DNA of 64,000 bases, taken from positions 416,001-480,000 of the forward strand of contig CAWDVR010000004.1 in NCBI GenBank assembly GCA_963805975.1, written 5' to 3'. Source of the stretch: an uncultured Acidobacteriota bacterium (GTDB taxonomy: Bacteria > Acidobacteriota > Thermoanaerobaculia > Multivoradales > SZUA-115). Both the position numbers and the translations under genes were made by a program. Under the pieces are notes generated by a model. It was not told where the DNA came from and did not search any database. It saw only the letters and a list, made by a program, of their open reading frames with translations. Below are positions 1-64,000 of this stretch, piece after piece (positions within the stretch are counted from its first letter, which is position 1; each line of letters begins with the position of its first letter).

Positions 1-3000
1 AGCCCTGGTTGGAGATGGTGGCTCCGCCCAGGCCGCTGCCGATCACCGCCTCGATGGTGATGGTCACCGAGCCGCCGCCGGGGATCGGGCCGTTCCAGGT
101 CACAGTGTTGGTCCCTACGTCCGCCAGCACCGTGCCGCTGGTGGCGCTGGCGGAGATCAGCGTCACCTCCGGCGGCAGCACGTCCTCGAACTCGTCGCCG
201 GGGTTGTCGAGCTGCGCCAGGCCGGTGTTGTTGATCACCACGGTGTAGGTGATCGAGCCGCCTTCGATGAAGCTGCCGGAGACCGTCTTCGAGGCCCCGA
301 GGGCGGCCGGCGAGCCCACCACGAAGGTGGTCGGGTCGGCGGCGCCGGGCTGGCCCGGATCGTCCGTCGAGCCGGAGGCCTCGTTGCTGCCGTTGCCGTC
401 CACGTCGGAGCGTACGGTGCCCTGGTTGGAGACCGTCTGGAACTCGGTGCCGGCCTCGATGGTGGCGGTGATGGTGATGGTCACCGAGCCGCCGGCGGGC
501 ACCGAGCCGTTCCAGGTCACGGTGTTGGTGCCGACGGTGGCGACCGCCGTGCCGCTGGTGGCGCTGGCCGACACCAGGGTGAGCTGCGAGGGCAGCACGT
601 CGCTGAACTCGTCGCCGGTGTTGTTCTGCTGGTCGAAAGAGCTCGAGTTGTTGAGCGTCACGGTGTAGGTCACGGTGCCGCCGACGCTGAAGGTGCCGGC
701 GACGGTCTTGGTCGAGGAAACGGTCGCCGGCGAGAGCACGGTGACGGTGGCGGACGCCGCGTTGTTGGCGTTGTCCGGGTCGGCGGTGGTGGAAGCGGCC
801 GTGCCGTTGTTGGTCAGCGGTCCGGCCATGTTGGGCGCCGTGAAGGTGAGCGACAGCGTGGCGTCCTCACGGGTCTGGGCGCCGAGGCTGGGGATGCTCC
901 ACACGCCGGTCGCCGGGTTGTAGACCCCGGAGGAAGGCGTGCTGGCGGTCGGCGCCAGGGGCTCGAAGCCGGGGAAGAGCTCGTTGACGGCGATCGAGAA
1001 GGCCGAGTCGTCGCCGGTGTTGGTGGCCGTCAGGTCGATGTCGAAGCTGCCACCGACCAGCACCGTCGGGGTGCTGGCGGTCATCGCGAGGTCGAGGTCC
1101 GCCGACTCCGGCGCGTTGACGATGACGCGCGAAGAGTTGTCGCTGGGGTCGGGGTCGATCGGGCTCGAGGCCGAGATCCGGGCCAGGTTCTCGAGCTCGG
1201 AGGTGGTGTCGAGAGTGGCCGTGATCTGCAGGCTGGCGGAGGCCGCCGCCGCCAGGGCGGGGATGGTCCAGGTGCCGGTCGCCGGCACATAGGCACCGGC
1301 GCCGTTGTCGGAGACGTAGGTCATGCCCACCGGCAGCACATCGACGACGCTGATCGCGGTGGCCGCGCCGGGCCCGTTGTTGGTCACCGTCAGGGTGAAG
1401 ACGACGTTGTCGCCGACGTTCGGGCTGGCCGGGCTCATGCCCTTGGTGAGCGAGAGGTCCGCGGTCTGCGCGGTGTCGAGCGGCACGATCTCGGTGCGGC
1501 TGCCCTCGGTGTTGTGATGGTGCAGCAGGAGGGCGCCCGGCGAGCCGTTGGCCGTCATGTTGGCGGTGTTCCAGGTCACCGGCACGGTGTCGCCGTTCAG
1601 GTCCTCGAACAGGAAGCCGCCGCCGAAGTCGAGGCCGCGGGCCGCGCGGCTCCAGGTGACGAAGCCGGCGCCCGAGTTGTCGAAGCCCGAGCCCGGAACG
1701 AAGGCCGGCAGCGCGCTACAGAGCGGCGAGAAGTACGGGCAGGTCTCGATGCGGTAGCGGAAGTTGTCGTTGCCGGCCGCGAGACCGATGGCCGTGGCCT
1801 GCACCGGGATCACCATCACGTTGTTGGCCATCAGGGCGCTGTCGATGGTGGCCGGCGTGGTGTTGATGAAGAACTGCGAGCCCACCGTGCCGGGCGGCGT
1901 GAAGACGAAGGAGACGTAGTTGTCCTGCGGGTTGTCGGCCGTCGAGCCGAAGAGGTGGCGTGACACCGCTCCCAGGCTCGAGTTGAAGACCACCCGGTCC
2001 CAGGTGCCGTCCTCGTTGTTGTCGATCCAGATGTTGAACACGGTCTCGTTGGCAGAGGACCAGTCGTTCCAGGAGGAGACGCCGAAGAAGATCGTGGCGC
2101 CGGTGGGGTCTGCCGCGACACCCGCGTACTGCAGGTCCGCGGCGCTCGCGGCGAGCGGGATGGCCGGGTTCACCGGGCTCTGGATCTGGAGCTCGAAGGG
2201 CGACACCAGGCCCACCTCGTCGGTGGGGAAGCTGCCGGTGCAGGCCGGGCCGGCGCCGAGGGTGCCGGTGCAGAAGTCCGTGCCGGTGAGGGCGATGGTG
2301 GTCGAGCCGGTGGGGGCACCACCGGTCACGATCGAGCCGGCGCCCATCTGGGTCGCCGGGCGCGGCGCAGAGTAGACGGGCACCCGCAAGCGCAGGGTCG
2401 CGGACTGGCTGAAGGTGATGTAGCCCGCCTCCTCGTTCAGCCGGTGGCGGGGGAGGGCGCCGAGACCGGCGAGGCCGGCCGGGGCGGTCACCGCCTGGGC
2501 CGTGGCCACGGTGCCTTCGTAGGCGTTGTCCATGGCGTTGGCGTTGGCGTCCATCTGCACGGTGAAGGTGGCGGTGCCGCCGGCCGGCACGGTGACGCTC
2601 GAGCCGCCGGGCAGCGAGAAGGCGACGCCCGGCGAGTCGACCACGGTGTCGACGGCGAGGTCGTAGGTCTGGGCCGTGGCGCCGTGGTTGACTACCCGCA
2701 CGGTCCGCGTGCGGGTCTGCAAGCCCACGATCTGAGTGCCGAAGGACACCGAGACCAGGCCCGGGTCGTCGGCGCTCATCGCGATCACCTGGCCGGTGGC
2801 GGCCCGCGAAACGTCTGCGCGGCCGGCGCCCACGCGGCCGGGGCCGAAGCGCGGCGGCGCGCCGTTGGCACCCAGGGTCGGGTCGTGGGTGGCGTAGTTC
2901 ATAGCCAGCGCCTTGAGCTCCTCGACCGTCCAGGTCGGGTGCTCCTGTCGCAGCAGCGCCATCATGCCCGCGATGTGCGGCGTCGCCATCGAGGTGCCGT

Positions 3001-4921
3001 TGTTGTTGAACGCGTTGTTGCCCGCGTTGGTGAAGCTGACGTTGCACTGCGGCGCGCAGCTGCCGCCGGCAAAGCCGACGCCGGTGAGCGACGAGGTGAT
3101 GGTCTGGCCGGGCGCCGCGATGTCCGGCTTGAGCTTGATCGGCGAGGCGATGCGGCGCGGGCCGCGGGCGGAGAAGGTGGCGATGGTGTCGCCGGCGTTG
3201 GCGCCGGCGAGGGTGGCGTTGACCGTACCTGCCGGCTGGGCCTTGATCGCGTTGCCGGTGGCGAGCGAGATCGAGATCGCCGGCACCGTCACATCGAAGC
3301 CGGCGGCGCCGCCCATGACGTTCGGTACCGGGTCGCCCGCGGCGTTGTTGGCCACGATGACACCGATGGCGCCCGCCGTCTGGGCGTTCTGGACCTTGAC
3401 CGTGAAGTTGCACGTGCCGCGGTCGACGAGCACGATGTTGCCGGCGATCGCCGCCGCGTTGGTGAAGGCACAGCAGCCGTCGGTGGCCGAGGCGCCGCAG
3501 GTGGCCGCCGGGGTCGTGGGGTCGATGCCCACCACCACGGTCGCGGTCTGGCCCGACGGCGCCGGGGTCGGTGGCACGGTGTCGCCCGTGAAGGCGTGGT
3601 TGGCAGCCGGGTAGTTGCCGGCGATGGCGCCCGGAGCGTTGACCGTCAGCAGGGCGCCCGGCAGCCCGCTGTCCTGGATCGCCGCGACGTTGATCGAGCG
3701 CCCGGAGGAGGCGGGGCTCGAGGTGATGAAGTAGCTGTCGCCGGCGTTGCCGGAGGCCGCGGCGACGATCACCCCGACCAGCGAGGCGTTCTCGGCCGCC
3801 AGCGCGCTGGTGTCGTTGGCGCTGCCGTAGTTCGAGCCCAGGGACATGTTGATCACGTCCAGGCGGTCGGTGAAGTCGCTGTCGTCGTTGGGGTCGGTCG
3901 CCCAGTCGATCGCCTGCACGGTGAGCACGGTCGAGCCCTGGCAGCCGAAGACGCGCAGGCCGTAGAGCGTCGCCTGGGGCGCCACGCCGGGGCCGATGCG
4001 CAGCGTGCCGAAGGGCGTCGCCGGGCCGTAGGGGCCGGTGTAGCTGGAACCGTCGGAGTTGACGCCGCCGCCCGCGGCCGAGCCCGCCACGTGGGTGCCG
4101 TGGCTGTTGCAGTCCATGGGGTCCGGATCGGGCGCCGGGACGGTGCTGCCGGTCGAGCCGCCGTTGCCGCCGGCGTTGTAGGTGTCGCCCGCGAAGTCCT
4201 GCCCGCCGGCCACCCTGGCGTTGGGGAAGAAGGCGTCCGGCGCCACCGTGCGGTCGTTGGCGGTGTAGTCGGCGAGCAGGCCGGTACCACCGAAGTTCGA
4301 ATGCTGGTAGTCGAGGCCGGTGTCGATGATGCCGATGGTGACCCCGGTGCCGGTCAGGTTCACGCCCAGGCCCAGGGTGTCGCCCCAGGCCGGCGGAGCG
4401 CCGAGGAACGGCACGCTGGTCGAGTTCGACGGCACGTCGGGGTAGAGGAGGCGCACCGCGTTCACTCCCGGCAGCCGGGCGATGGCCGCGAGCTTGCCCG
4501 GCTCGACGCGCACCGCGATGCCGTTGAGCACCCGCTGCACGCGGTAGACCTCCCGCGCCGCGATAGGCGCGGCGGCGAGCCGGCTCCACACCGCGTCCTG
4601 CGCCGCCCGGTTGGCCTCGCGCTGCTGCCGCGCGACGGCGTTGGCGGACGCCATGGCGGCGGGAGACGGGCCGCCGGCCTCGTCCAGAGCGTTGGCGTAG
4701 ACCACGGCGGACGGCAGGCCGGTGAGCTCGACGAAAGCGTGCAACCGCCCGTCCTCGCCGAGCAGCTCGGATTGGGTTGCCGGATCGAAGGTGTCCACCG
4801 CCACTGCCGGCGCGGCGGTCGGCGCGAAGCTCGCCGCCGACGAGGCCAGGGTGGCCAGACCCAACCCGCAGGCCGCGATCAGGAAGAGGGAGAGGAAGCG
4901 GCGGAACGGTCGTGCTTTCAT
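1..4921 (-). CDS. Large secreted subtilisin-family (S8) serine protease with PA domain and C-terminal DUF11-like Ig repeats; runs off the window edge
   Basis: Absent from the ORF track because it has no stop in the window. Manual translation from ATG 4921 (GGAGG RBS): signal peptide MKARPFRRFLSLFLIAACGLG; triad motifs IGIIDTGLD, HGTHVAG, NNGTSMATPHIAG; PA motif VLVDRGTCNFTVK; repeats such as ADLSLTK...VVFTLTVTNNGP. The frame at position 2 matches the start frame (..TISNQG). Confidence 0.9.
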   Translation of the reverse strand, partial: MKARPFRRFLSLFLIAACGLGLATLASSAASFAPTAAPAVAVDTFDPATQSELLGEDGRLHAFVELTGLPSAVVYANALDEAGGPSPAAMASANAVARQQREANRAAQDAVWSRLAAAPIAAREVYRVQRVLNGIAVRVEPGKLAAIARLPGVNAVRLLYPDVPSNSTSVPFLGAPPAWGDTLGLGVNLTGTGVTIGIIDTGLDYQHSNFGGTGLLADYTANDRTVAPDAFFPNARVAGGQDFAGDTYNAGGNGGSTGSTVPAPDPDPMDCNSHGTHVAGSAAGGGVNSDGSSYTGPYGPATPFGTLRIGPGVAPQATLYGLRVFGCQGSTVLTVQAIDWATDPNDDSDFTDRLDVINMSLGSNYGSANDTSALAAENASLVGVIVAAASGNAGDSYFITSSPASSGRSINVAAIQDSGLPGALLTVNAPGAIAGNYPAANHAFTGDTVPPTPAPSGQTATVVVGIDPTTPAATCGASATDGCCAFTNAAAIAGNIVLVDRGTCNFTVKVQNAQTAGAIGVIVANNAAGDPVPNVMGGAAGFDVTVPAISISLATGNAIKAQPAGTVNATLAGANAGDTIATFSARGPRRIASPIKLKPDIAAPGQTITSSLTGVGFAGGSCAPQCNVSFTNAGNNAFNNNGTSMATPHIAGMMALLRQEHPTWTVEELKALAMNYATHDPTLGANGAPPRFGPGRVGAGRADVSRAATGQVIAMSADDPGLVSVSFGTQIVGLQTRTRTVRVVNHGATAQTYDLAVDTVVDSPGVAFSLPGGSSVTVPAGGTATFTVQMDANANAMDNAYEGTVATAQAVTAPAGLAGLGALPRHRLNEEAGYITFSQSATLRLRVPVYSAPRPATQMGAGSIVTGGAPTGSTTIALTGTDFCTGTLGAGPACTGSFPTDEVGLVSPFELQIQSPVNPAIPLAASAADLQYAGVAADPTGATIFFGVSSWNDWSSANETVFNIWIDNNEDGTWDRVVFNSSLGAVSRHLFGSTADNPQDNYVSFVFTPPGTVGSQFFINTTPATIDSALMANNVMVIPVQATAIGLAAGNDNFRYRIETCPYFSPLCSALPAFVPGSGFDNSGAGFVTWSRAARGLDFGGGFLFEDLNGDTVPVTWNTANMTANGSPGALLLHHHNTEGSRTEIVPLDTAQTADLSLTKGMSPASPNVGDNVVFTLTVTNNGPGAATAISVVDVLPVGMTYVSDNGAGAYVPATGTWTIPALAAAASASLQITATLDTTSELENLARISASSPIDPDPSDNSSRVIVNAPESADLDLAMTASTPTVLVGGSFDIDLTATNTGDDSAFSIAVNELFPGFEPLAPTASTPSSGVYNPATGVWSIPSLGAQTREDATLSLTFTAPNMAGPLTNNGTAASTTADPDNANNAASATVTVLSPATVSSTKTVAGTFSVGGTVTYTVTLNNSSSFDQQNNTGDEFSDVLPSQLTLVSASATSGTAVATVGTNTVTWNGSVPAGGSVTITITATIEAGTEFQTVSNQGTVRSDVDGNGSNEASGSTDDPGQPGAADPTTFVVGSPAALGASKTVSGSFIEGGSITYTVVINNTGLAQLDNPGDEFEDVLPPEVTLISASATSGTVLADVGTNTVTWNGPIPGGGSVTITIEAVIGSGLGGATISNQG

Positions 4922-5240
4922 CGGCAATGCCTCCATCGCAAAGGACTCGAGCGGAGAGACGAACCCCGGGGTGACAGGCTCTTTTCTGTCGGGGGCAGAC
5001 GTATTGTTTTCGAGTGTCGAAATGTACCCGCGGCCTGTAGGGAAGTCAATGCTTTTCCCGCATTCGAGGCTTGCGCGAAGCAGTTTGGGGAGCGCTCGCG
5101 AGGTCCCGGTCGTCCAGAGCTGATCCAAGCCCCTGGATTGCACCGCGGAAATTTGAACAGGCCGCGCCCCCGGAGCCGGCCCTGCTGGCGCTTGAGCTAG
5201 AATTCGGCCAGTTTTTTCCAGTCTCCGAGATGCCCTGTCG

Positions 5241-5256
5241 TGGCATCTCGATTGCT
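5241..5256 (+). promoter_or_regulatory. Sigma-54 -24/-12 promoter upstream of the TonB-dependent receptor
   Basis: TGGCAT-CTCGA-TTGCT matches TGGCAC-N5-TTGCW, about 45 bp before the ATG at 5301. Confidence 0.7.
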
Positions 5257-5300
5257 CCTCTCGCGGTGGACGAACCACCGGCGAGAAGAAGGAGGACGCG

Positions 5301-8204
5301 ATGATCTCGAGCAGGTTCTTTCAACGAGCGCCCGCTGCCCTGGCGGCGATGCTCTTGCTCTTCGGCGCGCTGGCCGCGGCCGGGCCCGCCGTGGCGCAGT
5401 TGCAGTACGGCGACCTCTACGGCACGGTCACCGATCAGGACGGGCAGCCGCTCCCCGGCGTGACCGTGACCGTCACCGGGGTCGGCGCACCGCGGGTGCA
5501 GGCGACCGACGAGACCGGCGGCTTCCGGTTCCTGAACCTCTCCCCTGGCGTCTACGCCGTCAGCGCTCAGCTCGACGGCTTCTCGACGGTGGAGTACCCG
5601 GACATCGCGGTCGAGCTCGGCGGCAAGAAGAACCTCCAGATCCAGCTCAGCTCGTCGATCCGCGAAACCATCACCGTCACCGGCGACGCGCCGCTCCTCG
5701 ACGAGCGTCAGGTCAGCCGCGGTACCAGCGTGCCCGCGAGAGACCTCGACAGCGTGCCGACCGCCCGCGACCCGTGGGCGCTCCTCGCCCTCGCTCCCGG
5801 CGTGCAGGTCGACCGCGTCAACGTCGGCGGCAACGAGAGCGGCCAGCAGTCCGGCTTCCTGGGCCCCGGCGCCTCCGGCACCGAGAACACCTTCTCGGTC
5901 GACGGCGTGATCTTGAACGACATGGCCGCGGTCGGCGCCTCCGCCACCTACTTCGACTTCGGCGCCTTCGAGGAGGTGCAGTTCACGACCTCCTCGGCCG
6001 ACGTCACCGTGGCCACCGCCGGCGTGACCATCAACCAGGTCACCAAGCGCGGCACCAACAACTGGCGCGCCGAAGGCCGCTACCTGCGCACCGACGGCGA
6101 TCTGCAGTCCGAGCCGACGGTCGTCAACGGCAACAAGATCGACTCGGTGCAGGAGTACGGGGCCAATGTCGGCGGTCCGCTGGTCAAGGACCATCTCTGG
6201 ATCTGGGGCTCCTACGGCGAGAGCGACATCCGCAACCTGGCGCCGTCCCCGGTCGGCGATGGGCGCCTGAGCGACCACACCCAGCTCGAGGACTTCAACA
6301 GCAAGCTCAACTTCCAGCTCGGCCAGGAGACCTCGGGCGTCCTCCACTACTGGACGAACGACAAGCAGAAGTTCGGCCGCGTCTCCACCTTCCTCGGCAA
6401 CCCGCTGGTCGAATCGACGCACGACCAGACGACCCCGCAGGACATCTACAAGGTGGAGGCCACGCGCCTCTTCGGCACCAGCTTCGTGCTCACCGGGCTG
6501 TGGGGGAGAGACGACGGCATCTTCACCCTCGCCCCGAAGGGGGGCCGCGACGCCGACGTCTTCACCGACGGGGACAACGTCCTCCACGGCTCGAGCTTCG
6601 ACTTTTTCCAGGACGCGATCATCGACCAGGGGCGGCTCGACGGCAACTACTTCGTGGCGGCCGGCAAGGTCAGCCACGAGCTCAAGTTCGGCGTCGGCTT
6701 CCGCGAGCAGGAGAACCACTCGACCACGGTATGGCCGCGCGGCGTCAACGTCTTCTATCTCGACGGCGAGCTCGCCCTGGCGCGCTTCAACCGCAACCGG
6801 GTGCTGGGCGTCAAGAGCGAGTACGACTCGGCCTGGCTGCAGGACACCTTGAGCCTGGACCGCTGGACGATCGCGGCCGGCCTGCGCTACGACAAGCAGA
6901 GCGGCGAGAACCTGGCCAGCATCTCGCCCGCCAACCCGCGGGCGCCGGACGACATCATTCCCGAGCTGCGCTTCCAGGGCAACGACGCCGGTGGCTTCGA
7001 GTGGGAGACGGTGGTGCCCCGCGTCTCCGTCACCTACGCCGCCGGTGAGAATCGGCAGACTCTCGCCCGCGCCTCGTTCTCACAGTATGCCCAGCAGCTC
7101 AGCCAGGGCCGCATCAGCACCGTCAACCCGGCCGGCGGCTACTCCTACGCCTACTACTACTTCACCGACGCCAACGGCAACCTGGTGCTCGATCCCGGCG
7201 AGACCCCGAGCCTCTACTTCGGCTACACCTACAACATCAACGCCGACGATCCGGGATCGTTGATCTCCCCCAGCTTCAACGACCCCAACCTCGACCCGGC
7301 GATGACCGACGAGGTCACCCTCGGCCTCGAGCACGCCTTCGCGACCGACTTCGCCGGCGGCGTGAGCCTCATCTGGCGCCAGACCACGGACGTGATCGAG
7401 CAGTTCACGCTGGTGACCGACCCGGTGACCGGAGCGGTGCGGCGGTGGACCCGCAACGACTTCGAGTTCCAGGAGACGGTGACCGGGACCCTGCCCGACG
7501 GCTCGATCGGCTCGGGCGATGTCTATCGCCTGCGGGACGGCATCGAGCCTACCGGCGGCTCCTTCATCAGCAACGGCGACAGCAGCCACGAGTACCTGGG
7601 GATCACCGCCAACTTCACCAAGCGCCTGTCCAACCGCTGGTCGGCTCGGGGCCACCTGACCTGGAACGACTGGAAGTGGAACATCGGTCCGGAGTCCCTG
7701 CTCCACGACGATCCCACCAACACCACCGGCGACGGGTTGGACGATTCCGGAAACGACGACAACTACACCGAGGCGTCGGGAGGCGCCAAGGGAGACGTCT
7801 TCGTGGGCTCGCGCTGGGGCTACGGCCTCTCCGGCCTCTACCAGATCGCGCCCGACCAGCCCTGGGGCTTCAACGTCGCCGCCAGCCTGACCGGCCGCGA
7901 GGGCTACGCCTCGCCGCCGGTGTTCCGTGCCTCGCGGGGCAGCGCCGGAAGGGTGCTGGTGGAGATGTCGGACTCGATCGACGAGTTCAGCAACGACGAC
8001 ATCCTGTTGCTCGATGCCCGCGTCGAGAAGGAGTTCACGGTCGGCGACCTCACCATGCTGGTCGGTGTCGACGGCTTCAACCTGCTCAACGAGGACTACA
8101 TCCTGCAGCGCGACCGCCGGCTCGACCTGGGCAGCGCCAACGTGGTCCGCGAGCGACTCTCCCCGCGGGTCTTCCGCGTCGGCGTGACGCTGCGCTATCG
8201 CTAG
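5301..8204 (+). CDS. TonB-dependent receptor (Oar-like) with N-terminal carboxypeptidase-regulatory-like domain
   Basis: Signal peptide; GTVTDQDGQPLPGVTVTV; plug region ARDPWALLALAPGV, NTFSVDGV, INQVTKRGTN; C-terminal beta strand PRVFRVGVTLRYR. Confidence 0.9.
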   Translation: MISSRFFQRAPAALAAMLLLFGALAAAGPAVAQLQYGDLYGTVTDQDGQPLPGVTVTVTGVGAPRVQATDETGGFRFLNLSPGVYAVSAQLDGFSTVEYPDIAVELGGKKNLQIQLSSSIRETITVTGDAPLLDERQVSRGTSVPARDLDSVPTARDPWALLALAPGVQVDRVNVGGNESGQQSGFLGPGASGTENTFSVDGVILNDMAAVGASATYFDFGAFEEVQFTTSSADVTVATAGVTINQVTKRGTNNWRAEGRYLRTDGDLQSEPTVVNGNKIDSVQEYGANVGGPLVKDHLWIWGSYGESDIRNLAPSPVGDGRLSDHTQLEDFNSKLNFQLGQETSGVLHYWTNDKQKFGRVSTFLGNPLVESTHDQTTPQDIYKVEATRLFGTSFVLTGLWGRDDGIFTLAPKGGRDADVFTDGDNVLHGSSFDFFQDAIIDQGRLDGNYFVAAGKVSHELKFGVGFREQENHSTTVWPRGVNVFYLDGELALARFNRNRVLGVKSEYDSAWLQDTLSLDRWTIAAGLRYDKQSGENLASISPANPRAPDDIIPELRFQGNDAGGFEWETVVPRVSVTYAAGENRQTLARASFSQYAQQLSQGRISTVNPAGGYSYAYYYFTDANGNLVLDPGETPSLYFGYTYNINADDPGSLISPSFNDPNLDPAMTDEVTLGLEHAFATDFAGGVSLIWRQTTDVIEQFTLVTDPVTGAVRRWTRNDFEFQETVTGTLPDGSIGSGDVYRLRDGIEPTGGSFISNGDSSHEYLGITANFTKRLSNRWSARGHLTWNDWKWNIGPESLLHDDPTNTTGDGLDDSGNDDNYTEASGGAKGDVFVGSRWGYGLSGLYQIAPDQPWGFNVAASLTGREGYASPPVFRASRGSAGRVLVEMSDSIDEFSNDDILLLDARVEKEFTVGDLTMLVGVDGFNLLNEDYILQRDRRLDLGSANVVRERLSPRVFRVGVTLRYR

Positions 8205-8235
8205 CCGCGGGGTCATCCTCACGAGGCTGGTGACG

Positions 8236-8265
8236 AGGGCGGTCCTGGGGACCGCCCTTTCGTTT
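8236..8265 (+). terminator. Intrinsic terminator after the TonB receptor
   Basis: Hairpin AGGGCGGTCC-TGG-GGACCGCCCT followed by TTCGTTT. Confidence 0.6.
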
Positions 8266-8322
8266 GGGTGCGGCCGGCGTCGTGGCCGCTGCCCTTCGAC
8301 ACCGCTGCTAGACTGCCGCGCG

Positions 8323-10435
8323 ATGAGGGTCCGACACCTCCATCTCGGGCTCGCCGCCTGCCTCCTCGCTCCCGCGCTCGTCACCTGCGGTGCCGCGCCC
8401 GCCCCGGCCTCCGGACCGACGGCGGCCGGCGGCGACGTGGTGCTGGTGACGCTCGACACGGTCCGCGCCGACGCTCTGGGCTTCGCCGGCAACGTCAAGG
8501 CGAAGACGCCGGTGCTCGACCGCCTGGCCGCGGCCGGGCGCCACTTCCCCAACGCGCACGCCCACAACGTCATCACCCTGCCGTCGCACGCCAACATCCT
8601 GACCGGGCTCTACCCGTTCCAGCACGGCGTGCGCGAGAACAGCGGCTTCATCCTGCGAACCGAGGTGCCGACGCTCGCGACCCTGCTGAGCACGGCCGGC
8701 TATCAGACGGCAGCTTTCATCGGCGCCTTTCCGCTCGACTCGCAGTTCGGGCTCGACCGCGGCTTCGCCGTCTACGACGACCGCGTGCCCAAGGGCTCGC
8801 GGCCGGCGGAGCTGGTGCTCCCCGAACGGCGCGGGGACGAGGTGGTGACGGCGGCCCTCGCCTGGTGGAAGGCGCAGGCGGGCAAGAAGCGCTTTCTGTG
8901 GGTCCACCTCTTCGACGCCCACGCGCCGTACGCTCCGCCCGAGCCCTTCGCCTCGCGCTTCAGGGACGATCCCTATCTCGGCGAGGTGGCGGCGCTGGAC
9001 TCGTTCCTGGCGCCTCTCCTCGAGCCGTTCCTCGCCGGCCGCGAGGCACCGGCCCTGGTGGTGGTCACCGCGGACCACGGCGAGTCGCTGGGCGAGCACG
9101 GCGAGCTGACGCACGGCCTCTTCGCCTACGAGGCGACGCTCCGGGTGCCGCTCGTGGTGTGGACGAACGGCGTGACTCCCGGCCGCGACGAGCGGCCGGC
9201 GCGGCATGTGGACATCGTACCCACGGTGCTCGAGGCGGTGGGCGTGCCGCGCCCGCAGAACCGGGACTTCCCGCTGCCCGGCCGCTCGCTCCTCGCGCCC
9301 CCGCCCACCGGCCGTTCCGCCGACACCTACTTCGAGTCGCTGTCGGCGGCCCTCAACCGCGGCTGGGCGCCGCTCCGCGGCCTGATCCGCGACGGCAGGA
9401 AGGCGATCGACCTGCCACTCGCCCGAGCTCTACGACCTGCCGCAGGACCCCGGCGAAACGACCAACCTCGCCGAGCGGGAGCCCGCGCGTCTCTCCGAGC
9501 TGGTGACGGCCGTGCCCGCGGCCTCGGGCTGGCCTCTGCCGGCACGCACGGAGATCCCGCCCGAGACCGCGGCGCGCCTGCGCGCTCTGGGCTACGTCTC
9601 CTTCGCGGCGCCGGCCAGGTCGACCTTCGGACCGGAGGACGATCCGAAGCGGCTGATCGGCCTCGACCGGAAGATCCACCAGGTGGTGGAGCTCTACTCC
9701 CTGGGCAAGGCGAAGGAGGCCGTGGCGCTCGCCCGGGAGCTGGTGGCCGGGCGCCCCGACATGTCGATCGGCTACTCCTTTCTCGCCCAGGCGCTGCTCG
9801 AGGCCGGGGACACCCCCGGGGCCGTCGAGGTGATGAATGCCGCGCGCACCCGGGGCGTCGCTTCCGAGAGCCTGCTGCGCCAGCTCGCGCTGTCGCTCAC
9901 CGAGGTGGGCCGGGCCGGCGAGGGGGTGGCGCTGCTCGCGCCGCTCACCGAGACCCGTGACCCCGAGACGCTCGTCACCTACGGGCAGGTGCTCACCGAG
10001 GCCGGCCGGCAGCAGGAGGCGGCGCAAGTGCTCCAGCAGGTCCTGGCGCGCGACCCCGAGCACCCCAAGGCGCACGAGACCCTGGGATTGATCGCGCTGC
10101 GCGTCGGCCGCTTCGCGGAGGCACGCGATGCCTCCCGGAAGGCTCTCTCGCTCAACGCCGGCCTTCCCCTCGCCTGGAACAACCTCGGCGTGGCGCTCTA
10201 TCAGCTCGGGGACGTGCCCGCCGCGCTCGACGCCTGGGAGAAGGCCGTGACGCTCGACCCCAAGCTCTACGACGCGCTCTACAACCTGGGCTTCAAGGCC
10301 GCGGAGCACGGCCGCCCGCAGGTGGCGAGGAAGGCCCTCGAGCGCTTCGCCGCCACCGCGCCGCCGGCGCGCTACGGCCGGGACGTCGAGGAGGCGAAGC
10401 GGATGCTGGCGCGGCTGAAGGCGGCGGGTGGATGA
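8323..10435 (+). CDS. Sulfatase-like (alkaline phosphatase superfamily) lipoprotein with C-terminal TPRs; +1 frameshift near 9421
   Basis: Lipobox LVTC; VLVTLDTVRAD, TLPSHANILTG, TADHGE. At ..DLPL an extra base shifts into PELYDLPQDPGETTNL, which continues as ORF 9503-10435 (LRALGY, TPRs). Confidence 0.85.
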
Positions 10436-12714
10436 GCGCCCTCACCGGGCCTTGTCATCCTGAGCGCAGCGAAGGATCTGGTGGCAGGGCCGATGGCTGC
10501 CGCCCGCCCAGATCCTTCGCTGCGCTCAGGATGACAGTTCGTCGTGCCCTCGCCGCGCTCGGCCTCTTTCTCCTCGCCGCCTGCACCCAGGATCGTCCCG
10601 GCGCCTCCTACCGCGCCCCGGCCGGCACGCCCGTCATGCTGATCTCGATCGACACCCTGCGCTCGGACCACCTGCCGGCCTACGGCTACCGCGGCGTCGA
10701 GACGCCGGCGATCGACGCGCTCCGGGCGGAGGGCATCCTCTTCCGCCATGCCTACAGCCACACGCCGCTCACCCTGCCCTCGCACGCCTCCGTCCTGACC
10801 GGCCTGCTGCCGGCGGAGCACGGCGTGCGCGACAACGTGGGCTATGCGCTCGACGCCAAGCGCATCGCCTCGGGCGAGCTGCCCTACCTGCCGCAGATCC
10901 TGAAGACCGCCGGCCATGCCACCGGGGGCGCGGTGTCGGCGTTCGTGCTGCGCGGCAAGACCGGCCTCGAAACGGGCTTCGACTTCTACGAGGACTCGAT
11001 CGAGTTCCAGACCTCGACCGGCCTCGGCGGCCTCCAGCGGGGCGGCGGCGAGACGCTGGCGCTGGCGCGCGACTGGCTGCGGTCGGTGGCAGGCAAGCCG
11101 TTCTTCTTTTTCTTCCATCTCTACGAGCCGCACACGCCCTACCAGCCGCCGGCCCCCTTCGCCGGGCGCTACGCTCACGCCTACGACGGCGAGATCGCCG
11201 CCGCCGACCAGGTGGTGGGCGCGCTGGTGGCCGAGCTGCGGGAGCTGGGCGTCTACGACGAGGCGCTCGTGGTGCTGTTCTCCGACCACGGCGAGGGCCT
11301 GGGCGAGCACGGCGAGGACGAGCACGGCCTGCTGCTCTACCGCGAGTCGTTAGAGGTGCCGCTCCTCGTGAAGCTGCCGGGCGGCGCGCGGGCAGGCGAG
11401 GCCGTGGAGGCCCCGGCCCAGCTCGTGGACGTGGTGCCCACCGTGCTCGGGATGCTCGGCCTGCCGCTGCCGCCGGCGCTCCCCGGCACCTCGCTCCTCG
11501 CCCTCGGCGCGGCCGGTGAGGCACCACGGCGCGTCTACTCGGAGACCTTCTACCCCCGCCTGCACTTCGGCTGGAGCGACCTCGCCTCGCTGATCGACGG
11601 CCGCCACCACTTCATCGAGGGGCCGGACCCGGAGCTCTACGATCTCGCCGCCGACCCGCGTGAGACCAGGAACGTGCTGCGTGAGCAGCGCCGGCCGGCG
11701 GTCGAGATGCGCCAGGCTCTGGCCGCCTTCGACCGCGAGCTCAGGGCCCCGGCCGAGGTGGACGAGGAAACGCGCCAGGCGCTGGCGGCGCTCGGCTATC
11801 TCGGCGGGACCGCGGCGGCCGAGGACGGCCCGCTCGCGGACCCCAAGAGCCGGATCGGCTCGCTGGCGGACTTCAAACTGGGGATCCTCCATCACTCGCG
11901 GCGCGAGTACCGGGAGGCGGTCGCCTCGTTCTCGAAGGTGCTCGCGGTCAACCCGCGCCTGGTCGACGCCTGGGAGTTCCTCGGCCGCACGTACGAAAAG
12001 CTGGACCAGCCCGACCAGGCGCTCGCAGCCTACAGGGAGGCGCTGTCGGTCTCCGGTGGTTCACCGGAGGTGGCGCTCAACGCCGCCTCCCTCTACTTCG
12101 ACCAGGGCCGCCTCGAAGAAGCGGAAGAGCACGCCCGCCTGGCGCTGGTGGCGCACCCTTCGTTCGCCCACGGTCTGCTGTCGCAGGTCGCGCTGGCGCG
12201 CCAGGACCTGGAGGGAGCCGAGCGCGAGGCCCGCGCCGCCATCAGCTCCGGCGAGAGCCGCGTCGGTCCGCTCGTCACGCTCGCCTCGGTGCTCCACGCC
12301 AAGGGCGCTTTCGAGGAGGCGCTCGCCACCGCCGCCCGGGCCGAGGAGGCCTACGGCGAGCGCCGGTCCAAGGACGAGGATCTCCTCCAGGGGCTCGAGC
12401 TGATCCGGGGAAAGGCCCTCGCGGACCTGGGGAAGGCCGCGGAGGCCGAGGCGGCGTTCAGGCGCGAGATCGAGCGCTTTCCAGCCACCTTTCGCGCCTA
12501 CTCCAACCTGGCCCTGCTCTACGCCTTGAGCGGCCGACCGGAGCTCGCCGGGCCGACGCTCAAGCGCATGGTGGAAGCGAGCCCGTCGCCCGCCGCCTAC
12601 GCCGAGGCGGTGAGGACGCTGCGGGTGCTCAAAGACGAAGCCGCCGCGCGCTCGCTTCTCGCGTACGCACGGCGGCTCTATCCGGCAAGTGAGGCGCTCC
12701 GCGCCCTCTCCTGA
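10432..12714 (+). CDS. Second sulfatase-like lipoprotein with C-terminal TPRs
   Basis: ATGA overlap with the upstream stop; lipobox LLAAC; LISIDTLRSDH, TLPSHASVLTG, SDHGE, PELYDL, LAALGY, TPRs. Alternative start at ATG 10531. Confidence 0.88.
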   Translation: MSALTGPCHPERSEGSGGRADGCRPPRSFAALRMTVRRALAALGLFLLAACTQDRPGASYRAPAGTPVMLISIDTLRSDHLPAYGYRGVETPAIDALRAEGILFRHAYSHTPLTLPSHASVLTGLLPAEHGVRDNVGYALDAKRIASGELPYLPQILKTAGHATGGAVSAFVLRGKTGLETGFDFYEDSIEFQTSTGLGGLQRGGGETLALARDWLRSVAGKPFFFFFHLYEPHTPYQPPAPFAGRYAHAYDGEIAAADQVVGALVAELRELGVYDEALVVLFSDHGEGLGEHGEDEHGLLLYRESLEVPLLVKLPGGARAGEAVEAPAQLVDVVPTVLGMLGLPLPPALPGTSLLALGAAGEAPRRVYSETFYPRLHFGWSDLASLIDGRHHFIEGPDPELYDLAADPRETRNVLREQRRPAVEMRQALAAFDRELRAPAEVDEETRQALAALGYLGGTAAAEDGPLADPKSRIGSLADFKLGILHHSRREYREAVASFSKVLAVNPRLVDAWEFLGRTYEKLDQPDQALAAYREALSVSGGSPEVALNAASLYFDQGRLEEAEEHARLALVAHPSFAHGLLSQVALARQDLEGAEREARAAISSGESRVGPLVTLASVLHAKGAFEEALATAARAEEAYGERRSKDEDLLQGLELIRGKALADLGKAAEAEAAFRREIERFPATFRAYSNLALLYALSGRPELAGPTLKRMVEASPSPAAYAEAVRTLRVLKDEAAARSLLAYARRLYPASEALRALS
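10453..10536. repeat. REP/RPE-like palindromic element: 29-bp perfect inverted repeat with 26-nt spacer
   Basis: TGTCATCCTGAGCGCAGCGAAGGATCTGG ... CCAGATCCTTCGCTGCGCTCAGGATGACA; 84 bp. Confidence 0.85.
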
Positions 12715-12724
12715 GCAGCCCGGC

Positions 12725-13144
12725 CTAGCAGCCGCCGTTCTGCAGCTTGCCGTCGCAGTTGCTGATGTTGCCCTGGAAGCCCTGGAAGTTGGCGAGCGAG
12801 GCCGGCACCCAGCTACCGTCTTTCTTCTGGCAGGTGGCCGTCAGCGTGTGACCCGCCACCTGGGCATCCTTGCAGGTCAGCGAGAAGGAGCCCACCGCGC
12901 CCGTGCAGACCAGGGTGCCGTTGACGTTGCCGATGTCGCCCACGCAGCCGCTCGCGTAGTCGAGCGAGGCGGCGATGCTCGCGCCCTGGAAGGTCTTGCA
13001 GCTCGCCTTGAGCGTGTTGTTGCTCACCGTGGCGCCGGTGCAGGTCTTCTGGTAGGAGCCCGGCGGCGGCGTCTGGGCGGCGGCCGGCTGCGCGAGGACG
13101 AGAGCCAGGGCGAGCAGGGTACAGGCGAACAGAGTCTTTTTCAT
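12725..13144 (-). CDS. Secreted CVNH (cyanovirin-N-like) domain protein, putative lectin
   Basis: Signal peptide MKKTLFAC...AAAQ; two half-repeats GSYQKTC..TLKASC..DIGNVNGTLVC and GSFSLTC..TLTATC..NISNCDGKL. Confidence 0.75.
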   Translation of the reverse strand: MKKTLFACTLLALALVLAQPAAAQTPPPGSYQKTCTGATVSNNTLKASCKTFQGASIAASLDYASGCVGDIGNVNGTLVCTGAVGSFSLTCKDAQVAGHTLTATCQKKDGSWVPASLANFQGFQGNISNCDGKLQNGGC

Positions 13145-13295
13145 GATCGGTCTCCTCGAGACCCTCAACTCGACATTGAATTGATGGGTTCCGAGAACCG
13201 TGAGGGGCAAGGCCGGTGCCAGCGGGCGGCTCGGCGAGTGAGTGGAGAAAGCACGGTAAATCCAGGCTCGAGCGGTCGCGGGGGCGTCGGCGGGA

Positions 13296-13332
13296 ACTGT
13301 CCGCGACTGTCCGGCGAACGTCGGCGGACAGT
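13296..13332. promoter_or_regulatory. Candidate enhancer (UAS) for a sigma-54 activator
   Basis: ACTGTCCG twice (13296, 13306) plus the inverted copy CGGACAGT (13325), 65-100 bp upstream of a sigma-54 promoter. Confidence 0.5.
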
Positions 13333-13395
13333 GCTGCTGGGCAGAGCTACCGGGAGCCGCGGGCCTGGCGCGCGCGGCCACGGCCAACGCACCCC

Positions 13396-13411
13396 TGGCA
13401 CTTCACTTGCT
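13396..13411 (+). promoter_or_regulatory. Sigma-54 -24/-12 promoter
   Basis: TGGCAC-TTCAC-TTGCT, an exact consensus match, about 55 bp upstream of ATG 13466. Confidence 0.8.
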
Positions 13412-13465
13412 GAAGCGCAGTCTCGATCCGCCCGCCAAAACCTTTCCATTGGAGGAGGTCGAGCC

Positions 13466-13924
13466 ATGAGCACGGAGCTGAACGCCCGCACCCTTTTCGT
13501 CACCGTCACCTTCGATCCGCAGGCTTCCCCGCACTTCACGTACTCCGGCGACATCAACGAGCAGCAGCAGATCGTGGTCGACGTCAAGCGGGCCTTCATC
13601 CGCTTCTCGCTCGAGACCAAGGGCGGAGGTGTGGAGCGTGCACGCTTCCTCGACGAGCTGCCGTTGGAATGGATGCAAGGGCCTACCCCCGATGGCATCA
13701 GCGTGTGGCTACCCATGCCAGGCAAGCCTCAGACCGAGATCCTGGTCGAGGATCTCAACCCGCTTGCGGTCACCACCGACCTCGTGCAGGAGCTGCCCTT
13801 CCGGATCAACGTGCTCTACGGCTCGAAGATCCACACCTCGAGCGATCCGGCGATCATCAACGTGGACATCCCGCCGATCGACGGCAAGGTGGGCCGCCAC
13901 CACCTGGAGCTGCCGGTCTTCTGA
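13466..13924 (+). CDS. DP-EP family-like small protein
   Basis: Strong RBS GGAGGAGG; 152 aa, beta-rich; C-terminal signature TSSDPAIINVDIPP. Confidence 0.6.
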   Translation: MSTELNARTLFVTVTFDPQASPHFTYSGDINEQQQIVVDVKRAFIRFSLETKGGGVERARFLDELPLEWMQGPTPDGISVWLPMPGKPQTEILVEDLNPLAVTTDLVQELPFRINVLYGSKIHTSSDPAIINVDIPPIDGKVGRHHLELPVF

Positions 13925-13931
13925 GCTGGGG

Positions 13932-16594
13932 CTATGAGCGCGGCTCGCGCGTCAGCTCTGCGAGCTCCGGCGAGCCGCGCAGCGAGTCGAACCACGGCAG
14001 GCTGAACCAGCGCCTGGCGACGCCGTTGCTGCCCAGCGCCCGCCGCGCGGCGACCAGCGCCGAGGCGTCGTCGCCCACCAGGGCGAAGACCAGCGAGGCC
14101 TCGAAGGCGGCCTGGGGGTTGTCCCGCCCGGCGAGCACCGCAGGCTGGATCCGCTCGACCGCCTCCTCGCGGCGCCCGAGGTGGGCGAGGGCCTGGGCGG
14201 CGACCGAGGCGAGGGGCCAGCTTTCACGCGTCGGGTCGCGGGCGGTGAGCTCGAGGATCTGCTGGTAGAGAGTTTCGGCCGCGGGGCGGTCGCCGCCCAG
14301 GAGCGTTGCATCCGCCAGGCTGAGCGCGGCCCACGGGTTCTGCGGCTGGATCTCGAAAGCGAGCCGGGCGTGCTCCCGGGCCTCGCCGTAGCGGCCCAGG
14401 AGCACCTCGGCGATCGAGAGGTTGGACAGCTCGGCGGTGCGCGGGATCTCGGCGACGAGGGCCGAGTAGAGCGTCACGGCACGTTCGGCGTTGCCGGCCA
14501 GGAGCTCGATCTGCGCCAGCAGCGAGCGGCCGGCGAAGGAGCCCGGCAGGCGGGCCAGGAGCTCCTCGAGCGTCTCCCGCGCGGCGTCGCTCTCCCCGAG
14601 CCGGTACTCCATGTCGGCGAGCCGGAAGAGCTGGGGCCAGGAGGGCCGCCGCTCGACCGCCCGGCGCATGGCGGCCAGCGCCGCATCCGTCTCGCCTTCC
14701 CGCTCGAGGAGCCGGGCGCGCCCGGCGAGGAGAGCCGGGTCGCCCGGTTGCAGCCGCTCGAGCTCGCCCAGGGCGGCGCGGGCGGCCGCGAGGTCGTCAC
14801 CGGAGAGGGCCACCTCGAAACCGGCAGCGAGCGGCCGGGGATCCTGCGGCGCGAGCCGCCGGGCGAGCGCGATGCGGTCGCTCGCGGTCTCGAGATCGAA
14901 GGGGTCGCGCCCGAGGCCGAAGCGGTAGCGCAGCAACTGCGCTTCGAGGATCAGGGCTTCGAGGAAGCGGGGCGAGCTGCGCCGGATCGCCGCCAGGCGG
15001 GCCAGGAGGTCGTCCAGGCTGAGGGCCGCTTCGCTGCGGCGGTCGAACGCACGGGTGAGCGCCAGCAGCTCCTGGTAGTCCTCCGGGCGTGCGACCGGAG
15101 GCTCGATGCCGGGGCGCACCCGGCGCTCCGGGTAGGCGTTCTTGAGGTAGCCGCGCACCGCCTCGGCCAGGAGGAACGGCTGGCCGACGGACGCCGTGAA
15201 GCTCCGGGTCCACAGCAGGGCGCCGCGCCCGGCCTCGACGCGCTCGAGCGTCACCTCGCAGGCGAAGGGGTCGCAGCGCAGACGCGTGGCCAAGAGCTCG
15301 TCCGCAGCGAGCGCCCGCGCCAGCTCGGCAGCCGAGCCCCGAACCTCGTCGACCTGCTCCGGAGCCGGTGTCGAAACCCCTTCCAGCGCGAGGAGCGCTG
15401 AGAGCACGGCAGTGCGCAGGGCATAGGCCATGTCCTCGCCCACCGCCGCGTTGCTGTCCGGGCTGAGCTGCGGGGCCGGCACGGCGACGTAGGACGGCGG
15501 CGGCTCGCCGCCGCGCAGCAGCCAGGCGGTGACGAGCACGACGCCGGAAAGGAGAGCCGCGGCTCCCCAGAGCCAAGCCCTCCGGAACCAGATAGGGCGG
15601 CGCTCAGCTTTCCTGAGTGGGGCTTCCCTGAGCGGGGAGGATGGCTCGCCGGCTGGGGCGGGGGGCTCGTTGGCATGCGGGATCGGTGCGATGCGTGCCG
15701 CACGCCGCGGCCCTTCGACGAGCGTCTCGCCTCCCGAGGCCGCGGGCAGGGGCTCGACCGGGGTCGGTCGCCGGTCGCCGACCAGAGAGCCCAGGGTCGC
15801 CAGCACCTCGCCGGCGCTCGCCGGGCGCCGCGCCGGCTCCTTCTCGAGCAGCCGGTCGACCAGTGCCGCCAGGGGTGCCGGCGCCTCCGGCCGCAGGCCG
15901 GCGAGCGGCGGCGGCTGGCGAGTGCAGACGCGCTCCAGGATCTCGAGCGTGCCGCCGCCGCGGAACGGATGGCGGCCCGACACCGTCTCGTAGAGCAGCA
16001 CGCCCAAGGCGAAGAGGTCCGAGCGGTGGTCGACCGGCAGCCCGCGCGCCTGCTCCGGCGACATCGCCCACGGCGTGCCGACCAGGCCGCCGTCGGTCGA
16101 CAGCGCTCCCTCGCCGTCCTCGCCCAGCCGCTTGGCGATCCCGAAGTCGAGCACTTTGACGCCGCCGTCCGCGGTGAGCATCACGTTCGCGGCCTTGAGG
16201 TCGCGGTGCACGATGCCGCGAGCGTGGGCTGCGGCGAGAGCGCTCGCCACCTCCACCCCGAGGCGGAGCGCCTGGTCGATGGCCAGCGGCCCGCCGGCGA
16301 GCACCTGGTCGAGAGTCGAGCCTTCGACCAGCTCGAGCACCAGCGCATCGCCCTGCTGCCAGGTGACGATGTCGTAGATCTGCACGATGGCCGGGTGGTT
16401 GAGGGCCGCCACCGCCCTCGCCTCGTGGCGGAAGCGCGCGGAGGTGGCCGCGCCGGCATCGGCGCGGAGCAGCTTGATGGCGACCCGCCGCCCCAGCCGC
16501 TCGTCCCAGGCGGTGTAGACCTCGCCCATGCCGCCGCTGCCGAGCCGCGCCTCGAGGCGGTAGGGACCGATCCTCTCCGGCCGGCCGAGGAGCG

Positions 16595-16598
<4 letters not shown>
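13932..16598 (-). CDS. Hanks-type Ser/Thr kinase with TM segment and C-terminal TPRs
   Basis: GSGGMG, VAIK, HRDLKAANV, DFG, GTPWAMSPEQ; TM AWLWGAAALLSGVVLVTAWLL; ATGA overlap with the upstream activator gene. Confidence 0.9.
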
Positions 16599-18208
<1,610 letters not shown>

Positions 18209-18252
18209 CCCCGAAGTGTACCAGCGGCGCGGTTGCGCGCGCCCAGATGCTC

Positions 18253-18999
18253 CTACTGGCCGCTGCCGTCCTGCCCCTTCTTCTTGGGCGCCTTGGCGTA
18301 CCAGCGGCCGTCGATCTTGACCAGCTCCACGGTCTCGTCGCCGGCCTTCGCCGTGGCGTGGTCGCCCTGGACCTTGAGGTCCGTGATCTTGCCGCCGTCC
18401 GCGAGCGGGCCCGACTTGGAGACGCTCTTCTCGTCGCCGAGCTCGCGGAACAGGGCCCACAGGTCCGAGATCAGGCCAATGTCGTCCACACCGGCCATCA
18501 GCTTCGTGAGGGCCGCGGGGTCCTCGGCGCCGCCGGCGAGCGGCGAGTCGTCCTTCATCTTCTCCGTCAGGCCGTGCTTGTCGAGGATCTTGTCGTAGCG
18601 CTGCTGGAGGTCGGCGGCCTTTTTCGCTATCTCCTGCTTGCCCTTCTCGAGCTTGGCCTTGTCCTCCGCGGAGGCCTCCTCGCCGGACATGGCCTCGCCC
18701 ATGCCTTCCGCCATCGCGGCGCCCATGTCACCGCCCATGCCCATGAAACCGATCATCATGCCGGCGCCGAGCACCAGGCCGAGGGCCATCTCGGCACGGT
18801 CCTCGGGCGCCAGGCAGGCGGCGATCTCGGGCACGTCGCCTTTCTCGGCGGCCTTTTCGATGCGGGCGACCAGGGCTTCCGGGCTCTCCGCTCCCGCCTG
18901 GACCTTGGCCGCCGCGGTGAGCGGCGAGCCGGCGAGGACGAGGCACAGGCAGAGCGCCAGGGCAGAGGTGAAGCGGGGACTGCGGCGCAACAGAGTCAT
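18253..18999 (-). CDS. Hypothetical secreted protein
   Basis: Signal peptide; GC3-rich codon usage; C-terminal LKVQGDHATAK..VELVKIDGRWY (NTF2-like strand pattern). Confidence 0.7.
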   Translation of the reverse strand: MTLLRRSPRFTSALALCLCLVLAGSPLTAAAKVQAGAESPEALVARIEKAAEKGDVPEIAACLAPEDRAEMALGLVLGAGMMIGFMGMGGDMGAAMAEGMGEAMSGEEASAEDKAKLEKGKQEIAKKAADLQQRYDKILDKHGLTEKMKDDSPLAGGAEDPAALTKLMAGVDDIGLISDLWALFRELGDEKSVSKSGPLADGGKITDLKVQGDHATAKAGDETVELVKIDGRWYAKAPKKKGQDGSGQ

Positions 19000-19068
19000 G
19001 GATCGCTCCCTTCGTGGGCGTGGGGGTGGCTCTTCGGCGGCGAGGATGGCGCGCCGCGGCGAAGGCTG

Positions 19069-19989
19069 TCAAGCGCCGCCCACGACCAAGCTCCAGGCGG
19101 AGGCGTCCCCAGTCTCGAACCCGTCGGCGAACACGGCACAAGGGAGGCTTGGATTGGCGAAGGCCGTCAGGTCCCCTACGGCCGGCGAGGTGCCGAAGGG
19201 GTTGAAGTAGGTGTGCGTCACGTCGGTCGTCGTGTCGGTGACCGTCAAGGTGAGCTCGACGTTGGTCATGGCGCCGAAGTGGACCTGGAAGAAGTCGCAG
19301 GCCTCGACCACCTTGACCGCGAGGTCGAGCGCGGCGGAAGAGAAGAAGTAGAAGCCGCCCGAGTGGGTGGTCAGCGGCATCGTGATGCCCGGGCCGCTGG
19401 AGGGAGTGGGTGTCGCCCAGGTGACCTGGGTCTCGAAGCGCCCGCCGGCGAGGCAGTGGGTGGTCGAGTCGGGGGTGCAGGTGCCGGCCACGGCCGGTGG
19501 CGGAGAGTCCTCGACCGCCCGCGGGTCTTCGCTCGCGCCCGGGCCGACGAAGGCGTTGGTGTCGGCGATGTTCGCCCGCGTGCCCAGCGGGTTGAAGTAC
19601 TGCTTGACGGTGGCGGTGGCCGTGTCGGTGACCGTGACCGTGAACTCGGCGTCGGTCAGCGAGCCGAGGAAGAACCAGTAGTCGCCGTTGACCAAAGTGC
19701 CGTCGATGACGCGGACGTAGAGTTCGACATATCTCGAGTCCAAGACCGAGAAGTAGCCGATGTCGCCATTGACCGCCTGGGCCTGGCCGGCCGCGCTCTG
19801 CCCGAGGGCGTTCTCCCAGGTGAGGCTGACCTGGAAGCGCGAGCCCAGGAGGCAGAGCTGGGTGGCGGAGGGCGAGCAGGTGCCGGCTTCCGGCGAGGCG
19901 GCCGCGGGAGCCGGGCCGGCAAAGGTGAGCCAGGCGGCAAGGCCGGCCGAGCCGATCCACAGCGCGCGAGGAAAGGGGTGATGGCGCAT
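19069..19989 (-). CDS. Secreted protein with two CL..RF.V...W repeat domains and a C-terminal FADGFETGD..AWS tail
   Basis: Signal peptide; repeats LCLLGSRFQVSLTW..LTDAEFTVTVTDT and HCLAGGRFETQVTW..MTNVELTLTVTDT; tail VFADGFETGDASAWS. Confidence 0.8.
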   Translation of the reverse strand: MRHHPFPRALWIGSAGLAAWLTFAGPAPAAASPEAGTCSPSATQLCLLGSRFQVSLTWENALGQSAAGQAQAVNGDIGYFSVLDSRYVELYVRVIDGTLVNGDYWFFLGSLTDAEFTVTVTDTATATVKQYFNPLGTRANIADTNAFVGPGASEDPRAVEDSPPPAVAGTCTPDSTTHCLAGGRFETQVTWATPTPSSGPGITMPLTTHSGGFYFFSSAALDLAVKVVEACDFFQVHFGAMTNVELTLTVTDTTTDVTHTYFNPFGTSPAVGDLTAFANPSLPCAVFADGFETGDASAWSLVVGGA

Positions 19990-20104
19990 GATCCTGTATC
20001 TCCTGGAATTTACCAGAACGTCTTCGAGAGCATACCCTTACTGTTTTATAGAACGGTCGTCGCACGTAACCCGTCGCCGGCCGCTCCTTGCGCGCCGAGA
20101 TCTG

Positions 20105-22552
<2,448 letters not shown>

Positions 22553-22557
22553 GAGAT

Positions 22558-23022
22558 CTAGACCTGGGAGGGCTCGTGGACGGTCGAGGTCGAGCCTTCC
22601 TCCACCAGCAGCACCTCGACCCGGAGGCTCTGGGCCGCGCGGGCGAGGGCGCGGTCGGCGGTGGCGAGAGTGCGCTCGTCCACCGCGGCCACGGCGAGGT
22701 GGAGGGCGTCGAGCGTGCGCAGCGGCGGCGCCGGCGCCGCCAGCCAGCGCCGGGCCAGCTCGTAGTGGGCGCGCGCCAGCGGCAGCCGCTCGTAGTAGCC
22801 CGCCGCCAGGTGGGTCGAGAAGTGCGAGCGGGCCCGGTCCGCGTCCTCGCCGGCCATCTCGCCCTGGCGCACCTTGCGCGCCAGGGCGGAGAAGAGCTCC
22901 ACCTCCACCAGGTCGCTCACCGCCGGCGAGGGAAAGAGGCGCAGGAGCCGCTCCGCGTCCTCGGAGAGTGGCTCGGGCGCGTAGTAGGCCACCACCACGC
23001 TGGTGTCGGCGTAGAGGTTCAA
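22558..23022 (-). CDS. vapC: VapC-family PIN domain toxin
   Basis: TTG start overlapping the antitoxin stop; YADTSVV, EVELFSAL, LRTLDALHLA, LATAD. Confidence 0.85.
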   Translation of the reverse strand: MNLYADTSVVVAYYAPEPLSEDAERLLRLFPSPAVSDLVEVELFSALARKVRQGEMAGEDADRARSHFSTHLAAGYYERLPLARAHYELARRWLAAPAPPLRTLDALHLAVAAVDERTLATADRALARAAQSLRVEVLLVEEGSTSTVHEPSQV

Positions 23023-23258
23023 TAGCGCTCCTCGCGGCGGGCCGCGGCGACCTCCTGGCTCAGCGCGCGGCCACGGACCTCGAGGGTGCTCCGGAAGTGG
23101 GCCAGCCGGGGCAGGGCCTTCGCCTTCGCGGCCCCGGGCGGGGAGAGGCGCGCCACCGCCTTGCCGCGGCGGGTGAGCACGACCTCTTCGCCCGCCGCGA
23201 CGCGGTCGAGAAGCTCCTTGAAGGAGCGCCGGGCGTCTCGTACGGTGATCTCTCTCAT
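23019..23258 (-). CDS. Phd/YefM family antitoxin
   Basis: MREITVRDARRSFKELLDRVAAGEEVVLTRRGKAVARL. Confidence 0.85.
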   Translation of the reverse strand: MREITVRDARRSFKELLDRVAAGEEVVLTRRGKAVARLSPPGAAKAKALPRLAHFRSTLEVRGRALSQEVAAARREERY

Positions 23259-23272
23259 GACAGCTTCTCCAG

Positions 23273-23295
23273 GTGTACTCTTGGAGTGTACTCCA
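23273..23295. promoter_or_regulatory. Putative TA autoregulatory operator between the divergent antitoxin and parE
   Basis: GTGTACTC direct repeat and palindrome TGGAGT-GT-ACTCCA. Confidence 0.45.
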
Positions 23296-23376
23296 GGATC
23301 CGTGGGTTCTGGGCAGGAGTCTCTCGCCAGCGCTCCGGTAAGATCCCGGCGCACTCCGGAGGGCTTCGCGCACACC

Positions 23377-25275
23377 ATGGTGGCTACCCCGTACGACGCT
23401 TCCGCTATCGAGGTCTTGACCGGCCTCGAGCCCGTCCGCCGCCGGCCGGGCATGTACACCCAGACCGAGCGGCCCAACCACCTGGCGCAGGAGGTGATCG
23501 ACAACTCCGTCGACGAGGCCATCGCCGGCCACTGCGACAAGATCGAGGTCACCCTCTACGAGGACGGTTCCCTCGCCGTGGCCGACAACGGCCGCGGCAT
23601 GCCGGTCGACAAGCACCGGGACGAGAAGGTCTCCGGCGTCGAGGTGATCCTCACCCGCCTGCACTCGGGCGCCAAGTTCTCGGACAAGAGCTACCGCTTC
23701 TCGGGCGGCCTGCACGGCGTCGGCGTGTCGGTGGTCAACGCCCTGTCGTCGAAGCTCGAGGTCCTCGTGCGGCGGGGTGGCAAGGAGCACCGCATGACCT
23801 TCGCCGGCGGCGAGAAGACCTCGGAGCTCAAGGTGGTGGGCGAGGTCGGGCAGAGAAACACCGGCACCACGATCCGCTTCTGGCCGGACCCCAAGTACTT
23901 CGACACCCCGAGGCTCGCCGTTCCTCGCCTCAAGCATTCGCTCCGTGCCAAGGCCGTGCTCTGCCCCGGCCTTCACGTGCGCTTCGTCCACGAGGGCACG
24001 CCGGAGGATGACGAGGAGTGGCGCTACGAGGCCGGCCTCACGGACTACCTGCTCGACGAGCTCGCCGGCAGCACGCTCCTGCCCACGGTGCCCTTCGTGG
24101 GCCATTTCAAAGGCAACGACGAAGAGGTGGACTGGGCTCTGGGCTGGCTCCCCGAGGAGGGCGAGCCGGTTGCCGAGAGCTACGTCAATCTGATTCCCAC
24201 GCCCCAGGGCGGCACGCACGTCAACGGCTTCCGCTCCGGGCTCACCGAGGCGATCCGCGAGTTCTGCGAGTTCCGCGGCCTCCTGCCCCGCGGCGTGAAG
24301 CTGGCGCCGGAGGACGTGTGGGGCCGCGTGACCTACGTGTTGTCGCTGCGCATGAAAGAGCCGCTCTTCACCGGCCAGACCAAGGATCGGCTCGCCTCCC
24401 GCGAGGCCGCTGCTTTCGTCTCCGGCGTGACCAAAGACTCCTTCAGCCTGTGGCTCAACCAGCACGTGGCCGACGCCGAGGCCATCGCGCGGCTCGCGAT
24501 CGAAAGCGCCCAGACCCGCACCAGGGCCGGCAAGGAGGTGCAGAGGAAGAAGATCACCAGCGGGCCGGCGCTCCCCGGCAAGCTCGCGGACTGCACCCTC
24601 CAGGCTCTCGAGCTCACCGAGCTCTTCCTGGTGGAGGGCGACTCGGCCGGCGGCTCGGCCAAGCAGGCGCGGAGCCGGGAGTTCCAGGCCATCCTGCCGT
24701 TGCGCGGGAAGATCCTCAACACCTGGGAGGTGGCCTCGAGCCAAGTGCTGGGCTCGCAGGAGGTGCACGACATCGCGGTAGCTTTGGGGGTGGACCCCGG
24801 CTCCGGCAACCTCCAGGGCCTGCGCTACGGCAAGGTCTGCATCCTGGCCGATGCGGACTCGGACGGCGCCCACATCGCCTCGCTGCTCTGTGCCTTGTTC
24901 CTGAAGCACTTCCGCGCTCTGGTGGAGGACGGCCGCGTCCACGTCGCCATGCCGCCGCTCTACCGCATCGACGTCGGCAAGCAGGTCTACTACGCGCTCG
25001 ACGACGAGGAAAAGAAGGGCTACCTCGACCGCATCGAGGCCGAGGGCCTGCGCGGCAAGGTCAACGTGCAGCGCTTCAAGGGCCTGGGCGAGATGAACCC
25101 CATCCAGCTCCGCGAGACCACCATGGCCCCCGAGACCCGCCGCCTGGTGCAGCTCACCCTCGACGGCGCCGCGGGGGCTTCCGCAGATGACATGCTGGAC
25201 ATGCTGCTCGCCAAGGCCAGGGTCGCCGATAGGAAGCAGTGGCTGACGGCCAAGGGGAACTTGGCGGAGGTGTAG
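23377..25275 (+). CDS. parE: DNA topoisomerase IV subunit B
   Basis: YDASAIEVLTGLEPVRRRPGMY, EVIDNSVDE, GGLHGVG, VEGDSAGGSAKQAR, PLRGKILN, ADADSDGAHI, QRFKGLGEMNP; lacks the long GyrB insert. Confidence 0.93.
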   Translation: MVATPYDASAIEVLTGLEPVRRRPGMYTQTERPNHLAQEVIDNSVDEAIAGHCDKIEVTLYEDGSLAVADNGRGMPVDKHRDEKVSGVEVILTRLHSGAKFSDKSYRFSGGLHGVGVSVVNALSSKLEVLVRRGGKEHRMTFAGGEKTSELKVVGEVGQRNTGTTIRFWPDPKYFDTPRLAVPRLKHSLRAKAVLCPGLHVRFVHEGTPEDDEEWRYEAGLTDYLLDELAGSTLLPTVPFVGHFKGNDEEVDWALGWLPEEGEPVAESYVNLIPTPQGGTHVNGFRSGLTEAIREFCEFRGLLPRGVKLAPEDVWGRVTYVLSLRMKEPLFTGQTKDRLASREAAAFVSGVTKDSFSLWLNQHVADAEAIARLAIESAQTRTRAGKEVQRKKITSGPALPGKLADCTLQALELTELFLVEGDSAGGSAKQARSREFQAILPLRGKILNTWEVASSQVLGSQEVHDIAVALGVDPGSGNLQGLRYGKVCILADADSDGAHIASLLCALFLKHFRALVEDGRVHVAMPPLYRIDVGKQVYYALDDEEKKGYLDRIEAEGLRGKVNVQRFKGLGEMNPIQLRETTMAPETRRLVQLTLDGAAGASADDMLDMLLAKARVADRKQWLTAKGNLAEV

Positions 25276-25367
25276 GAGCCAGCAGGCCGAACTTCAGGCG
25301 CTGATCAAGCGCCCTGCAGGGACGGCGCCTGACTCGGCTACACTCAGGCCGCTCGAGGAGGAACCCG

Positions 25368-25616
25368 ATGATGCCCGAACCGATGCGTGCCCCGCCCGGC
25401 TTCGACGAGCTCTCCACCGACGAGAAGGTCGACTATTTGCAGTCGCTCTGGAAGCGTATCGCTGCGCAGCCTGATGCCGTGCCCGTTCCCGACTGGCATC
25501 GCAGTGTTGTTCGGGAACGTGTGGAGGCGCATCGCAAGGAGCCTGCCAAAGGCGACACTTGGGATACCGTGCGAGCCCGCCTCCGCCGGAAGATCACAGA
25601 GCGTGCCGCTGAGTGA
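25368..25616 (+). CDS. Putative addiction-module antitoxin
   Basis: LSTDEKVDYLQSLW..VPDWHRSVVRER..TWDTVRARL pattern; followed by a ParE-like toxin start with GTGA overlap. Confidence 0.75.
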   Translation: MMPEPMRAPPGFDELSTDEKVDYLQSLWKRIAAQPDAVPVPDWHRSVVRERVEAHRKEPAKGDTWDTVRARLRRKITERAAE

Positions 25617-25751
25617 AGAGCCGGCTTCTGATCATCCGCCCCGAGGCGGAGGCCGACAGCGAGGACGCTGCTCTTTGGTATGAGGCCCAGCGCGTTGGCC
25701 TGGGCCTCGACTTCGAGGAGGATCTCGATCACCTTCTGCAACGGATTCGCC
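25613..25751 (+). pseudogene. Truncated RelE/ParE-family toxin (N-terminal ~46 codons only)
   Basis: LIIRPEAEADSEDAALWYEAQRVGLGLDFEEDLDHLLQRIR, then abuts the VOC gene start. Confidence 0.7.
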
Positions 25752-26165
25752 ATGCCCACCATCCGCCGCGTTCTCGAAACTGCGCTCTACTGCGACGACC
25801 TCGACCGCGCCGTCGCTTTCTACCGCGACTTGCTGGGCCTGTCGGTGCTGGCGCCGGGTCCGCGGCTCACCGCCATGGATGCCGGCGAGGGTACCGTGCT
25901 GCTGCTCTTCAAGAGCGGCGCCTCGCGAGAGGGAGTGCAGCTTCCCGACCACTGGCTTCCGCCGCACGATGGCTCGGGGCCGGTGCACATGGCCTTCGCG
26001 GTGGCGGCCGAGGACCTGCCTGCCTGGGAGGAGCGGCTCGCTTCCCACGGCGTAGAGATCGAGAGCCGCATCCACTGGGAGCGCGGCGGCAGGAGCCTCT
26101 ACTTCCGCGACCCGGATGGCCACTCGGTCGAGCTGGCGACCCCGGGAACCTGGGCGACGTACTGA
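25752..26165 (+). CDS. VOC/glyoxalase family protein
   Basis: VLETALYCDDLDRAVAFY, HMAFAV, SLYFRDPDGHSVEL. Confidence 0.88.
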   Translation: MPTIRRVLETALYCDDLDRAVAFYRDLLGLSVLAPGPRLTAMDAGEGTVLLLFKSGASREGVQLPDHWLPPHDGSGPVHMAFAVAAEDLPAWEERLASHGVEIESRIHWERGGRSLYFRDPDGHSVELATPGTWATY

Positions 26166-26186
26166 AGAGGTACGAGCTCCACCCTC

Positions 26187-28130
26187 TCACTCCACCGCCA
26201 ACGCAATCTGGTTCGCAAAGGTCTCCAGCAGGTGGCGCTGGTCCGGGCTGTCCAGCCGCTCCGCCGCGCCCGAGAGGATGCCTAGCACGCCGGCCACTTT
26301 GCCCGGCACCGAGAGGGGCAGGAAGAGGCCCTCGGCGGCGGGGAGAGTGTTGGTGGTGCGGCCGGCGGGCTGGCCGTGGTTGAACACCCAGGCGGCGACG
26401 GCGTGCTCCATCAGGTCGAGGTCCTGGAGCGGCGGGCCGTCGGCCTGGCCGCCCACGGTCAGCCGGCCGCCCTCGCCCGGCACCAGGAGCACCGTGGGGC
26501 AGCCGAAGAAGCCGGCCACGTGCCGGGCGGCGGTGTCGAGGGTGGCGGCAAGGTCCGGTGCCACGACCAGGTCGCGGGAGAGGGCGTAGAGGGCGGCGGT
26601 GCGCTGCTCGCGCAGCCGCGCGGCCTCGGCCTGCTGCCGCAGCCGCACGGTCAGGGTGGAGATGAAGAGGGCCGTCCCCAGCATCACACCGAAGGTCACC
26701 AGGTACTCGCTGTCGGCGACCGCGAAGCTCAAGCGCGGTGAGACGAAGAAGAAGTCGAAGCAGACGACGGACAGCACCGAAGCGAGGCCCGCCGCGCCCC
26801 TGCCGCCGCGTGCCGCCACTGCCACCACGCCCAGCAGGTAGACCATCACCAGATTGGTGCGCTCGAAGCGGGGTAACATCCAGGCGCAGATCAGAGTGGC
26901 GAGCGCCGTCACCACGAGCGCCGCGGTGTACTCCTTCCACCTGGCTTCGAGGCGTGGGCCTTGCCGTGCCGGCTCCATGACACCGGATTCTTCCTCGCCG
27001 GAAATGACGTAGACGTCGAGGTCGCCGCTGCCGCGCTCCAGGTCGTCGCGCACCGAGCCGAAGAGGCGGTCCCAAAAGCGCGGGTGGATGGGCTTGCCGA
27101 CCACGATCTTGGTGACGTTTCTCCAGCGCGCGTGCTTGAGGATCTCCTCGGCGGCCCGCTGGCCAGAGAGCACCACGGTCTGGGCTCCCAGGGTCTCGGC
27201 GAGGCGTAGGGTCTCGCGCACACGGCCCTTCTCGGTCGCGGGTAGCCGCAGCTCTCCGGGCGTCTCGACGTAGACCACCCACCATTCCGCCCTGAGGCGG
27301 TCCGCCAGCCGCCGCGCGGCGCGCACCAGCTTCGGAGCCGAGGGGCCGGAGGAGACGGCCACCAGCAGGCGCTCGGCCACCGGCCAGGTGGCGGCGATGC
27401 CGTGCTGCTCGCGGTAGCGTCGCATCTGCTCGTCCACGCGGTCGGCGGTCTTGCGTAGCGCCAGCTCACGGAGCGCGATCAGATTGCCCGCGCGAAAGAA
27501 GCCGTCGATGGCCCGCGCCGCTTGCTCGGGCACGTAGACCTTGCCTTCTGCCAGGCGTTTCAGCAGGTCTTCGGCCGGCAGGTCGACCAGCTCGACCTGG
27601 TCCGCGCGCTCGAGGATCGAGTCGGGCACGGTCTCCCGCACCACGATGCCGGTGATCTGACCGACCACGTCGCGCAGGCTCTCGAGGTGCTGGATGTTGA
27701 CCGTGGTGTAGACGTCGATGCCGGCGGCGAGCAGCTCCAGGGTGTCCTGCCAGCGCTTGGCGTGCCGTGAGCCGGGCGCGTTGGTGTGGGCCAGCTCGTC
27801 GACCAGTAGGACGGTGGGGCGGCGGGCCAGCGCGGCGTCCAGGTCCATCTCGCTGCGGCTGAGGCCGCGGTGCTCCGCCGTGCGCGGCGGCAGGCGCTCG
27901 AGGCCGGCGACCAGGGCTTCGGTCTCCCTGCGGCCGTGGGTCTCCACCCAGCCGATCACCACGTCCACGCCGCGGCGTTTCATCTCGTGCGCCGCTTCCA
28001 GCATGGCGTAGGTCTTGCCCACGCCGGCCACGGCGCCGAGGAAGATCTTGAGCCGGCCGCGGCGCGCCTGCTCCTCCTCCGCCTTGGCGAGGGCGAGCAG
28101 GGCGTCGGGGTCGCGGCGGTCGGGGATCAC
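26187..28130 (-). CDS. kdpD: KdpD sensor lacking the histidine kinase core (KdpD, Usp, 4-TM and GAF domains only)
   Basis: GRLKIFLGAVAGVGKTY, LVDELAHTN, GNLIALRELALR, four TM helices; stops at FANQIALAVE with no H-box. Confidence 0.85.
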   Translation of the reverse strand: MIPDRRDPDALLALAKAEEEQARRGRLKIFLGAVAGVGKTYAMLEAAHEMKRRGVDVVIGWVETHGRRETEALVAGLERLPPRTAEHRGLSRSEMDLDAALARRPTVLLVDELAHTNAPGSRHAKRWQDTLELLAAGIDVYTTVNIQHLESLRDVVGQITGIVVRETVPDSILERADQVELVDLPAEDLLKRLAEGKVYVPEQAARAIDGFFRAGNLIALRELALRKTADRVDEQMRRYREQHGIAATWPVAERLLVAVSSGPSAPKLVRAARRLADRLRAEWWVVYVETPGELRLPATEKGRVRETLRLAETLGAQTVVLSGQRAAEEILKHARWRNVTKIVVGKPIHPRFWDRLFGSVRDDLERGSGDLDVYVISGEEESGVMEPARQGPRLEARWKEYTAALVVTALATLICAWMLPRFERTNLVMVYLLGVVAVAARGGRGAAGLASVLSVVCFDFFFVSPRLSFAVADSEYLVTFGVMLGTALFISTLTVRLRQQAEAARLREQRTAALYALSRDLVVAPDLAATLDTAARHVAGFFGCPTVLLVPGEGGRLTVGGQADGPPLQDLDLMEHAVAAWVFNHGQPAGRTTNTLPAAEGLFLPLSVPGKVAGVLGILSGAAERLDSPDQRHLLETFANQIALAVE

Positions 28131-28708
28131 CGGGAGCCCACCTCCCCATCAAGCGACAGATTGAGTGCCAGAACGTTCACCCGCGGCTCGCCGAGGAAGC
28201 CCCACTGCCGGCCCTCGACGTGCTCCTCGACGAGGCGGCGCACGGTGGCCGGATCGAGGCCGCGGGCGGCGGCCACGCGACCCACCTGGTAGAACGCCGC
28301 CGCAGGGCTGAGGTGCGGATCGAGCCCGGAGGCCGAGGCAGTGGCGAGGTCGGCCGGCACCGGCCCGGTCTCTTGGGGATGGGCGGAGCGCAGGCTCGCG
28401 ACCCGCGCCGCCACCGCTTCGAGGAATGCCGGGTTGATGGGCCCGAGGTTGGAGCCCGAGGAAGCGCCACCGTTGTAGCTGGGCGCGGTGGCCGACGGGC
28501 GGCCCCAGAAATAGCGCTCGCCGGTGAAGATCTGGCCGACGAGCTCGGAGCCGATCCGCCGGCCTCCGCGCTCGATCAGGCTGCCGTGCGCCTGGCGCGG
28601 GAAGATCACCTGGGCGAGCCCGGTGACGAGGAGCGGGTAGGCGACGCCGGTGAGCGCCGTGAAGAGGACGAGGGCGAGGAAAGCGGTGCGCAACTCTTTT
28701 TTCATCAT
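28127..28708 (-). CDS. kdpC: K+-transporting ATPase subunit C
   Basis: [39 protein letters not shown]. Confidence 0.95.
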
Positions 28709-30775
28709 GTGAGCCTCAATGCAACGAGGGCGAGGTCGATCAGCTTGATCCCCACGAACGGCGCGATCAGCCCTCCGACGCCATACAGCAGCAGGTTGTC
28801 GCGCAGCAGGCGGGCGGCGGGAAGGCGGCGGTACGACACGCCCTTCAAGGCCAGCGGGATCAGCAGCACGATGACGAGCGCATTGAAGATCACCGCCGAG
28901 AGAATGGCGCTCTCCGGGGTCGCGAGGCCCATCACGTTGAGCCGGCCGAGCACCGGATAGGTGCTGACGAAGGCCGCCGGGATGATGGCGAAGTACTTGG
29001 CCACGTCGTTGGCGATCGAGAAGGTGGTGAGCGCGCCGCGGGTCATCAGGAGCTGCTTGCCGATCTCCACGGTCTCGAGAAGCTTGGTGGGGTTGGAGTC
29101 GAGGTCCACCATGTTGCTCGCTTCCTTGGCCGCCTGCGTGCCGCTGTTCATGGCCACCGCCACGTCGGCCTGGGCGAGCGCCGGCGCGTCGTTGGTGCCG
29201 TCGCCGGTCATCGCCACCAGCTTGCCGCCGGCCTGCAGCTCGCGGATCAGCTTGAGCTTGGCCTCGGGCGTGGCCTCGGCGAGGAAGTCGTCCAAGCCGG
29301 CCTCGGCGGCGATGGCAGCGGCGGTCAAGGGGTTGTCGCCGGTGATCATCACCGTCTTGATCCCCATCTGGCGCAGCGCCGCGAAGCGCTCGCGGATGCC
29401 GCCCTTGACGATGTCCTTGAGGTGGATCACGCCGAGCACCCGGTCGCCGTCCGCCACCACCAGCGGCGTGCCGCCCTGCTTGGCGATGGTCTCCACCTTG
29501 CCCGCCACGTCGGCCGGCAGCAAACCGCCCCGCGACTCGACGAAGGCGGCGATGGCGTCGCCCGCGCCCTTCCTGAGCTCGCGGCCGGGGAGGTCCACGC
29601 CGCTCATCCGGGTATGGGCGGAGAAGGGCACGAAACGGGCACCCAGGGGCTCGAGGTCGCGCTGGCGCAGGCCGAACCGCTCCTTGGCGAGGACCACGAT
29701 GCTCCGCCCCTCGGGCGTCTCGTCGGCGAGCGAGGCGAGCTGCGCGGCGTCGGCCAGCTCCTCCGGGGTCACCCCGAGGGCGGGCACGAAGTCCGTGGCC
29801 TGGCGGTTGCCGAGCGTGATGGTGCCGGTTTTGTCCAGCAGCAGCACGTCCACGTCGCCGGCCGCCTCCACGGCGCGGCCCGAGGTGGCGATCACGTTCG
29901 CCTGGATCATCCGGTCCATGCCGGCGATGCCGATCGCCGAGAGCAGGCCGCCGATGGTGGTCGGGATCAGGCAGACGAGGAGCGCGAGGAGCGCGGTGAG
30001 CGTGATCGGCGCGCCCTGGCCGGCCTCGCTCGTGCTGTAGAGCGAGAACGGCAGGAGCGTCGCGACGGCGAAGAGGAAGATCAGCGTCAGGGCCACGAGC
30101 AGGATGTGGAGCGCGATCTCGTTCGGTGTGCGCTGGCGCTTGGCGCCTTCGACCAGGGCGATCATGCGGTCGAGGAAGGTCTCGCCCTGGCTCGACGTGA
30201 CGCGCACCACCAGCCAGTCGGAGAGCACCCGCGTGCCGCCGGTGACGGCGTTCTTGTCGCCGCCGCTCTCGCGGATCACCGGCGCGCTCTCACCGGTGAC
30301 GGCGCTCTCGTCGACCGAGGCCGCGCCTTCCACCACCTCACCGTCGGCTGGGATCACGTCCCCGGCTTCGACCAGCACGAAGTCCCCGGGCTCGAGGTCG
30401 GTCGAGGCCACGGGCGTCGACGGTGCGTGGCGGTCGGCGTTCCACAGGCGCTTGGCCATGGTGGTGCGCCTGCGTGGCGCGGAGCGCCGCGGCCTGTGCC
30501 TTGCCGCGGCCCTCGGCCATGGCCTCGGCGAAGTTGGCGAACAGCAGCGTGAACCACAGCCAGAGGGCGATGCCGGTGACGAAGCCGGCCGGCGCCTCGC
30601 CACGGCCGGCGAAGGCCTGGACAGCGAGGAGCGTCGAGGCGACGCTCGCCACCAGCACCACGAACATCACCGGGTTCCTGATCTGGTGGCGCGGATCGAG
30701 CTTGGTGAAAGCCGCGATGGCGGCGCCGCGGACGATCGCGGGGTCGAACAGCGAGAGCTTTCTGCGCAGGGTCAT
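28705..30775 (-). CDS. kdpB: K+-transporting ATPase subunit B; +1 frameshift near 30472
   Basis: N-terminus [23 protein letters not shown] in one frame; TGES, DKTGT, TGDN and GDGTND in the next. Confidence 0.92.
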
Positions 30776-30789
30776 CGATGTACCTCTGC

Positions 30790-32574
30790 CTAGCGGGCAG
30801 CCGTCATCTGCAGGTGCTCGACGATGGGGCCGAGCGCCAGCGCCGGGACGAAGGTCAGGGCGCCGACCACCAGCACCACGGCGACCAGCAGAACGACGAA
30901 GAGAGGAGTGTGGGTGGGCAGCGTGCCGGAGCCGGTAGGCACGATCTTCTTGGCTGCCAGCGAGCCGGCGATCGCCAGCACCGGCAGCGCCACCCAGTAG
31001 CGGGCGAAGAGCATGGCGAGGCCCAGCATCGTGTTGTAGAACGGCGTGTTCGCGGAGAGGCCCGCGAAAGCGCTGCCGTTGTTGTTGCCGGCCGAGGAGA
31101 AGGCGTAGAGGATCTCCGAGAAGCCGTGTACGCCGGGGTTGAGGCGGCCGGCGAGGCCCGCCGGCACAAGCATCGCGACGGCGGTGCCGAGAAGCACTAC
31201 GAAGCAGGGCACCAGGATGCCGAACGAGGCCATCTTCATCTCGTGGGCCTCGATCTTCTTGCCGAGGTACTCGGGCGTGCGGCCCACCATCAGCCCGGCG
31301 GTGAACACCGCCACGATCAGAAACAGCAGCATGCCGTAGAGCCCTGAGCCCACGCCGCCGAACACCACCTCGCCCAACTGCATGAGCCACATCGGCACCA
31401 GGCCGCCGAGCGGGGTGAACGAGCCGTGCATCGAGTTCACCGAGCCGTTCGAGGCCGCGGTCGTGGCCGTGGCCCAGAGCGCCGAGGCGCCGATACCGAA
31501 GCGCGTCTCCTTGCCTTCGACGTTTCCTCCCGGCGAGAGGTCGCTCGCCTCGGACGAGAGCCCCAACCCGGCGAAGGCCGGGTTGCCCGCCTGTTCCGCC
31601 CAGGTGCAGACCGCGAGCAAGGGCACGAAGATCACCAGCATGGCGGCGAGGAGCGCCCATCCCTGCCGCGTGTCGCCCACCATGCGGCCGAAGGTGTAGC
31701 AGAGCGCCGCCGGGATCAGGAGGATGGCCAGCAGCTCGAGGAAGTTCGAGAGCGGCGTCGGGTTCTCGAGCGGGTGCGCGGAGTTGGCGTTGAAGAAGCC
31801 GCCGCCGTTGGTGCCGAGCTGCTTGATGGCGATTTGCGAGGCGGCAGGCCCTACTGCGAGCTTTGGGGCCGCCAGCTTCGCCGGCACCGGCTCGCCATCC
31901 TCGGCCGGCGCCGCGGCCTCGAGCGGCTCTATCACCGGGTAGGCCGAGAGAGTCTGCACTACACCCTGGGACACCAGCGCCACGGCCAGGATCAGGGACA
32001 ACGGCAGCAGGATGTAGAGCGTCGAGCGCGTCAGGTCGACCCAGAAGTTGCCGATCGTCGCCGCCGACTTGCGCACCAGCCCCCGGATCAAGGCCACTAG
32101 AGTGGCCATGCCGGCGGCGGCGGAGACGAAGTTCTGCACCGTGAGCCCCGCCATCTGCGTGAGGTAGCTCATCGTCGTCTCGCCGCCGTAGCTCTGCCAG
32201 TTGGTGTTGGTGGCAAAGCTCACGGCGGTGTTGAAGGCGAGGTGCGGTGCAACCCCCGCCAGCGACTCCGGGTTGGCGGGAAGCCAGCCCTGGAAGCGCT
32301 GCAACGCGTAGACGAAGAGGAAGCCGGCGGCGTTGAAGAGCAGCATGGCGAGGGCATAGGCCGGCCAGGCCATCTCGGCCTCGGGTCGCACACGAGAGAG
32401 CCGGTAGATCAGCCGCTCCACGGGCCCCAGCACACGGTCGAGCCCGAAGAGCGACCGGCCCTCGTAGACGCGTCCCCCCTCAAGAACATGAGCCATATAG
32501 GCGCCCAGGGGCTTCACGAGCGCCACCAGGACCACCAGGTAAACGAGGGACTGCAGCAGCGCGGGCGTGGTCAT
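30790..32574 (-). CDS. kdpA: K+-transporting ATPase subunit A
   Basis: [36 protein letters not shown] filter motifs. Confidence 0.96.
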
Positions 32575-32663
32575 GAGAAGCGCTCCGGCTTGAAGAGGGC
32601 GACGAAGAGGTAGGCCGCCAGCAGCACGGCCAGCACGAGAGCAAGAGCGTAGAGAGCACTCAT
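32571..32663 (-). CDS. kdpF: K+-transporting ATPase subunit F
   Basis: [30 protein letters not shown]; ATGA overlap with kdpA; too short for the ORF track. Confidence 0.88.
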
Positions 32664-32758
32664 TTCGTCCCTTTCTCGAGGCTCAGGAAGAACCTAACGA
32701 GCCCCCAGGACAAGGCGAAGAAGCCGACGCCCAAAGCGAGGAAGAGAAGGTCTGCCAT
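32660..32758 (-). CDS. Small hydrophobic peptide upstream of kdpF
   Basis: [32 protein letters not shown]; GGAG RBS; ATGA-coupled to kdpF. Confidence 0.7.
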
Positions 32759-32840
32759 GGATTTCTCCGGCCCGGCAGCAAGGCTCGTCGCGGGGGCGCG
32801 GGCCCTTGCCGGCTCGGGTAGAGCCTCGCCCGCCGCGGCC

Positions 32841-32877
32841 CAAGAAGTCCGCAAGACCGGCGAAAGAGTGTCTAAAG
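32841..32877 (-). promoter_or_regulatory. Candidate KdpE-binding array
   Basis: Minus strand CTTTAGACACT-CTTTCGCCGGT-CTTGCGGACTT-CTTG, an 11-bp period as in OmpR-family sites, upstream of the kdp operon. Confidence 0.5.
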
Positions 32878-32887
32878 TCGCCTGGGG

Positions 32888-33589
32888 TCAGCCGCTTGCC
32901 AGCGGCTCGGCGAGAAAGCGGTAGCCCACCCATGGCTCGGTGCCGATGTAGCGCGGGTTGGCGGGGTCCGGCTCGAGCTTCTTGCGCAGCGCGCCGACGT
33001 GGACCCGCACGGTGTCCACCGAGGTGGCGGGCGCGCCCTTCCACACCGTGGCCACGATCTGGCGGAGCGTGACCGGCCGGCCGGGGCGGCTGGCAAGGAG
33101 CCCGAGGATGGCGAGCTCGGTGGGCGTGAGGCGCACCTCGCGGCCCGCCTGCGTCACCCTACGGCGCCCGAGATCGATCTCGAGGTCGGCAAAGCGCAGC
33201 ACCTCGGCCGCCGTGCCGGTGGCGCGCCGGAGCTGCGAGCGCACGCGGGCCAGGAGCTCGGCCAGCGAGAACGGCTTGGTGACGTAGTCGTCCGCGCCGG
33301 CGTCGAGCGCCCGCACCTTGTCCTCTTCCTCGCCGCGCACCGAGAGCACGAGGACAGGTGTGGTGCCGGCGCGCCGCACGGCGCGGATGACCGCGAAGCC
33401 GTCGGCGCGCGGCATGGCGAGATCGGTGATCACCAGGTCCGGCTGCCGCTCCGCGAAGACCCGCGCGCCTTCGACGCCGTCGCCGGCGGTCACCGCCTCG
33501 TAGCCGGCAGCCTCGAGCTCGCGGGCCAGCGCGTCGCGGATCGCCGGGTCGTCGTCCACCACCAGCACCAGGGCAGGGCCGCGGCTCAG
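32888..33589 (-). CDS. kdpE: OmpR-family response regulator (KdpE-like)
   Basis: VLVVDDD, DLVITDLAMP, GADDYVTKPF, LRKKLEPDPANPRYIGTEPWVGYRF; start CTG 33589 or GTG 33568. Confidence 0.85.
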   Translation of the reverse strand: MSRGPALVLVVDDDPAIRDALARELEAAGYEAVTAGDGVEGARVFAERQPDLVITDLAMPRADGFAVIRAVRRAGTTPVLVLSVRGEEEDKVRALDAGADDYVTKPFSLAELLARVRSQLRRATGTAAEVLRFADLEIDLGRRRVTQAGREVRLTPTELAILGLLASRPGRPVTLRQIVATVWKGAPATSVDTVRVHVGALRKKLEPDPANPRYIGTEPWVGYRFLAEPLASG

Positions 33590-35148
33590 GGGGCCTCCTC
33601 GTCCGGCTCGGAGACGGCGGGAAGTGTGAGCCGCGCCACGGTGCCGCCGCCCGGTCTGTCGAGCAGCGCGAGCGCGCCGCCGTGCGCCTCGGCGAAGGCG
33701 TTGGCGATGGCCAGCCCCAGCCCGCCCGGCGCGCTGTCCGCGGCCTCCCCATGGCCGGCGCGGTGGCCGAAGCCGGAGGAGCGCCAGAGGCCCTTCACGC
33801 TCTCCGGCACGCCGGGGCCACGGTCCAGCACCTCGATCCGTATCCATCCGGAGCTCTCCGGATCACGATCCGCCGTCACCGCGATCGGCTCGCCGGCCGC
33901 CGCGGCGCGCGCTGCGTTCTCGAGCAGGTTGACCAGGATCTCGAGCGTGAGCGAAGGGTCGACGTCGAGCTCCGGGCAGCCGGGTTCGATCGCGACCTCG
34001 AGCTGCTGTGCGGCGAGGACCGATGCCAGGCTCTCTCGCGCCGCCGCGACCAGCGAGGCCACCGGGACCGGCGTGCGGCGCGGGCGCGCCACGCCCGCTT
34101 CGAGCCGCGCGAACGAGAGCAAATTGTCGATGCGGCGGCTGAGGCGCTGCTCTTCGCGGGCCAGCGTCTCGAGGCTCGCGGCGGGTTGCGGCTGGCCTGC
34201 GAGCTGGCGGCCGAGGCTCTCGACCGAGAGATGCATGGCGGTGAGCGGCGTCCGCAGGTCGTGGGACACGGCGCGCAGGAGCGAGGTCTTGAGCTGTTCG
34301 CTCTGGCGCGCGGCCTCGAGATGGGCCGCCTCGGCCAGCAGCCGCTCGCGCTCGATGGCCAGCGCCAGGAGGCGTGCCGCCGGTTCGAGCACCGCACGCG
34401 AGGCCGCCACCTCCCGTGCCACCAATACGCCTTGGAAGCGCCCGCCGGCCGAAAGTGGAAGGTAGACGGTGCGCGAGGAACTGTCCCCGCCGATCATCGC
34501 GTCGGTTTCGAGCAGATGGCCGCCCGCGAGCGCCTGCCTCGCCCTTGGCTCGTCCAGCTCCGGGTGTACCTCGCCCACCCGGCTCGCCCATGCGAAGGCG
34601 CCGTGCTCGTCCTCCACCAGCAGGCCGCCGGACTCGGCGCCGATCGCCGCCAGTGTGCGCGCCGCGGCCTCTCCCAGTACGCCCGCTCGCTGGCTCACGG
34701 CGAAGAGGCTGAAGCAGAGGTCGTAGAGCGTCTCCACCTCGCGCCGCCGGCGCTCGGCCTCTGCCGCCTGCTCGCGGGCCAGGCCGACCAGCCGGGAGAC
34801 CAGTGCCGAAGAGACCAGGAACGCCCCCAGCGCCGCCCAGTTCGCCGGGTCCGCAATCGTCAGACCGCCCACTGGCGGCAGGAAGAAGTAGTTGAGGCAG
34901 AAAGTGGCGCCGAGCGAAGCGGCGATGCCCACGGCCCAGCCGCTCCAAGTGGAGAAGCCGAGGACCAGGAGCAGGTAGGCGAAGGCGGCGGTGGTGGCGT
35001 TGGCCCCCGCGGCGTGACCGGCGACGGTGACGAGCGCCAGGGTGAGGGGCAAGGCAGCCCAGGCTGGCCAGCCGGCGCCCGGGAGCTGCGCGAGGGTGGG
35101 ACGCCCCGCGGCGCCTGGAGGTGCCGAGGCAAGGCGGTCGGTGAGCAC
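33586..35148 (-). CDS. KdpD-like membrane histidine kinase (4-TM, GAF, HisKA, HATPase) lacking the N-terminal KdpD/Usp domains
   Basis: LNYFFLPPVGGLTIADPANW, LKTSLLRAVSHDLRTPLT, NLLENA, DRGPG, GLGLAI. Confidence 0.88.
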   Translation of the reverse strand: MLTDRLASAPPGAAGRPTLAQLPGAGWPAWAALPLTLALVTVAGHAAGANATTAAFAYLLLVLGFSTWSGWAVGIAASLGATFCLNYFFLPPVGGLTIADPANWAALGAFLVSSALVSRLVGLAREQAAEAERRRREVETLYDLCFSLFAVSQRAGVLGEAAARTLAAIGAESGGLLVEDEHGAFAWASRVGEVHPELDEPRARQALAGGHLLETDAMIGGDSSSRTVYLPLSAGGRFQGVLVAREVAASRAVLEPAARLLALAIERERLLAEAAHLEAARQSEQLKTSLLRAVSHDLRTPLTAMHLSVESLGRQLAGQPQPAASLETLAREEQRLSRRIDNLLSFARLEAGVARPRRTPVPVASLVAAARESLASVLAAQQLEVAIEPGCPELDVDPSLTLEILVNLLENAARAAAAGEPIAVTADRDPESSGWIRIEVLDRGPGVPESVKGLWRSSGFGHRAGHGEAADSAPGGLGLAIANAFAEAHGGALALLDRPGGGTVARLTLPAVSEPDEEAP

Positions 35149-35157
35149 CCCGCTAGT

Positions 35158-35700
35158 CTAGCCTTGCGTTCGATAGGGGCTCTCGGCCCGATAGCGCTTC
35201 TCGAACTCCTCGCGCGCCACGATCGTCTTCCGGTCTTCCACACGGTCGATGGCGAGCACACCGTCCAGATGATCGATCTCGTGCTGGAGAAGCTCGGCCA
35301 GGTCGTCGTCCGGTCCCGCCTGCACCTCGTGCAAGGCACCGTAGAGATCCTGGTAGCGCACGGTGACCCGGCAGTGCCGCCGCACCTGCATGAAGATCGA
35401 GAGGAAGGAGAGGCAGGCGTCCCAGACGATCATCGTCTCGTCGCTCGCCACGACGATCGCCGGGTTGACCAGCGGCCAGGGCTCCCGGCCGGGGAGCTGC
35501 AGGAAGATCACCCGTTCGAGCACACCGATCTGCGGCGCGGCAATGGCGCGGCCATAGCCGGTGGTGGCGCGCCAGTGGGCGAGCGTGTCGGCGAGGTCCG
35601 CCACCAGCGCCGCGACCTCAGGTGCCGCGGGGTCGGGGGCCGGAACGCAAGGCTCGCGCAGCAAGGGGTCGCCGAGCTGGAGGAGGGTTCGGACGGGCAT
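35158..35700 (-). CDS. def: Peptide deformylase-like protein
   Basis: GDPLLR, AIAAPQIG, DACLS, QHEIDHLDG. Confidence 0.85.
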   Translation of the reverse strand: MPVRTLLQLGDPLLREPCVPAPDPAAPEVAALVADLADTLAHWRATTGYGRAIAAPQIGVLERVIFLQLPGREPWPLVNPAIVVASDETMIVWDACLSFLSIFMQVRRHCRVTVRYQDLYGALHEVQAGPDDDLAELLQHEIDHLDGVLAIDRVEDRKTIVAREEFEKRYRAESPYRTQG

Positions 35701-35709
35701 GGCGTCGCC

Positions 35710-36669
35710 TCAGAGCAGCCAGCGCCGCACCTGCTCCGCGGTGAGGTTGCCGCCGCAGAGCGGCGTGGCGACCCGCGAGCCGGCGAAGCGCTCGCGGTGG
35801 GTGAGGGCCGCGGCCACGCCGGCCACGCCCGCGGGCTCGACGACCAGGTCCAGCTCGTGGCGGAGGAGGCGCATGGCGGCAAGGAGAGACTCTTCGTCCA
35901 CCGCCAGCACCTCGTCCACCCAGAGCAGCATCTCCGCCACGGCCTCGGGCACCGGCAGGCGGACCGCGATGCCGTCGGCGATGGTCGAGGCAGTCTCGGT
36001 CGCGACCGGCTTTCCGGCGCGGAAGGAGCGCTCCATGGCCGGAGCGCCAGCCGCGACCACGCCCACGACGCGCGTGGCCGGCGCGTGCGCCTTCATCCAG
36101 CGGCCGATGCCGTTGACCAGCGCGCCGTTGCCGAGCGGCACGAGGAGCGCGTCGAAGGCCACCCCCGAACGCTCGATCTCGAGGCCGATGGTGCCCGCGC
36201 CCTCGGTGATCGCCGGGTCGCGGCCGTCCTCCACGAAGAGCGCCCCGGTGGCGGCGGCGAAGGTGCGGGCGGCCTCCTTGGCGGCGTCGAAGTCCGCGCC
36301 TTCGAGGCGCACCTCGGCTCCCAGCTCGCGGATGCGCTCCACCTTCAGCGGGTTGGCCTCGCGGGCGGCGAAGACGGTGAGCGCCAGGCCGCGCTTGGCC
36401 GCGGCGTAGGCGAGCCCCTGGCCGAAGTTACCCGCCGAGCCGCAGACCAGGTCCGGCGCTCCTTCCAGGCAGGCGACGAACCACTCCGCGCCACGGCCTT
36501 TGAAGCTCCGGATCGGGTTGGCGGTCTCGACCTTGAAGAAGAGGTCTAGACCCAGGCGCGCGGAGAGCGGCGGATGGTCGAGGAGCGGCGTGTCCCGGAA
36601 CACCGGATCGATCACCCGCGCGGCCTCCTCGATGCGCGCGAGGGAAAGAGCGGAGGACGCGGGCTCCAT
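35710..36669 (-). CDS. PLP-dependent threonine/serine dehydratase family protein
   Basis: SFKGRG, SAGNFGQG, PLGNGAL, TIADGIAV, VVEPAG, CGGN. Confidence 0.88.
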   Translation of the reverse strand: MEPASSALSLARIEEAARVIDPVFRDTPLLDHPPLSARLGLDLFFKVETANPIRSFKGRGAEWFVACLEGAPDLVCGSAGNFGQGLAYAAAKRGLALTVFAAREANPLKVERIRELGAEVRLEGADFDAAKEAARTFAAATGALFVEDGRDPAITEGAGTIGLEIERSGVAFDALLVPLGNGALVNGIGRWMKAHAPATRVVGVVAAGAPAMERSFRAGKPVATETASTIADGIAVRLPVPEAVAEMLLWVDEVLAVDEESLLAAMRLLRHELDLVVEPAGVAGVAAALTHRERFAGSRVATPLCGGNLTAEQVRRWLL

Positions 36670-36787
36670 GAGCGGGGATTGAGGAGATCTCGGGGTTGCA
36701 CCGGAGGTTGCGCGAACCCGGTCGAGCCGATTCTAGCCGCTCGTGCCATGAGATAGAGGGGCACGCGGCCGACAGTCCCGGCAGAGG

Positions 36788-37093
36788 CTCGGTGCGAGGC
36801 TCAATGGCACTCTCACGTTCGACGTGGCGGCCGGGGCTACCGCCACGGTCCTCGAACCGGGCCAGATCGCCAACGTCTCGGGCGAGGGGGAAATCGTCAA
36901 GAACGGTGCCGGCACGCTGGAGACGGTGGCCAAGAGCGTCTATGCCGGTCCGACGATCATCAAGGCGGGCTTCGTGGTCCTCGACGGGCGGCTCGGCGCG
37001 GCGGACGGCACGGTGGAGAACGGCACGCGGGTCGAGAGCGGGGGATCGCTGGCCCTGCGAGCGAGCGCACCGGCCGGCGGCGGCATCCGCTAA
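36788..37093 (+). pseudogene. Fragment of an autotransporter passenger-associated repeat protein
   Basis: [15 protein letters not shown]-like [29 protein letters not shown]; no signal peptide or barrel. Confidence 0.55.
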
Positions 37094-37107
37094 GATCCGC
37101 CGCCGTC

Positions 37108-39381
37108 ATGGGACGCAAGCCAAGAGCCGGGCGCTCCGGCCCCCGCGCACCGATCCTGCCCTTCACCGAGGTCGAGAGGGTACCGCTCGCCGTCTTCACC
37201 GAGAAGGCGTACCTCGACTACTCGATGTACGTCATCCTCGACCGCGCCCTGCCGCACGTGGGCGACGGCCTGAAGCCGGTGCAGCGGCGCATCGTCTACG
37301 CGATGAGCGAGCTGGGCCTCTCGGCGCAGGCCAAGTTCAAGAAGTCGGCGCGCACCGTGGGCGACGTGCTGGGCAAGTACCACCCGCACGGCGACACCGC
37401 CTGCTACGAGGCCATGGTGCTGATGGCGCAGCCCTTCTCCTTCCGCTACCCGCTGGTCGAGGGGCAGGGCAACTGGGGCTCGCAGGACGACCCCAAGTCC
37501 TTCGCCGCCATGCGCTACACCGAGGCGCGCCTCACCCGCTTCTCCCAGACCCTGCTCTCCGAGCTCGAGCAGGGCACGGTCGAATGGGGACCCAACTTCG
37601 ACGGCACCCTCGAGGAGCCGCGCCTCATGCCCTCGCGGCTGCCGCACGTGCTGCTGAACGGCGCCTCCGGCATCGCGGTCGGCATGGCGACCGACATCCC
37701 GCCGCACAACGTCGGCGAGCTGGTCACCGCCGCCCTCCATCTGCTCGACCATCCCAAGGCGACCTCCGCGGACCTCGCCGCCTTCCTGCCCGGCCCCGAC
37801 TATCCGACCGAGGCCGAGATCATCTCGGGGCCGGAGGAGCTGCTCGCGATCTATGAGACCGGCGCCGGCAGCGTGCGCCTGCGCGCTGCCTGGGAGATGG
37901 AGGGCAACGACGTGGTGATCACCGCGCTGCCCTACCAGGTCTCCGGTGCCAAGGTGCTGGCGCAGATCGCGGGCCAGATGCAGGCCAAGAAGCTGCCGAT
38001 GGTCGAGGACCTGCGCGACGAGTCGGACCACGAGAACCCCACGCGGCTGGTGATCACCCTGCGCTCGAACCGGGTCGAGGCCGAGCCCCTCCTCGCACAC
38101 CTCTTCGCCACCACCGAGCTCGAGCGCACCTACCGCGTGAACCTGACGGCCATCGGCCTCGACGGCCGGCCGCGGCAGTACGACCTCGCGACGCTGCTCT
38201 CCGAGTGGCTGGCTTTCCGCATCGAGACGGTGCGGCGGCGCCTGCGGTTCCGCTTCGACAAGGTGCTGGCGCGGCTCCACCTCCTCGAGGGCCTGCTGGT
38301 CGCCTACCTCAACCTGGACGAGGTGATCCGCATCATCCGCACCGAGGAGGAGCCGAAGCCCGTGCTCATCGAGCGCTTCGGCCTCTCCGATCTCCAGGCC
38401 GAGGCCATCCTGGAGACCAAGCTGCGGCACCTGGCGCGGCTCGAGGAGATGAAGATCCGGGGCGAGCAGGACGGCCTGCTCAAAGAGCGCGACGCGCTGG
38501 ACCAGTTGCTGGCCTCCGAAGGCAAGCTCAGGCGCCGCGTGCGCGAGGAGCTCTCCGCCGACGCCGCCGAGTTCGGCGACCCCCGGCGCTCGCCGATCCG
38601 CCGGAGAGAGGCGGCGCGGGCGCTCGCCGAGTCCGAGCTCCTGCCCTCCGAGCCGGTCACCGTGATCCTCTCCGAGAAGGGTTGGGTGCGCGCCGGCAAG
38701 GGCCACGACGTCGAGGTCGAGGGCCTCGCCTACCGCGGCGGCGACTCGTTCCTGGCCGCCGCCAGGGGGCGGAGCAACCAGCTCGCGGTGTTCCTGGACT
38801 CGACCGGGCGCTCCTACTCGCTTCCCGCCCACACGCTGCCGGGGGCGCGCGGCCACGGTGAGCCGCTGTCCTCGAGCTTCACACCGCCGGCCGGCGCCTC
38901 GTTCGTGGGCGTGGTGCTCGGCAGCGAGGACGACTGGGTGCTCCTCTCGACCACCGCCGGCTATGGCTTCGTGGCGCGGCTCGCGGACCTCTTCGCCAAG
39001 AACAAGGCCGGCAAGGCGGTGATCTCGGTGTCGGCCGGCGCGAAGGCCCTCGCTCCGCAGCCGGTGTCCTCGCTGGATGGCGACGAGCTGGCCGCGGTCA
39101 CCGACGCCGGGCACCTGCTGGTCTTCGCACTGGCCGAGCTGCCGCAGATGCCGCGCGGCAAGGGCGTCAAGATCCTCAACATCCCGCGCTCCAAGGGCGG
39201 CACCGAGTCTCTGGTGGCGGCGGCGGTGCTGCCGGACGGCGCCACCCTCCGCATCCACGCGGGCAAGGGCTACACCAACCTCAAGGGCGCCGAGCTCAAT
39301 CCCTTCCGCGGCGCCCGCGCCCAGCGCGGCATTCTGCTCTCGAAGAACTACCGCCGGGTCGGGCGGGTCGAGGTGGTGTAG
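37108..39381 (+). CDS. parC: DNA topoisomerase IV subunit A
   Basis: [48 protein letters not shown], catalytic AAMRYTE; short C-terminal domain. Confidence 0.93.
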
Positions 39382-39386
39382 ATGTG

Positions 39387-39416
39387 GTTGACTCATCACC
39401 ATGAGTCAACTATGAT
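39387..39416 (+). promoter_or_regulatory. Sigma-70 promoter overlapped by a palindromic operator
   Basis: TTGACT-N17-TATGAT; perfect inverted repeat GTTGACTCAT-CACC-ATGAGTCAAC. Confidence 0.8.
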
Positions 39417-39423
39417 CCTCGGT

Positions 39424-39678
39424 ATGAGTAAGCGGCTCCAGGTGCTGTTCGAAGAACCCGAGCTCGACGAGATCCAGCAGGTGGCTCGTGGCCAGCGGAT
39501 GACGGTGGCCGAGTGGGTTCGCCAGACCTTGCGAACGGCAGTCCGCCAGCAGCCGGTCCAGGCACGCAAGTCAAAACTGGACGTAGTCCGGGCGGCGGCT
39601 CGGCACCACTTCCCGGCCCCCGACCTCGAGCAGATGCTGGCCGAGATCGAGCAGGGGTACCCCAGAGCACTGCCTTGA
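39424..39678 (+). CDS. Ribbon-helix-helix (VapB-like) antitoxin
   Basis: MSKRLQVLFEEPELDEIQQVARGQRMTVAEWVRQTL; overlaps the PIN toxin start. Confidence 0.8.
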   Translation: MSKRLQVLFEEPELDEIQQVARGQRMTVAEWVRQTLRTAVRQQPVQARKSKLDVVRAAARHHFPAPDLEQMLAEIEQGYPRALP

Positions 39679-40070
39679 CCTTCGTGGACTCGAATGTGCC
39701 TATGTACCTCGTGGGCGCGCAGCATCCCAACAAAACCGTGGCGCAGCGGCTCCTCGAGGAACTGATCCAGGCCGAGGAACGGCTGGTGACAAACGTCGAG
39801 GTGCTGCAAGAGATCCTGCACCGATACCACGCGATCGCCCGGCCCCAGGCGATCCAGCCGGCGTTCGACTCCCTGCTCGGCGTGGTGGACGAGGTGTTCG
39901 CCGTCGAGCTGCCGGACGTACAGCGGGCCAAGGACCTGCTGCTGGCCACCGCGGGCCTTTCGGCTCGCGACTGCCTCCATGTGGCGGTCATGGAGCGGTA
40001 CGGCGTCGACCGGGTTCTGAGCTTCGATGCCGGCTTCGACCAGATCGCCGGCCTCGAGCGGCTGCGGTAG
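39675..40070 (+). CDS. vapC: VapC-family PIN domain toxin
   Basis: FVDSNVPMY, EVLQEILHRY, LSARDCLHVA, SFDAGFD. Confidence 0.87.
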   Translation: MTFVDSNVPMYLVGAQHPNKTVAQRLLEELIQAEERLVTNVEVLQEILHRYHAIARPQAIQPAFDSLLGVVDEVFAVELPDVQRAKDLLLATAGLSARDCLHVAVMERYGVDRVLSFDAGFDQIAGLERLR

Positions 40071-40118
40071 CACGAACGAGCCCGCGTCTCGGGCATCACC
40101 CAGGGCGCGGGCTCTTGC

Positions 40119-43115
40119 CTACTGCGTCACAACGAAGCTCTGCGTGCTGGTGGCGGAGCCGGCACTGGTCGTGACCCGGATCGGCCCCGAGGTTGCCCCG
40201 GCCGGCACTTCGGCGGAGAGGAAGTTCGGGCCCGCGAAGAGCACGAACGGTGAAGCCACGCCGTTGAAGAAGACCTGGGACGGGTCTTGGAAGTTGGCGC
40301 CCTGGATGGTGATGCGATCACCGGGCCGGCCGCTCGGCGGGTTGAAGAGGGCGATCGACGGCCCGCCGCCGGCCGGTGTGACCGTGAACGGCGTGAAGCT
40401 CGCGCCCGTGCCGCTCGCGTTGGTGACCCGGATGGGCCCGGTGGTGGCGCCGTTAGGGACGGTGGCGAGCAGGTTGCCGTTGGGGAGCCTGGGGAAGGAG
40501 GCTGACGGCACGTTGTTGAAGGTCACCGCGGTCACGCCGGTGAAGTTGAGGCCGAGGATCTCGACCTGGGTGCCGAACGGGCCGGAGAACGGGCTGAAAC
40601 CGTTGACCACCGGGGTGCCGGCGCCCACCGCGGTCACGATGAGCGAGACCGGCACGGTCACCACCGGCGCACCCGGCGCGGTCACCGTGATCGTGGCGCT
40701 GTAGCTGCCCGCGGCGAGACCGGCGACGTTGATCGAGACGTTGGTGGCACCAGGGGTGGTGCCGGCAGCCTGCGACAGGTTCACGAAGGCGGAGTTGTCG
40801 GACACAGACCAACTGAGCGGCGCGGCGCTGGAGCCGATCTGCAGCACCTGCACGGCCGGCGCCGGCCCGCCCTGGGGAGCCGTGAAGCTGAGGCTCGGAG
40901 GAGAGACCGTGAGGCTGCCGGCCGGGGGCGGTGGGGAGGTGAGGGTCAGCGAGACCGGCACGGTCACGTTCGGCGAGCCGGACGCCGCCAGCGTGATCGC
41001 GGCGTTGTACGTGCCGGGGACGAGGCCGGCGATGTTGACCGACGCGGTCAGGGCGCCGGGAGTGGTCCCCGAGGCCGGGTTGAGGGTCAGCCAGGACGCG
41101 TTCTCCGTGGCGCTCCAGCCGAGGACCGAGCCCGTGCTGCCGATGGTCACGGCGCGCGGTGCCGGGTTGGCCCCGCCGGGGACGGCGGAAAAGGAGAGTG
41201 AGACGGGGCTGGTGGTGAGGTTGCCGGCCAGCGGTGGCGGTGGCGGCGGCGCGGGCGGGCGCACGACGGTGAAGGCCCCGCTGTCGCCCATCACCACCAC
41301 CTGGCCGGCGGAATTCTTGGCGATCACCCGCAGCTTCGCGCTCGCCATCGAGCCCGACGGAGTGGGGACCACGAAGTTGAGCGACCGCTGCCCAGCCGGC
41401 AGGTTCTTGCCGTTGAACAGATCCTGCCAGGTCCCGCCGTCGAAAGAGATCTGCACGTCCTGCGAGCTGATGGCCGCGGTGCTCCCGGCAATGCTCCACG
41501 CCGCCATCGCAGCCTGACCCGAGGTCAGCGTCGAGCCGCCAGCCGGCGCGGTGACCGCGATCGGCGGCCGCCGCACCTCGATGGTGACCGTCAGCGGCTC
41601 GATCTCGTAGTCGTCGCTGTCGGCGCCGATCATGTAGTTGAAATCGCCGTCCCGGGCGTCCGAATCGGCGGTGATCTCGATCCGGGCGAGGTTGCCCAGA
41701 CCCGGCTGCAGGGTGAACATGTGGTTCAAGTCCTGGGGGTCGACGGTCGTCAGCTCGACCTCGCCCGTGTAGCCGGGAGAGCAGCCGAACACCGTGCCGC
41801 GGTCGAGGTTGAGGAGGAAGTCCGTCATCATGCCGGGCTCGACCTGCGGGTTGGCGGCGAGGTTGGTGCTGAGCGTCAGCCGCGGGGGAGCGGCCTTCAC
41901 TTTCAGGCTGGCGGTTTCCTGGTCGGTCACGGTGCGGCCGTTGACCGTCACGCTCCCCTCCACGGTGAGCTGGTAGGTCTGCTCGGCGGCGGCGGGCGGC
42001 ACTTCGACCTGCAGCTCGGAGGGCACCTCGCTGCTGGCTTCCGTGATCGCCACCGAGGCCGGCGTGAAGCCGACGCTCATCGTGTTGGGCAGGGCCGGGT
42101 TCGACCCGGACAGGCGAAGGTTCACCGTTCCCTGGAAGTTGGCGGGGAAGTTGATCGGCGTGACCTTGAGGCCGAAGCGCGCACAGGTCGAGCGCCGGGC
42201 GTCGAGCGAGCCGGGCTCGATGGTGATCGCCAGCCGCTCGGCCTGGGGCACGGGAAGCACCGCCAGGTTGACGGTGGCCGAGACCTTGTCGGCATCGGGG
42301 GCGACCAGCGACGGCGACACGGTGAACGAGAAGGGGCCGGCGGGCGTTGTCGGCTGCGTCCGGACGAGGAGCACGGCGGTGTGCTGGTCGTCGGGGTTCG
42401 CCGAGGCCGGAATGGTGCGCGGGGTCAGCTCGGCGTTCTGGAGGGCGGCGGGCACCGTGAGGTTGAGCGTGATCGGCCCGAGGTAGCCGCTACGCTTCAC
42501 GACGACGTTATAGGTGGCAGTGGTTCCTGCCGGTACGACCAGCGAGCCCGGCGTGGCCGAGACCTCCACCCGGGGCTTGGCGATGGCCAGCCGCACGCCG
42601 CCGACCCGCTCCTGGACGGGCACGCAGATCGCGCACCTGCCGATGAGGTCGAATCTGTAGGTGTTGGGCGGCGTGTCGAACTGCGAGGTGAGCGTCACCG
42701 TGTACTTGCCGCAGTCGCCCGTGTCTCCGGGGCCGCAGGTGCGGATCTCTCCTTCGGCGCAGGCCCGCGCCTTCCGCTTGGGCGTGATGGTGCCGGTGAG
42801 CCTGGCGTTGAGCCCTGCCGGGTCCGGGCTCAGCCGGACCGTGACGCAGGTGGCCTCCAGGACGCCTCCCCGCTCCACGCCCACGAAGCGCTCGAAGGTC
42901 GCCGGCTGGCCCCCGGGAATGGGCTGGACGAGCTGCGGCCCGATGTCCGGGTCGCCGACCAGTCGGATGGCACCCGTGCCTCCTCCGCCCGGAGGCTGGG
43001 GCACGGGCTTCTGGGGCTGGACCTGCGCCCAGCAGAGTGCCGAAGTGAGAAAGACGGCGAGCCAGATCAGGGCGGCTGCCCGGAGAGCCCGGGCGCCGGG
43101 GGTGCTGTGTTGCAT
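40119..43115 (-). CDS. Large secreted multi-Ig-domain protein (BACON-like and IPT/TIG repeats)
   Basis: Signal peptide; two SP.SLSF.A..GG..P..WS...N.S.L..S...GTTP repeats; two F.P.SG..G..V.I.G.NF..V.FN.V..VP.GAT.GPIRVT repeats. Confidence 0.85.
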   Translation of the reverse strand: MQHSTPGARALRAAALIWLAVFLTSALCWAQVQPQKPVPQPPGGGGTGAIRLVGDPDIGPQLVQPIPGGQPATFERFVGVERGGVLEATCVTVRLSPDPAGLNARLTGTITPKRKARACAEGEIRTCGPGDTGDCGKYTVTLTSQFDTPPNTYRFDLIGRCAICVPVQERVGGVRLAIAKPRVEVSATPGSLVVPAGTTATYNVVVKRSGYLGPITLNLTVPAALQNAELTPRTIPASANPDDQHTAVLLVRTQPTTPAGPFSFTVSPSLVAPDADKVSATVNLAVLPVPQAERLAITIEPGSLDARRSTCARFGLKVTPINFPANFQGTVNLRLSGSNPALPNTMSVGFTPASVAITEASSEVPSELQVEVPPAAAEQTYQLTVEGSVTVNGRTVTDQETASLKVKAAPPRLTLSTNLAANPQVEPGMMTDFLLNLDRGTVFGCSPGYTGEVELTTVDPQDLNHMFTLQPGLGNLARIEITADSDARDGDFNYMIGADSDDYEIEPLTVTIEVRRPPIAVTAPAGGSTLTSGQAAMAAWSIAGSTAAISSQDVQISFDGGTWQDLFNGKNLPAGQRSLNFVVPTPSGSMASAKLRVIAKNSAGQVVVMGDSGAFTVVRPPAPPPPPPLAGNLTTSPVSLSFSAVPGGANPAPRAVTIGSTGSVLGWSATENASWLTLNPASGTTPGALTASVNIAGLVPGTYNAAITLAASGSPNVTVPVSLTLTSPPPPAGSLTVSPPSLSFTAPQGGPAPAVQVLQIGSSAAPLSWSVSDNSAFVNLSQAAGTTPGATNVSINVAGLAAGSYSATITVTAPGAPVVTVPVSLIVTAVGAGTPVVNGFSPFSGPFGTQVEILGLNFTGVTAVTFNNVPSASFPRLPNGNLLATVPNGATTGPIRVTNASGTGASFTPFTVTPAGGGPSIALFNPPSGRPGDRITIQGANFQDPSQVFFNGVASPFVLFAGPNFLSAEVPAGATSGPIRVTTSAGSATSTQSFVVTQ

Positions 43116-43233
43116 GGCAATGCTCCTCTCATCCTCGAAAAAGGATCGGATTCGGCAGCGGGTCGAGCCCGCCGCCTTGGGTTCGGGAGAGGAGGTTCCG
43201 CGGGCTGGTGCTTTTGGTTAGGCGGGTGAGGCG

Positions 43234-43270
43234 AAAAAGAAACTCCCCGCCCGACACAGGAAGGGCGGGG
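43234..43270 (-). terminator. Intrinsic terminator after the CHAT-associated small ORF
   Basis: Minus strand CCCCGCCC-N10-GGGCGGGG followed by AGTTTCTTTTT. Confidence 0.65.
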
Positions 43271-43286
43271 TGCAGGGCGGCTGCGC

Positions 43287-43505
43287 TCAGACCCGCGGCG
43301 GCGGGCCCGGGTCCGGCCAGGACTGCGAGCCCGGGCTGGGCTCGCTCATGATCCCGTCGTCGTTCTTGTCCGGCGGCGGCACGGCGACCGAGCTCGTGCG
43401 CCGCCCGAAGAGGCGGGCCAGGAACTGGAAGAGGCGATGCAGCAGGTTCGGACGAGCGGCGGAGTCGCGGGCCCCGGATGGACGCGGCCCAGAGAGAGTC
43501 GCCAT
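43287..43505 (-). CDS. 72-aa small protein downstream of the CHAT protease
   Basis: Strong RBS GAGGAAGGAG; amphipathic LLHRLFQFLARLFGRR; Pro/Asp-rich tail; followed by a terminator. Confidence 0.6.
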   Translation of the reverse strand: MATLSGPRPSGARDSAARPNLLHRLFQFLARLFGRRTSSVAVPPPDKNDDGIMSEPSPGSQSWPDPGPPPRV

Positions 43506-43565
43506 ATCTGCTCCTTCCTCGGGAGAGGTCTCCCGGTCCAGGCTTGAAGAGTGTGTTGCTCTACC

Positions 43566-46500
43566 CTACCGCCAATCGCCCTGGAGCACGAAGCCGGCCC
43601 AGTAGGAAGGCGAGCCCCAGGCCGGCACCTGCCGCAGCTCGGCCTGGGCCTGGCGGAGCGCCGCCGCGGCCGGCTTTCCCTCGGTGAGCAGCGCGCGGTA
43701 GAAGCCCTCCATCAGCTCGGCGGTCGCCCGGTCGTCCACGCGCCACAGGCTCACCAGCACGCGCTCGGCGCCGGCGGCCATGAAGCTCCGCGTCAGGCCC
43801 ACCAACCCCTCGCCGCGGACCTCCTTGCCCAGCGCGGTCTGGCAGGCGGAGAGCACCACCAGGTCGGCGTTGAGGCGCAGGCCGGCGATCTCGGGCGGCC
43901 CCAGGAAGCCGGGGCGCGGGCGGCCCTCGCGGTCGACCTGGGAGAGCACCAGCCCGGTGCGCTCCGGGTGCTCGCCGTCGAGCACGCCGTGGGTTGCGAA
44001 GTGGAGCAGGCGGTAGCGGCCGAGGGCACCGGAGAGGGCCGTATCGAGGTTGGCTTCCGGCCCCAGGGCGACGAGCGCCTGCCCGCGCGGCACCAGGGCG
44101 AGGACCGCGGCGGCCTCCTGGCGCGAGAAGGCGAGGCGCGGGAGATCGGGACCGAAGACCGGGTCGGCGAACATCGCGAGCGCGGCCGGTGCCGGCGGCC
44201 GAAGGCCGAGCTCGCGCCGCAGCAGCGCCAGCGACGAGGCGGAGGGCAGGGTGACGATCTCGTGCGCGGCGAGGAGCGGCGCCGTGCCGCCCGGCTCGGG
44301 CAGGGCGGCGAAGGGCAGGTAGTGGAGGGCGCCGTCCGGCACCACCAGCAGTCGTTTGCCCCCGGCGTGGCGACCTGCCAGAAGCTGCGCCGCCGGCGCG
44401 AGCAGCAGGCGGCTGAGCTCCGCCGTCGCCAGCTCGGCCCCGGCCCTGGCGGCGCGCCGGTGGCTGGCGGCGAGGAGGGTGTGCGCCTCGCGGGCCAGCG
44501 CCTCGATCTCGGCCCGGCCCGGCAGCTCGAAGCTCCGCACGATGGTGGGAGTCACCGCCCAGAGGAAGCTCCGTTCGGCGCCCAGGGCATACTCGAGAAG
44601 CAGAGTGTCGTCGTCGAGCACCTCGCTCTGCAGCTCCTCGACCGAGAGTGGTCGCGGCGTGGCGAGGGCGGCGTAGCCGGGGTGCGCGAGGCGGGTTTGC
44701 ACCTCCGTGCGCCGCCGGCCCGCGGGCGCGCCGCCGCCCGTCTCGGCCAGGGTGTCGAGCAGGCTCCGAGCGCGGGCCCGTTCCGCCACGGCCAGTGCGG
44801 CGCGGTCGTGGCCCCGGCCGGGACGCCGGCGGTCGAGGTCCATCAGCAGGCCGATCAGCTCTTCGTAATAGCTCTGCCGCGAGGCCTGGTAGGACATGCG
44901 AAGGCCGGCGCTCAGAGGCTCCTCGCGCTGGGCCTCGATCCCCTGCACGGCAAGCTCGAGGCTCTCCCTCGCGCCGTCGAGATCTCCCGACCGCGCGAGC
45001 GCCCGGCCCAGCCCCAGGCGGGCGCTCGACTCGGAGCCCCGCTCGCCGGTGGCAGCGGCGAGCGGCAGGGCGAGGCGGAAAAGGCGCGCCGCCTCGGCAG
45101 GTTCGCCGCGGGCGTCCGCCAGCCAGCCGAGGTTGACGAGCACCGTGCCCTCGGCGCGGCGATCTCCCAGCTCACTCGCGAGCGCCAGCGCCTGGCGGTA
45201 GCAGAGGCCGGCCTCCTCGAGGTGGCCCAGGCGCCGATGGGCGAAGCCCAGGTAGGCGAGCATCACCCCCTCTTCGCGCCGGTCGCCCGCCTGACGCTGG
45301 AGAGTGAGCGCCTCTTCGAGATCGGCCACGGCGCCGGGGTCGCCGAGCGCGGTGCGCGCCGCGCCCACCCGGCTCAAGACCACGGCCAGAGGCCCGCGCT
45401 CTCCTCTCTCGCGCAGCCCCGGGAGGGCCTGGAGGAAGAGCTCGAGGGCGGCCCCGGGCTCGCCGAACGAGAAGTAGACCCAGCCCTGGCTCGAGAGCGT
45501 CAGGCCCTCCTCCCGCCGGGCCCCGAGCTCGCGCCAGAGGGCCAGCGCCTGCTCGAAGCAGGCGAGCGCCTCCTCGGCCTCGCCGAGCGAGGTGAAGGCG
45601 TCGCCGAGGTCCACGAGCGTGGCGGCCTCGCTCCAGCGCTCGGCCGTGGCGCGGTGAAGGGAGAGCGCCCGGGCGTAGCTCGCGATCGCCTCGTGCGTCG
45701 CTCCGCGCCGTTGGGCGATCCCGCCCAGGCTGTGGAGAGTGTTTCCGGCGCGACGGTCCTCGCCCGCGGCCTCGAATCGCGCCAGCGCGCGGCGGAGCGA
45801 CCCGGCCGCCGGTTCGAGCGTGCCCGCCGCCGCGTGGCTCAGGGCGCGGTAGAAATCCACGTCGCCGCGCCGCGTGCTCTCGCCCAGCTCCGTCAGCCGC
45901 TCGTCCGCCTGGGTGTAGAGCGACAGCGCGTGGGAGAGCCCCGCTCCGCCCTGGCGCCGCGCCTTCTCAGCCGCCGCCAGCACGTCCTCGGCGGCGGAGC
46001 GACGGCGATCGTCCTCCGTCGCCGGGCGCAGAGCCGCGAGCTCCAGTCGGTAGCGGCCGGCCGGCGCTCCCGGGGTCGGCGAGCGGATCTCGATGCGATA
46101 GGCGCCTGAGACCTCCGCAGCCAGCGGCAGCGGCTCGCGGCCGGTGTTGCCGTTCGGGCTGTCGACGACCCGCCGCCGCTCCCCGTTCGGCCCGAAGAGC
46201 GCCACCTCCACGTCGATCCCCTGCTGCTCCACCGCCAGGTCCGCCATCTCGCCGGCCGCGAGGTCCAGCCGGTAAGAATGAGCCTCGCCCCCGGCGAGCC
46301 CGGCCTCGACCAGCGTGCCGGTCTGCCGCGGGAGGGCGGTCGCCTGGTTCTCTGTGCTTTCGGGTATCGGGGGAGCCGGAGAGCAGCCGACAACGACAGT
46401 CAGCCAGAAGGCAGTACCGAACCTCGCGAGGAAAGCTGGATTCGCACTCGCCTTCCAAGGTGCTCTCCGCGGGGGCGCTGCGGGCGCGAGGGCAGCTCTC

Positions 46501-46613
46501 CTGCGAGGAGCGCAGGCCACCCGGCAGGGAGCTCGAGCACCGCAGCGGGAGAGTGCCCTCGCCCAAGCCCGCAGCAGGATGGGTCCGCTCCGGCGACGCT
46601 GCTGCAACTTCAA
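43566..46613 (-). CDS. CHAT-domain (caspase-like) protease with PPC-like N-terminal domain and TPRs
   Basis: Lipobox-like VVVGC; VEQQGIDVEVALFGP; TPRs; VPDGALHYLPFAAL, HFATHG, VVLSACQT, SLWRVDD, YWAGF. Start uncertain; TTG overlapping the anti-sigma stop chosen. Confidence 0.88.
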   Translation of the reverse strand: MKLQQRRRSGPILLRAWARALSRCGARAPCRVACAPRRRAALAPAAPPRRAPWKASANPAFLARFGTAFWLTVVVGCSPAPPIPESTENQATALPRQTGTLVEAGLAGGEAHSYRLDLAAGEMADLAVEQQGIDVEVALFGPNGERRRVVDSPNGNTGREPLPLAAEVSGAYRIEIRSPTPGAPAGRYRLELAALRPATEDDRRRSAAEDVLAAAEKARRQGGAGLSHALSLYTQADERLTELGESTRRGDVDFYRALSHAAAGTLEPAAGSLRRALARFEAAGEDRRAGNTLHSLGGIAQRRGATHEAIASYARALSLHRATAERWSEAATLVDLGDAFTSLGEAEEALACFEQALALWRELGARREEGLTLSSQGWVYFSFGEPGAALELFLQALPGLRERGERGPLAVVLSRVGAARTALGDPGAVADLEEALTLQRQAGDRREEGVMLAYLGFAHRRLGHLEEAGLCYRQALALASELGDRRAEGTVLVNLGWLADARGEPAEAARLFRLALPLAAATGERGSESSARLGLGRALARSGDLDGARESLELAVQGIEAQREEPLSAGLRMSYQASRQSYYEELIGLLMDLDRRRPGRGHDRAALAVAERARARSLLDTLAETGGGAPAGRRRTEVQTRLAHPGYAALATPRPLSVEELQSEVLDDDTLLLEYALGAERSFLWAVTPTIVRSFELPGRAEIEALAREAHTLLAASHRRAARAGAELATAELSRLLLAPAAQLLAGRHAGGKRLLVVPDGALHYLPFAALPEPGGTAPLLAAHEIVTLPSASSLALLRRELGLRPPAPAALAMFADPVFGPDLPRLAFSRQEAAAVLALVPRGQALVALGPEANLDTALSGALGRYRLLHFATHGVLDGEHPERTGLVLSQVDREGRPRPGFLGPPEIAGLRLNADLVVLSACQTALGKEVRGEGLVGLTRSFMAAGAERVLVSLWRVDDRATAELMEGFYRALLTEGKPAAAALRQAQAELRQVPAWGSPSYWAGFVLQGDWR
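46477..46575. repeat. Degenerate palindrome in the 5' region of the CHAT gene
   Basis: GCTGCGGGC-GCGAGGGCAGCTCTCCTGCG ... CGCAGCGGGAGAGTGCCCTCGC-CCAAGCCCGCAGC, an imperfect inverted repeat. Confidence 0.5.
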
Positions 46614-47404
46614 CGCGCCGGCCCGGGCCGCGGGTCGTCCACGATCCTCAGCGGGTACTCCTCGACCAGCTTCTCCTCTCCCGCTGCGGTGGCCAGGAGC
46701 CGCACCCGCACCTCGCCGTTCCCGGCCAGGCTCCTCGGCAGGGTCAGCGTGAAGGAGCCGAACGCGTTCTTGCGCAGCCCCTCGCCCTGCCACGCGAGGC
46801 CGCCGTCCGCCCGCCGCACCTCCACCCGGTAGGTGGCGTCGTCCGGGCTGCCGGGTGCGTTCAAGACCAGCGAGAGCCACCGCACGGCGGGCGCCAGCGC
46901 CAGCTCCCCTCGCTCCTCGGGCTCGCTCCGTGCTGCGCTCTGCGGATAGAGATCGAAGATCGGCGCGTTGACCTGCGGCCGGGAGAGGTCCGCAACCGTT
47001 CGCCGGAGCGACCCCACCCAGACCGAGAGCCCGAGCACCGCCGCTGCGAGCGACGCCGCCAGCGCGAGCGGCCAGCGCGGCGCCGGGGCTGCGCGGCGGC
47101 CGGCGACCGGCACGACTCGGCCTTCCGATCGAAGCTTCGGGGAGAGCGATTGCCAGGCGCCGTCGATCTCCGCCTGCTCCGCGGCCGACTCCGCCGGGCG
47201 CGGCGCGAAGCTCGCGGCTTCCTCGGCCAGCATCATGCAGTCCGGGCAGAGCGCCAGGTGCGCGCGCAGCAGATCGGCGTCCTCGCCGCCGAGCCGACCC
47301 GCCGCGAACCCGGCCAGCACCGCGGGCTCAGGGTGCGGCCCTCGCTGCGCCTCCTCGGCGAGCGTGCGGATCACCATCTCGACCTCCTTGCCGGCCTCGC
47401 TCAC
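46610..47404 (-). CDS. Zinc-finger (zf-HC2) anti-sigma factor with TM and extracytoplasmic beta domain
   Basis: HPEP..HLALCPDC; TM LALAASLAAAVLGLSVWV; coupled to the ECF sigma. Confidence 0.82.
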   Translation of the reverse strand: MSEAGKEVEMVIRTLAEEAQRGPHPEPAVLAGFAAGRLGGEDADLLRAHLALCPDCMMLAEEAASFAPRPAESAAEQAEIDGAWQSLSPKLRSEGRVVPVAGRRAAPAPRWPLALAASLAAAVLGLSVWVGSLRRTVADLSRPQVNAPIFDLYPQSAARSEPEERGELALAPAVRWLSLVLNAPGSPDDATYRVEVRRADGGLAWQGEGLRKNAFGSFTLTLPRSLAGNGEVRVRLLATAAGEEKLVEEYPLRIVDDPRPGPAR

Positions 47405-48039
47405 GCCTCCTCCTCACGGACATCGGGCAGGAAGTACTCGCCCAGCTCGTTCCGCAGGCGCTGGCGGGCCTGGAACAGGTGCGCCTTCACGGTGTCGATC
47501 GAGAGCCTGAGCCGGCCCGCCACCTCACGGTACTTGAGGTCGTGGTAGACGCGCAGCACCAGGCACGCCCGCATCTGCGGCGGCAGGCCCTCGACCGCCT
47601 GGCGCAGCAGGCGGGCGCGCTCCCGCGTCAGGCTGTCACCCTCGGGCGCTGCCGTCACCGCCGGCAGCTCGGCGGCCGGTCCGCCTTCCTCCTCGACGCC
47701 GCCGTCGAGCGGCACTTCCCGGCCGCGCCGCGAGCCCGCCTCCCGATGGCGCAGGCGCTTGCGGTAGACGTTGGCCGCCACGGCGAACAGCCAGGCGTCG
47801 AAAGGCGCATCGCGCCGGAACGACCCCATACCCCGGAAGATCCCGAGGAACGTCTCTTGGGTTAGATCCTGGCAGTCGGCAGGCGGGAAGCCGCGGCGCG
47901 CGAAGAAGTCGCGTACCGGGCGGTAGTAGAGGCCGAAGAGCCGTTCGTAGACCTCCTCGGCCGGCCGCCCGGCCGCTAGCGCGTCCAGCAGAGAGTCGAC
48001 CAGCGCGTCGTCGTCGCGCGTCGCGGTTCGGGTGGTCAC
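47401..48039 (-). CDS. ECF sigma factor
   Basis: DCQDLTQETFL, FDAWLFAVAAN, LPPQMRACLVLR, SIDTVKAHLFQAR; start uncertain. Confidence 0.88.
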   Translation of the reverse strand: MTTRTATRDDDALVDSLLDALAAGRPAEEVYERLFGLYYRPVRDFFARRGFPPADCQDLTQETFLGIFRGMGSFRRDAPFDAWLFAVAANVYRKRLRHREAGSRRGREVPLDGGVEEEGGPAAELPAVTAAPEGDSLTRERARLLRQAVEGLPPQMRACLVLRVYHDLKYREVAGRLRLSIDTVKAHLFQARQRLRNELGEYFLPDVREEEA

Positions 48040-48090
48040 GAGAGGGAGTACCGGCGGAGAGTGTACCCCGTCGACCCGGTGGCAATGGAA

Positions 48091-48207
48091 CCGGATGGAT
48101 TCCCGCTTTCGCGGGAATGACAGAGCTTCGTCTCGCAGCGCCACGTGCTACCACGTGCCAGCCGCTGCCAGCCTCCGTCGTTCCCGCGGAAGCGGGAATC
48201 CATCCGG
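48091..48207. repeat. Pair of inverted REP/RPE-like units
   Basis: CCGGATGGATTCCCGCTTTCGCGGGAATGAC ... GTCGTTCCCGCGGAAGCGGGAATCCATCCGG; 31-bp arms with 2 mismatches, each arm itself a hairpin. Confidence 0.8.
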
Positions 48208-48228
48208 CTACAGACGGTGAGGACGAGC

Positions 48229-49140
48229 CTACCCCTGCGCTGCCAGAAGCTGCGGCAACAGGCTCCCACCCCCGCCCGCGGGCACCAGCGTGACCCTGCT
48301 CTTGCTCTCGAGCAGCCGCTCCATCTCCAGCACCTCGAACATCACCGCCAGCACCTCCGGATCGCGGGCGATCAGCTCGAGCGCCGCGCCCACGATCCGC
48401 GGCCGCAGGGCCGCGGCCTTGGCAAACTCCACCGCCGCCTTGCGCTCGGCCGTCGAGCTGATGACGTGCACCTGGTTGGCGCCGTCCTGGAGGATCGCCG
48501 AGGTGACCTGCCGCAGCCGGTTGACCACCTTCTCCTCGATCCCCTTGATCATCGCCGCATCGCGGAAATGGACTTTGCGGATGTAGACCGAGCCCAGCCG
48601 GTAGCCCCACTCGTGAGACTTGGGCGAGACCTCGGACCGCACCGTGCGGCTCATGGTGTGCCGGTTCTCGAGCATCGACGCGAGGTCGAGGTTCGACAGG
48701 CACCGCACCGTGGCGTTGCTGACGTTGGCGGCGAGCGAGCCGCGCGGGTCGGCGTTCTTGAACAGGTAGGACACCGGGTCCGAGATGTACATCTCGTACC
48801 AGATGCCGATGCCCATCGGTGCGCCTTCCTCGGAGTTCACCGGCTGGCTGCGCAGGTACTCCTGATCGAGCCGCATGTCGAGCACCTGGCAGCGGCCGAG
48901 CCAGCCGACCAGCAGGCCCTTCAACCCGAGCTCGAACCACAGGAAGTGGATGCCGGGCTCGTCCAGCACGCCGATCACCTTGCCGAACAGCACGTACACG
49001 CGGCAGGTGCGCTCCTGGACGATCGTATAGAGACCCAGCATCCGCACGACGCCGAGCAGGATGGGCACCACCACCCAGGCGGCGAAGAACGTCACCACGG
49101 CGGTGAGCACGAGGATCGGGAGGCCGAGGAGAGGGTTCAC
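48229..49140 (-). CDS. SPFH/band-7 domain membrane protein
   Basis: N-terminal TM; YTIVQER..VLFGKVIGVLDEPGIHF; coiled C-terminus; GTGA overlap with upstream gene. Confidence 0.75.
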   Translation of the reverse strand: MNPLLGLPILVLTAVVTFFAAWVVVPILLGVVRMLGLYTIVQERTCRVYVLFGKVIGVLDEPGIHFLWFELGLKGLLVGWLGRCQVLDMRLDQEYLRSQPVNSEEGAPMGIGIWYEMYISDPVSYLFKNADPRGSLAANVSNATVRCLSNLDLASMLENRHTMSRTVRSEVSPKSHEWGYRLGSVYIRKVHFRDAAMIKGIEEKVVNRLRQVTSAILQDGANQVHVISSTAERKAAVEFAKAAALRPRIVGAALELIARDPEVLAVMFEVLEMERLLESKSRVTLVPAGGGGSLLPQLLAAQG

Positions 49141-50129
49141 GAGCGCACCTCCAGGATCGCCTGCTCGGCGCGGTGGAAGAGCCCCAGGCGGACGTTGCGC
49201 AGATAGGCGGCGAGGGCGCCGGCGCCGCTCGATTTGAGGGTCGCCAACTGCCGCGAGAGGGCGACCAGGGGCTCGGCCTCCGCCTCGCCCTTCAGGGTCT
49301 CGATCTCCACCGCGCGCCGCGACTCGACCAGCCGCTGGTCGGCGCTCGCCTGGGCGAGAGAGATGTCCGAGGAAACCTGGTTGTGCGCGGTGTTGATGGC
49401 GGCGAGCGCCGATTCGACCTCCTGCGGCGGGTCGATGCCGGTGATGAGGGTGGCGTCGAGCAGGATGCCGTAGCGCAGGGCCGAGCTCCTGCACTCGTTC
49501 TGCATATGGTCGTTCAGGTCGCGCAGGTTCTTGCGCAGGTCGTTGATCGAGACCCCGGCCATGGTGGCCTCGAGCGCCGGTGCTCCCGGTGCAGGCGCTT
49601 CGCGCCGGTCGGGCGCCTCGAAATTGGCGATCCGCTCGCGCAGGATCGAGATGAAGAAGCCCATCACGTGGGCGATCGGGTTCTTGACGCCGAAGAGGTA
49701 AGGGTAGAGGTTGGACTCCGCCACCCGGTAGCGGATCTGGCCCGTGAGACCGGTGACGAGCTGGTCCTTGGTCACCGCGTCGAGCACCGTGCCGCCGCGG
49801 TTGGCTTTGGGCGCCTCCGGGTCGTAGGCCATGCTCAGGGTCTGGGTGGCGACTGTCACCTTGTAGACCTTCTCCCACGGCAGCTTGAAGTAGGGCCCAC
49901 CGGGCCCGATCACCCGGAGCTGCGGGAAGGCATAGCGCTCGAGCTCCTCTTCACTCATGCCGGAGGCCGCGGCGTCGATCGCCGGGGCGCCGTCGTCCAG
50001 CCGTTGGGCGCGGCCGAAGACCGTCTTCACCGCCCTCTCGTTCTGATCCACCGTGTAGAAGCCGCCAACTACGTACCGCACCACGAACCAGGCCAGGAGG
50101 CCGGCCGTGACGCCGAGCAGGATGGGCAT
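49137..50129 (-). CDS. SPFH/band-7 domain membrane protein
   Basis: TM, GFYTVDQNERAVKTVFG, PGGPYFKLPW, TKDQL, ITGIDPPQEVESAL. Confidence 0.8.
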   Translation of the reverse strand: MPILLGVTAGLLAWFVVRYVVGGFYTVDQNERAVKTVFGRAQRLDDGAPAIDAAASGMSEEELERYAFPQLRVIGPGGPYFKLPWEKVYKVTVATQTLSMAYDPEAPKANRGGTVLDAVTKDQLVTGLTGQIRYRVAESNLYPYLFGVKNPIAHVMGFFISILRERIANFEAPDRREAPAPGAPALEATMAGVSINDLRKNLRDLNDHMQNECRSSALRYGILLDATLITGIDPPQEVESALAAINTAHNQVSSDISLAQASADQRLVESRRAVEIETLKGEAEAEPLVALSRQLATLKSSGAGALAAYLRNVRLGLFHRAEQAILEVRS

Positions 50130-50212
50130 GGGAATCTCCTTTGCTGTTGCCAGACAGATCTAAGCGGTGCCGCCCCGGCCTATTCCGCCGCGCGCCAACG
50201 ACCCCACTGCGG

Positions 50213-50241
50213 TTGACCGGGCTGGGGCCCTTTGTTACGCT
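50213..50241 (+). promoter_or_regulatory. Sigma-70 promoter of tRNA-Val(GAC)
   Basis: TTGACC-N17-TACGCT with an extended TG. Confidence 0.5.
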
Positions 50242-50279
50242 CGCCAACCTTCAGCGCCTGCCCCAAGCCGGCGCACCCT

Positions 50280-50356
50280 AGGCCCGTAGCTCAGTTGGTT
50301 AGAGCGCTACGTTGACATCGTAGAGGTCAGCGGTTCAAGTCCGCTCGGGCCTACCA
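50280..50356 (+). tRNA. tRNA-Val (GAC)
   Basis: Acceptor AGGCCCG/CGGGCCT-ACCA; D-arm TAGCTCAGTTGGTTAGAGC; anticodon arm CTACG-TTGACAT-CGTAG; T-loop GGTTCAAGTCC. Confidence 0.95.
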
Positions 50357-50540
50357 TTCCGGCTTCGGCGTTCGTCGAGTCCTGTAAACCGTTGAAAAGT
50401 AAGCAGGTTGGGGCGGTTCGCAGAAGTACGAACTGCAGGGGCTGCTTCGCCTCGAAGCTTGCGTCCCTCCACAAGGCGCCAGCGTTCGCAGCGACGTAGT
50501 CGGCGAAGGCCAAGAGGTCGTCCAGGTCGGGCGCCGCCGA
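50357..50540 (-). pseudogene. C-terminal remnant of a large serine recombinase reading into the tRNA 3' end
   Basis: DLDDLLAFADYVAANAGALWRDASFEAKQPLQ..RTAPTCLLFNGL..MVGPSGLEP resembles tails of tRNA-targeting serine integrases (from memory). Confidence 0.55.
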
Positions 50541-50711
50541 GCGCCGCCCCTGCGCAGGGACGCCTGTGCGAAGCACAGTGAAGCAGCGCCGGAATGGTAC
50601 GGCTTTTGCGGCAGCACATTGACGCGAACGTATGGGCCGAGCCAATGCCCTTCGACTGCGAGCGCATCGTTTGCTCCGGCTTCGGGTGGCTCATAACGAT
50701 GGAGAACTGAC

Positions 50712-51197
50712 ATGGTGAAGCCAGCAAAGAACACGATTTGCCTTTGGTACGATGGCGACGCCGAGGACGCGGCGCGATTTTACGCTAAGACCTTTCCCGA
50801 TTCATCCGTCGGTGCGACGCACAGCGCCCCGGGAGACTTTCCGTCCGGGAAGAAAGGGGATGTGTTGACGGTGGAGTTCGCCGTGATGGGCATTCCCTGC
50901 CTCGGGCTCAATGGCGGACCCGAGTTCAAGCACAACGAAGCGTTCTCGTTTCAGGTCGCAACCGCTGACCAAGCCGAAACGGATCGTTACTGGAACGCCA
51001 TCGTCGGCAACGGCGGCGAAGAAAGTGCGTGCGGCTGGTGCAAGGACAAATGGGGCCTGTCCTGGCAGATCACGCCGCTGGCTCTGACGCAAGCGATAAT
51101 CGATCCCGATCCCGCTGCCGCCAAGCGCGCGTTCGATGCGATGATGCAGATGAAAAAGATCGACATCGCTGCAATCGAGGCGGCGCGCCGCGGTTGA
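50712..51197 (+). CDS. PhnB/3-demethylubiquinone-methyltransferase-like VOC protein
   Basis: CLWYDGDAEDAARFY, LNGGPEFKHNEAFSF, CGWCKDKWGLSWQI; lower GC than its flanks. Confidence 0.9.
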   Translation: MVKPAKNTICLWYDGDAEDAARFYAKTFPDSSVGATHSAPGDFPSGKKGDVLTVEFAVMGIPCLGLNGGPEFKHNEAFSFQVATADQAETDRYWNAIVGNGGEESACGWCKDKWGLSWQITPLALTQAIIDPDPAAAKRAFDAMMQMKKIDIAAIEAARRG

Positions 51198-51292
51198 GGT
51201 TGCATCTTCGAAGCGTGCATCTCGGAAGCGCAAGGGAGCATGACGGGTGGCCCCGAACCCGCTCGCCCTCTCTCGAGAGGAGGGATAACTAG

Positions 51293-51577
51293 CTAGCCGT
51301 TCCCTTTCAGGGGCCTACTCCTGACGACATCTTCTTCGGCATCGTTCGCAGGGGCGGTGCGCAGATCCTGCTCAAGGACGTTGGCGTAGCTCCACTGTCG
51401 AACTACAAGCGAGACGTCAAAAAAGGTATCGCCCGCTGGGACGCATTCGTTGACGTCCCGGATCCTGACGCACTGGCGGCCGAATTTGCGCTGTGCAACG
51501 TCGAGTTTTCCGAGCCACTGAAGGACACTGATGACGGTTTGCGTGGTTTCGCGGGCGGCAGAGCGCGCCGCCGCTGA
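51293..51577 (+). pseudogene. Internal fragment of a VOC/glyoxalase gene
   Basis: FFGIVRRGGAQILLK..ARWDAFVDVPDPDALAAEF..PLKDTDDGLRGF; lacks both ends. Confidence 0.6.
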
Positions 51578-51638
51578 ACCGGGACGTTCGGCGGGAAGGC
51601 CCGAGCCGAGGAGGGCCCAACGGGATGGCGGGACGACA

Positions 51639-51700
51639 ATGATCCGGTGCTGCTGACCGGGACGTCCGGGACGGGGAAGTCCCCCGTCGTCGCCTCGAAC
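51639..51700 (+). pseudogene. N-terminal remnant of a P-loop kinase
   Basis: VLLTGTSGTGKS Walker A with no continuation. Confidence 0.4.
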
Positions 51701-51894
51701 TCCGAATTCGGGGCTCAACCGCCATCGACATGGACGAGCCGGCCACCTGGCCGGCCGCAGGAAAGTCATTCTGTGAGACGGAAGTTGTGGTATTCTCCGT
51801 CTAGTCGTAACAGTATATCTAAATATGAAGTAAGTATGATCATCATGAGTGAACCCCGGCCGCTCGGCAGGCCGTTCCCCGAGGACGCTGGAGC

Positions 51895-52563
51895 ATGCGC
51901 TCGGAGAAGCTGACGACTCTCCTGCTGGTGGGCCTCTTGGCTCTCCAGACCGTCCTCTTGGGGGCCCTGCTGCGCAGGATCGGCGCTCTCGAGCGGACCG
52001 TCCTCACCGTGGTGGCGGGCGCGGCTCAAGGGGCCTCGGAAGTAGCGGAAGAGGCGACGGCGGTGGAGGTGGGGCAAGGGCCGATCCAGGGGGCTGCCGG
52101 GGCGCCGGTCACCATCGTCGAGTTCTCCTGTTTCACCTGCCCGGCCTGCGCCGACCTCCAGCCCGAGCTCAAGCGCACCCTCTCGCTCCATCCCGGCGAG
52201 GTCCGGCTCGCCTTCCGGTACTTCCCGTTGCGGCTCGAGGGCAAGCCCATGCTGCTCGCCAAGACCGGGGAGTGCGCGCGCCGGCAGGACAAGTTCTGGG
52301 AGACCCACGACCTGCTGTTCAGCAAGAGCGACGAGATCGAAGGCGAGGCGGAGCTGCTCGAGGCCGTCAAGCCCCTCGGCCTCGATCTGGAGCGGCTGGC
52401 GCAGTGCCTCGCCTCCGCCGAGGCCGAGGCGAGAGTGCGGGAGGACTTCGAAGCGGGCCGGAGCTACGGGGTGACCGGCACTCCGACGCTCTTCGTCAAC
52501 GGCAAGCGGGTCCTGGGCTCGGACCCGCGGATCCTCGATCGGCTCGTCGCCGCGAGCCTCTAG
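51895..52563 (+). CDS. Membrane-anchored DsbA-like thiol-disulfide oxidoreductase
   Basis: N-terminal TM; GAAGAPVTIVEFSCFTCPAC; FRYFPL; cis-Pro loop GVTGTPTLFVNG. Confidence 0.88.
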   Translation: MRSEKLTTLLLVGLLALQTVLLGALLRRIGALERTVLTVVAGAAQGASEVAEEATAVEVGQGPIQGAAGAPVTIVEFSCFTCPACADLQPELKRTLSLHPGEVRLAFRYFPLRLEGKPMLLAKTGECARRQDKFWETHDLLFSKSDEIEGEAELLEAVKPLGLDLERLAQCLASAEAEARVREDFEAGRSYGVTGTPTLFVNGKRVLGSDPRILDRLVAASL

Positions 52564-52633
52564 AAAGCACGGAGCCGGAAGGGACGTCCCGCGGCTCTTG
52601 CCGATCATCCACCCCGACCCAGGAGGAAATCCG

Positions 52634-52894
52634 ATGCCCGCCACCAGGTCCCGACTCGTGCCCTTCGCTCTCGCGACCCTCTTGGCCTTCTGCATGGTTC
52701 TCGTCGGGCTGTCGTTCGCGCCCCCGGCGACCGCCGCGCAGTGCACGCCGCCGGCGCAGAAGACCACCTACGGCTGCTGTAGCTGCAACATCAAGAAGGC
52801 GATCTACTGGCACTGCAACGAAGCGGGCAACTGGGTGCAGTCCGGCTCCGCGTGCCTGTACGGACAGTGCTGCGCCTATCCCTGCTGCGTGTAG
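52634..52894 (+). CDS. Secreted 10-cysteine peptide precursor (86 aa)
   Basis: RBS AGGAGG; ~35-aa Sec signal ending ATAA; predicted mature QCTPPAQKTTYGCCSCNIKKAIYWHCNEAGNWVQSGSACLYGQCCAYPCCV; codons almost all G/C-ending. Confidence 0.8.
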   Translation: MPATRSRLVPFALATLLAFCMVLVGLSFAPPATAAQCTPPAQKTTYGCCSCNIKKAIYWHCNEAGNWVQSGSACLYGQCCAYPCCV

Positions 52895-52971
52895 GGCGGC
52901 GCCCGCTGGCGCTGGGTGGGTGAGGCCGAGGCAGGCCCGATCGCCGGGCCTGCCGAGGGTTCGTCCCCTGT

Positions 52972-55707
52972 TCACTCCTCCCGCAAGGTCAACGCCGGAT
53001 CCACTCCGGCCGCCCGTCGTGCGGGTATCCAGCACGCCCCCAGGGCCGCGCCCAGCATCAGGGTCGAGACGCCGAGGAAGGTCAGGGCGTCGGTGGGTTG
53101 GACCTCGAAGAGCAGGCTGGCGAGGAAGCGGGTGAGGAGGAGGGCACCGGCGATGCCGACGGCGAGGCCCGTGGCCACGACCCGCATGCCCTGGCTGACG
53201 ATCATGCCCAGGACGCTCGCCGGCTGGCCGCCCAGGGCCAGGCGAATGCCGATGTCCTTGGTGTGCTGCTGGACGAAGTAAGACATGACGCCGTAGATGC
53301 CGATCATGGAGAGCAGCAGGGCGACGACGGAGAACGCGACGGCCATGGCGGAAAGGTAGCGCGGTACTTCGAGGGAGCCCGCCGTGAGCTCCTCGATGGT
53401 GGCCACGTCGGCCAGCGGCAGGGCCGGGTCGAGGTCGCGGACGATCTGGCGGATGGCGGGCAGCACGCTCGCCGGGTTGGCGGCGGTGCGCACCAGCAGG
53501 TAGCGGAAGCGCGCGCTGGCTCGGACCATGGGCTGATCGAGGCCGCGGCCCGCCATCGGCCAGTAGACGGTGCCCTCCATCGGCTTGTCGAGACCGCTGT
53601 ACTTGACGCTGGTCACCACCCCGACCACCGTGGTCCACGGGCAGGTGGTGCAACCCCCGTCGCGGAAGCGCTTGCCCACCGCGTCCTGGCCAGGGAAGAA
53701 GCGCTCCGCCCAGGCGCGATCGACAATCACCACGGGCTGGGGATCGAGGCCGTCCCGCTCGTCGAAGGCGCGGCCGGAGAGCAGGGAGATCCCCATCAGC
53801 TCGAAGTACTCCGGCGTCACCGCTACCCAGGGCGCGGTGGGCTGGGACTCACCGGCAGGCGTGGGCGCGTCCTCAAGGTCGAAGTTGTTCTGGTTGCCGA
53901 CGTCGCTGGGCGGCCGTCCATCCGCGAACGCCACGTGTGCCACGCCCGGCAGCGCTGCGATGCGCGCCGTGGCCTGGTCCCAGAAGGCGGTGACGTCGCT
54001 CGCCTCGGGGTACTGGCTCGCGGGCAGGAGGAGGCTCGCGGTCGCGATGTTGTCGGTGTCGAAGCCGAGGTCGACGCGCTCGAGCCGCGCTAGGCTTCCG
54101 GCGAAGAGGCCGGCGGCGACGAGGAGCGGGGTCGCGACCGCGAACTGCACCGCCACCAGGGCGCGCCGGAGGCGACGGGGCCGGGCGGAGGCGGTGGCCG
54201 AGCGCCCCGCCGAGCGCAGGCTCTGCTCGGAGCGCGACCTCGCTCCTTCGAGCGACGGGATGAGCCCGAAGAGCAGCCCACTCCCCAGGGTGACCGCCGC
54301 CAGGAAAGCGAGCACCGGGCCGCCGAGGCCGATCTCCTGGGTGCGCGGCAGGTAGTCGGCGGCGAAGGCCCTGAACAGCTGGATGCCGCCCACGGCGAGG
54401 CCGAGCCCGACGGCGGCGGCGCCCAGCGCCAGCAGGCCGCTCTCCGCCAGGAGCTGCCGCAGGATCGTGCCGCGCGAGGCGCCGAGCACGCTGCGCAACG
54501 CCAGCTCCCGGTCGCGCTGGGTGGCGCGCGCCACCAGCAGGTTGGCGGCGTTGACCGACGCGATCACCAGCACCAGCCCCACGGCGGCGAGCACGATCAC
54601 GAGCGTTGTCCTCACTTTGCCGACCACCTGCTCCTGGAGGCCGATCAGCGCCCAGGAGGTCTTCTCGTCCTGGTACGAGGCTTTCCAGAGGGGGAAGATC
54701 CGGCGGTTGATGGCCGCGAGCTCCGCGCCGGCGGCGGCCGGCCCGGTCCCCGGGCGTAGACGCCCCAGGGCGGCGATCAGGAAGGGGCCCCGGCGCGGCG
54801 GAGTCTCCCAACGCGCCACGGTGAAGAGCTCGCTCCGCTGATCGAGCGGCCCGGCCTTTTGGGGAAGCACGCCCAGCACCCGGTGCTCGGTGCCGTTGAG
54901 CCGCAGGGTCTTGCCGACCGCGGCCGGGTCCGCACCCAGGTGCCGGGCCCAGAAGCCGTGGCTCACCACCACCGTGGGCTCGCCGCCGGGCACCGCATCG
55001 GAACGGTCGAAGACGCGGCCGTGGAGCGGTGCCACCCCCAGCAGCGGGAAGTAGGTCCAGGTCACCTCCTTGGCCTGTACTCGCTCGGCTCCCTCGTCGC
55101 GGCTCACGGTCAGCATCGAGCCGGTGTAACCGGCGACCTGCTCGAAGCTCGTCTGCTGCTCCTCGAGCGCCAGGTAATCGGCGACCGAGAACGGCCGGCG
55201 GTAGGGCGGCGCGTCGATGTAGATGCGCACCAGCCGCTCCGGCTCGGCATAAGGCAGGGGCTGGAGCAGCACCGCATGGACGACACTGAAGAGGGTGGTG
55301 GTGGCTCCGATGCCGAGCCCCACCGTGAGCACCACGGTCGCCGCCAGCACCGGGGCCTTGGCCAGGTTGCGGAAGCCGTATCGCAGATCGCGCCAGAGGT
55401 TTGCCATGGGTTCTCCGGGGCCGGAAGGAGCCGGTGGTCGGCCAGCTCGTCGTCGGGGTGGGTGCTTGCGCCGCGCGGGCGTAGGCCGCAGGCGCTCGCG
55501 CAGGAGGCGGAACGGGTACTGGCTGTACTGCCTGGAGAGCCAGGCCGCGGCGGCGCGGTCGCCTTCGCTCGCCCGCCGGCGTTCGTAGAGCTCCAGGAGG
55601 TCGCTCATCATCATCTGGCGATCCGCCGGGCGCATCAGGCAGGCGAGCGCCCATCGCACCGCGAGCGGCGGCTGCGGCAGACCGTCGGCGATGGACCTGT
55701 AGCTCAT
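52972..55707 (-). CDS. ADOP/MacB-like duplicated ABC permease
   Basis: DLRYGFRNL..LGIGATTTLFSVV..PLPYAEPERLV; ASVNAANLLVAR; IGIYGVMSY..IGIRLALG; PARRAAGVDPALTLREE. Confidence 0.92.
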   Translation of the reverse strand: MSYRSIADGLPQPPLAVRWALACLMRPADRQMMMSDLLELYERRRASEGDRAAAAWLSRQYSQYPFRLLRERLRPTPARRKHPPRRRAGRPPAPSGPGEPMANLWRDLRYGFRNLAKAPVLAATVVLTVGLGIGATTTLFSVVHAVLLQPLPYAEPERLVRIYIDAPPYRRPFSVADYLALEEQQTSFEQVAGYTGSMLTVSRDEGAERVQAKEVTWTYFPLLGVAPLHGRVFDRSDAVPGGEPTVVVSHGFWARHLGADPAAVGKTLRLNGTEHRVLGVLPQKAGPLDQRSELFTVARWETPPRRGPFLIAALGRLRPGTGPAAAGAELAAINRRIFPLWKASYQDEKTSWALIGLQEQVVGKVRTTLVIVLAAVGLVLVIASVNAANLLVARATQRDRELALRSVLGASRGTILRQLLAESGLLALGAAAVGLGLAVGGIQLFRAFAADYLPRTQEIGLGGPVLAFLAAVTLGSGLLFGLIPSLEGARSRSEQSLRSAGRSATASARPRRLRRALVAVQFAVATPLLVAAGLFAGSLARLERVDLGFDTDNIATASLLLPASQYPEASDVTAFWDQATARIAALPGVAHVAFADGRPPSDVGNQNNFDLEDAPTPAGESQPTAPWVAVTPEYFELMGISLLSGRAFDERDGLDPQPVVIVDRAWAERFFPGQDAVGKRFRDGGCTTCPWTTVVGVVTSVKYSGLDKPMEGTVYWPMAGRGLDQPMVRASARFRYLLVRTAANPASVLPAIRQIVRDLDPALPLADVATIEELTAGSLEVPRYLSAMAVAFSVVALLLSMIGIYGVMSYFVQQHTKDIGIRLALGGQPASVLGMIVSQGMRVVATGLAVGIAGALLLTRFLASLLFEVQPTDALTFLGVSTLMLGAALGACWIPARRAAGVDPALTLREE

Positions 55708-55717
55708 GCGGAGCGCC

Positions 55718-56050
55718 TCATCCCGCCTCGTCCGTCGAGAGGTCGAGCCCCTCCCACAGGCGCACCAGAGCGCGGCGGGTCTCCCTCAGCCTGCGCAGGG
55801 CCTCCGTGGTGAGCTTGAAGTAGCGGCGGACGCGCCAGCCGTCCCGCCCCGCCTGCTCGTCGAAGCGCGAGGTCACGAGGCCTTTCTTCTCCAGGCGGCT
55901 CAGGATGATGAACACGGCAGCCTGGGCGACCTCGCGGCCGGTGCGCTCCTCGAGCTCGAGCACCACCGGCACGCTGTAGGCCTCGCCGCCCAGACGCAGG
56001 ATGGCCAGCAGCACCTGATGCTCGAGCTCGCCCAAGGTCTCTTTTGCCAT
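55718..56050 (-). CDS. PadR family transcriptional regulator
   Basis: LGELEHQVLLAILRL..LSRLEKKGLV..RRYFKLT; directly upstream of the ADOP permease. Confidence 0.88.
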   Translation of the reverse strand: MAKETLGELEHQVLLAILRLGGEAYSVPVVLELEERTGREVAQAAVFIILSRLEKKGLVTSRFDEQAGRDGWRVRRYFKLTTEALRRLRETRRALVRLWEGLDLSTDEAG

Positions 56051-56063
56051 CTCGCGTCCTTGG

Positions 56064-56076
56064 CTAACAATGTTAG
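56064..56076. promoter_or_regulatory. Putative PadR operator
   Basis: Palindrome CTAACA-A-TGTTAG, 13 bp upstream of the padR ATG. Confidence 0.6.
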
Positions 56077-56151
56077 TGGCAGCGTAGCGAGGAGATCCAT
56101 CCCTGTCAATGCTCTGGCGTCGGGCGAGGATTTGATTCAGGCTTGCGCGCC

Positions 56152-57237
56152 ATGGCGACTCGTCGGCGCAAGAAGACCCAAGCACCGGAAGCCGCCTTCA
56201 TGGCACCGGCCGAGGCCGCGCAGGCCGCGGCCCTGCGGCACGTGAGCGACGAGCAGCCCGGCATCCGGCGCCGCCGGTCGGGCAAAGGGTTCTCGTACCT
56301 GGGCGCGGATGGCAAGACGATCCGCGACGCGCCCACGCTCGCCCGCATCCGGGCGCTCGCCATCCCTCCGGCGTGGACGGAGGTCTGGATCTGCCCCTTG
56401 GCCCACGGCCACATCCAGGCCACCGGCCGGGACGCACGCGGCAGGAAACAGTACCGTTACCACGCGCGCTGGCGCGAGGTGCGGGACGAGACCAAGTACG
56501 CGCGCACGGCGCTCTTCGGCAGCACGCTGCCGCGCATCCGCGCCCGCGTGCGGGAGGATCTGGCGGCGCCGGGTCTGGCACGGGACAAGGTGCTGGCCAC
56601 GGTGGTGCAGCTCCTCGAGACCACGTTCATCCGCGTCGGCAACGAGGAGTACGCCCGCAACAACGGCTCGTTCGGGCTCACCACGCTCCGCGACCGTCAC
56701 GTCGAGGTGAAGGGCGTCACCGTCCATTTCCGCTTCTACGGCAAGAGCGGCAAACGGCACGCGATCCGGGTGAGCGAGCGGCGGCTGGCGCGGATCGTCG
56801 AGCGCTGCCGCGACCTGCCGGGGCAGGATCTCTTCCAGTACCTCGACGAGGAAGGCAAGCCGCAGCCCATCAACTCGGCGGACGTCAACGAGTACGTGCG
56901 CCGGATCTCGGACCAGGACTTCACGGCCAAGGACTTCCGTACCTGGGCGGGCACTCTCCTGGCGGCGCACGACCTGACGAGCACGGGCTGCGCCGAGACC
57001 GAGGCGGCGGGCAGGTCCGCCGTGGTCCGGGTCACGGAGCGCGTGGCGAGCCGGCTCGGCAACACCCCGGCCGTCTGCCGCAAGTGCTACATCCACCCCG
57101 CGGTGCTCGCGGCCTACCAGGACCGCGTGCTCTTCGAGCAGTGGCAGAAGGAGAGCGCCAAGAGGGCCCGGAAGGCAGCGCTCAGCCGCGAGGAGGCGGT
57201 GCTGCTCCGGTTCCTGGCGGCGTGCTCCGAGCGCTGA
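56152..57237 (+). CDS. DNA topoisomerase IB (bacterial, poxvirus-like)
   Basis: IPPAWTEVWIC, GRDARGRKQYRYH, IRVGNEEY, GKSGK, TAKDFRTW, LGNTPAVCRKCYIHP. Confidence 0.93.
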   Translation: MATRRRKKTQAPEAAFMAPAEAAQAAALRHVSDEQPGIRRRRSGKGFSYLGADGKTIRDAPTLARIRALAIPPAWTEVWICPLAHGHIQATGRDARGRKQYRYHARWREVRDETKYARTALFGSTLPRIRARVREDLAAPGLARDKVLATVVQLLETTFIRVGNEEYARNNGSFGLTTLRDRHVEVKGVTVHFRFYGKSGKRHAIRVSERRLARIVERCRDLPGQDLFQYLDEEGKPQPINSADVNEYVRRISDQDFTAKDFRTWAGTLLAAHDLTSTGCAETEAAGRSAVVRVTERVASRLGNTPAVCRKCYIHPAVLAAYQDRVLFEQWQKESAKRARKAALSREEAVLLRFLAACSER

Positions 57238-57351
57238 CGACAGGGCGAGCCCCGACGGCAACGGGACTGCTCCAAGCGGCCGAACGGCTGTGGTATTGTG
57301 TGCGGCGCTCCGCGGCGCCCGCTGCTCAGGCGCCGCGAACCTCGACAGCAG

Positions 57352-57428
57352 AGGCGCTTAGCTCAGTTGGTTAGAGCGCTACCTTCACACGGTAGAGGTC
57401 ATCGGTTCAAGTCCGATAGCGCCTACCA
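57352..57428 (+). tRNA. tRNA-Val (CAC)
   Basis: Acceptor AGGCGCT/AGCGCCT-ACCA; anticodon arm CTACC-TTCACAC-GGTAG; T-loop GGTTCAAGTCC. Confidence 0.95.
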
Positions 57429-57431
57429 TTC

Positions 57432-58088
57432 TCAACAGACCCCACACGACCAGGCATAGAGGGCGCCCGAGGCGACCACGCCCCCGGTGCAGCCGATGCA
57501 GGCGTGCTCGTCGACCGGGCAGACCGGGCGCCAGGTCCGCTTGCAGGTGCTGAAGAGGGCACTCTCGCAGGTCCTGTAGTTCGGCGCCGGCAACCACTGG
57601 AGCGCGCCCTCGCACCCGCGCGGGCAGGCGTAACAGCCCCGGCAGCGGCTGAAGAGCCGGGCCTGGATCGCCCCAGCGCCGATCTCCGTCGTGAGGTCGA
57701 CGCGCGAGACGCTGGTCGTGGGCTCACCCGGCGCGGGGCGCGCCTCGGCCGGCTCCTCGCCGGTCAGCACCTTCACCTGGCCCTGAATCGGCGTCACCAC
57801 GCTGCCGTCGGGCATCAGCCAGGTGCCGTCCGCCTGCACCTCGGCCTCTACCGCGGCCGCGGCCTCGGCCTCGTGACCGGGGTTGATGACCAGCGTGCGG
57901 TGGACCGGGTCCCAGAACACCAGCAGTTGGGCGTCGATGGCGACCTGTCCGGAGTCCCGGTCGATGCCCCAGCCGGCCGACTTGTCGAGGGTGTCGGCGG
58001 GGGAATCCTCGGCGTTGGCGCCTACGGCTGCGACGAAGATCAGTGCTACGGCGATCAGTGAGGCCAGGGGCCAGCGAGTGAGTCTCAT
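57432..58088 (-). CDS. Secreted protein with acidic N-terminal region and C-terminal 11-Cys domain
   Basis: RBS GGAGAG; signal peptide ending ANA; C-terminus CRGCYACPRGC..TC..TC..VC..CIGC..CGVC. Confidence 0.72.
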   Translation of the reverse strand: MRLTRWPLASLIAVALIFVAAVGANAEDSPADTLDKSAGWGIDRDSGQVAIDAQLLVFWDPVHRTLVINPGHEAEAAAAVEAEVQADGTWLMPDGSVVTPIQGQVKVLTGEEPAEARPAPGEPTTSVSRVDLTTEIGAGAIQARLFSRCRGCYACPRGCEGALQWLPAPNYRTCESALFSTCKRTWRPVCPVDEHACIGCTGGVVASGALYAWSCGVC

Positions 58089-58183
58089 GACTTCTCTCTC
58101 CTTCCGACACGGGTCGGGATGGGGCCCGGCGGCGGGGAGCCGCCGGGAGCTGGCCGATACGCGTAGAGCCGGCGAGATCGGGA

Positions 58184-58909
58184 TCAGTGCCCTTCGAGGG
58201 CGCTCATCAGGGAGGCGGAGAGGCGCAGGCAGAAGAGACCGTAGGGATGGGTCTCGGTGACGCACGAGTAGCTGTCCTTGAGGACCTGGCCGTCCGTCTC
58301 CGCGAACAGCAGCGCGGTGCTGAGGCCCGAGTCGGGCAGGCTCGCCGGATCGGCAGCCGTCCATTTGCCGGAGGGGTTGAGGGCGAGGTCCAGCCAGAGC
58401 TCCGAGACCTGGCCCGTGCCCAGGTTGGCCATGCGCAGCACCACGGCCACGTAGAGGGTGCCGGCGAAGAGAGGGGGCAATCCATCCCTTCCGTTGGCCA
58501 GGTAGAGCCGGGAGACCGGCTGCGGCACCGCGGAGTTCAGCCGCACCGTGTAGCTGAACGTGCCGCAGGACCCTCTCCAGGGTGCGGGGTTCTTGAGGTC
58601 GAAGGCGCGCGGGGTCACCAGCACCTCGGTCACGTCTCCCAGCACCGTCGTCGCCAGCACCCCCAGCGGCAGGCTCGACGCCCAGGGGCTGTGGGCCCCG
58701 CCGTCGTTGGTGACCGGCAACTGCGCGTCCTGCGACCCGCGGGGCGTGGGGTCGAGCTCCATGCAGGCGGGGAGCCTCACGCCGAGATAGGAGGGCGTCG
58801 CGTCCGTGAGCTGGAGCGGGATCAAGCCCACCATGTCGGCGGCGGTGGGTTGAGCCGCGGCACCGGCGACGAACAGAAGAACCGCGAGGCGAAGGGATGC
58901 TCTTTTCAC
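58184..58909 (-). CDS. Hypothetical secreted protein
   Basis: RBS AAGGAGG; GTG start; signal peptide MKRASLRLAVLLFVAGAAAQPTAA. Confidence 0.7.
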   Translation of the reverse strand: MKRASLRLAVLLFVAGAAAQPTAADMVGLIPLQLTDATPSYLGVRLPACMELDPTPRGSQDAQLPVTNDGGAHSPWASSLPLGVLATTVLGDVTEVLVTPRAFDLKNPAPWRGSCGTFSYTVRLNSAVPQPVSRLYLANGRDGLPPLFAGTLYVAVVLRMANLGTGQVSELWLDLALNPSGKWTAADPASLPDSGLSTALLFAETDGQVLKDSYSCVTETHPYGLFCLRLSASLMSALEGH

Positions 58910-58995
58910 GGCTGGAACCTCCTTGGGGCGGCAGCCTCTCGGGTCGACCGAAGGCTTCGGACCGACCATACGCGCAAAGAGTGCAGCTCAGGGGA

Positions 58996-61902
58996 TCAAG
59001 GGGGTATCCCTGCCGCGTGTTTTCCGGCGCGCTCGCGCTCTGCCGCGAGCTCTCGAAGACGGGCCAGGGCGAGCCGGGTCTCGGGATGATCGGGCCTACG
59101 GAGGCTCCCGAGCGTGCGGGAGCTGGCCGCGAGCAGGGCCTCGGCCTCCGCGAAGCGGCCGAGGGCGGTGTAGCAGGCGCCGAGCGCGCTCTCGACCTTC
59201 GCCACCTCGAGGGGCACCGGCGGCGACCCTCCCCGGCGCAGCTTCAGGGCCTCGTCGAGGAGCGGCTCCGCCTCGCCGGCGCGGCCCCGCTCGGTCAGCA
59301 CGCTGCCCAGCCCGAGGAGCGAGGTGGCGAGATCGGGGTGCGCCGCAGGCAGCACCTTACGCCGCAGGGCCAGGGCCCGCCGGTAGCTCTCCTCCGCCTC
59401 TCCCAGGCGGCCCGCCAGCCGCGCGATCCCGGCCAGCGTGTTGAGCGAGCCGGCCACGTCCGCGTGCTCCTCGCCCAGCGCCTCGCGCCGCAGGGCCAGC
59501 GCCCGGCCGGCCAGGCGCTCGGCCCCGCTCAGATCGCCGAGGTCGCGGTGCACCAGCGCGAGGTTGTTGAGGCCCCGCGCCACGTTGGCGGCCTGCTCGC
59601 CGGGAAGGCTCTCGTACAGCGCCACGGCACGCTCGAAGAGGGGCTCCGCCTCGACCGGGGCGCCCTTCTTCTGTAGCACGTTGGCGAGCCCGTTGAGGAC
59701 GTGGGCGAGATCCTCGCCCGGCCCTTCGCCACGGCGCTCGCGGATCGCGAGGGCCTGCCGGAAGGCGGTCTCCGCTGCACCGAGGTCGCCGCGCTTGTCC
59801 TCGACCGAGCCCAGGTTGGCGAGTGCCACCGCGATGTCGCCGTGGTCTGCCGGCAGGAGCCGGCGGCGGAGAGCGAGGGCCGCGCGGTACTGCTCGGCGG
59901 CGCGGTCGTACTGGCCGTTGCGGAAGAGGAGCGCGCCGAGCTGGCTCATCTGGCCGGCGAGGCGCGGGTCCCCACCGCCGAGCCTTCGCCGATGGATCGT
60001 CCCGGCCTGGGCGATGTGGCGCTCGGCGTCGCCCGGCAGGCCGCTCTCGATCTGCAGGGCGGCCAGGTTGAGCAGGCTCTCGGCGAGGTCGAGCTCGGCC
60101 TCGGCGCCGCCGGCCTCGCGCAACGCCGACGCCTCGAGCAGCGCCTGCTGCGCCGCCGGGAGCCGGCCCTGGTCCCAGTAGAGCAGGCCCAGGCCGTTCA
60201 GGCTGTCCGCGACCGCCAGGCTCTCGGCACCCGCGAGCCGGCGCCGGATCTCGAGCGCGCGCCGGTAGAGCGGCTCACTCTCCGCGCCCTGCCCCTGCTG
60301 GCGCAGCACGTCGGCGAGCTGCACCAGGGTCGTCGCCAGGTCGAGCTCCGCCTCGGGGCCTGGCAGGCGGGCGCGCAGCTCGAGCGCCTTCGCGAGCACG
60401 GAGTGCGCCTCCTCGTCGAGATCGAGCTGGTCGTAGACCTCGCCGATGACGTGCAGCAGGTGGCTGCGGGTCCCGGGGTCCGTGGCCAGCGCCGCGGCCG
60501 GGAGCCCGCTCCCGCCGTCCGCCGCGAGCAGGCGCCGGGCGCCGTCGTCGAGGATCTCGCGGGCGGTGACCTCGGCGCCGCGGCTCTGCGCCGGCTCGGA
60601 GGCCTTGAACAGGTAGACCAGGAAGGACGAGAGCGCCTCGGCCCGCCGCGCCTGGGCCGCCGCGCGGTCGCGCTCGAGCGCCGTCCGGTACGCCTGCCAG
60701 GCGCCGAAGGCGAGCGCGCAGGCGACGGTGAGCGCGACCGCGGCCGCCAGCTTGTGCCGCCGGAGCGCCCGGCCCAGCCGATAGGCGAGCGTCGGCCGGC
60801 GGGCCTTGACCGGCAGCCGCGCGAGATGACGCTCCACGTCCTCGGCCAGCTCGCGCACCGAGCCGTAGCGCGCCGCGGGGTCCTCGGCCAGGGCCTTGCC
60901 GACGATGGTGTCGAGGTCGCCGGTGAGCCGGCGGGCGAGGCGCTTGCGGTCGCCGGTGAACCCTTGCGATCCGAGGCTGCGCACCACCCGGCTGGGAGGC
61001 AGGAGGTCGCCGCCCAGGCCGCGCCGCGCCGCCTCGGCCGGGCTCCTGCCGGTCAAGAGCTCCTGGAGGAGCAATCCGAGGCCGTAGACGTCGGTCGCGG
61101 TGGTGACCGGCCGGCCTTGCCGTTGCTCGGGGCTCGCGTAGTCCGGCGTCATCGGCCCGGCCGGCAGGAAGGTGGCGGTGAGCGCCGGGGCCGAGGGGGC
61201 GAGCAGCTTGGCGATGCCGAAGTCGAGGAGCTTGGGCACGCCTTCCTCCGCCACCAGGACGTTCGCCGGTTTCAGGTCCCGGTGCACCACCAGGTTGCGG
61301 TGCGCGAGGGCCACCGCCGAGCAGAGGTCGAGCCACAAGCGGAGCCGCGCCTCGACGCCGAGCCGCTCCTCGGCGCAGTAGGCCACGAGCGGCCGGCCGT
61401 CGATGTGCTCGAGCACGAAATAGGGCCGGCCGTCCGCGGTCGAGCCGCCGTCGAGCAGGCGGGCGATGTTGGGGTGCTGGAGCTGCGCCAGGATCTGCCG
61501 CTCGGCCACGAAGCGACGGAGGATCTCGTCGCTGTCCATGCCGCGCTTGACGAGCTTGATCGCCACCTGCTGGGTGTAGGAGCCGTCGTCGCGGACCGCG
61601 AGATAGACCGCCCCCATGCCGCCGCGGCCGATCTCCCCCAGCACCCGGTAGGGGCCGATCCGGGTCGGGGCGGGTACTACGAGGTCGGGCCGGTCGGCCG
61701 GGTCCCGCTCCTCCGCCAGGCCCGGCCGCAGCGCGAGGAGGTCGAGGCTCTGATCGTGGGCGGCCAGCATGGCCGCGAGCCGCCCGCCGAGCGGTGGGTC
61801 CTCGGCCGCGGCCTCCGCCACCAGCGCCTGCCGCTCCTGCGGCGGGGCTTCGGCCGCCGCCTGGAAGAGCTGGTTCAGGCGGCGGAAGCGCTCAGGGTCC
61901 AT
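58996..61902 (-). CDS. ECF-associated Ser/Thr kinase with TM and TPR repeats
   Basis: MDPERFRRLNQLF N-domain; GRGGMG, HRDLKPANV, DFG, MTPDYASPEQ; TPRs. Confidence 0.92.
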   Translation of the reverse strand: MDPERFRRLNQLFQAAAEAPPQERQALVAEAAAEDPPLGGRLAAMLAAHDQSLDLLALRPGLAEERDPADRPDLVVPAPTRIGPYRVLGEIGRGGMGAVYLAVRDDGSYTQQVAIKLVKRGMDSDEILRRFVAERQILAQLQHPNIARLLDGGSTADGRPYFVLEHIDGRPLVAYCAEERLGVEARLRLWLDLCSAVALAHRNLVVHRDLKPANVLVAEEGVPKLLDFGIAKLLAPSAPALTATFLPAGPMTPDYASPEQRQGRPVTTATDVYGLGLLLQELLTGRSPAEAARRGLGGDLLPPSRVVRSLGSQGFTGDRKRLARRLTGDLDTIVGKALAEDPAARYGSVRELAEDVERHLARLPVKARRPTLAYRLGRALRRHKLAAAVALTVACALAFGAWQAYRTALERDRAAAQARRAEALSSFLVYLFKASEPAQSRGAEVTAREILDDGARRLLAADGGSGLPAAALATDPGTRSHLLHVIGEVYDQLDLDEEAHSVLAKALELRARLPGPEAELDLATTLVQLADVLRQQGQGAESEPLYRRALEIRRRLAGAESLAVADSLNGLGLLYWDQGRLPAAQQALLEASALREAGGAEAELDLAESLLNLAALQIESGLPGDAERHIAQAGTIHRRRLGGGDPRLAGQMSQLGALLFRNGQYDRAAEQYRAALALRRRLLPADHGDIAVALANLGSVEDKRGDLGAAETAFRQALAIRERRGEGPGEDLAHVLNGLANVLQKKGAPVEAEPLFERAVALYESLPGEQAANVARGLNNLALVHRDLGDLSGAERLAGRALALRREALGEEHADVAGSLNTLAGIARLAGRLGEAEESYRRALALRRKVLPAAHPDLATSLLGLGSVLTERGRAGEAEPLLDEALKLRRGGSPPVPLEVAKVESALGACYTALGRFAEAEALLAASSRTLGSLRRPDHPETRLALARLRELAAERERAGKHAAGIPP

Positions 61903-62485
61903 GGGCCGGTGCCTCGCCCGCCATCTCGACCATCAGCCAGGCACGGGCCGCGGCCCAGTCCCGCTTCACGGTCGGTGTGGAGACCCCCAGGGCCTGGGCC
62001 GTCTCCTCGACGGAGAGGCCGGCGAAAAAGCGCAGCTCGACGATCGACGCCTGGCGGCGGTCGAGGGCCTGGAGCGAGGTCAGGGCGCGGTCGAGAGAAA
62101 GCAGGTCGACCTCGCCGGGCTCGGGATTCGCCGCACCGGCGAGGGGCACGTCCGAGAGGAGCACGTCGGAGAGGGTCACGCGCCAGTGCTCGCCGCCTCG
62201 CTTCTTCGCCCGTCGGGCGCGGAAGTGGTCCACCAGCACCCGCCGCATCATCTGGGCCGCCACCAGGAAGAAATGCGACCGGTTGCGCCACTCCACCCGC
62301 TTCTGGTCCAGCATCCTGAGATAGGCCTCGTGGACCAGCGAGGTGGGCTGGAGCGTCAAGGGGCCGCTCTCCGCGCGCATGTACTTGCCCGCCAGGCGCC
62401 GCAGCTCGTCGTAGACCTCGGCCATCAGCCGGTCTACGGATTCGCGCTCGGGGCCCTCCTGGGGCGCATCGATCTCGTGAGCCAT
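61892..62485 (-). CDS. ECF sigma factor, kinase-associated type
   Basis: VYDELRRLA..TLQPTSLVHEAYLR..NRSHFF..RAKKRGG..VELRFFAGLS..TVKRDWAAARAWL. Confidence 0.92.
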   Translation of the reverse strand: MAHEIDAPQEGPERESVDRLMAEVYDELRRLAGKYMRAESGPLTLQPTSLVHEAYLRMLDQKRVEWRNRSHFFLVAAQMMRRVLVDHFRARRAKKRGGEHWRVTLSDVLLSDVPLAGAANPEPGEVDLLSLDRALTSLQALDRRQASIVELRFFAGLSVEETAQALGVSTPTVKRDWAAARAWLMVEMAGEAPAHGP

Positions 62486-62547
62486 GGCCGGGCTCGATTT
62501 TGTCCCAACCCTCCGGTCTTGTCAGTTGCGGTGGGCCCGCGTTCCGT

Positions 62548-64000
62548 TTAGCCGGGGGCGGCGGGGTAGGGCGCGGTCACCTGGGCTTCGAGGGCCTGCT
62601 CGATGCGTGCCCGGGCCTCCTCGAGATGGGCCCGGGTATAAGCATCGAGGCCCCTCGTGCCCAGGGCGGCGCCCAGCCGGCGGTCGAGGTCGGTGAGCAC
62701 GGAACGCGCCACCGAGCGGGCGTCGGCCGGCAGCCGGGGGTCGGCGGCGAGGAGGAGATAGGTCATCCGCTCGAGCCAGGCCCGCTGGAGGTCGCGGCGC
62801 GCGGTGGAGATCGCTGGCGCCGGCGCCGCCCACACCTCCCCCCAGGTCGTCTCGGCCAAACCGGTCAGGAGCTCCGGAATGGAGAGCACTGCCTCCGGCC
62901 CGAAGGCGCGCTCGGCGTCGAGCATCTGCGCCATCCGCAGCGGATCGGTCAGCGTTTCGAGGAGCCCCTTCTGGCGCTCCAGGAGCCTCGTGAGGTAGGG
63001 CGGGTCGATGCGACCGTCGTAGGTGCCGGGGTGCCCCCAGTGGTCCCAGTGGCGGGCGCCCATCTTCTGCATCACCTCGGGCGGCACCGGGAAGGCGTCC
63101 GGGCCGAAGGCCTCCCTGGCCAGGAGATCGAGCGCGTCGCGCTGCGTTGCTCTGGGCACCGGGGCGAAGGGTGGCCGGCCGCCGGCGTCGCCCACGTGGT
63201 CCTTGTACACATAGCGCCCGCCCACCTGGCGCACAGCGGATTCAAGGGCCTTGAAGTATTCCGCGGAGAGCAGGTCGACGGCGTCGGTCAGCTCGCCGTA
63301 GCGGGCGCCGTGGGTGAGCACCACCGCCGGCAGGCGGGGGAGGAGCTGCCGCACCAGCTCCGTGCGCTGCCGGGCCCAGGCAATGGGGTCGTCGGAGAGG
63401 TCCCAGACGCTGGTCAGCGGGTCGAGGGCGCCGGGCGCGTAGAGGTCGATGTCGCCGCCGGCAACGTGGAACGGCTCGCCGTTCTCCCGCAACGAAGCCT
63501 CGGCGCGCTCGCGGTCCGGGGAGTAGAGGTAGGAGATCGCCCAGCGGTCGTAGGGGCCGGGAGAGGTGAGGAAATAGTCGCCATTGGGCTGGCCCAGGGG
63601 CGCGAGGTTGACCGGCAGGTAGTCCATCACCGAGGCGGCGAGGCCGTGCTCGGCGGTCCACTGCCGGTCGTGGAGGCGTGAGAAGGGGGTCGCCGCCGAG
63701 GCACGGAAGTTGTGGTCGAGACCGAGGTCGTGGCCCACCTCGTGGAGCACCAGCCAGCGGATGAGCTGGCCGACGTATTCGGTGAGGGCGAGCTCGCCGG
63801 CGGCCGGGTCCGCCGCGGCCGCGGTCGTCGTCCCCGCTCGCACCGCGTGGTCCAGCCGCAGCAGGGCGGCGCCGCGGGCGATGCCGTCGGCGAAGTGGTC
63901 AGCGCCGCCGCGGGGCGCCACCAGGGTCTGCCACTGCGGGTAGACCTCCTCGATGACAGCGCCGTCGATCACCACGTCTGCGTCCAGGATCTCGCCGTGG
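62548..64000 (-). CDS. Zinc-dependent metalloprotease (metzincin, EcxA-like); 5' end outside the window
   Basis: GEILDADV, HEVGHDLGLDHNF, Met-turn SVMDY, PGPYDRWAI. Confidence 0.88.
   Translation of the reverse strand, partial: HGEILDADVVIDGAVIEEVYPQWQTLVAPRGGADHFADGIARGAALLRLDHAVRAGTTTAAAADPAAGELALTEYVGQLIRWLVLHEVGHDLGLDHNFRASAATPFSRLHDRQWTAEHGLAASVMDYLPVNLAPLGQPNGDYFLTSPGPYDRWAISYLYSPDRERAEASLRENGEPFHVAGGDIDLYAPGALDPLTSVWDLSDDPIAWARQRTELVRQLLPRLPAVVLTHGARYGELTDAVDLLSAEYFKALESAVRQVGGRYVYKDHVGDAGGRPPFAPVPRATQRDALDLLAREAFGPDAFPVPPEVMQKMGARHWDHWGHPGTYDGRIDPPYLTRLLERQKGLLETLTDPLRMAQMLDAERAFGPEAVLSIPELLTGLAETTWGEVWAAPAPAISTARRDLQRAWLERMTYLLLAADPRLPADARSVARSVLTDLDRRLGAALGTRGLDAYTRAHLEEARARIEQALEAQVTAPYPAAPG

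Follow-up and report, generated by a model that had tools for sequence, protein, structure and literature searches.

The DdvS/DdvA system of Myxococcus xanthus (PMC11506125, PMC6061681) consists of an ECF sigma factor and a single chain, DdvA, that joins a zinc anti-sigma domain and one transmembrane helix to a periplasmic TPR-CHAT region with a His-Cys dyad. Homologues of DdvA are reported there from Myxococcota and one Comamonas. The CHAT domain of DdvA forms dimers and has no three-helix motif. The periplasmic CHAT was proposed as a site-1 protease without demonstration: dyad mutants behave as wild type, and autoproteolysis was not seen. RseP cleaves DdvA that lacks the TPR-CHAT region. In type III-E Craspase (Csx29, Csx30, CASP-sigma; PMC10028731, PMC9729208), Csx29 acts in the cytoplasm: Cas7-11 together with RNA activates it, and it cleaves a soluble inhibitor following Met or Leu, which relieves inhibition of the sigma factor. 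For E. coli RpoE/RseA/RseB, PMC8595263 describes a single-pass anti-sigma factor and a sigma-dependent promoter, rseAP3, located inside rpoE.

We analysed a window of 64,000 nucleotides (the whole stretch of DNA considered here) from an uncultured member of the Acidobacteriota. Its minus strand carries a cassette of ECF sigma factor, zinc anti-sigma factor, TPR-CHAT protein and 72-aa ORF, with the following features:

47401..48039, minus strand: ECF sigma factor, 212 aa (Pfam Sigma70_r2 and Sigma70_r4_2 above cut-off; NCBIfam TIGR02937)
47836..47865, minus strand: predicted intragenic sigma-dependent promoter, CTAACCCA-n14-GGATCTTC (motif score within the sigma coding sequence)
46610..47404, minus strand: anti-sigma factor, 264 aa (Pfam zf-HC2 above cut-off, alignment, hydropathy, structure model)
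46928..46930, minus strand: anti-sigma Arg159, inferred candidate P1 residue (conservation, coil loop)
43566..46613, minus strand, start uncertain (46613 or 46520): TPR-CHAT protein, predicted lipoprotein (Pfam CHAT and TPR)
43287..43505, minus strand: 72-aa small protein (homologues in G001, G006 and protein collections; AGGAG Shine-Dalgarno sequence)
43243..43263, minus strand: terminator-like hairpin and U-run
43192..43221, minus strand: predicted sigma-dependent promoter of the 998-aa gene, CTAACCAA-n14-GGAACCTC (motif score)
40119..43115, minus strand: 998-aa exported Ig-repeat protein (Pfam TIG and BACON_2)

An earlier, sequence-only reading of this DNA described three overlapping genes followed by a 72-aa ORF with a strong ribosome-binding site and a terminator. 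The sigma and anti-sigma genes do overlap by 4 nt (GTGA), with a strong Shine-Dalgarno (SD) sequence for the anti-sigma factor; overlap of the TPR-CHAT gene depends on the start chosen. The AGGAG sequence and the hairpin with U-run are present, but the folding of the hairpin (43263-43243) is not stronger than that of shuffled sequence (z -0.89).

The TPR-CHAT protein matches Pfam CHAT (E 2e-70) and TPR_12. The catalytic His (codon 43989-43991) lies in HFATHG at 43986-44003 and the catalytic Cys (codon 43842-43844) in LSACQT at 43836-43853. The dyad, previously called intact, is invariant in 32/32 CHATs compared. The lipobox VVVGC (Cys codon 46383-46385), also pointed out before, belongs to a conserved export signal: a hydrophobic segment is found in 33/37 CHATs, with a following Cys in 26 and a strict lipobox in 15, and Cys-ended signal segments are also present in 18 full-length CHATs of f14, a family from the same class. 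Lgt and the site-2 protease RseP are encoded in the genome. The protein is likely exported and is a predicted lipoprotein. The possible starts are TTG 46613, which overlaps the anti-sigma stop and lies 77 codons ahead of the lipobox Cys, and GTG 46520, 46 codons ahead of it; both lack an SD sequence, and the n-region would span 30-60 residues. The structure model (pLDDT 90.7) comprises an N-terminal beta-sandwich, a TPR superhelix and the CHAT domain, with helices at 624-669. Foldseek matched it to Csx29 (top match, 8EEY), separase and DdvA. The beta-sandwich, which we take to be PPC-like, had no Pfam match, and homology with the anti-sigma beta-sandwich was not detected (probability 5.9%).

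The anti-sigma factor has a zinc-binding pattern of H-x24-HxxxCxxC, and its profile matches the zinc domains of ChrR and DdvA. Alignment and hydropathy place a single transmembrane helix at 47012-47068, beyond which a periplasmic Ig-like beta-sandwich is modelled (pLDDT 87.8); fold searches with this ectodomain returned generic Ig-like matches only (best Z 8.4). The export signal of the TPR-CHAT protein and this modelled domain support the proposal of the sequence-only reading that CHAT lies on the same side of the membrane as the anti-sigma C-terminus. More than 1000 anti-sigma relatives were recovered (1413 representatives, 50% clustering, E up to 1e-30). Arg159 is kept in 81/83 sequences, where it is the best-conserved periplasmic residue, and in 134 of 138 further representatives, where it is second to one Pro. 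In the model the first beta strand is followed by a coil loop of variable sequence with lower pLDDT, and Arg159 sits in this loop. The following residue is Gly, Ser or Ala in 101/134, and R[GSA] occurs within the loop window in 75/83 and 111/138 sequences, compared with 18% elsewhere. Conservation and position make Arg159 of this flexible loop a candidate cut site for CHAT, at the Arg159-Ser160 bond. This sharpens the earlier idea that the protease cleaves the anti-sigma factor; both cleavage and binding remain predicted.

Separase cuts after Arg (PMC11506125). An Asp four residues past a Trp is common to separase and CHATs (51/51), in a profile alignment that is weak (E 0.2-0.3). The position that appears to correspond to separase D2151, which binds the P1 Arg, is Ala in 28/31 of these CHATs, so Arg specificity of CHAT stays a candidate only.

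We identified an ECF-type bipartite motif with an AAC-type -35 and a -10 of GGA[TA]C[TC]. The search was run with the CHAT C-terminal coding motif excluded, and the Gibbs score was 404, against 278-288 for shuffled sequence. On leave-one-out, 26/31 sites outscored 29 or all of 30 shuffles, and the motif was recovered in 8/14 held-out loci. The site within the sigma gene, about 430 nt ahead of the anti-sigma start, is the best in the 11-kb region (score 17.8; p 0.003 by synonymous randomisation). At the Leu codon of the motif, the rare CTA (background 3%) is used by 19/32 cassette sigmas versus 2/155 control sigmas and by 5/13 held-out sigmas; in f14 it occurs in 0/20 and the intragenic site is absent. 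The site is significant in only 14/33 sigmas, and because CTA sigmas cluster on the tree, a single origin is possible. We read it as a promoter-like motif inside the sigma gene that is held by a synonymous CTA codon and whose activity is predicted.

A second copy precedes the 998-aa gene. It scores 13.4 (0/200 shuffles did as well) with a matrix trained without the window locus, G001 and G006, and the counterparts of the gene in G001 and G006 have the motif at the same place. The -10 boxes of the two motif copies co-vary within loci (80 matches vs 68.7; 0/20000 permutations). The 998-aa protein has BACON and IPT/TIG domains, and only residues ~623-997 match the G001 counterpart. We consider this exported protein the likely output of the switch. 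The sequence-only reading had included neither the intragenic motif nor this likely target gene. Autoregulation of sigma from upstream was rejected, as a motif scoring above 8.5 precedes the sigma gene in only 2/33 loci. The genome-wide scan defined no regulon and gave no enrichment near CHAT genes (19/348 sites vs ~4.8% expected). Sites scoring at least 8.5 lie just downstream of only 2/20 CHAT genes of the genome, and the motif was found ahead of 0/18 f14 CHAT genes.

We propose, with a probability of about 0.55, that the predicted TPR-CHAT lipoprotein is a dedicated site-1 protease that cuts the periplasmic loop of the anti-sigma factor, probably after Arg159, and that RseP would then free sigma. 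At rest, the zinc domain would hold sigma and the TPR superhelix would keep CHAT inactive. An envelope signal, probably a TPR-bound protein or peptide, would switch CHAT on. Cleavage at Arg159 would leave the first strand tethered to the membrane, split off the remainder of the Ig-like domain and bare the stalk to RseP, releasing sigma. Once free, sigma would use the site at 43221 to express the 998-aa exported protein. From the site at 47865 it would renew anti-sigma and CHAT, with no full-length sigma, so that the switch resets. In relatives, the targets of the same switch may be a small disordered protein and, in many cases, clan-CD proteases of the cytoplasm that carry SAVED or SIR2 domains.

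It is also conceivable, though we judge it unlikely, that the TPR-CHAT protein is an RseB-like co-inhibitor and sensor that binds the Arg loop and shields the anti-sigma factor until released by a signal or by CHAT self-cleavage, the first cut being made by a general periplasmic protease. A conserved Arg can serve as a binding hot spot, and the TPR profile is nearest, among natural proteins, to the peptide-binding TPRs of LGN/Pins. The TPR-CHAT of DdvA blocks RseP, and the intragenic promoter would raise anti-sigma and CHAT together, in the way that rseAP3 acts on the negative regulators RseA, RseB and RseC. However, an invariant dyad needs a catalytic role, and the small residue after Arg fits a P1' position, both of which speak against this reading.

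The TPR-CHAT gene lies downstream of sigma and anti-sigma in 37/39 related loci (2/39 are without it) and in 14/18 held-out loci with enough sequence (4/18 without). In f14, it is divergent beside the pair in 20/20 loci, probably one orthologous set; f14 had been considered as a CHAT-less family (1/18 downstream), which this divergent upstream gene rules out. Among 160 control sigma loci, 32 have an anti-sigma match, of which four cover the Ig-like domain, and all four have CHAT nearby. Within the genome, which holds 22 CHAT matches (5-14 each in 20 f14 genomes), 10/20 CHAT genes have a Sigma70_r2 match no more than 5 kb away, compared with 7.5% of random places; CHAT-sigma linkage is thus above chance. 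The named relatives are Thermoanaerobaculia, and the anti-sigma and TPR-CHAT genes are separate here and in relatives. The apparent natural fusion of the two at locus L074 was read as a frameshift, with the internal signal peptide kept and the anti-sigma end garbled. Relatives carry SAVED and SIR2 fusions, and such clan-CD cargo suggests a defence role.

This genomic context bears on whether CHAT is instead a sigma-induced envelope effector that acts on foreign or cargo proteins, with the Ig-like domain sensing the signal. CHAT is downstream of the predicted intragenic promoter, the first cargo gene of relatives has a clan-CD domain in 10/25 scanned, and a few sigma/anti-sigma pairs are without an adjacent CHAT. 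We regard this role as improbable, however, because cargo genes turn over freely while CHAT persists, even after inversion, and because every Ig-type anti-sigma of the control loci has CHAT nearby.

The 72-aa protein consists of an amphipathic helix (by hydrophobic moment) and an Asp/Gly/Pro-rich tail. An SD-led ORF of 35-110 aa is first after CHAT in 24/33 cassette loci versus 42/1424 ordinary genes, and in only 4/14 held-out loci under a looser rule. The f14 loci have no such small ORF. The motif is absent ahead of the 72-aa ORF in the window (score -1.4, 97/200 shuffles), and G001 and G006 do have a copy there. The idea that the small protein imitates the anti-sigma factor or CHAT of its locus was rejected, as cognate pairs score like non-cognate pairs. 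Given the sigma-type motif in relatives, the lack of this likeness and the lack of a signal peptide, the small ORF looks like a conserved positional feature that is probably an output and not a substrate or co-folding partner. That CHAT is cytoplasmic, with an incidental lipobox and the 72-aa protein as a Csx30-style substrate or inhibitor, would suit the failure to find, here or in G001, a good SD-led start close to the lipobox and the small protein without signal peptide that so often follows CHAT, but is very improbable given the conserved export segments, the f14 loci and the lack of cognate likeness.

More tentatively, and at somewhat below even odds, the dedicated site-1 protease may define an envelope signalling class that is large and so far undescribed, with a caspase-family lipoprotein that cuts at an invariant loop Arg. 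The protease would be remade with its substrate from a promoter in sigma codons, and the class would drive small disordered proteins and defence-type proteases. In the literature searched, we found no account of the intragenic promoter, the second copy before the 998-aa gene or the near-invariant Arg159. If true, the proposal extends the site-1 proteases by a caspase-family class and accounts for the expanded TPR-CHAT gene sets of these genomes. A promoter in synonymous codons would be a clean case of regulatory constraint within coding sequence. The split system, with a candidate Arg159-Ser160 bond, a catalytic Cys and two reporter promoters, makes it testable with two soluble proteins whether a periplasmic CHAT domain is a site-1 protease.

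The sequence-only reading took Csx29/Csx30 as its model and inferred a CRISPR-independent switch. The independence is supported, as no cas genes were found among 14 neighbouring proteins scanned and a search of the 96% complete genome gave no Cas1. As a model, DdvS/DdvA is closer than Csx29/Csx30. The TPR-CHAT fold is shared with Craspase, and cleavage of a sigma inhibitor is likewise predicted, but here there are an export signal and a membrane zinc anti-sigma factor. RseA-type systems of regulated intramembrane proteolysis combine a single-pass anti-sigma factor with a site-2 protease in the genome, both present here. In such systems site-1 cleavage is followed by site-2 cleavage, and Arg159 is a candidate for the first of these sites. 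DegS, the site-1 protease of RseA, is an unlinked serine protease, whereas the candidate here is a linked clan-CD cysteine protease. As in RpoE/RseA (PMC8595263), a promoter inside the sigma gene is predicted to drive the anti-sigma factor and its partner. ECF54 (PMC8999054, PMC7826278) likewise has CHAT and TPR among its conserved neighbours and is proposed to be controlled by proteolysis, but is actinobacterial, lacks an anti-sigma factor, and has subtilase and carboxypeptidase-regulatory neighbours.

By analogy, the cassette resembles a split DdvS/DdvA and not Craspase. Foldseek matched the TPR-CHAT model to 8ROT (E 1e-14), the anti-sigma zinc domain matched 8RLZ by profile (E 0.00085), and the AAC-type -35 and defence-like targets in many relatives are also shared (PMC11506125, PMC6061681). 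In contrast to that system, TPR-CHAT is a separate predicted lipoprotein, the C-terminus of the anti-sigma factor is an Ig-like domain of its own that bears the conserved Arg loop, the -10 reads GGA[TA]C[TC] and not CGT, and the motif occurs within the sigma gene and seldom upstream. Finally, the DdvS regulon is a CBASS/CRISPR defence island, whereas the predicted local target here is an exported Ig-repeat protein.

We identified four genes on the minus strand of the window, at the positions where the sequence-only reading had placed them, and gene calls and the Pfam domains of three of them bear out the set. The features, in window coordinates, are:

48039-47401, minus strand: ECF sigma factor (Pfam)
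47404-46610, minus strand: anti-sigma factor, zf-HC2 (Pfam)
46613 (TTG start) or 46520 (GTG start) to 43566, minus strand: TPR-CHAT protein (Pfam)
after the CHAT gene, minus strand: 72-aa ORF, without a family in Pfam
43221: predicted promoter, downstream copy, past the terminator and ahead of a 998-aa exported Ig-repeat gene (motif score)
47865: predicted promoter, intragenic copy, within the sigma gene (best-scoring site of the 11-kb region)

Three of the genes had been described as overlapping. This holds if CHAT begins at TTG 46613, which overlaps the anti-sigma stop, but GTG 46520 is an alternative start. Both candidates lack a Shine-Dalgarno (SD) sequence and lie 77 (TTG) and 46 (GTG) codons ahead of the lipobox Cys. 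The genome has a GC content of ~70%. The sigma factor and the small proteins both have their nearest named relatives in Thermoanaerobaculia, and the host probably belongs to this class. Directly upstream of the sigma gene is a REP-like inverted repeat (48086-48212), matched 61 times in the genome over 22 nt or more. Further upstream, on the same strand as the sigma gene, are two SPFH/Band 7 genes (50129-48229, minus); this gene pair was not seen at the equivalent place in the related genome G001. Converging on the 998-aa gene is a plus-strand stretch (37108-40070) with topoisomerase IV subunit A and then a small gene beside one for a PIN-domain protein, the latter two likely a toxin-antitoxin pair; in G001 the topoisomerase gene adjoins the cassette without this pair. 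At 51895-52894 (plus), a gene for a DsbA-like protein precedes one for a 98-aa peptide that is rich in Cys, looks secreted and has no match in Pfam.

We favor, with a probability of roughly 0.55, a pathway in which a signal would activate CHAT to cut a loop of the anti-sigma factor and RseP would cleave next. The sigma factor would then drive transcription of the cargo and, from the internal promoter, of new anti-sigma and CHAT.

The sigma, anti-sigma and CHAT order is conserved. Of forty loci examined, 39 were chosen for the best anti-sigma matches and one for a match to the small ORF. Sigma is upstream in all of the best 39 and a TPR/CHAT gene downstream in 37; of 20 further loci of the order, 18 extend far enough to judge, and CHAT is downstream in 14 of these. 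Anti-sigma relatives were found in 42 of the order's 61 genomes, and the family counts 1413 representatives with E values of 1e-30 or below. Of 160 control sigma loci, 32 have an anti-sigma match; the Ig-like domain is covered in four, all with CHAT nearby. This genome has 22 CHAT matches in ~20 genes, and 10 of the 20 genes have a Sigma70_r2 match no more than 5 kb away (7.5% by chance). Five CHAT genes are clustered where codon usage is atypical (contig C2:97000-119000), and one relative (L074:1450-1900) has a tandem array of ~60-nt repeats between sigma and anti-sigma.

In another family of the same class (f14, loci L310-L329), the TPR-CHAT gene is divergent and upstream of sigma in 20/20 loci. 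Two copies are frameshifted, and the other 18 proteins have Cys-ended signal segments. These loci look like one orthologous set, to be counted as a single rearrangement. A GTATC(T/G)TA element a few bases before their CHAT start codons is possibly the -10 box of a near-leaderless transcript. In at least 10 of the 20, the gene immediately after CHAT encodes an unannotated protein of ~350 aa whose hydrophobic N-terminus is conserved; such a gene also follows CHAT in several paralogous modules of the window's genome (C3:2913-4028, C2:108678-109763).

The CHAT model (pLDDT 90.7; 32 sequences) comprises an N-terminal beta-sandwich (14-121), TPR helices (124-549) and the CHAT domain, with Csx29, separase and DdvA as best fold matches. 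The dyad, already read as intact, is His799 and Cys848, invariant in 32/32 sequences. The proposed lipobox-like export signal is also recovered: an N-terminal hydrophobic segment occurs in 33 of 37 CHAT genes, ending in Cys in 26 and with a strict lipobox in 15. Lgt and RseP are both encoded. In DdvA of Myxococcus xanthus, truncated forms are cut by RseP, dyad mutants were without phenotype and autoproteolysis was not seen (PMC11506125, section 9). A doubtful but possible alternative is that CHAT is an RseB-like shield.

The anti-sigma model (pLDDT 87.8; 36 sequences) combines the helices of the zinc domain with a single TM helix and a beta-sandwich of generic Ig-like fold (best Z 8.4). Arg159, in a coil of variable length after the first beta strand, is kept in 81/83 anti-sigmas, the top conservation among periplasmic positions. 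Of 138 further representatives 134 keep it, and only one Pro is better conserved among them, although the profile that chose these includes the position. Separase cleaves after Arg (PMC11506125, section 8), and one of its Asp residues binds the P1 Arg (PMC9729208). Counted independently of the Arg159 column, 75/83 and 111/138 sequences contain an R[GSA] pair within the 11-residue loop window, versus 18% of other windows, a pattern that fits the P1-P1' pair of a predicted cleavage site. A different Asp, common to separase and these CHATs, is invariant (51/51). The P1-binding Asp presumably maps, by separase numbering, onto Ala in 28/31 cassette CHATs, which counts against Arg159 as P1. Arg159 could alternatively be a binding residue.

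A bipartite motif, CT[AC]A[AC]C[AC]-n13/14-GG[AG]TCT, lies 3' of the CHAT stop in relatives. It was trained on 31 loci, leaving out the window and its two closest relatives, and scores 404 versus 278-288 for shuffled sequences. In leave-one-out runs 26/31 sites outscore no fewer than 29 of their 30 shuffles, and 8/14 held-out loci pass. The motif is absent before the 72-aa ORF in the window; the closest relatives G001 and G006 carry it there. It is not enriched near CHAT genes in a genome-wide scan, and the sequences preceding f14 CHAT genes do not match it.

At the intragenic site, sigma Leu62 is a CTA codon in 19/32 cassette sigmas, 5/13 held-out loci and 0/20 f14 loci. CTA makes up 0.6% of Leu codons in this genome and 105/3384 in CHAT genes of cassette loci, and occurs at most twice at any of 20 other Leu-rich sigma columns. 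Among control sigmas sharing the same peptide it is found in 2/155, and in 3/5 clade members among those matches. Synonymous randomisation gives p 0.003 in the window and p up to 0.05 in 14/33 sigmas. The -10 box of the internal copy resembles that of the downstream copy more closely within a locus than across loci (80 vs 68.7; 0/20000 permutations reach this, over 17 loci, of which related ones do not count as independent). On the tree the CTA sigmas group together, so that the codon could have a single origin, but their median identity is only 37%. A comparable layout is known from E. coli, where rseAP3 lies within rpoE (PMC8595263).

Domain scans of the first cargo gene covered 25 of the 33 loci. 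Six of these genes encode CHAT (two together with SAVED and two together with SIR2), three C25, two a kinase, and one each C14, S8, a sigma and a weakly matching Ig-like domain; ten gave no match. That the cassette's CHAT is itself an output protease is unlikely. The window's cargo is the Ig-repeat protein, whose first 620 residues are unlike the G001 counterpart.

An SD-led ORF of 35-110 aa is first after CHAT in 24/33 loci (42/1424 control genes), in only 4/14 held-out loci under a looser rule, and in none of the f14 loci. These small proteins are Asp/Gly/Pro-rich and without signal peptides. Many (L041, L043, L044, L048, L050, L054 and the window's) carry a stretch of prolines just short of the stop codon, with a possible role in translation pausing. 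For the 72-aa protein, true homologues were identified in G001, in G006 and as a single metagenome protein, and all have an amphipathic helix in common (moment 0.83-0.94). The 72-aa protein is likely an output protein that binds the inner membrane face; in sequence comparison it has no likeness to its own anti-sigma or CHAT, and that CHAT is a cytoplasmic enzyme acting on it is very improbable.

The cassette is not a member of the type III-E Craspase system, and a search of the genome for Cas1 gave no match, in agreement with the proposed CRISPR independence. Nor is it a member of ECF54, on comparison with part of the ECF survey, in which further groups with CHAT context may exist. A search mostly outside the subscription literature found no paper on Acidobacteriota that describes a split form with a lipoprotein CHAT. 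The suggested parallel with Csx29/Csx30/CASP-sigma stands in that Csx29 is among the top fold matches, but it is DdvS/DdvA that the cassette probably works like, with TPR-CHAT fused to the anti-sigma there and encoded by a separate gene here.
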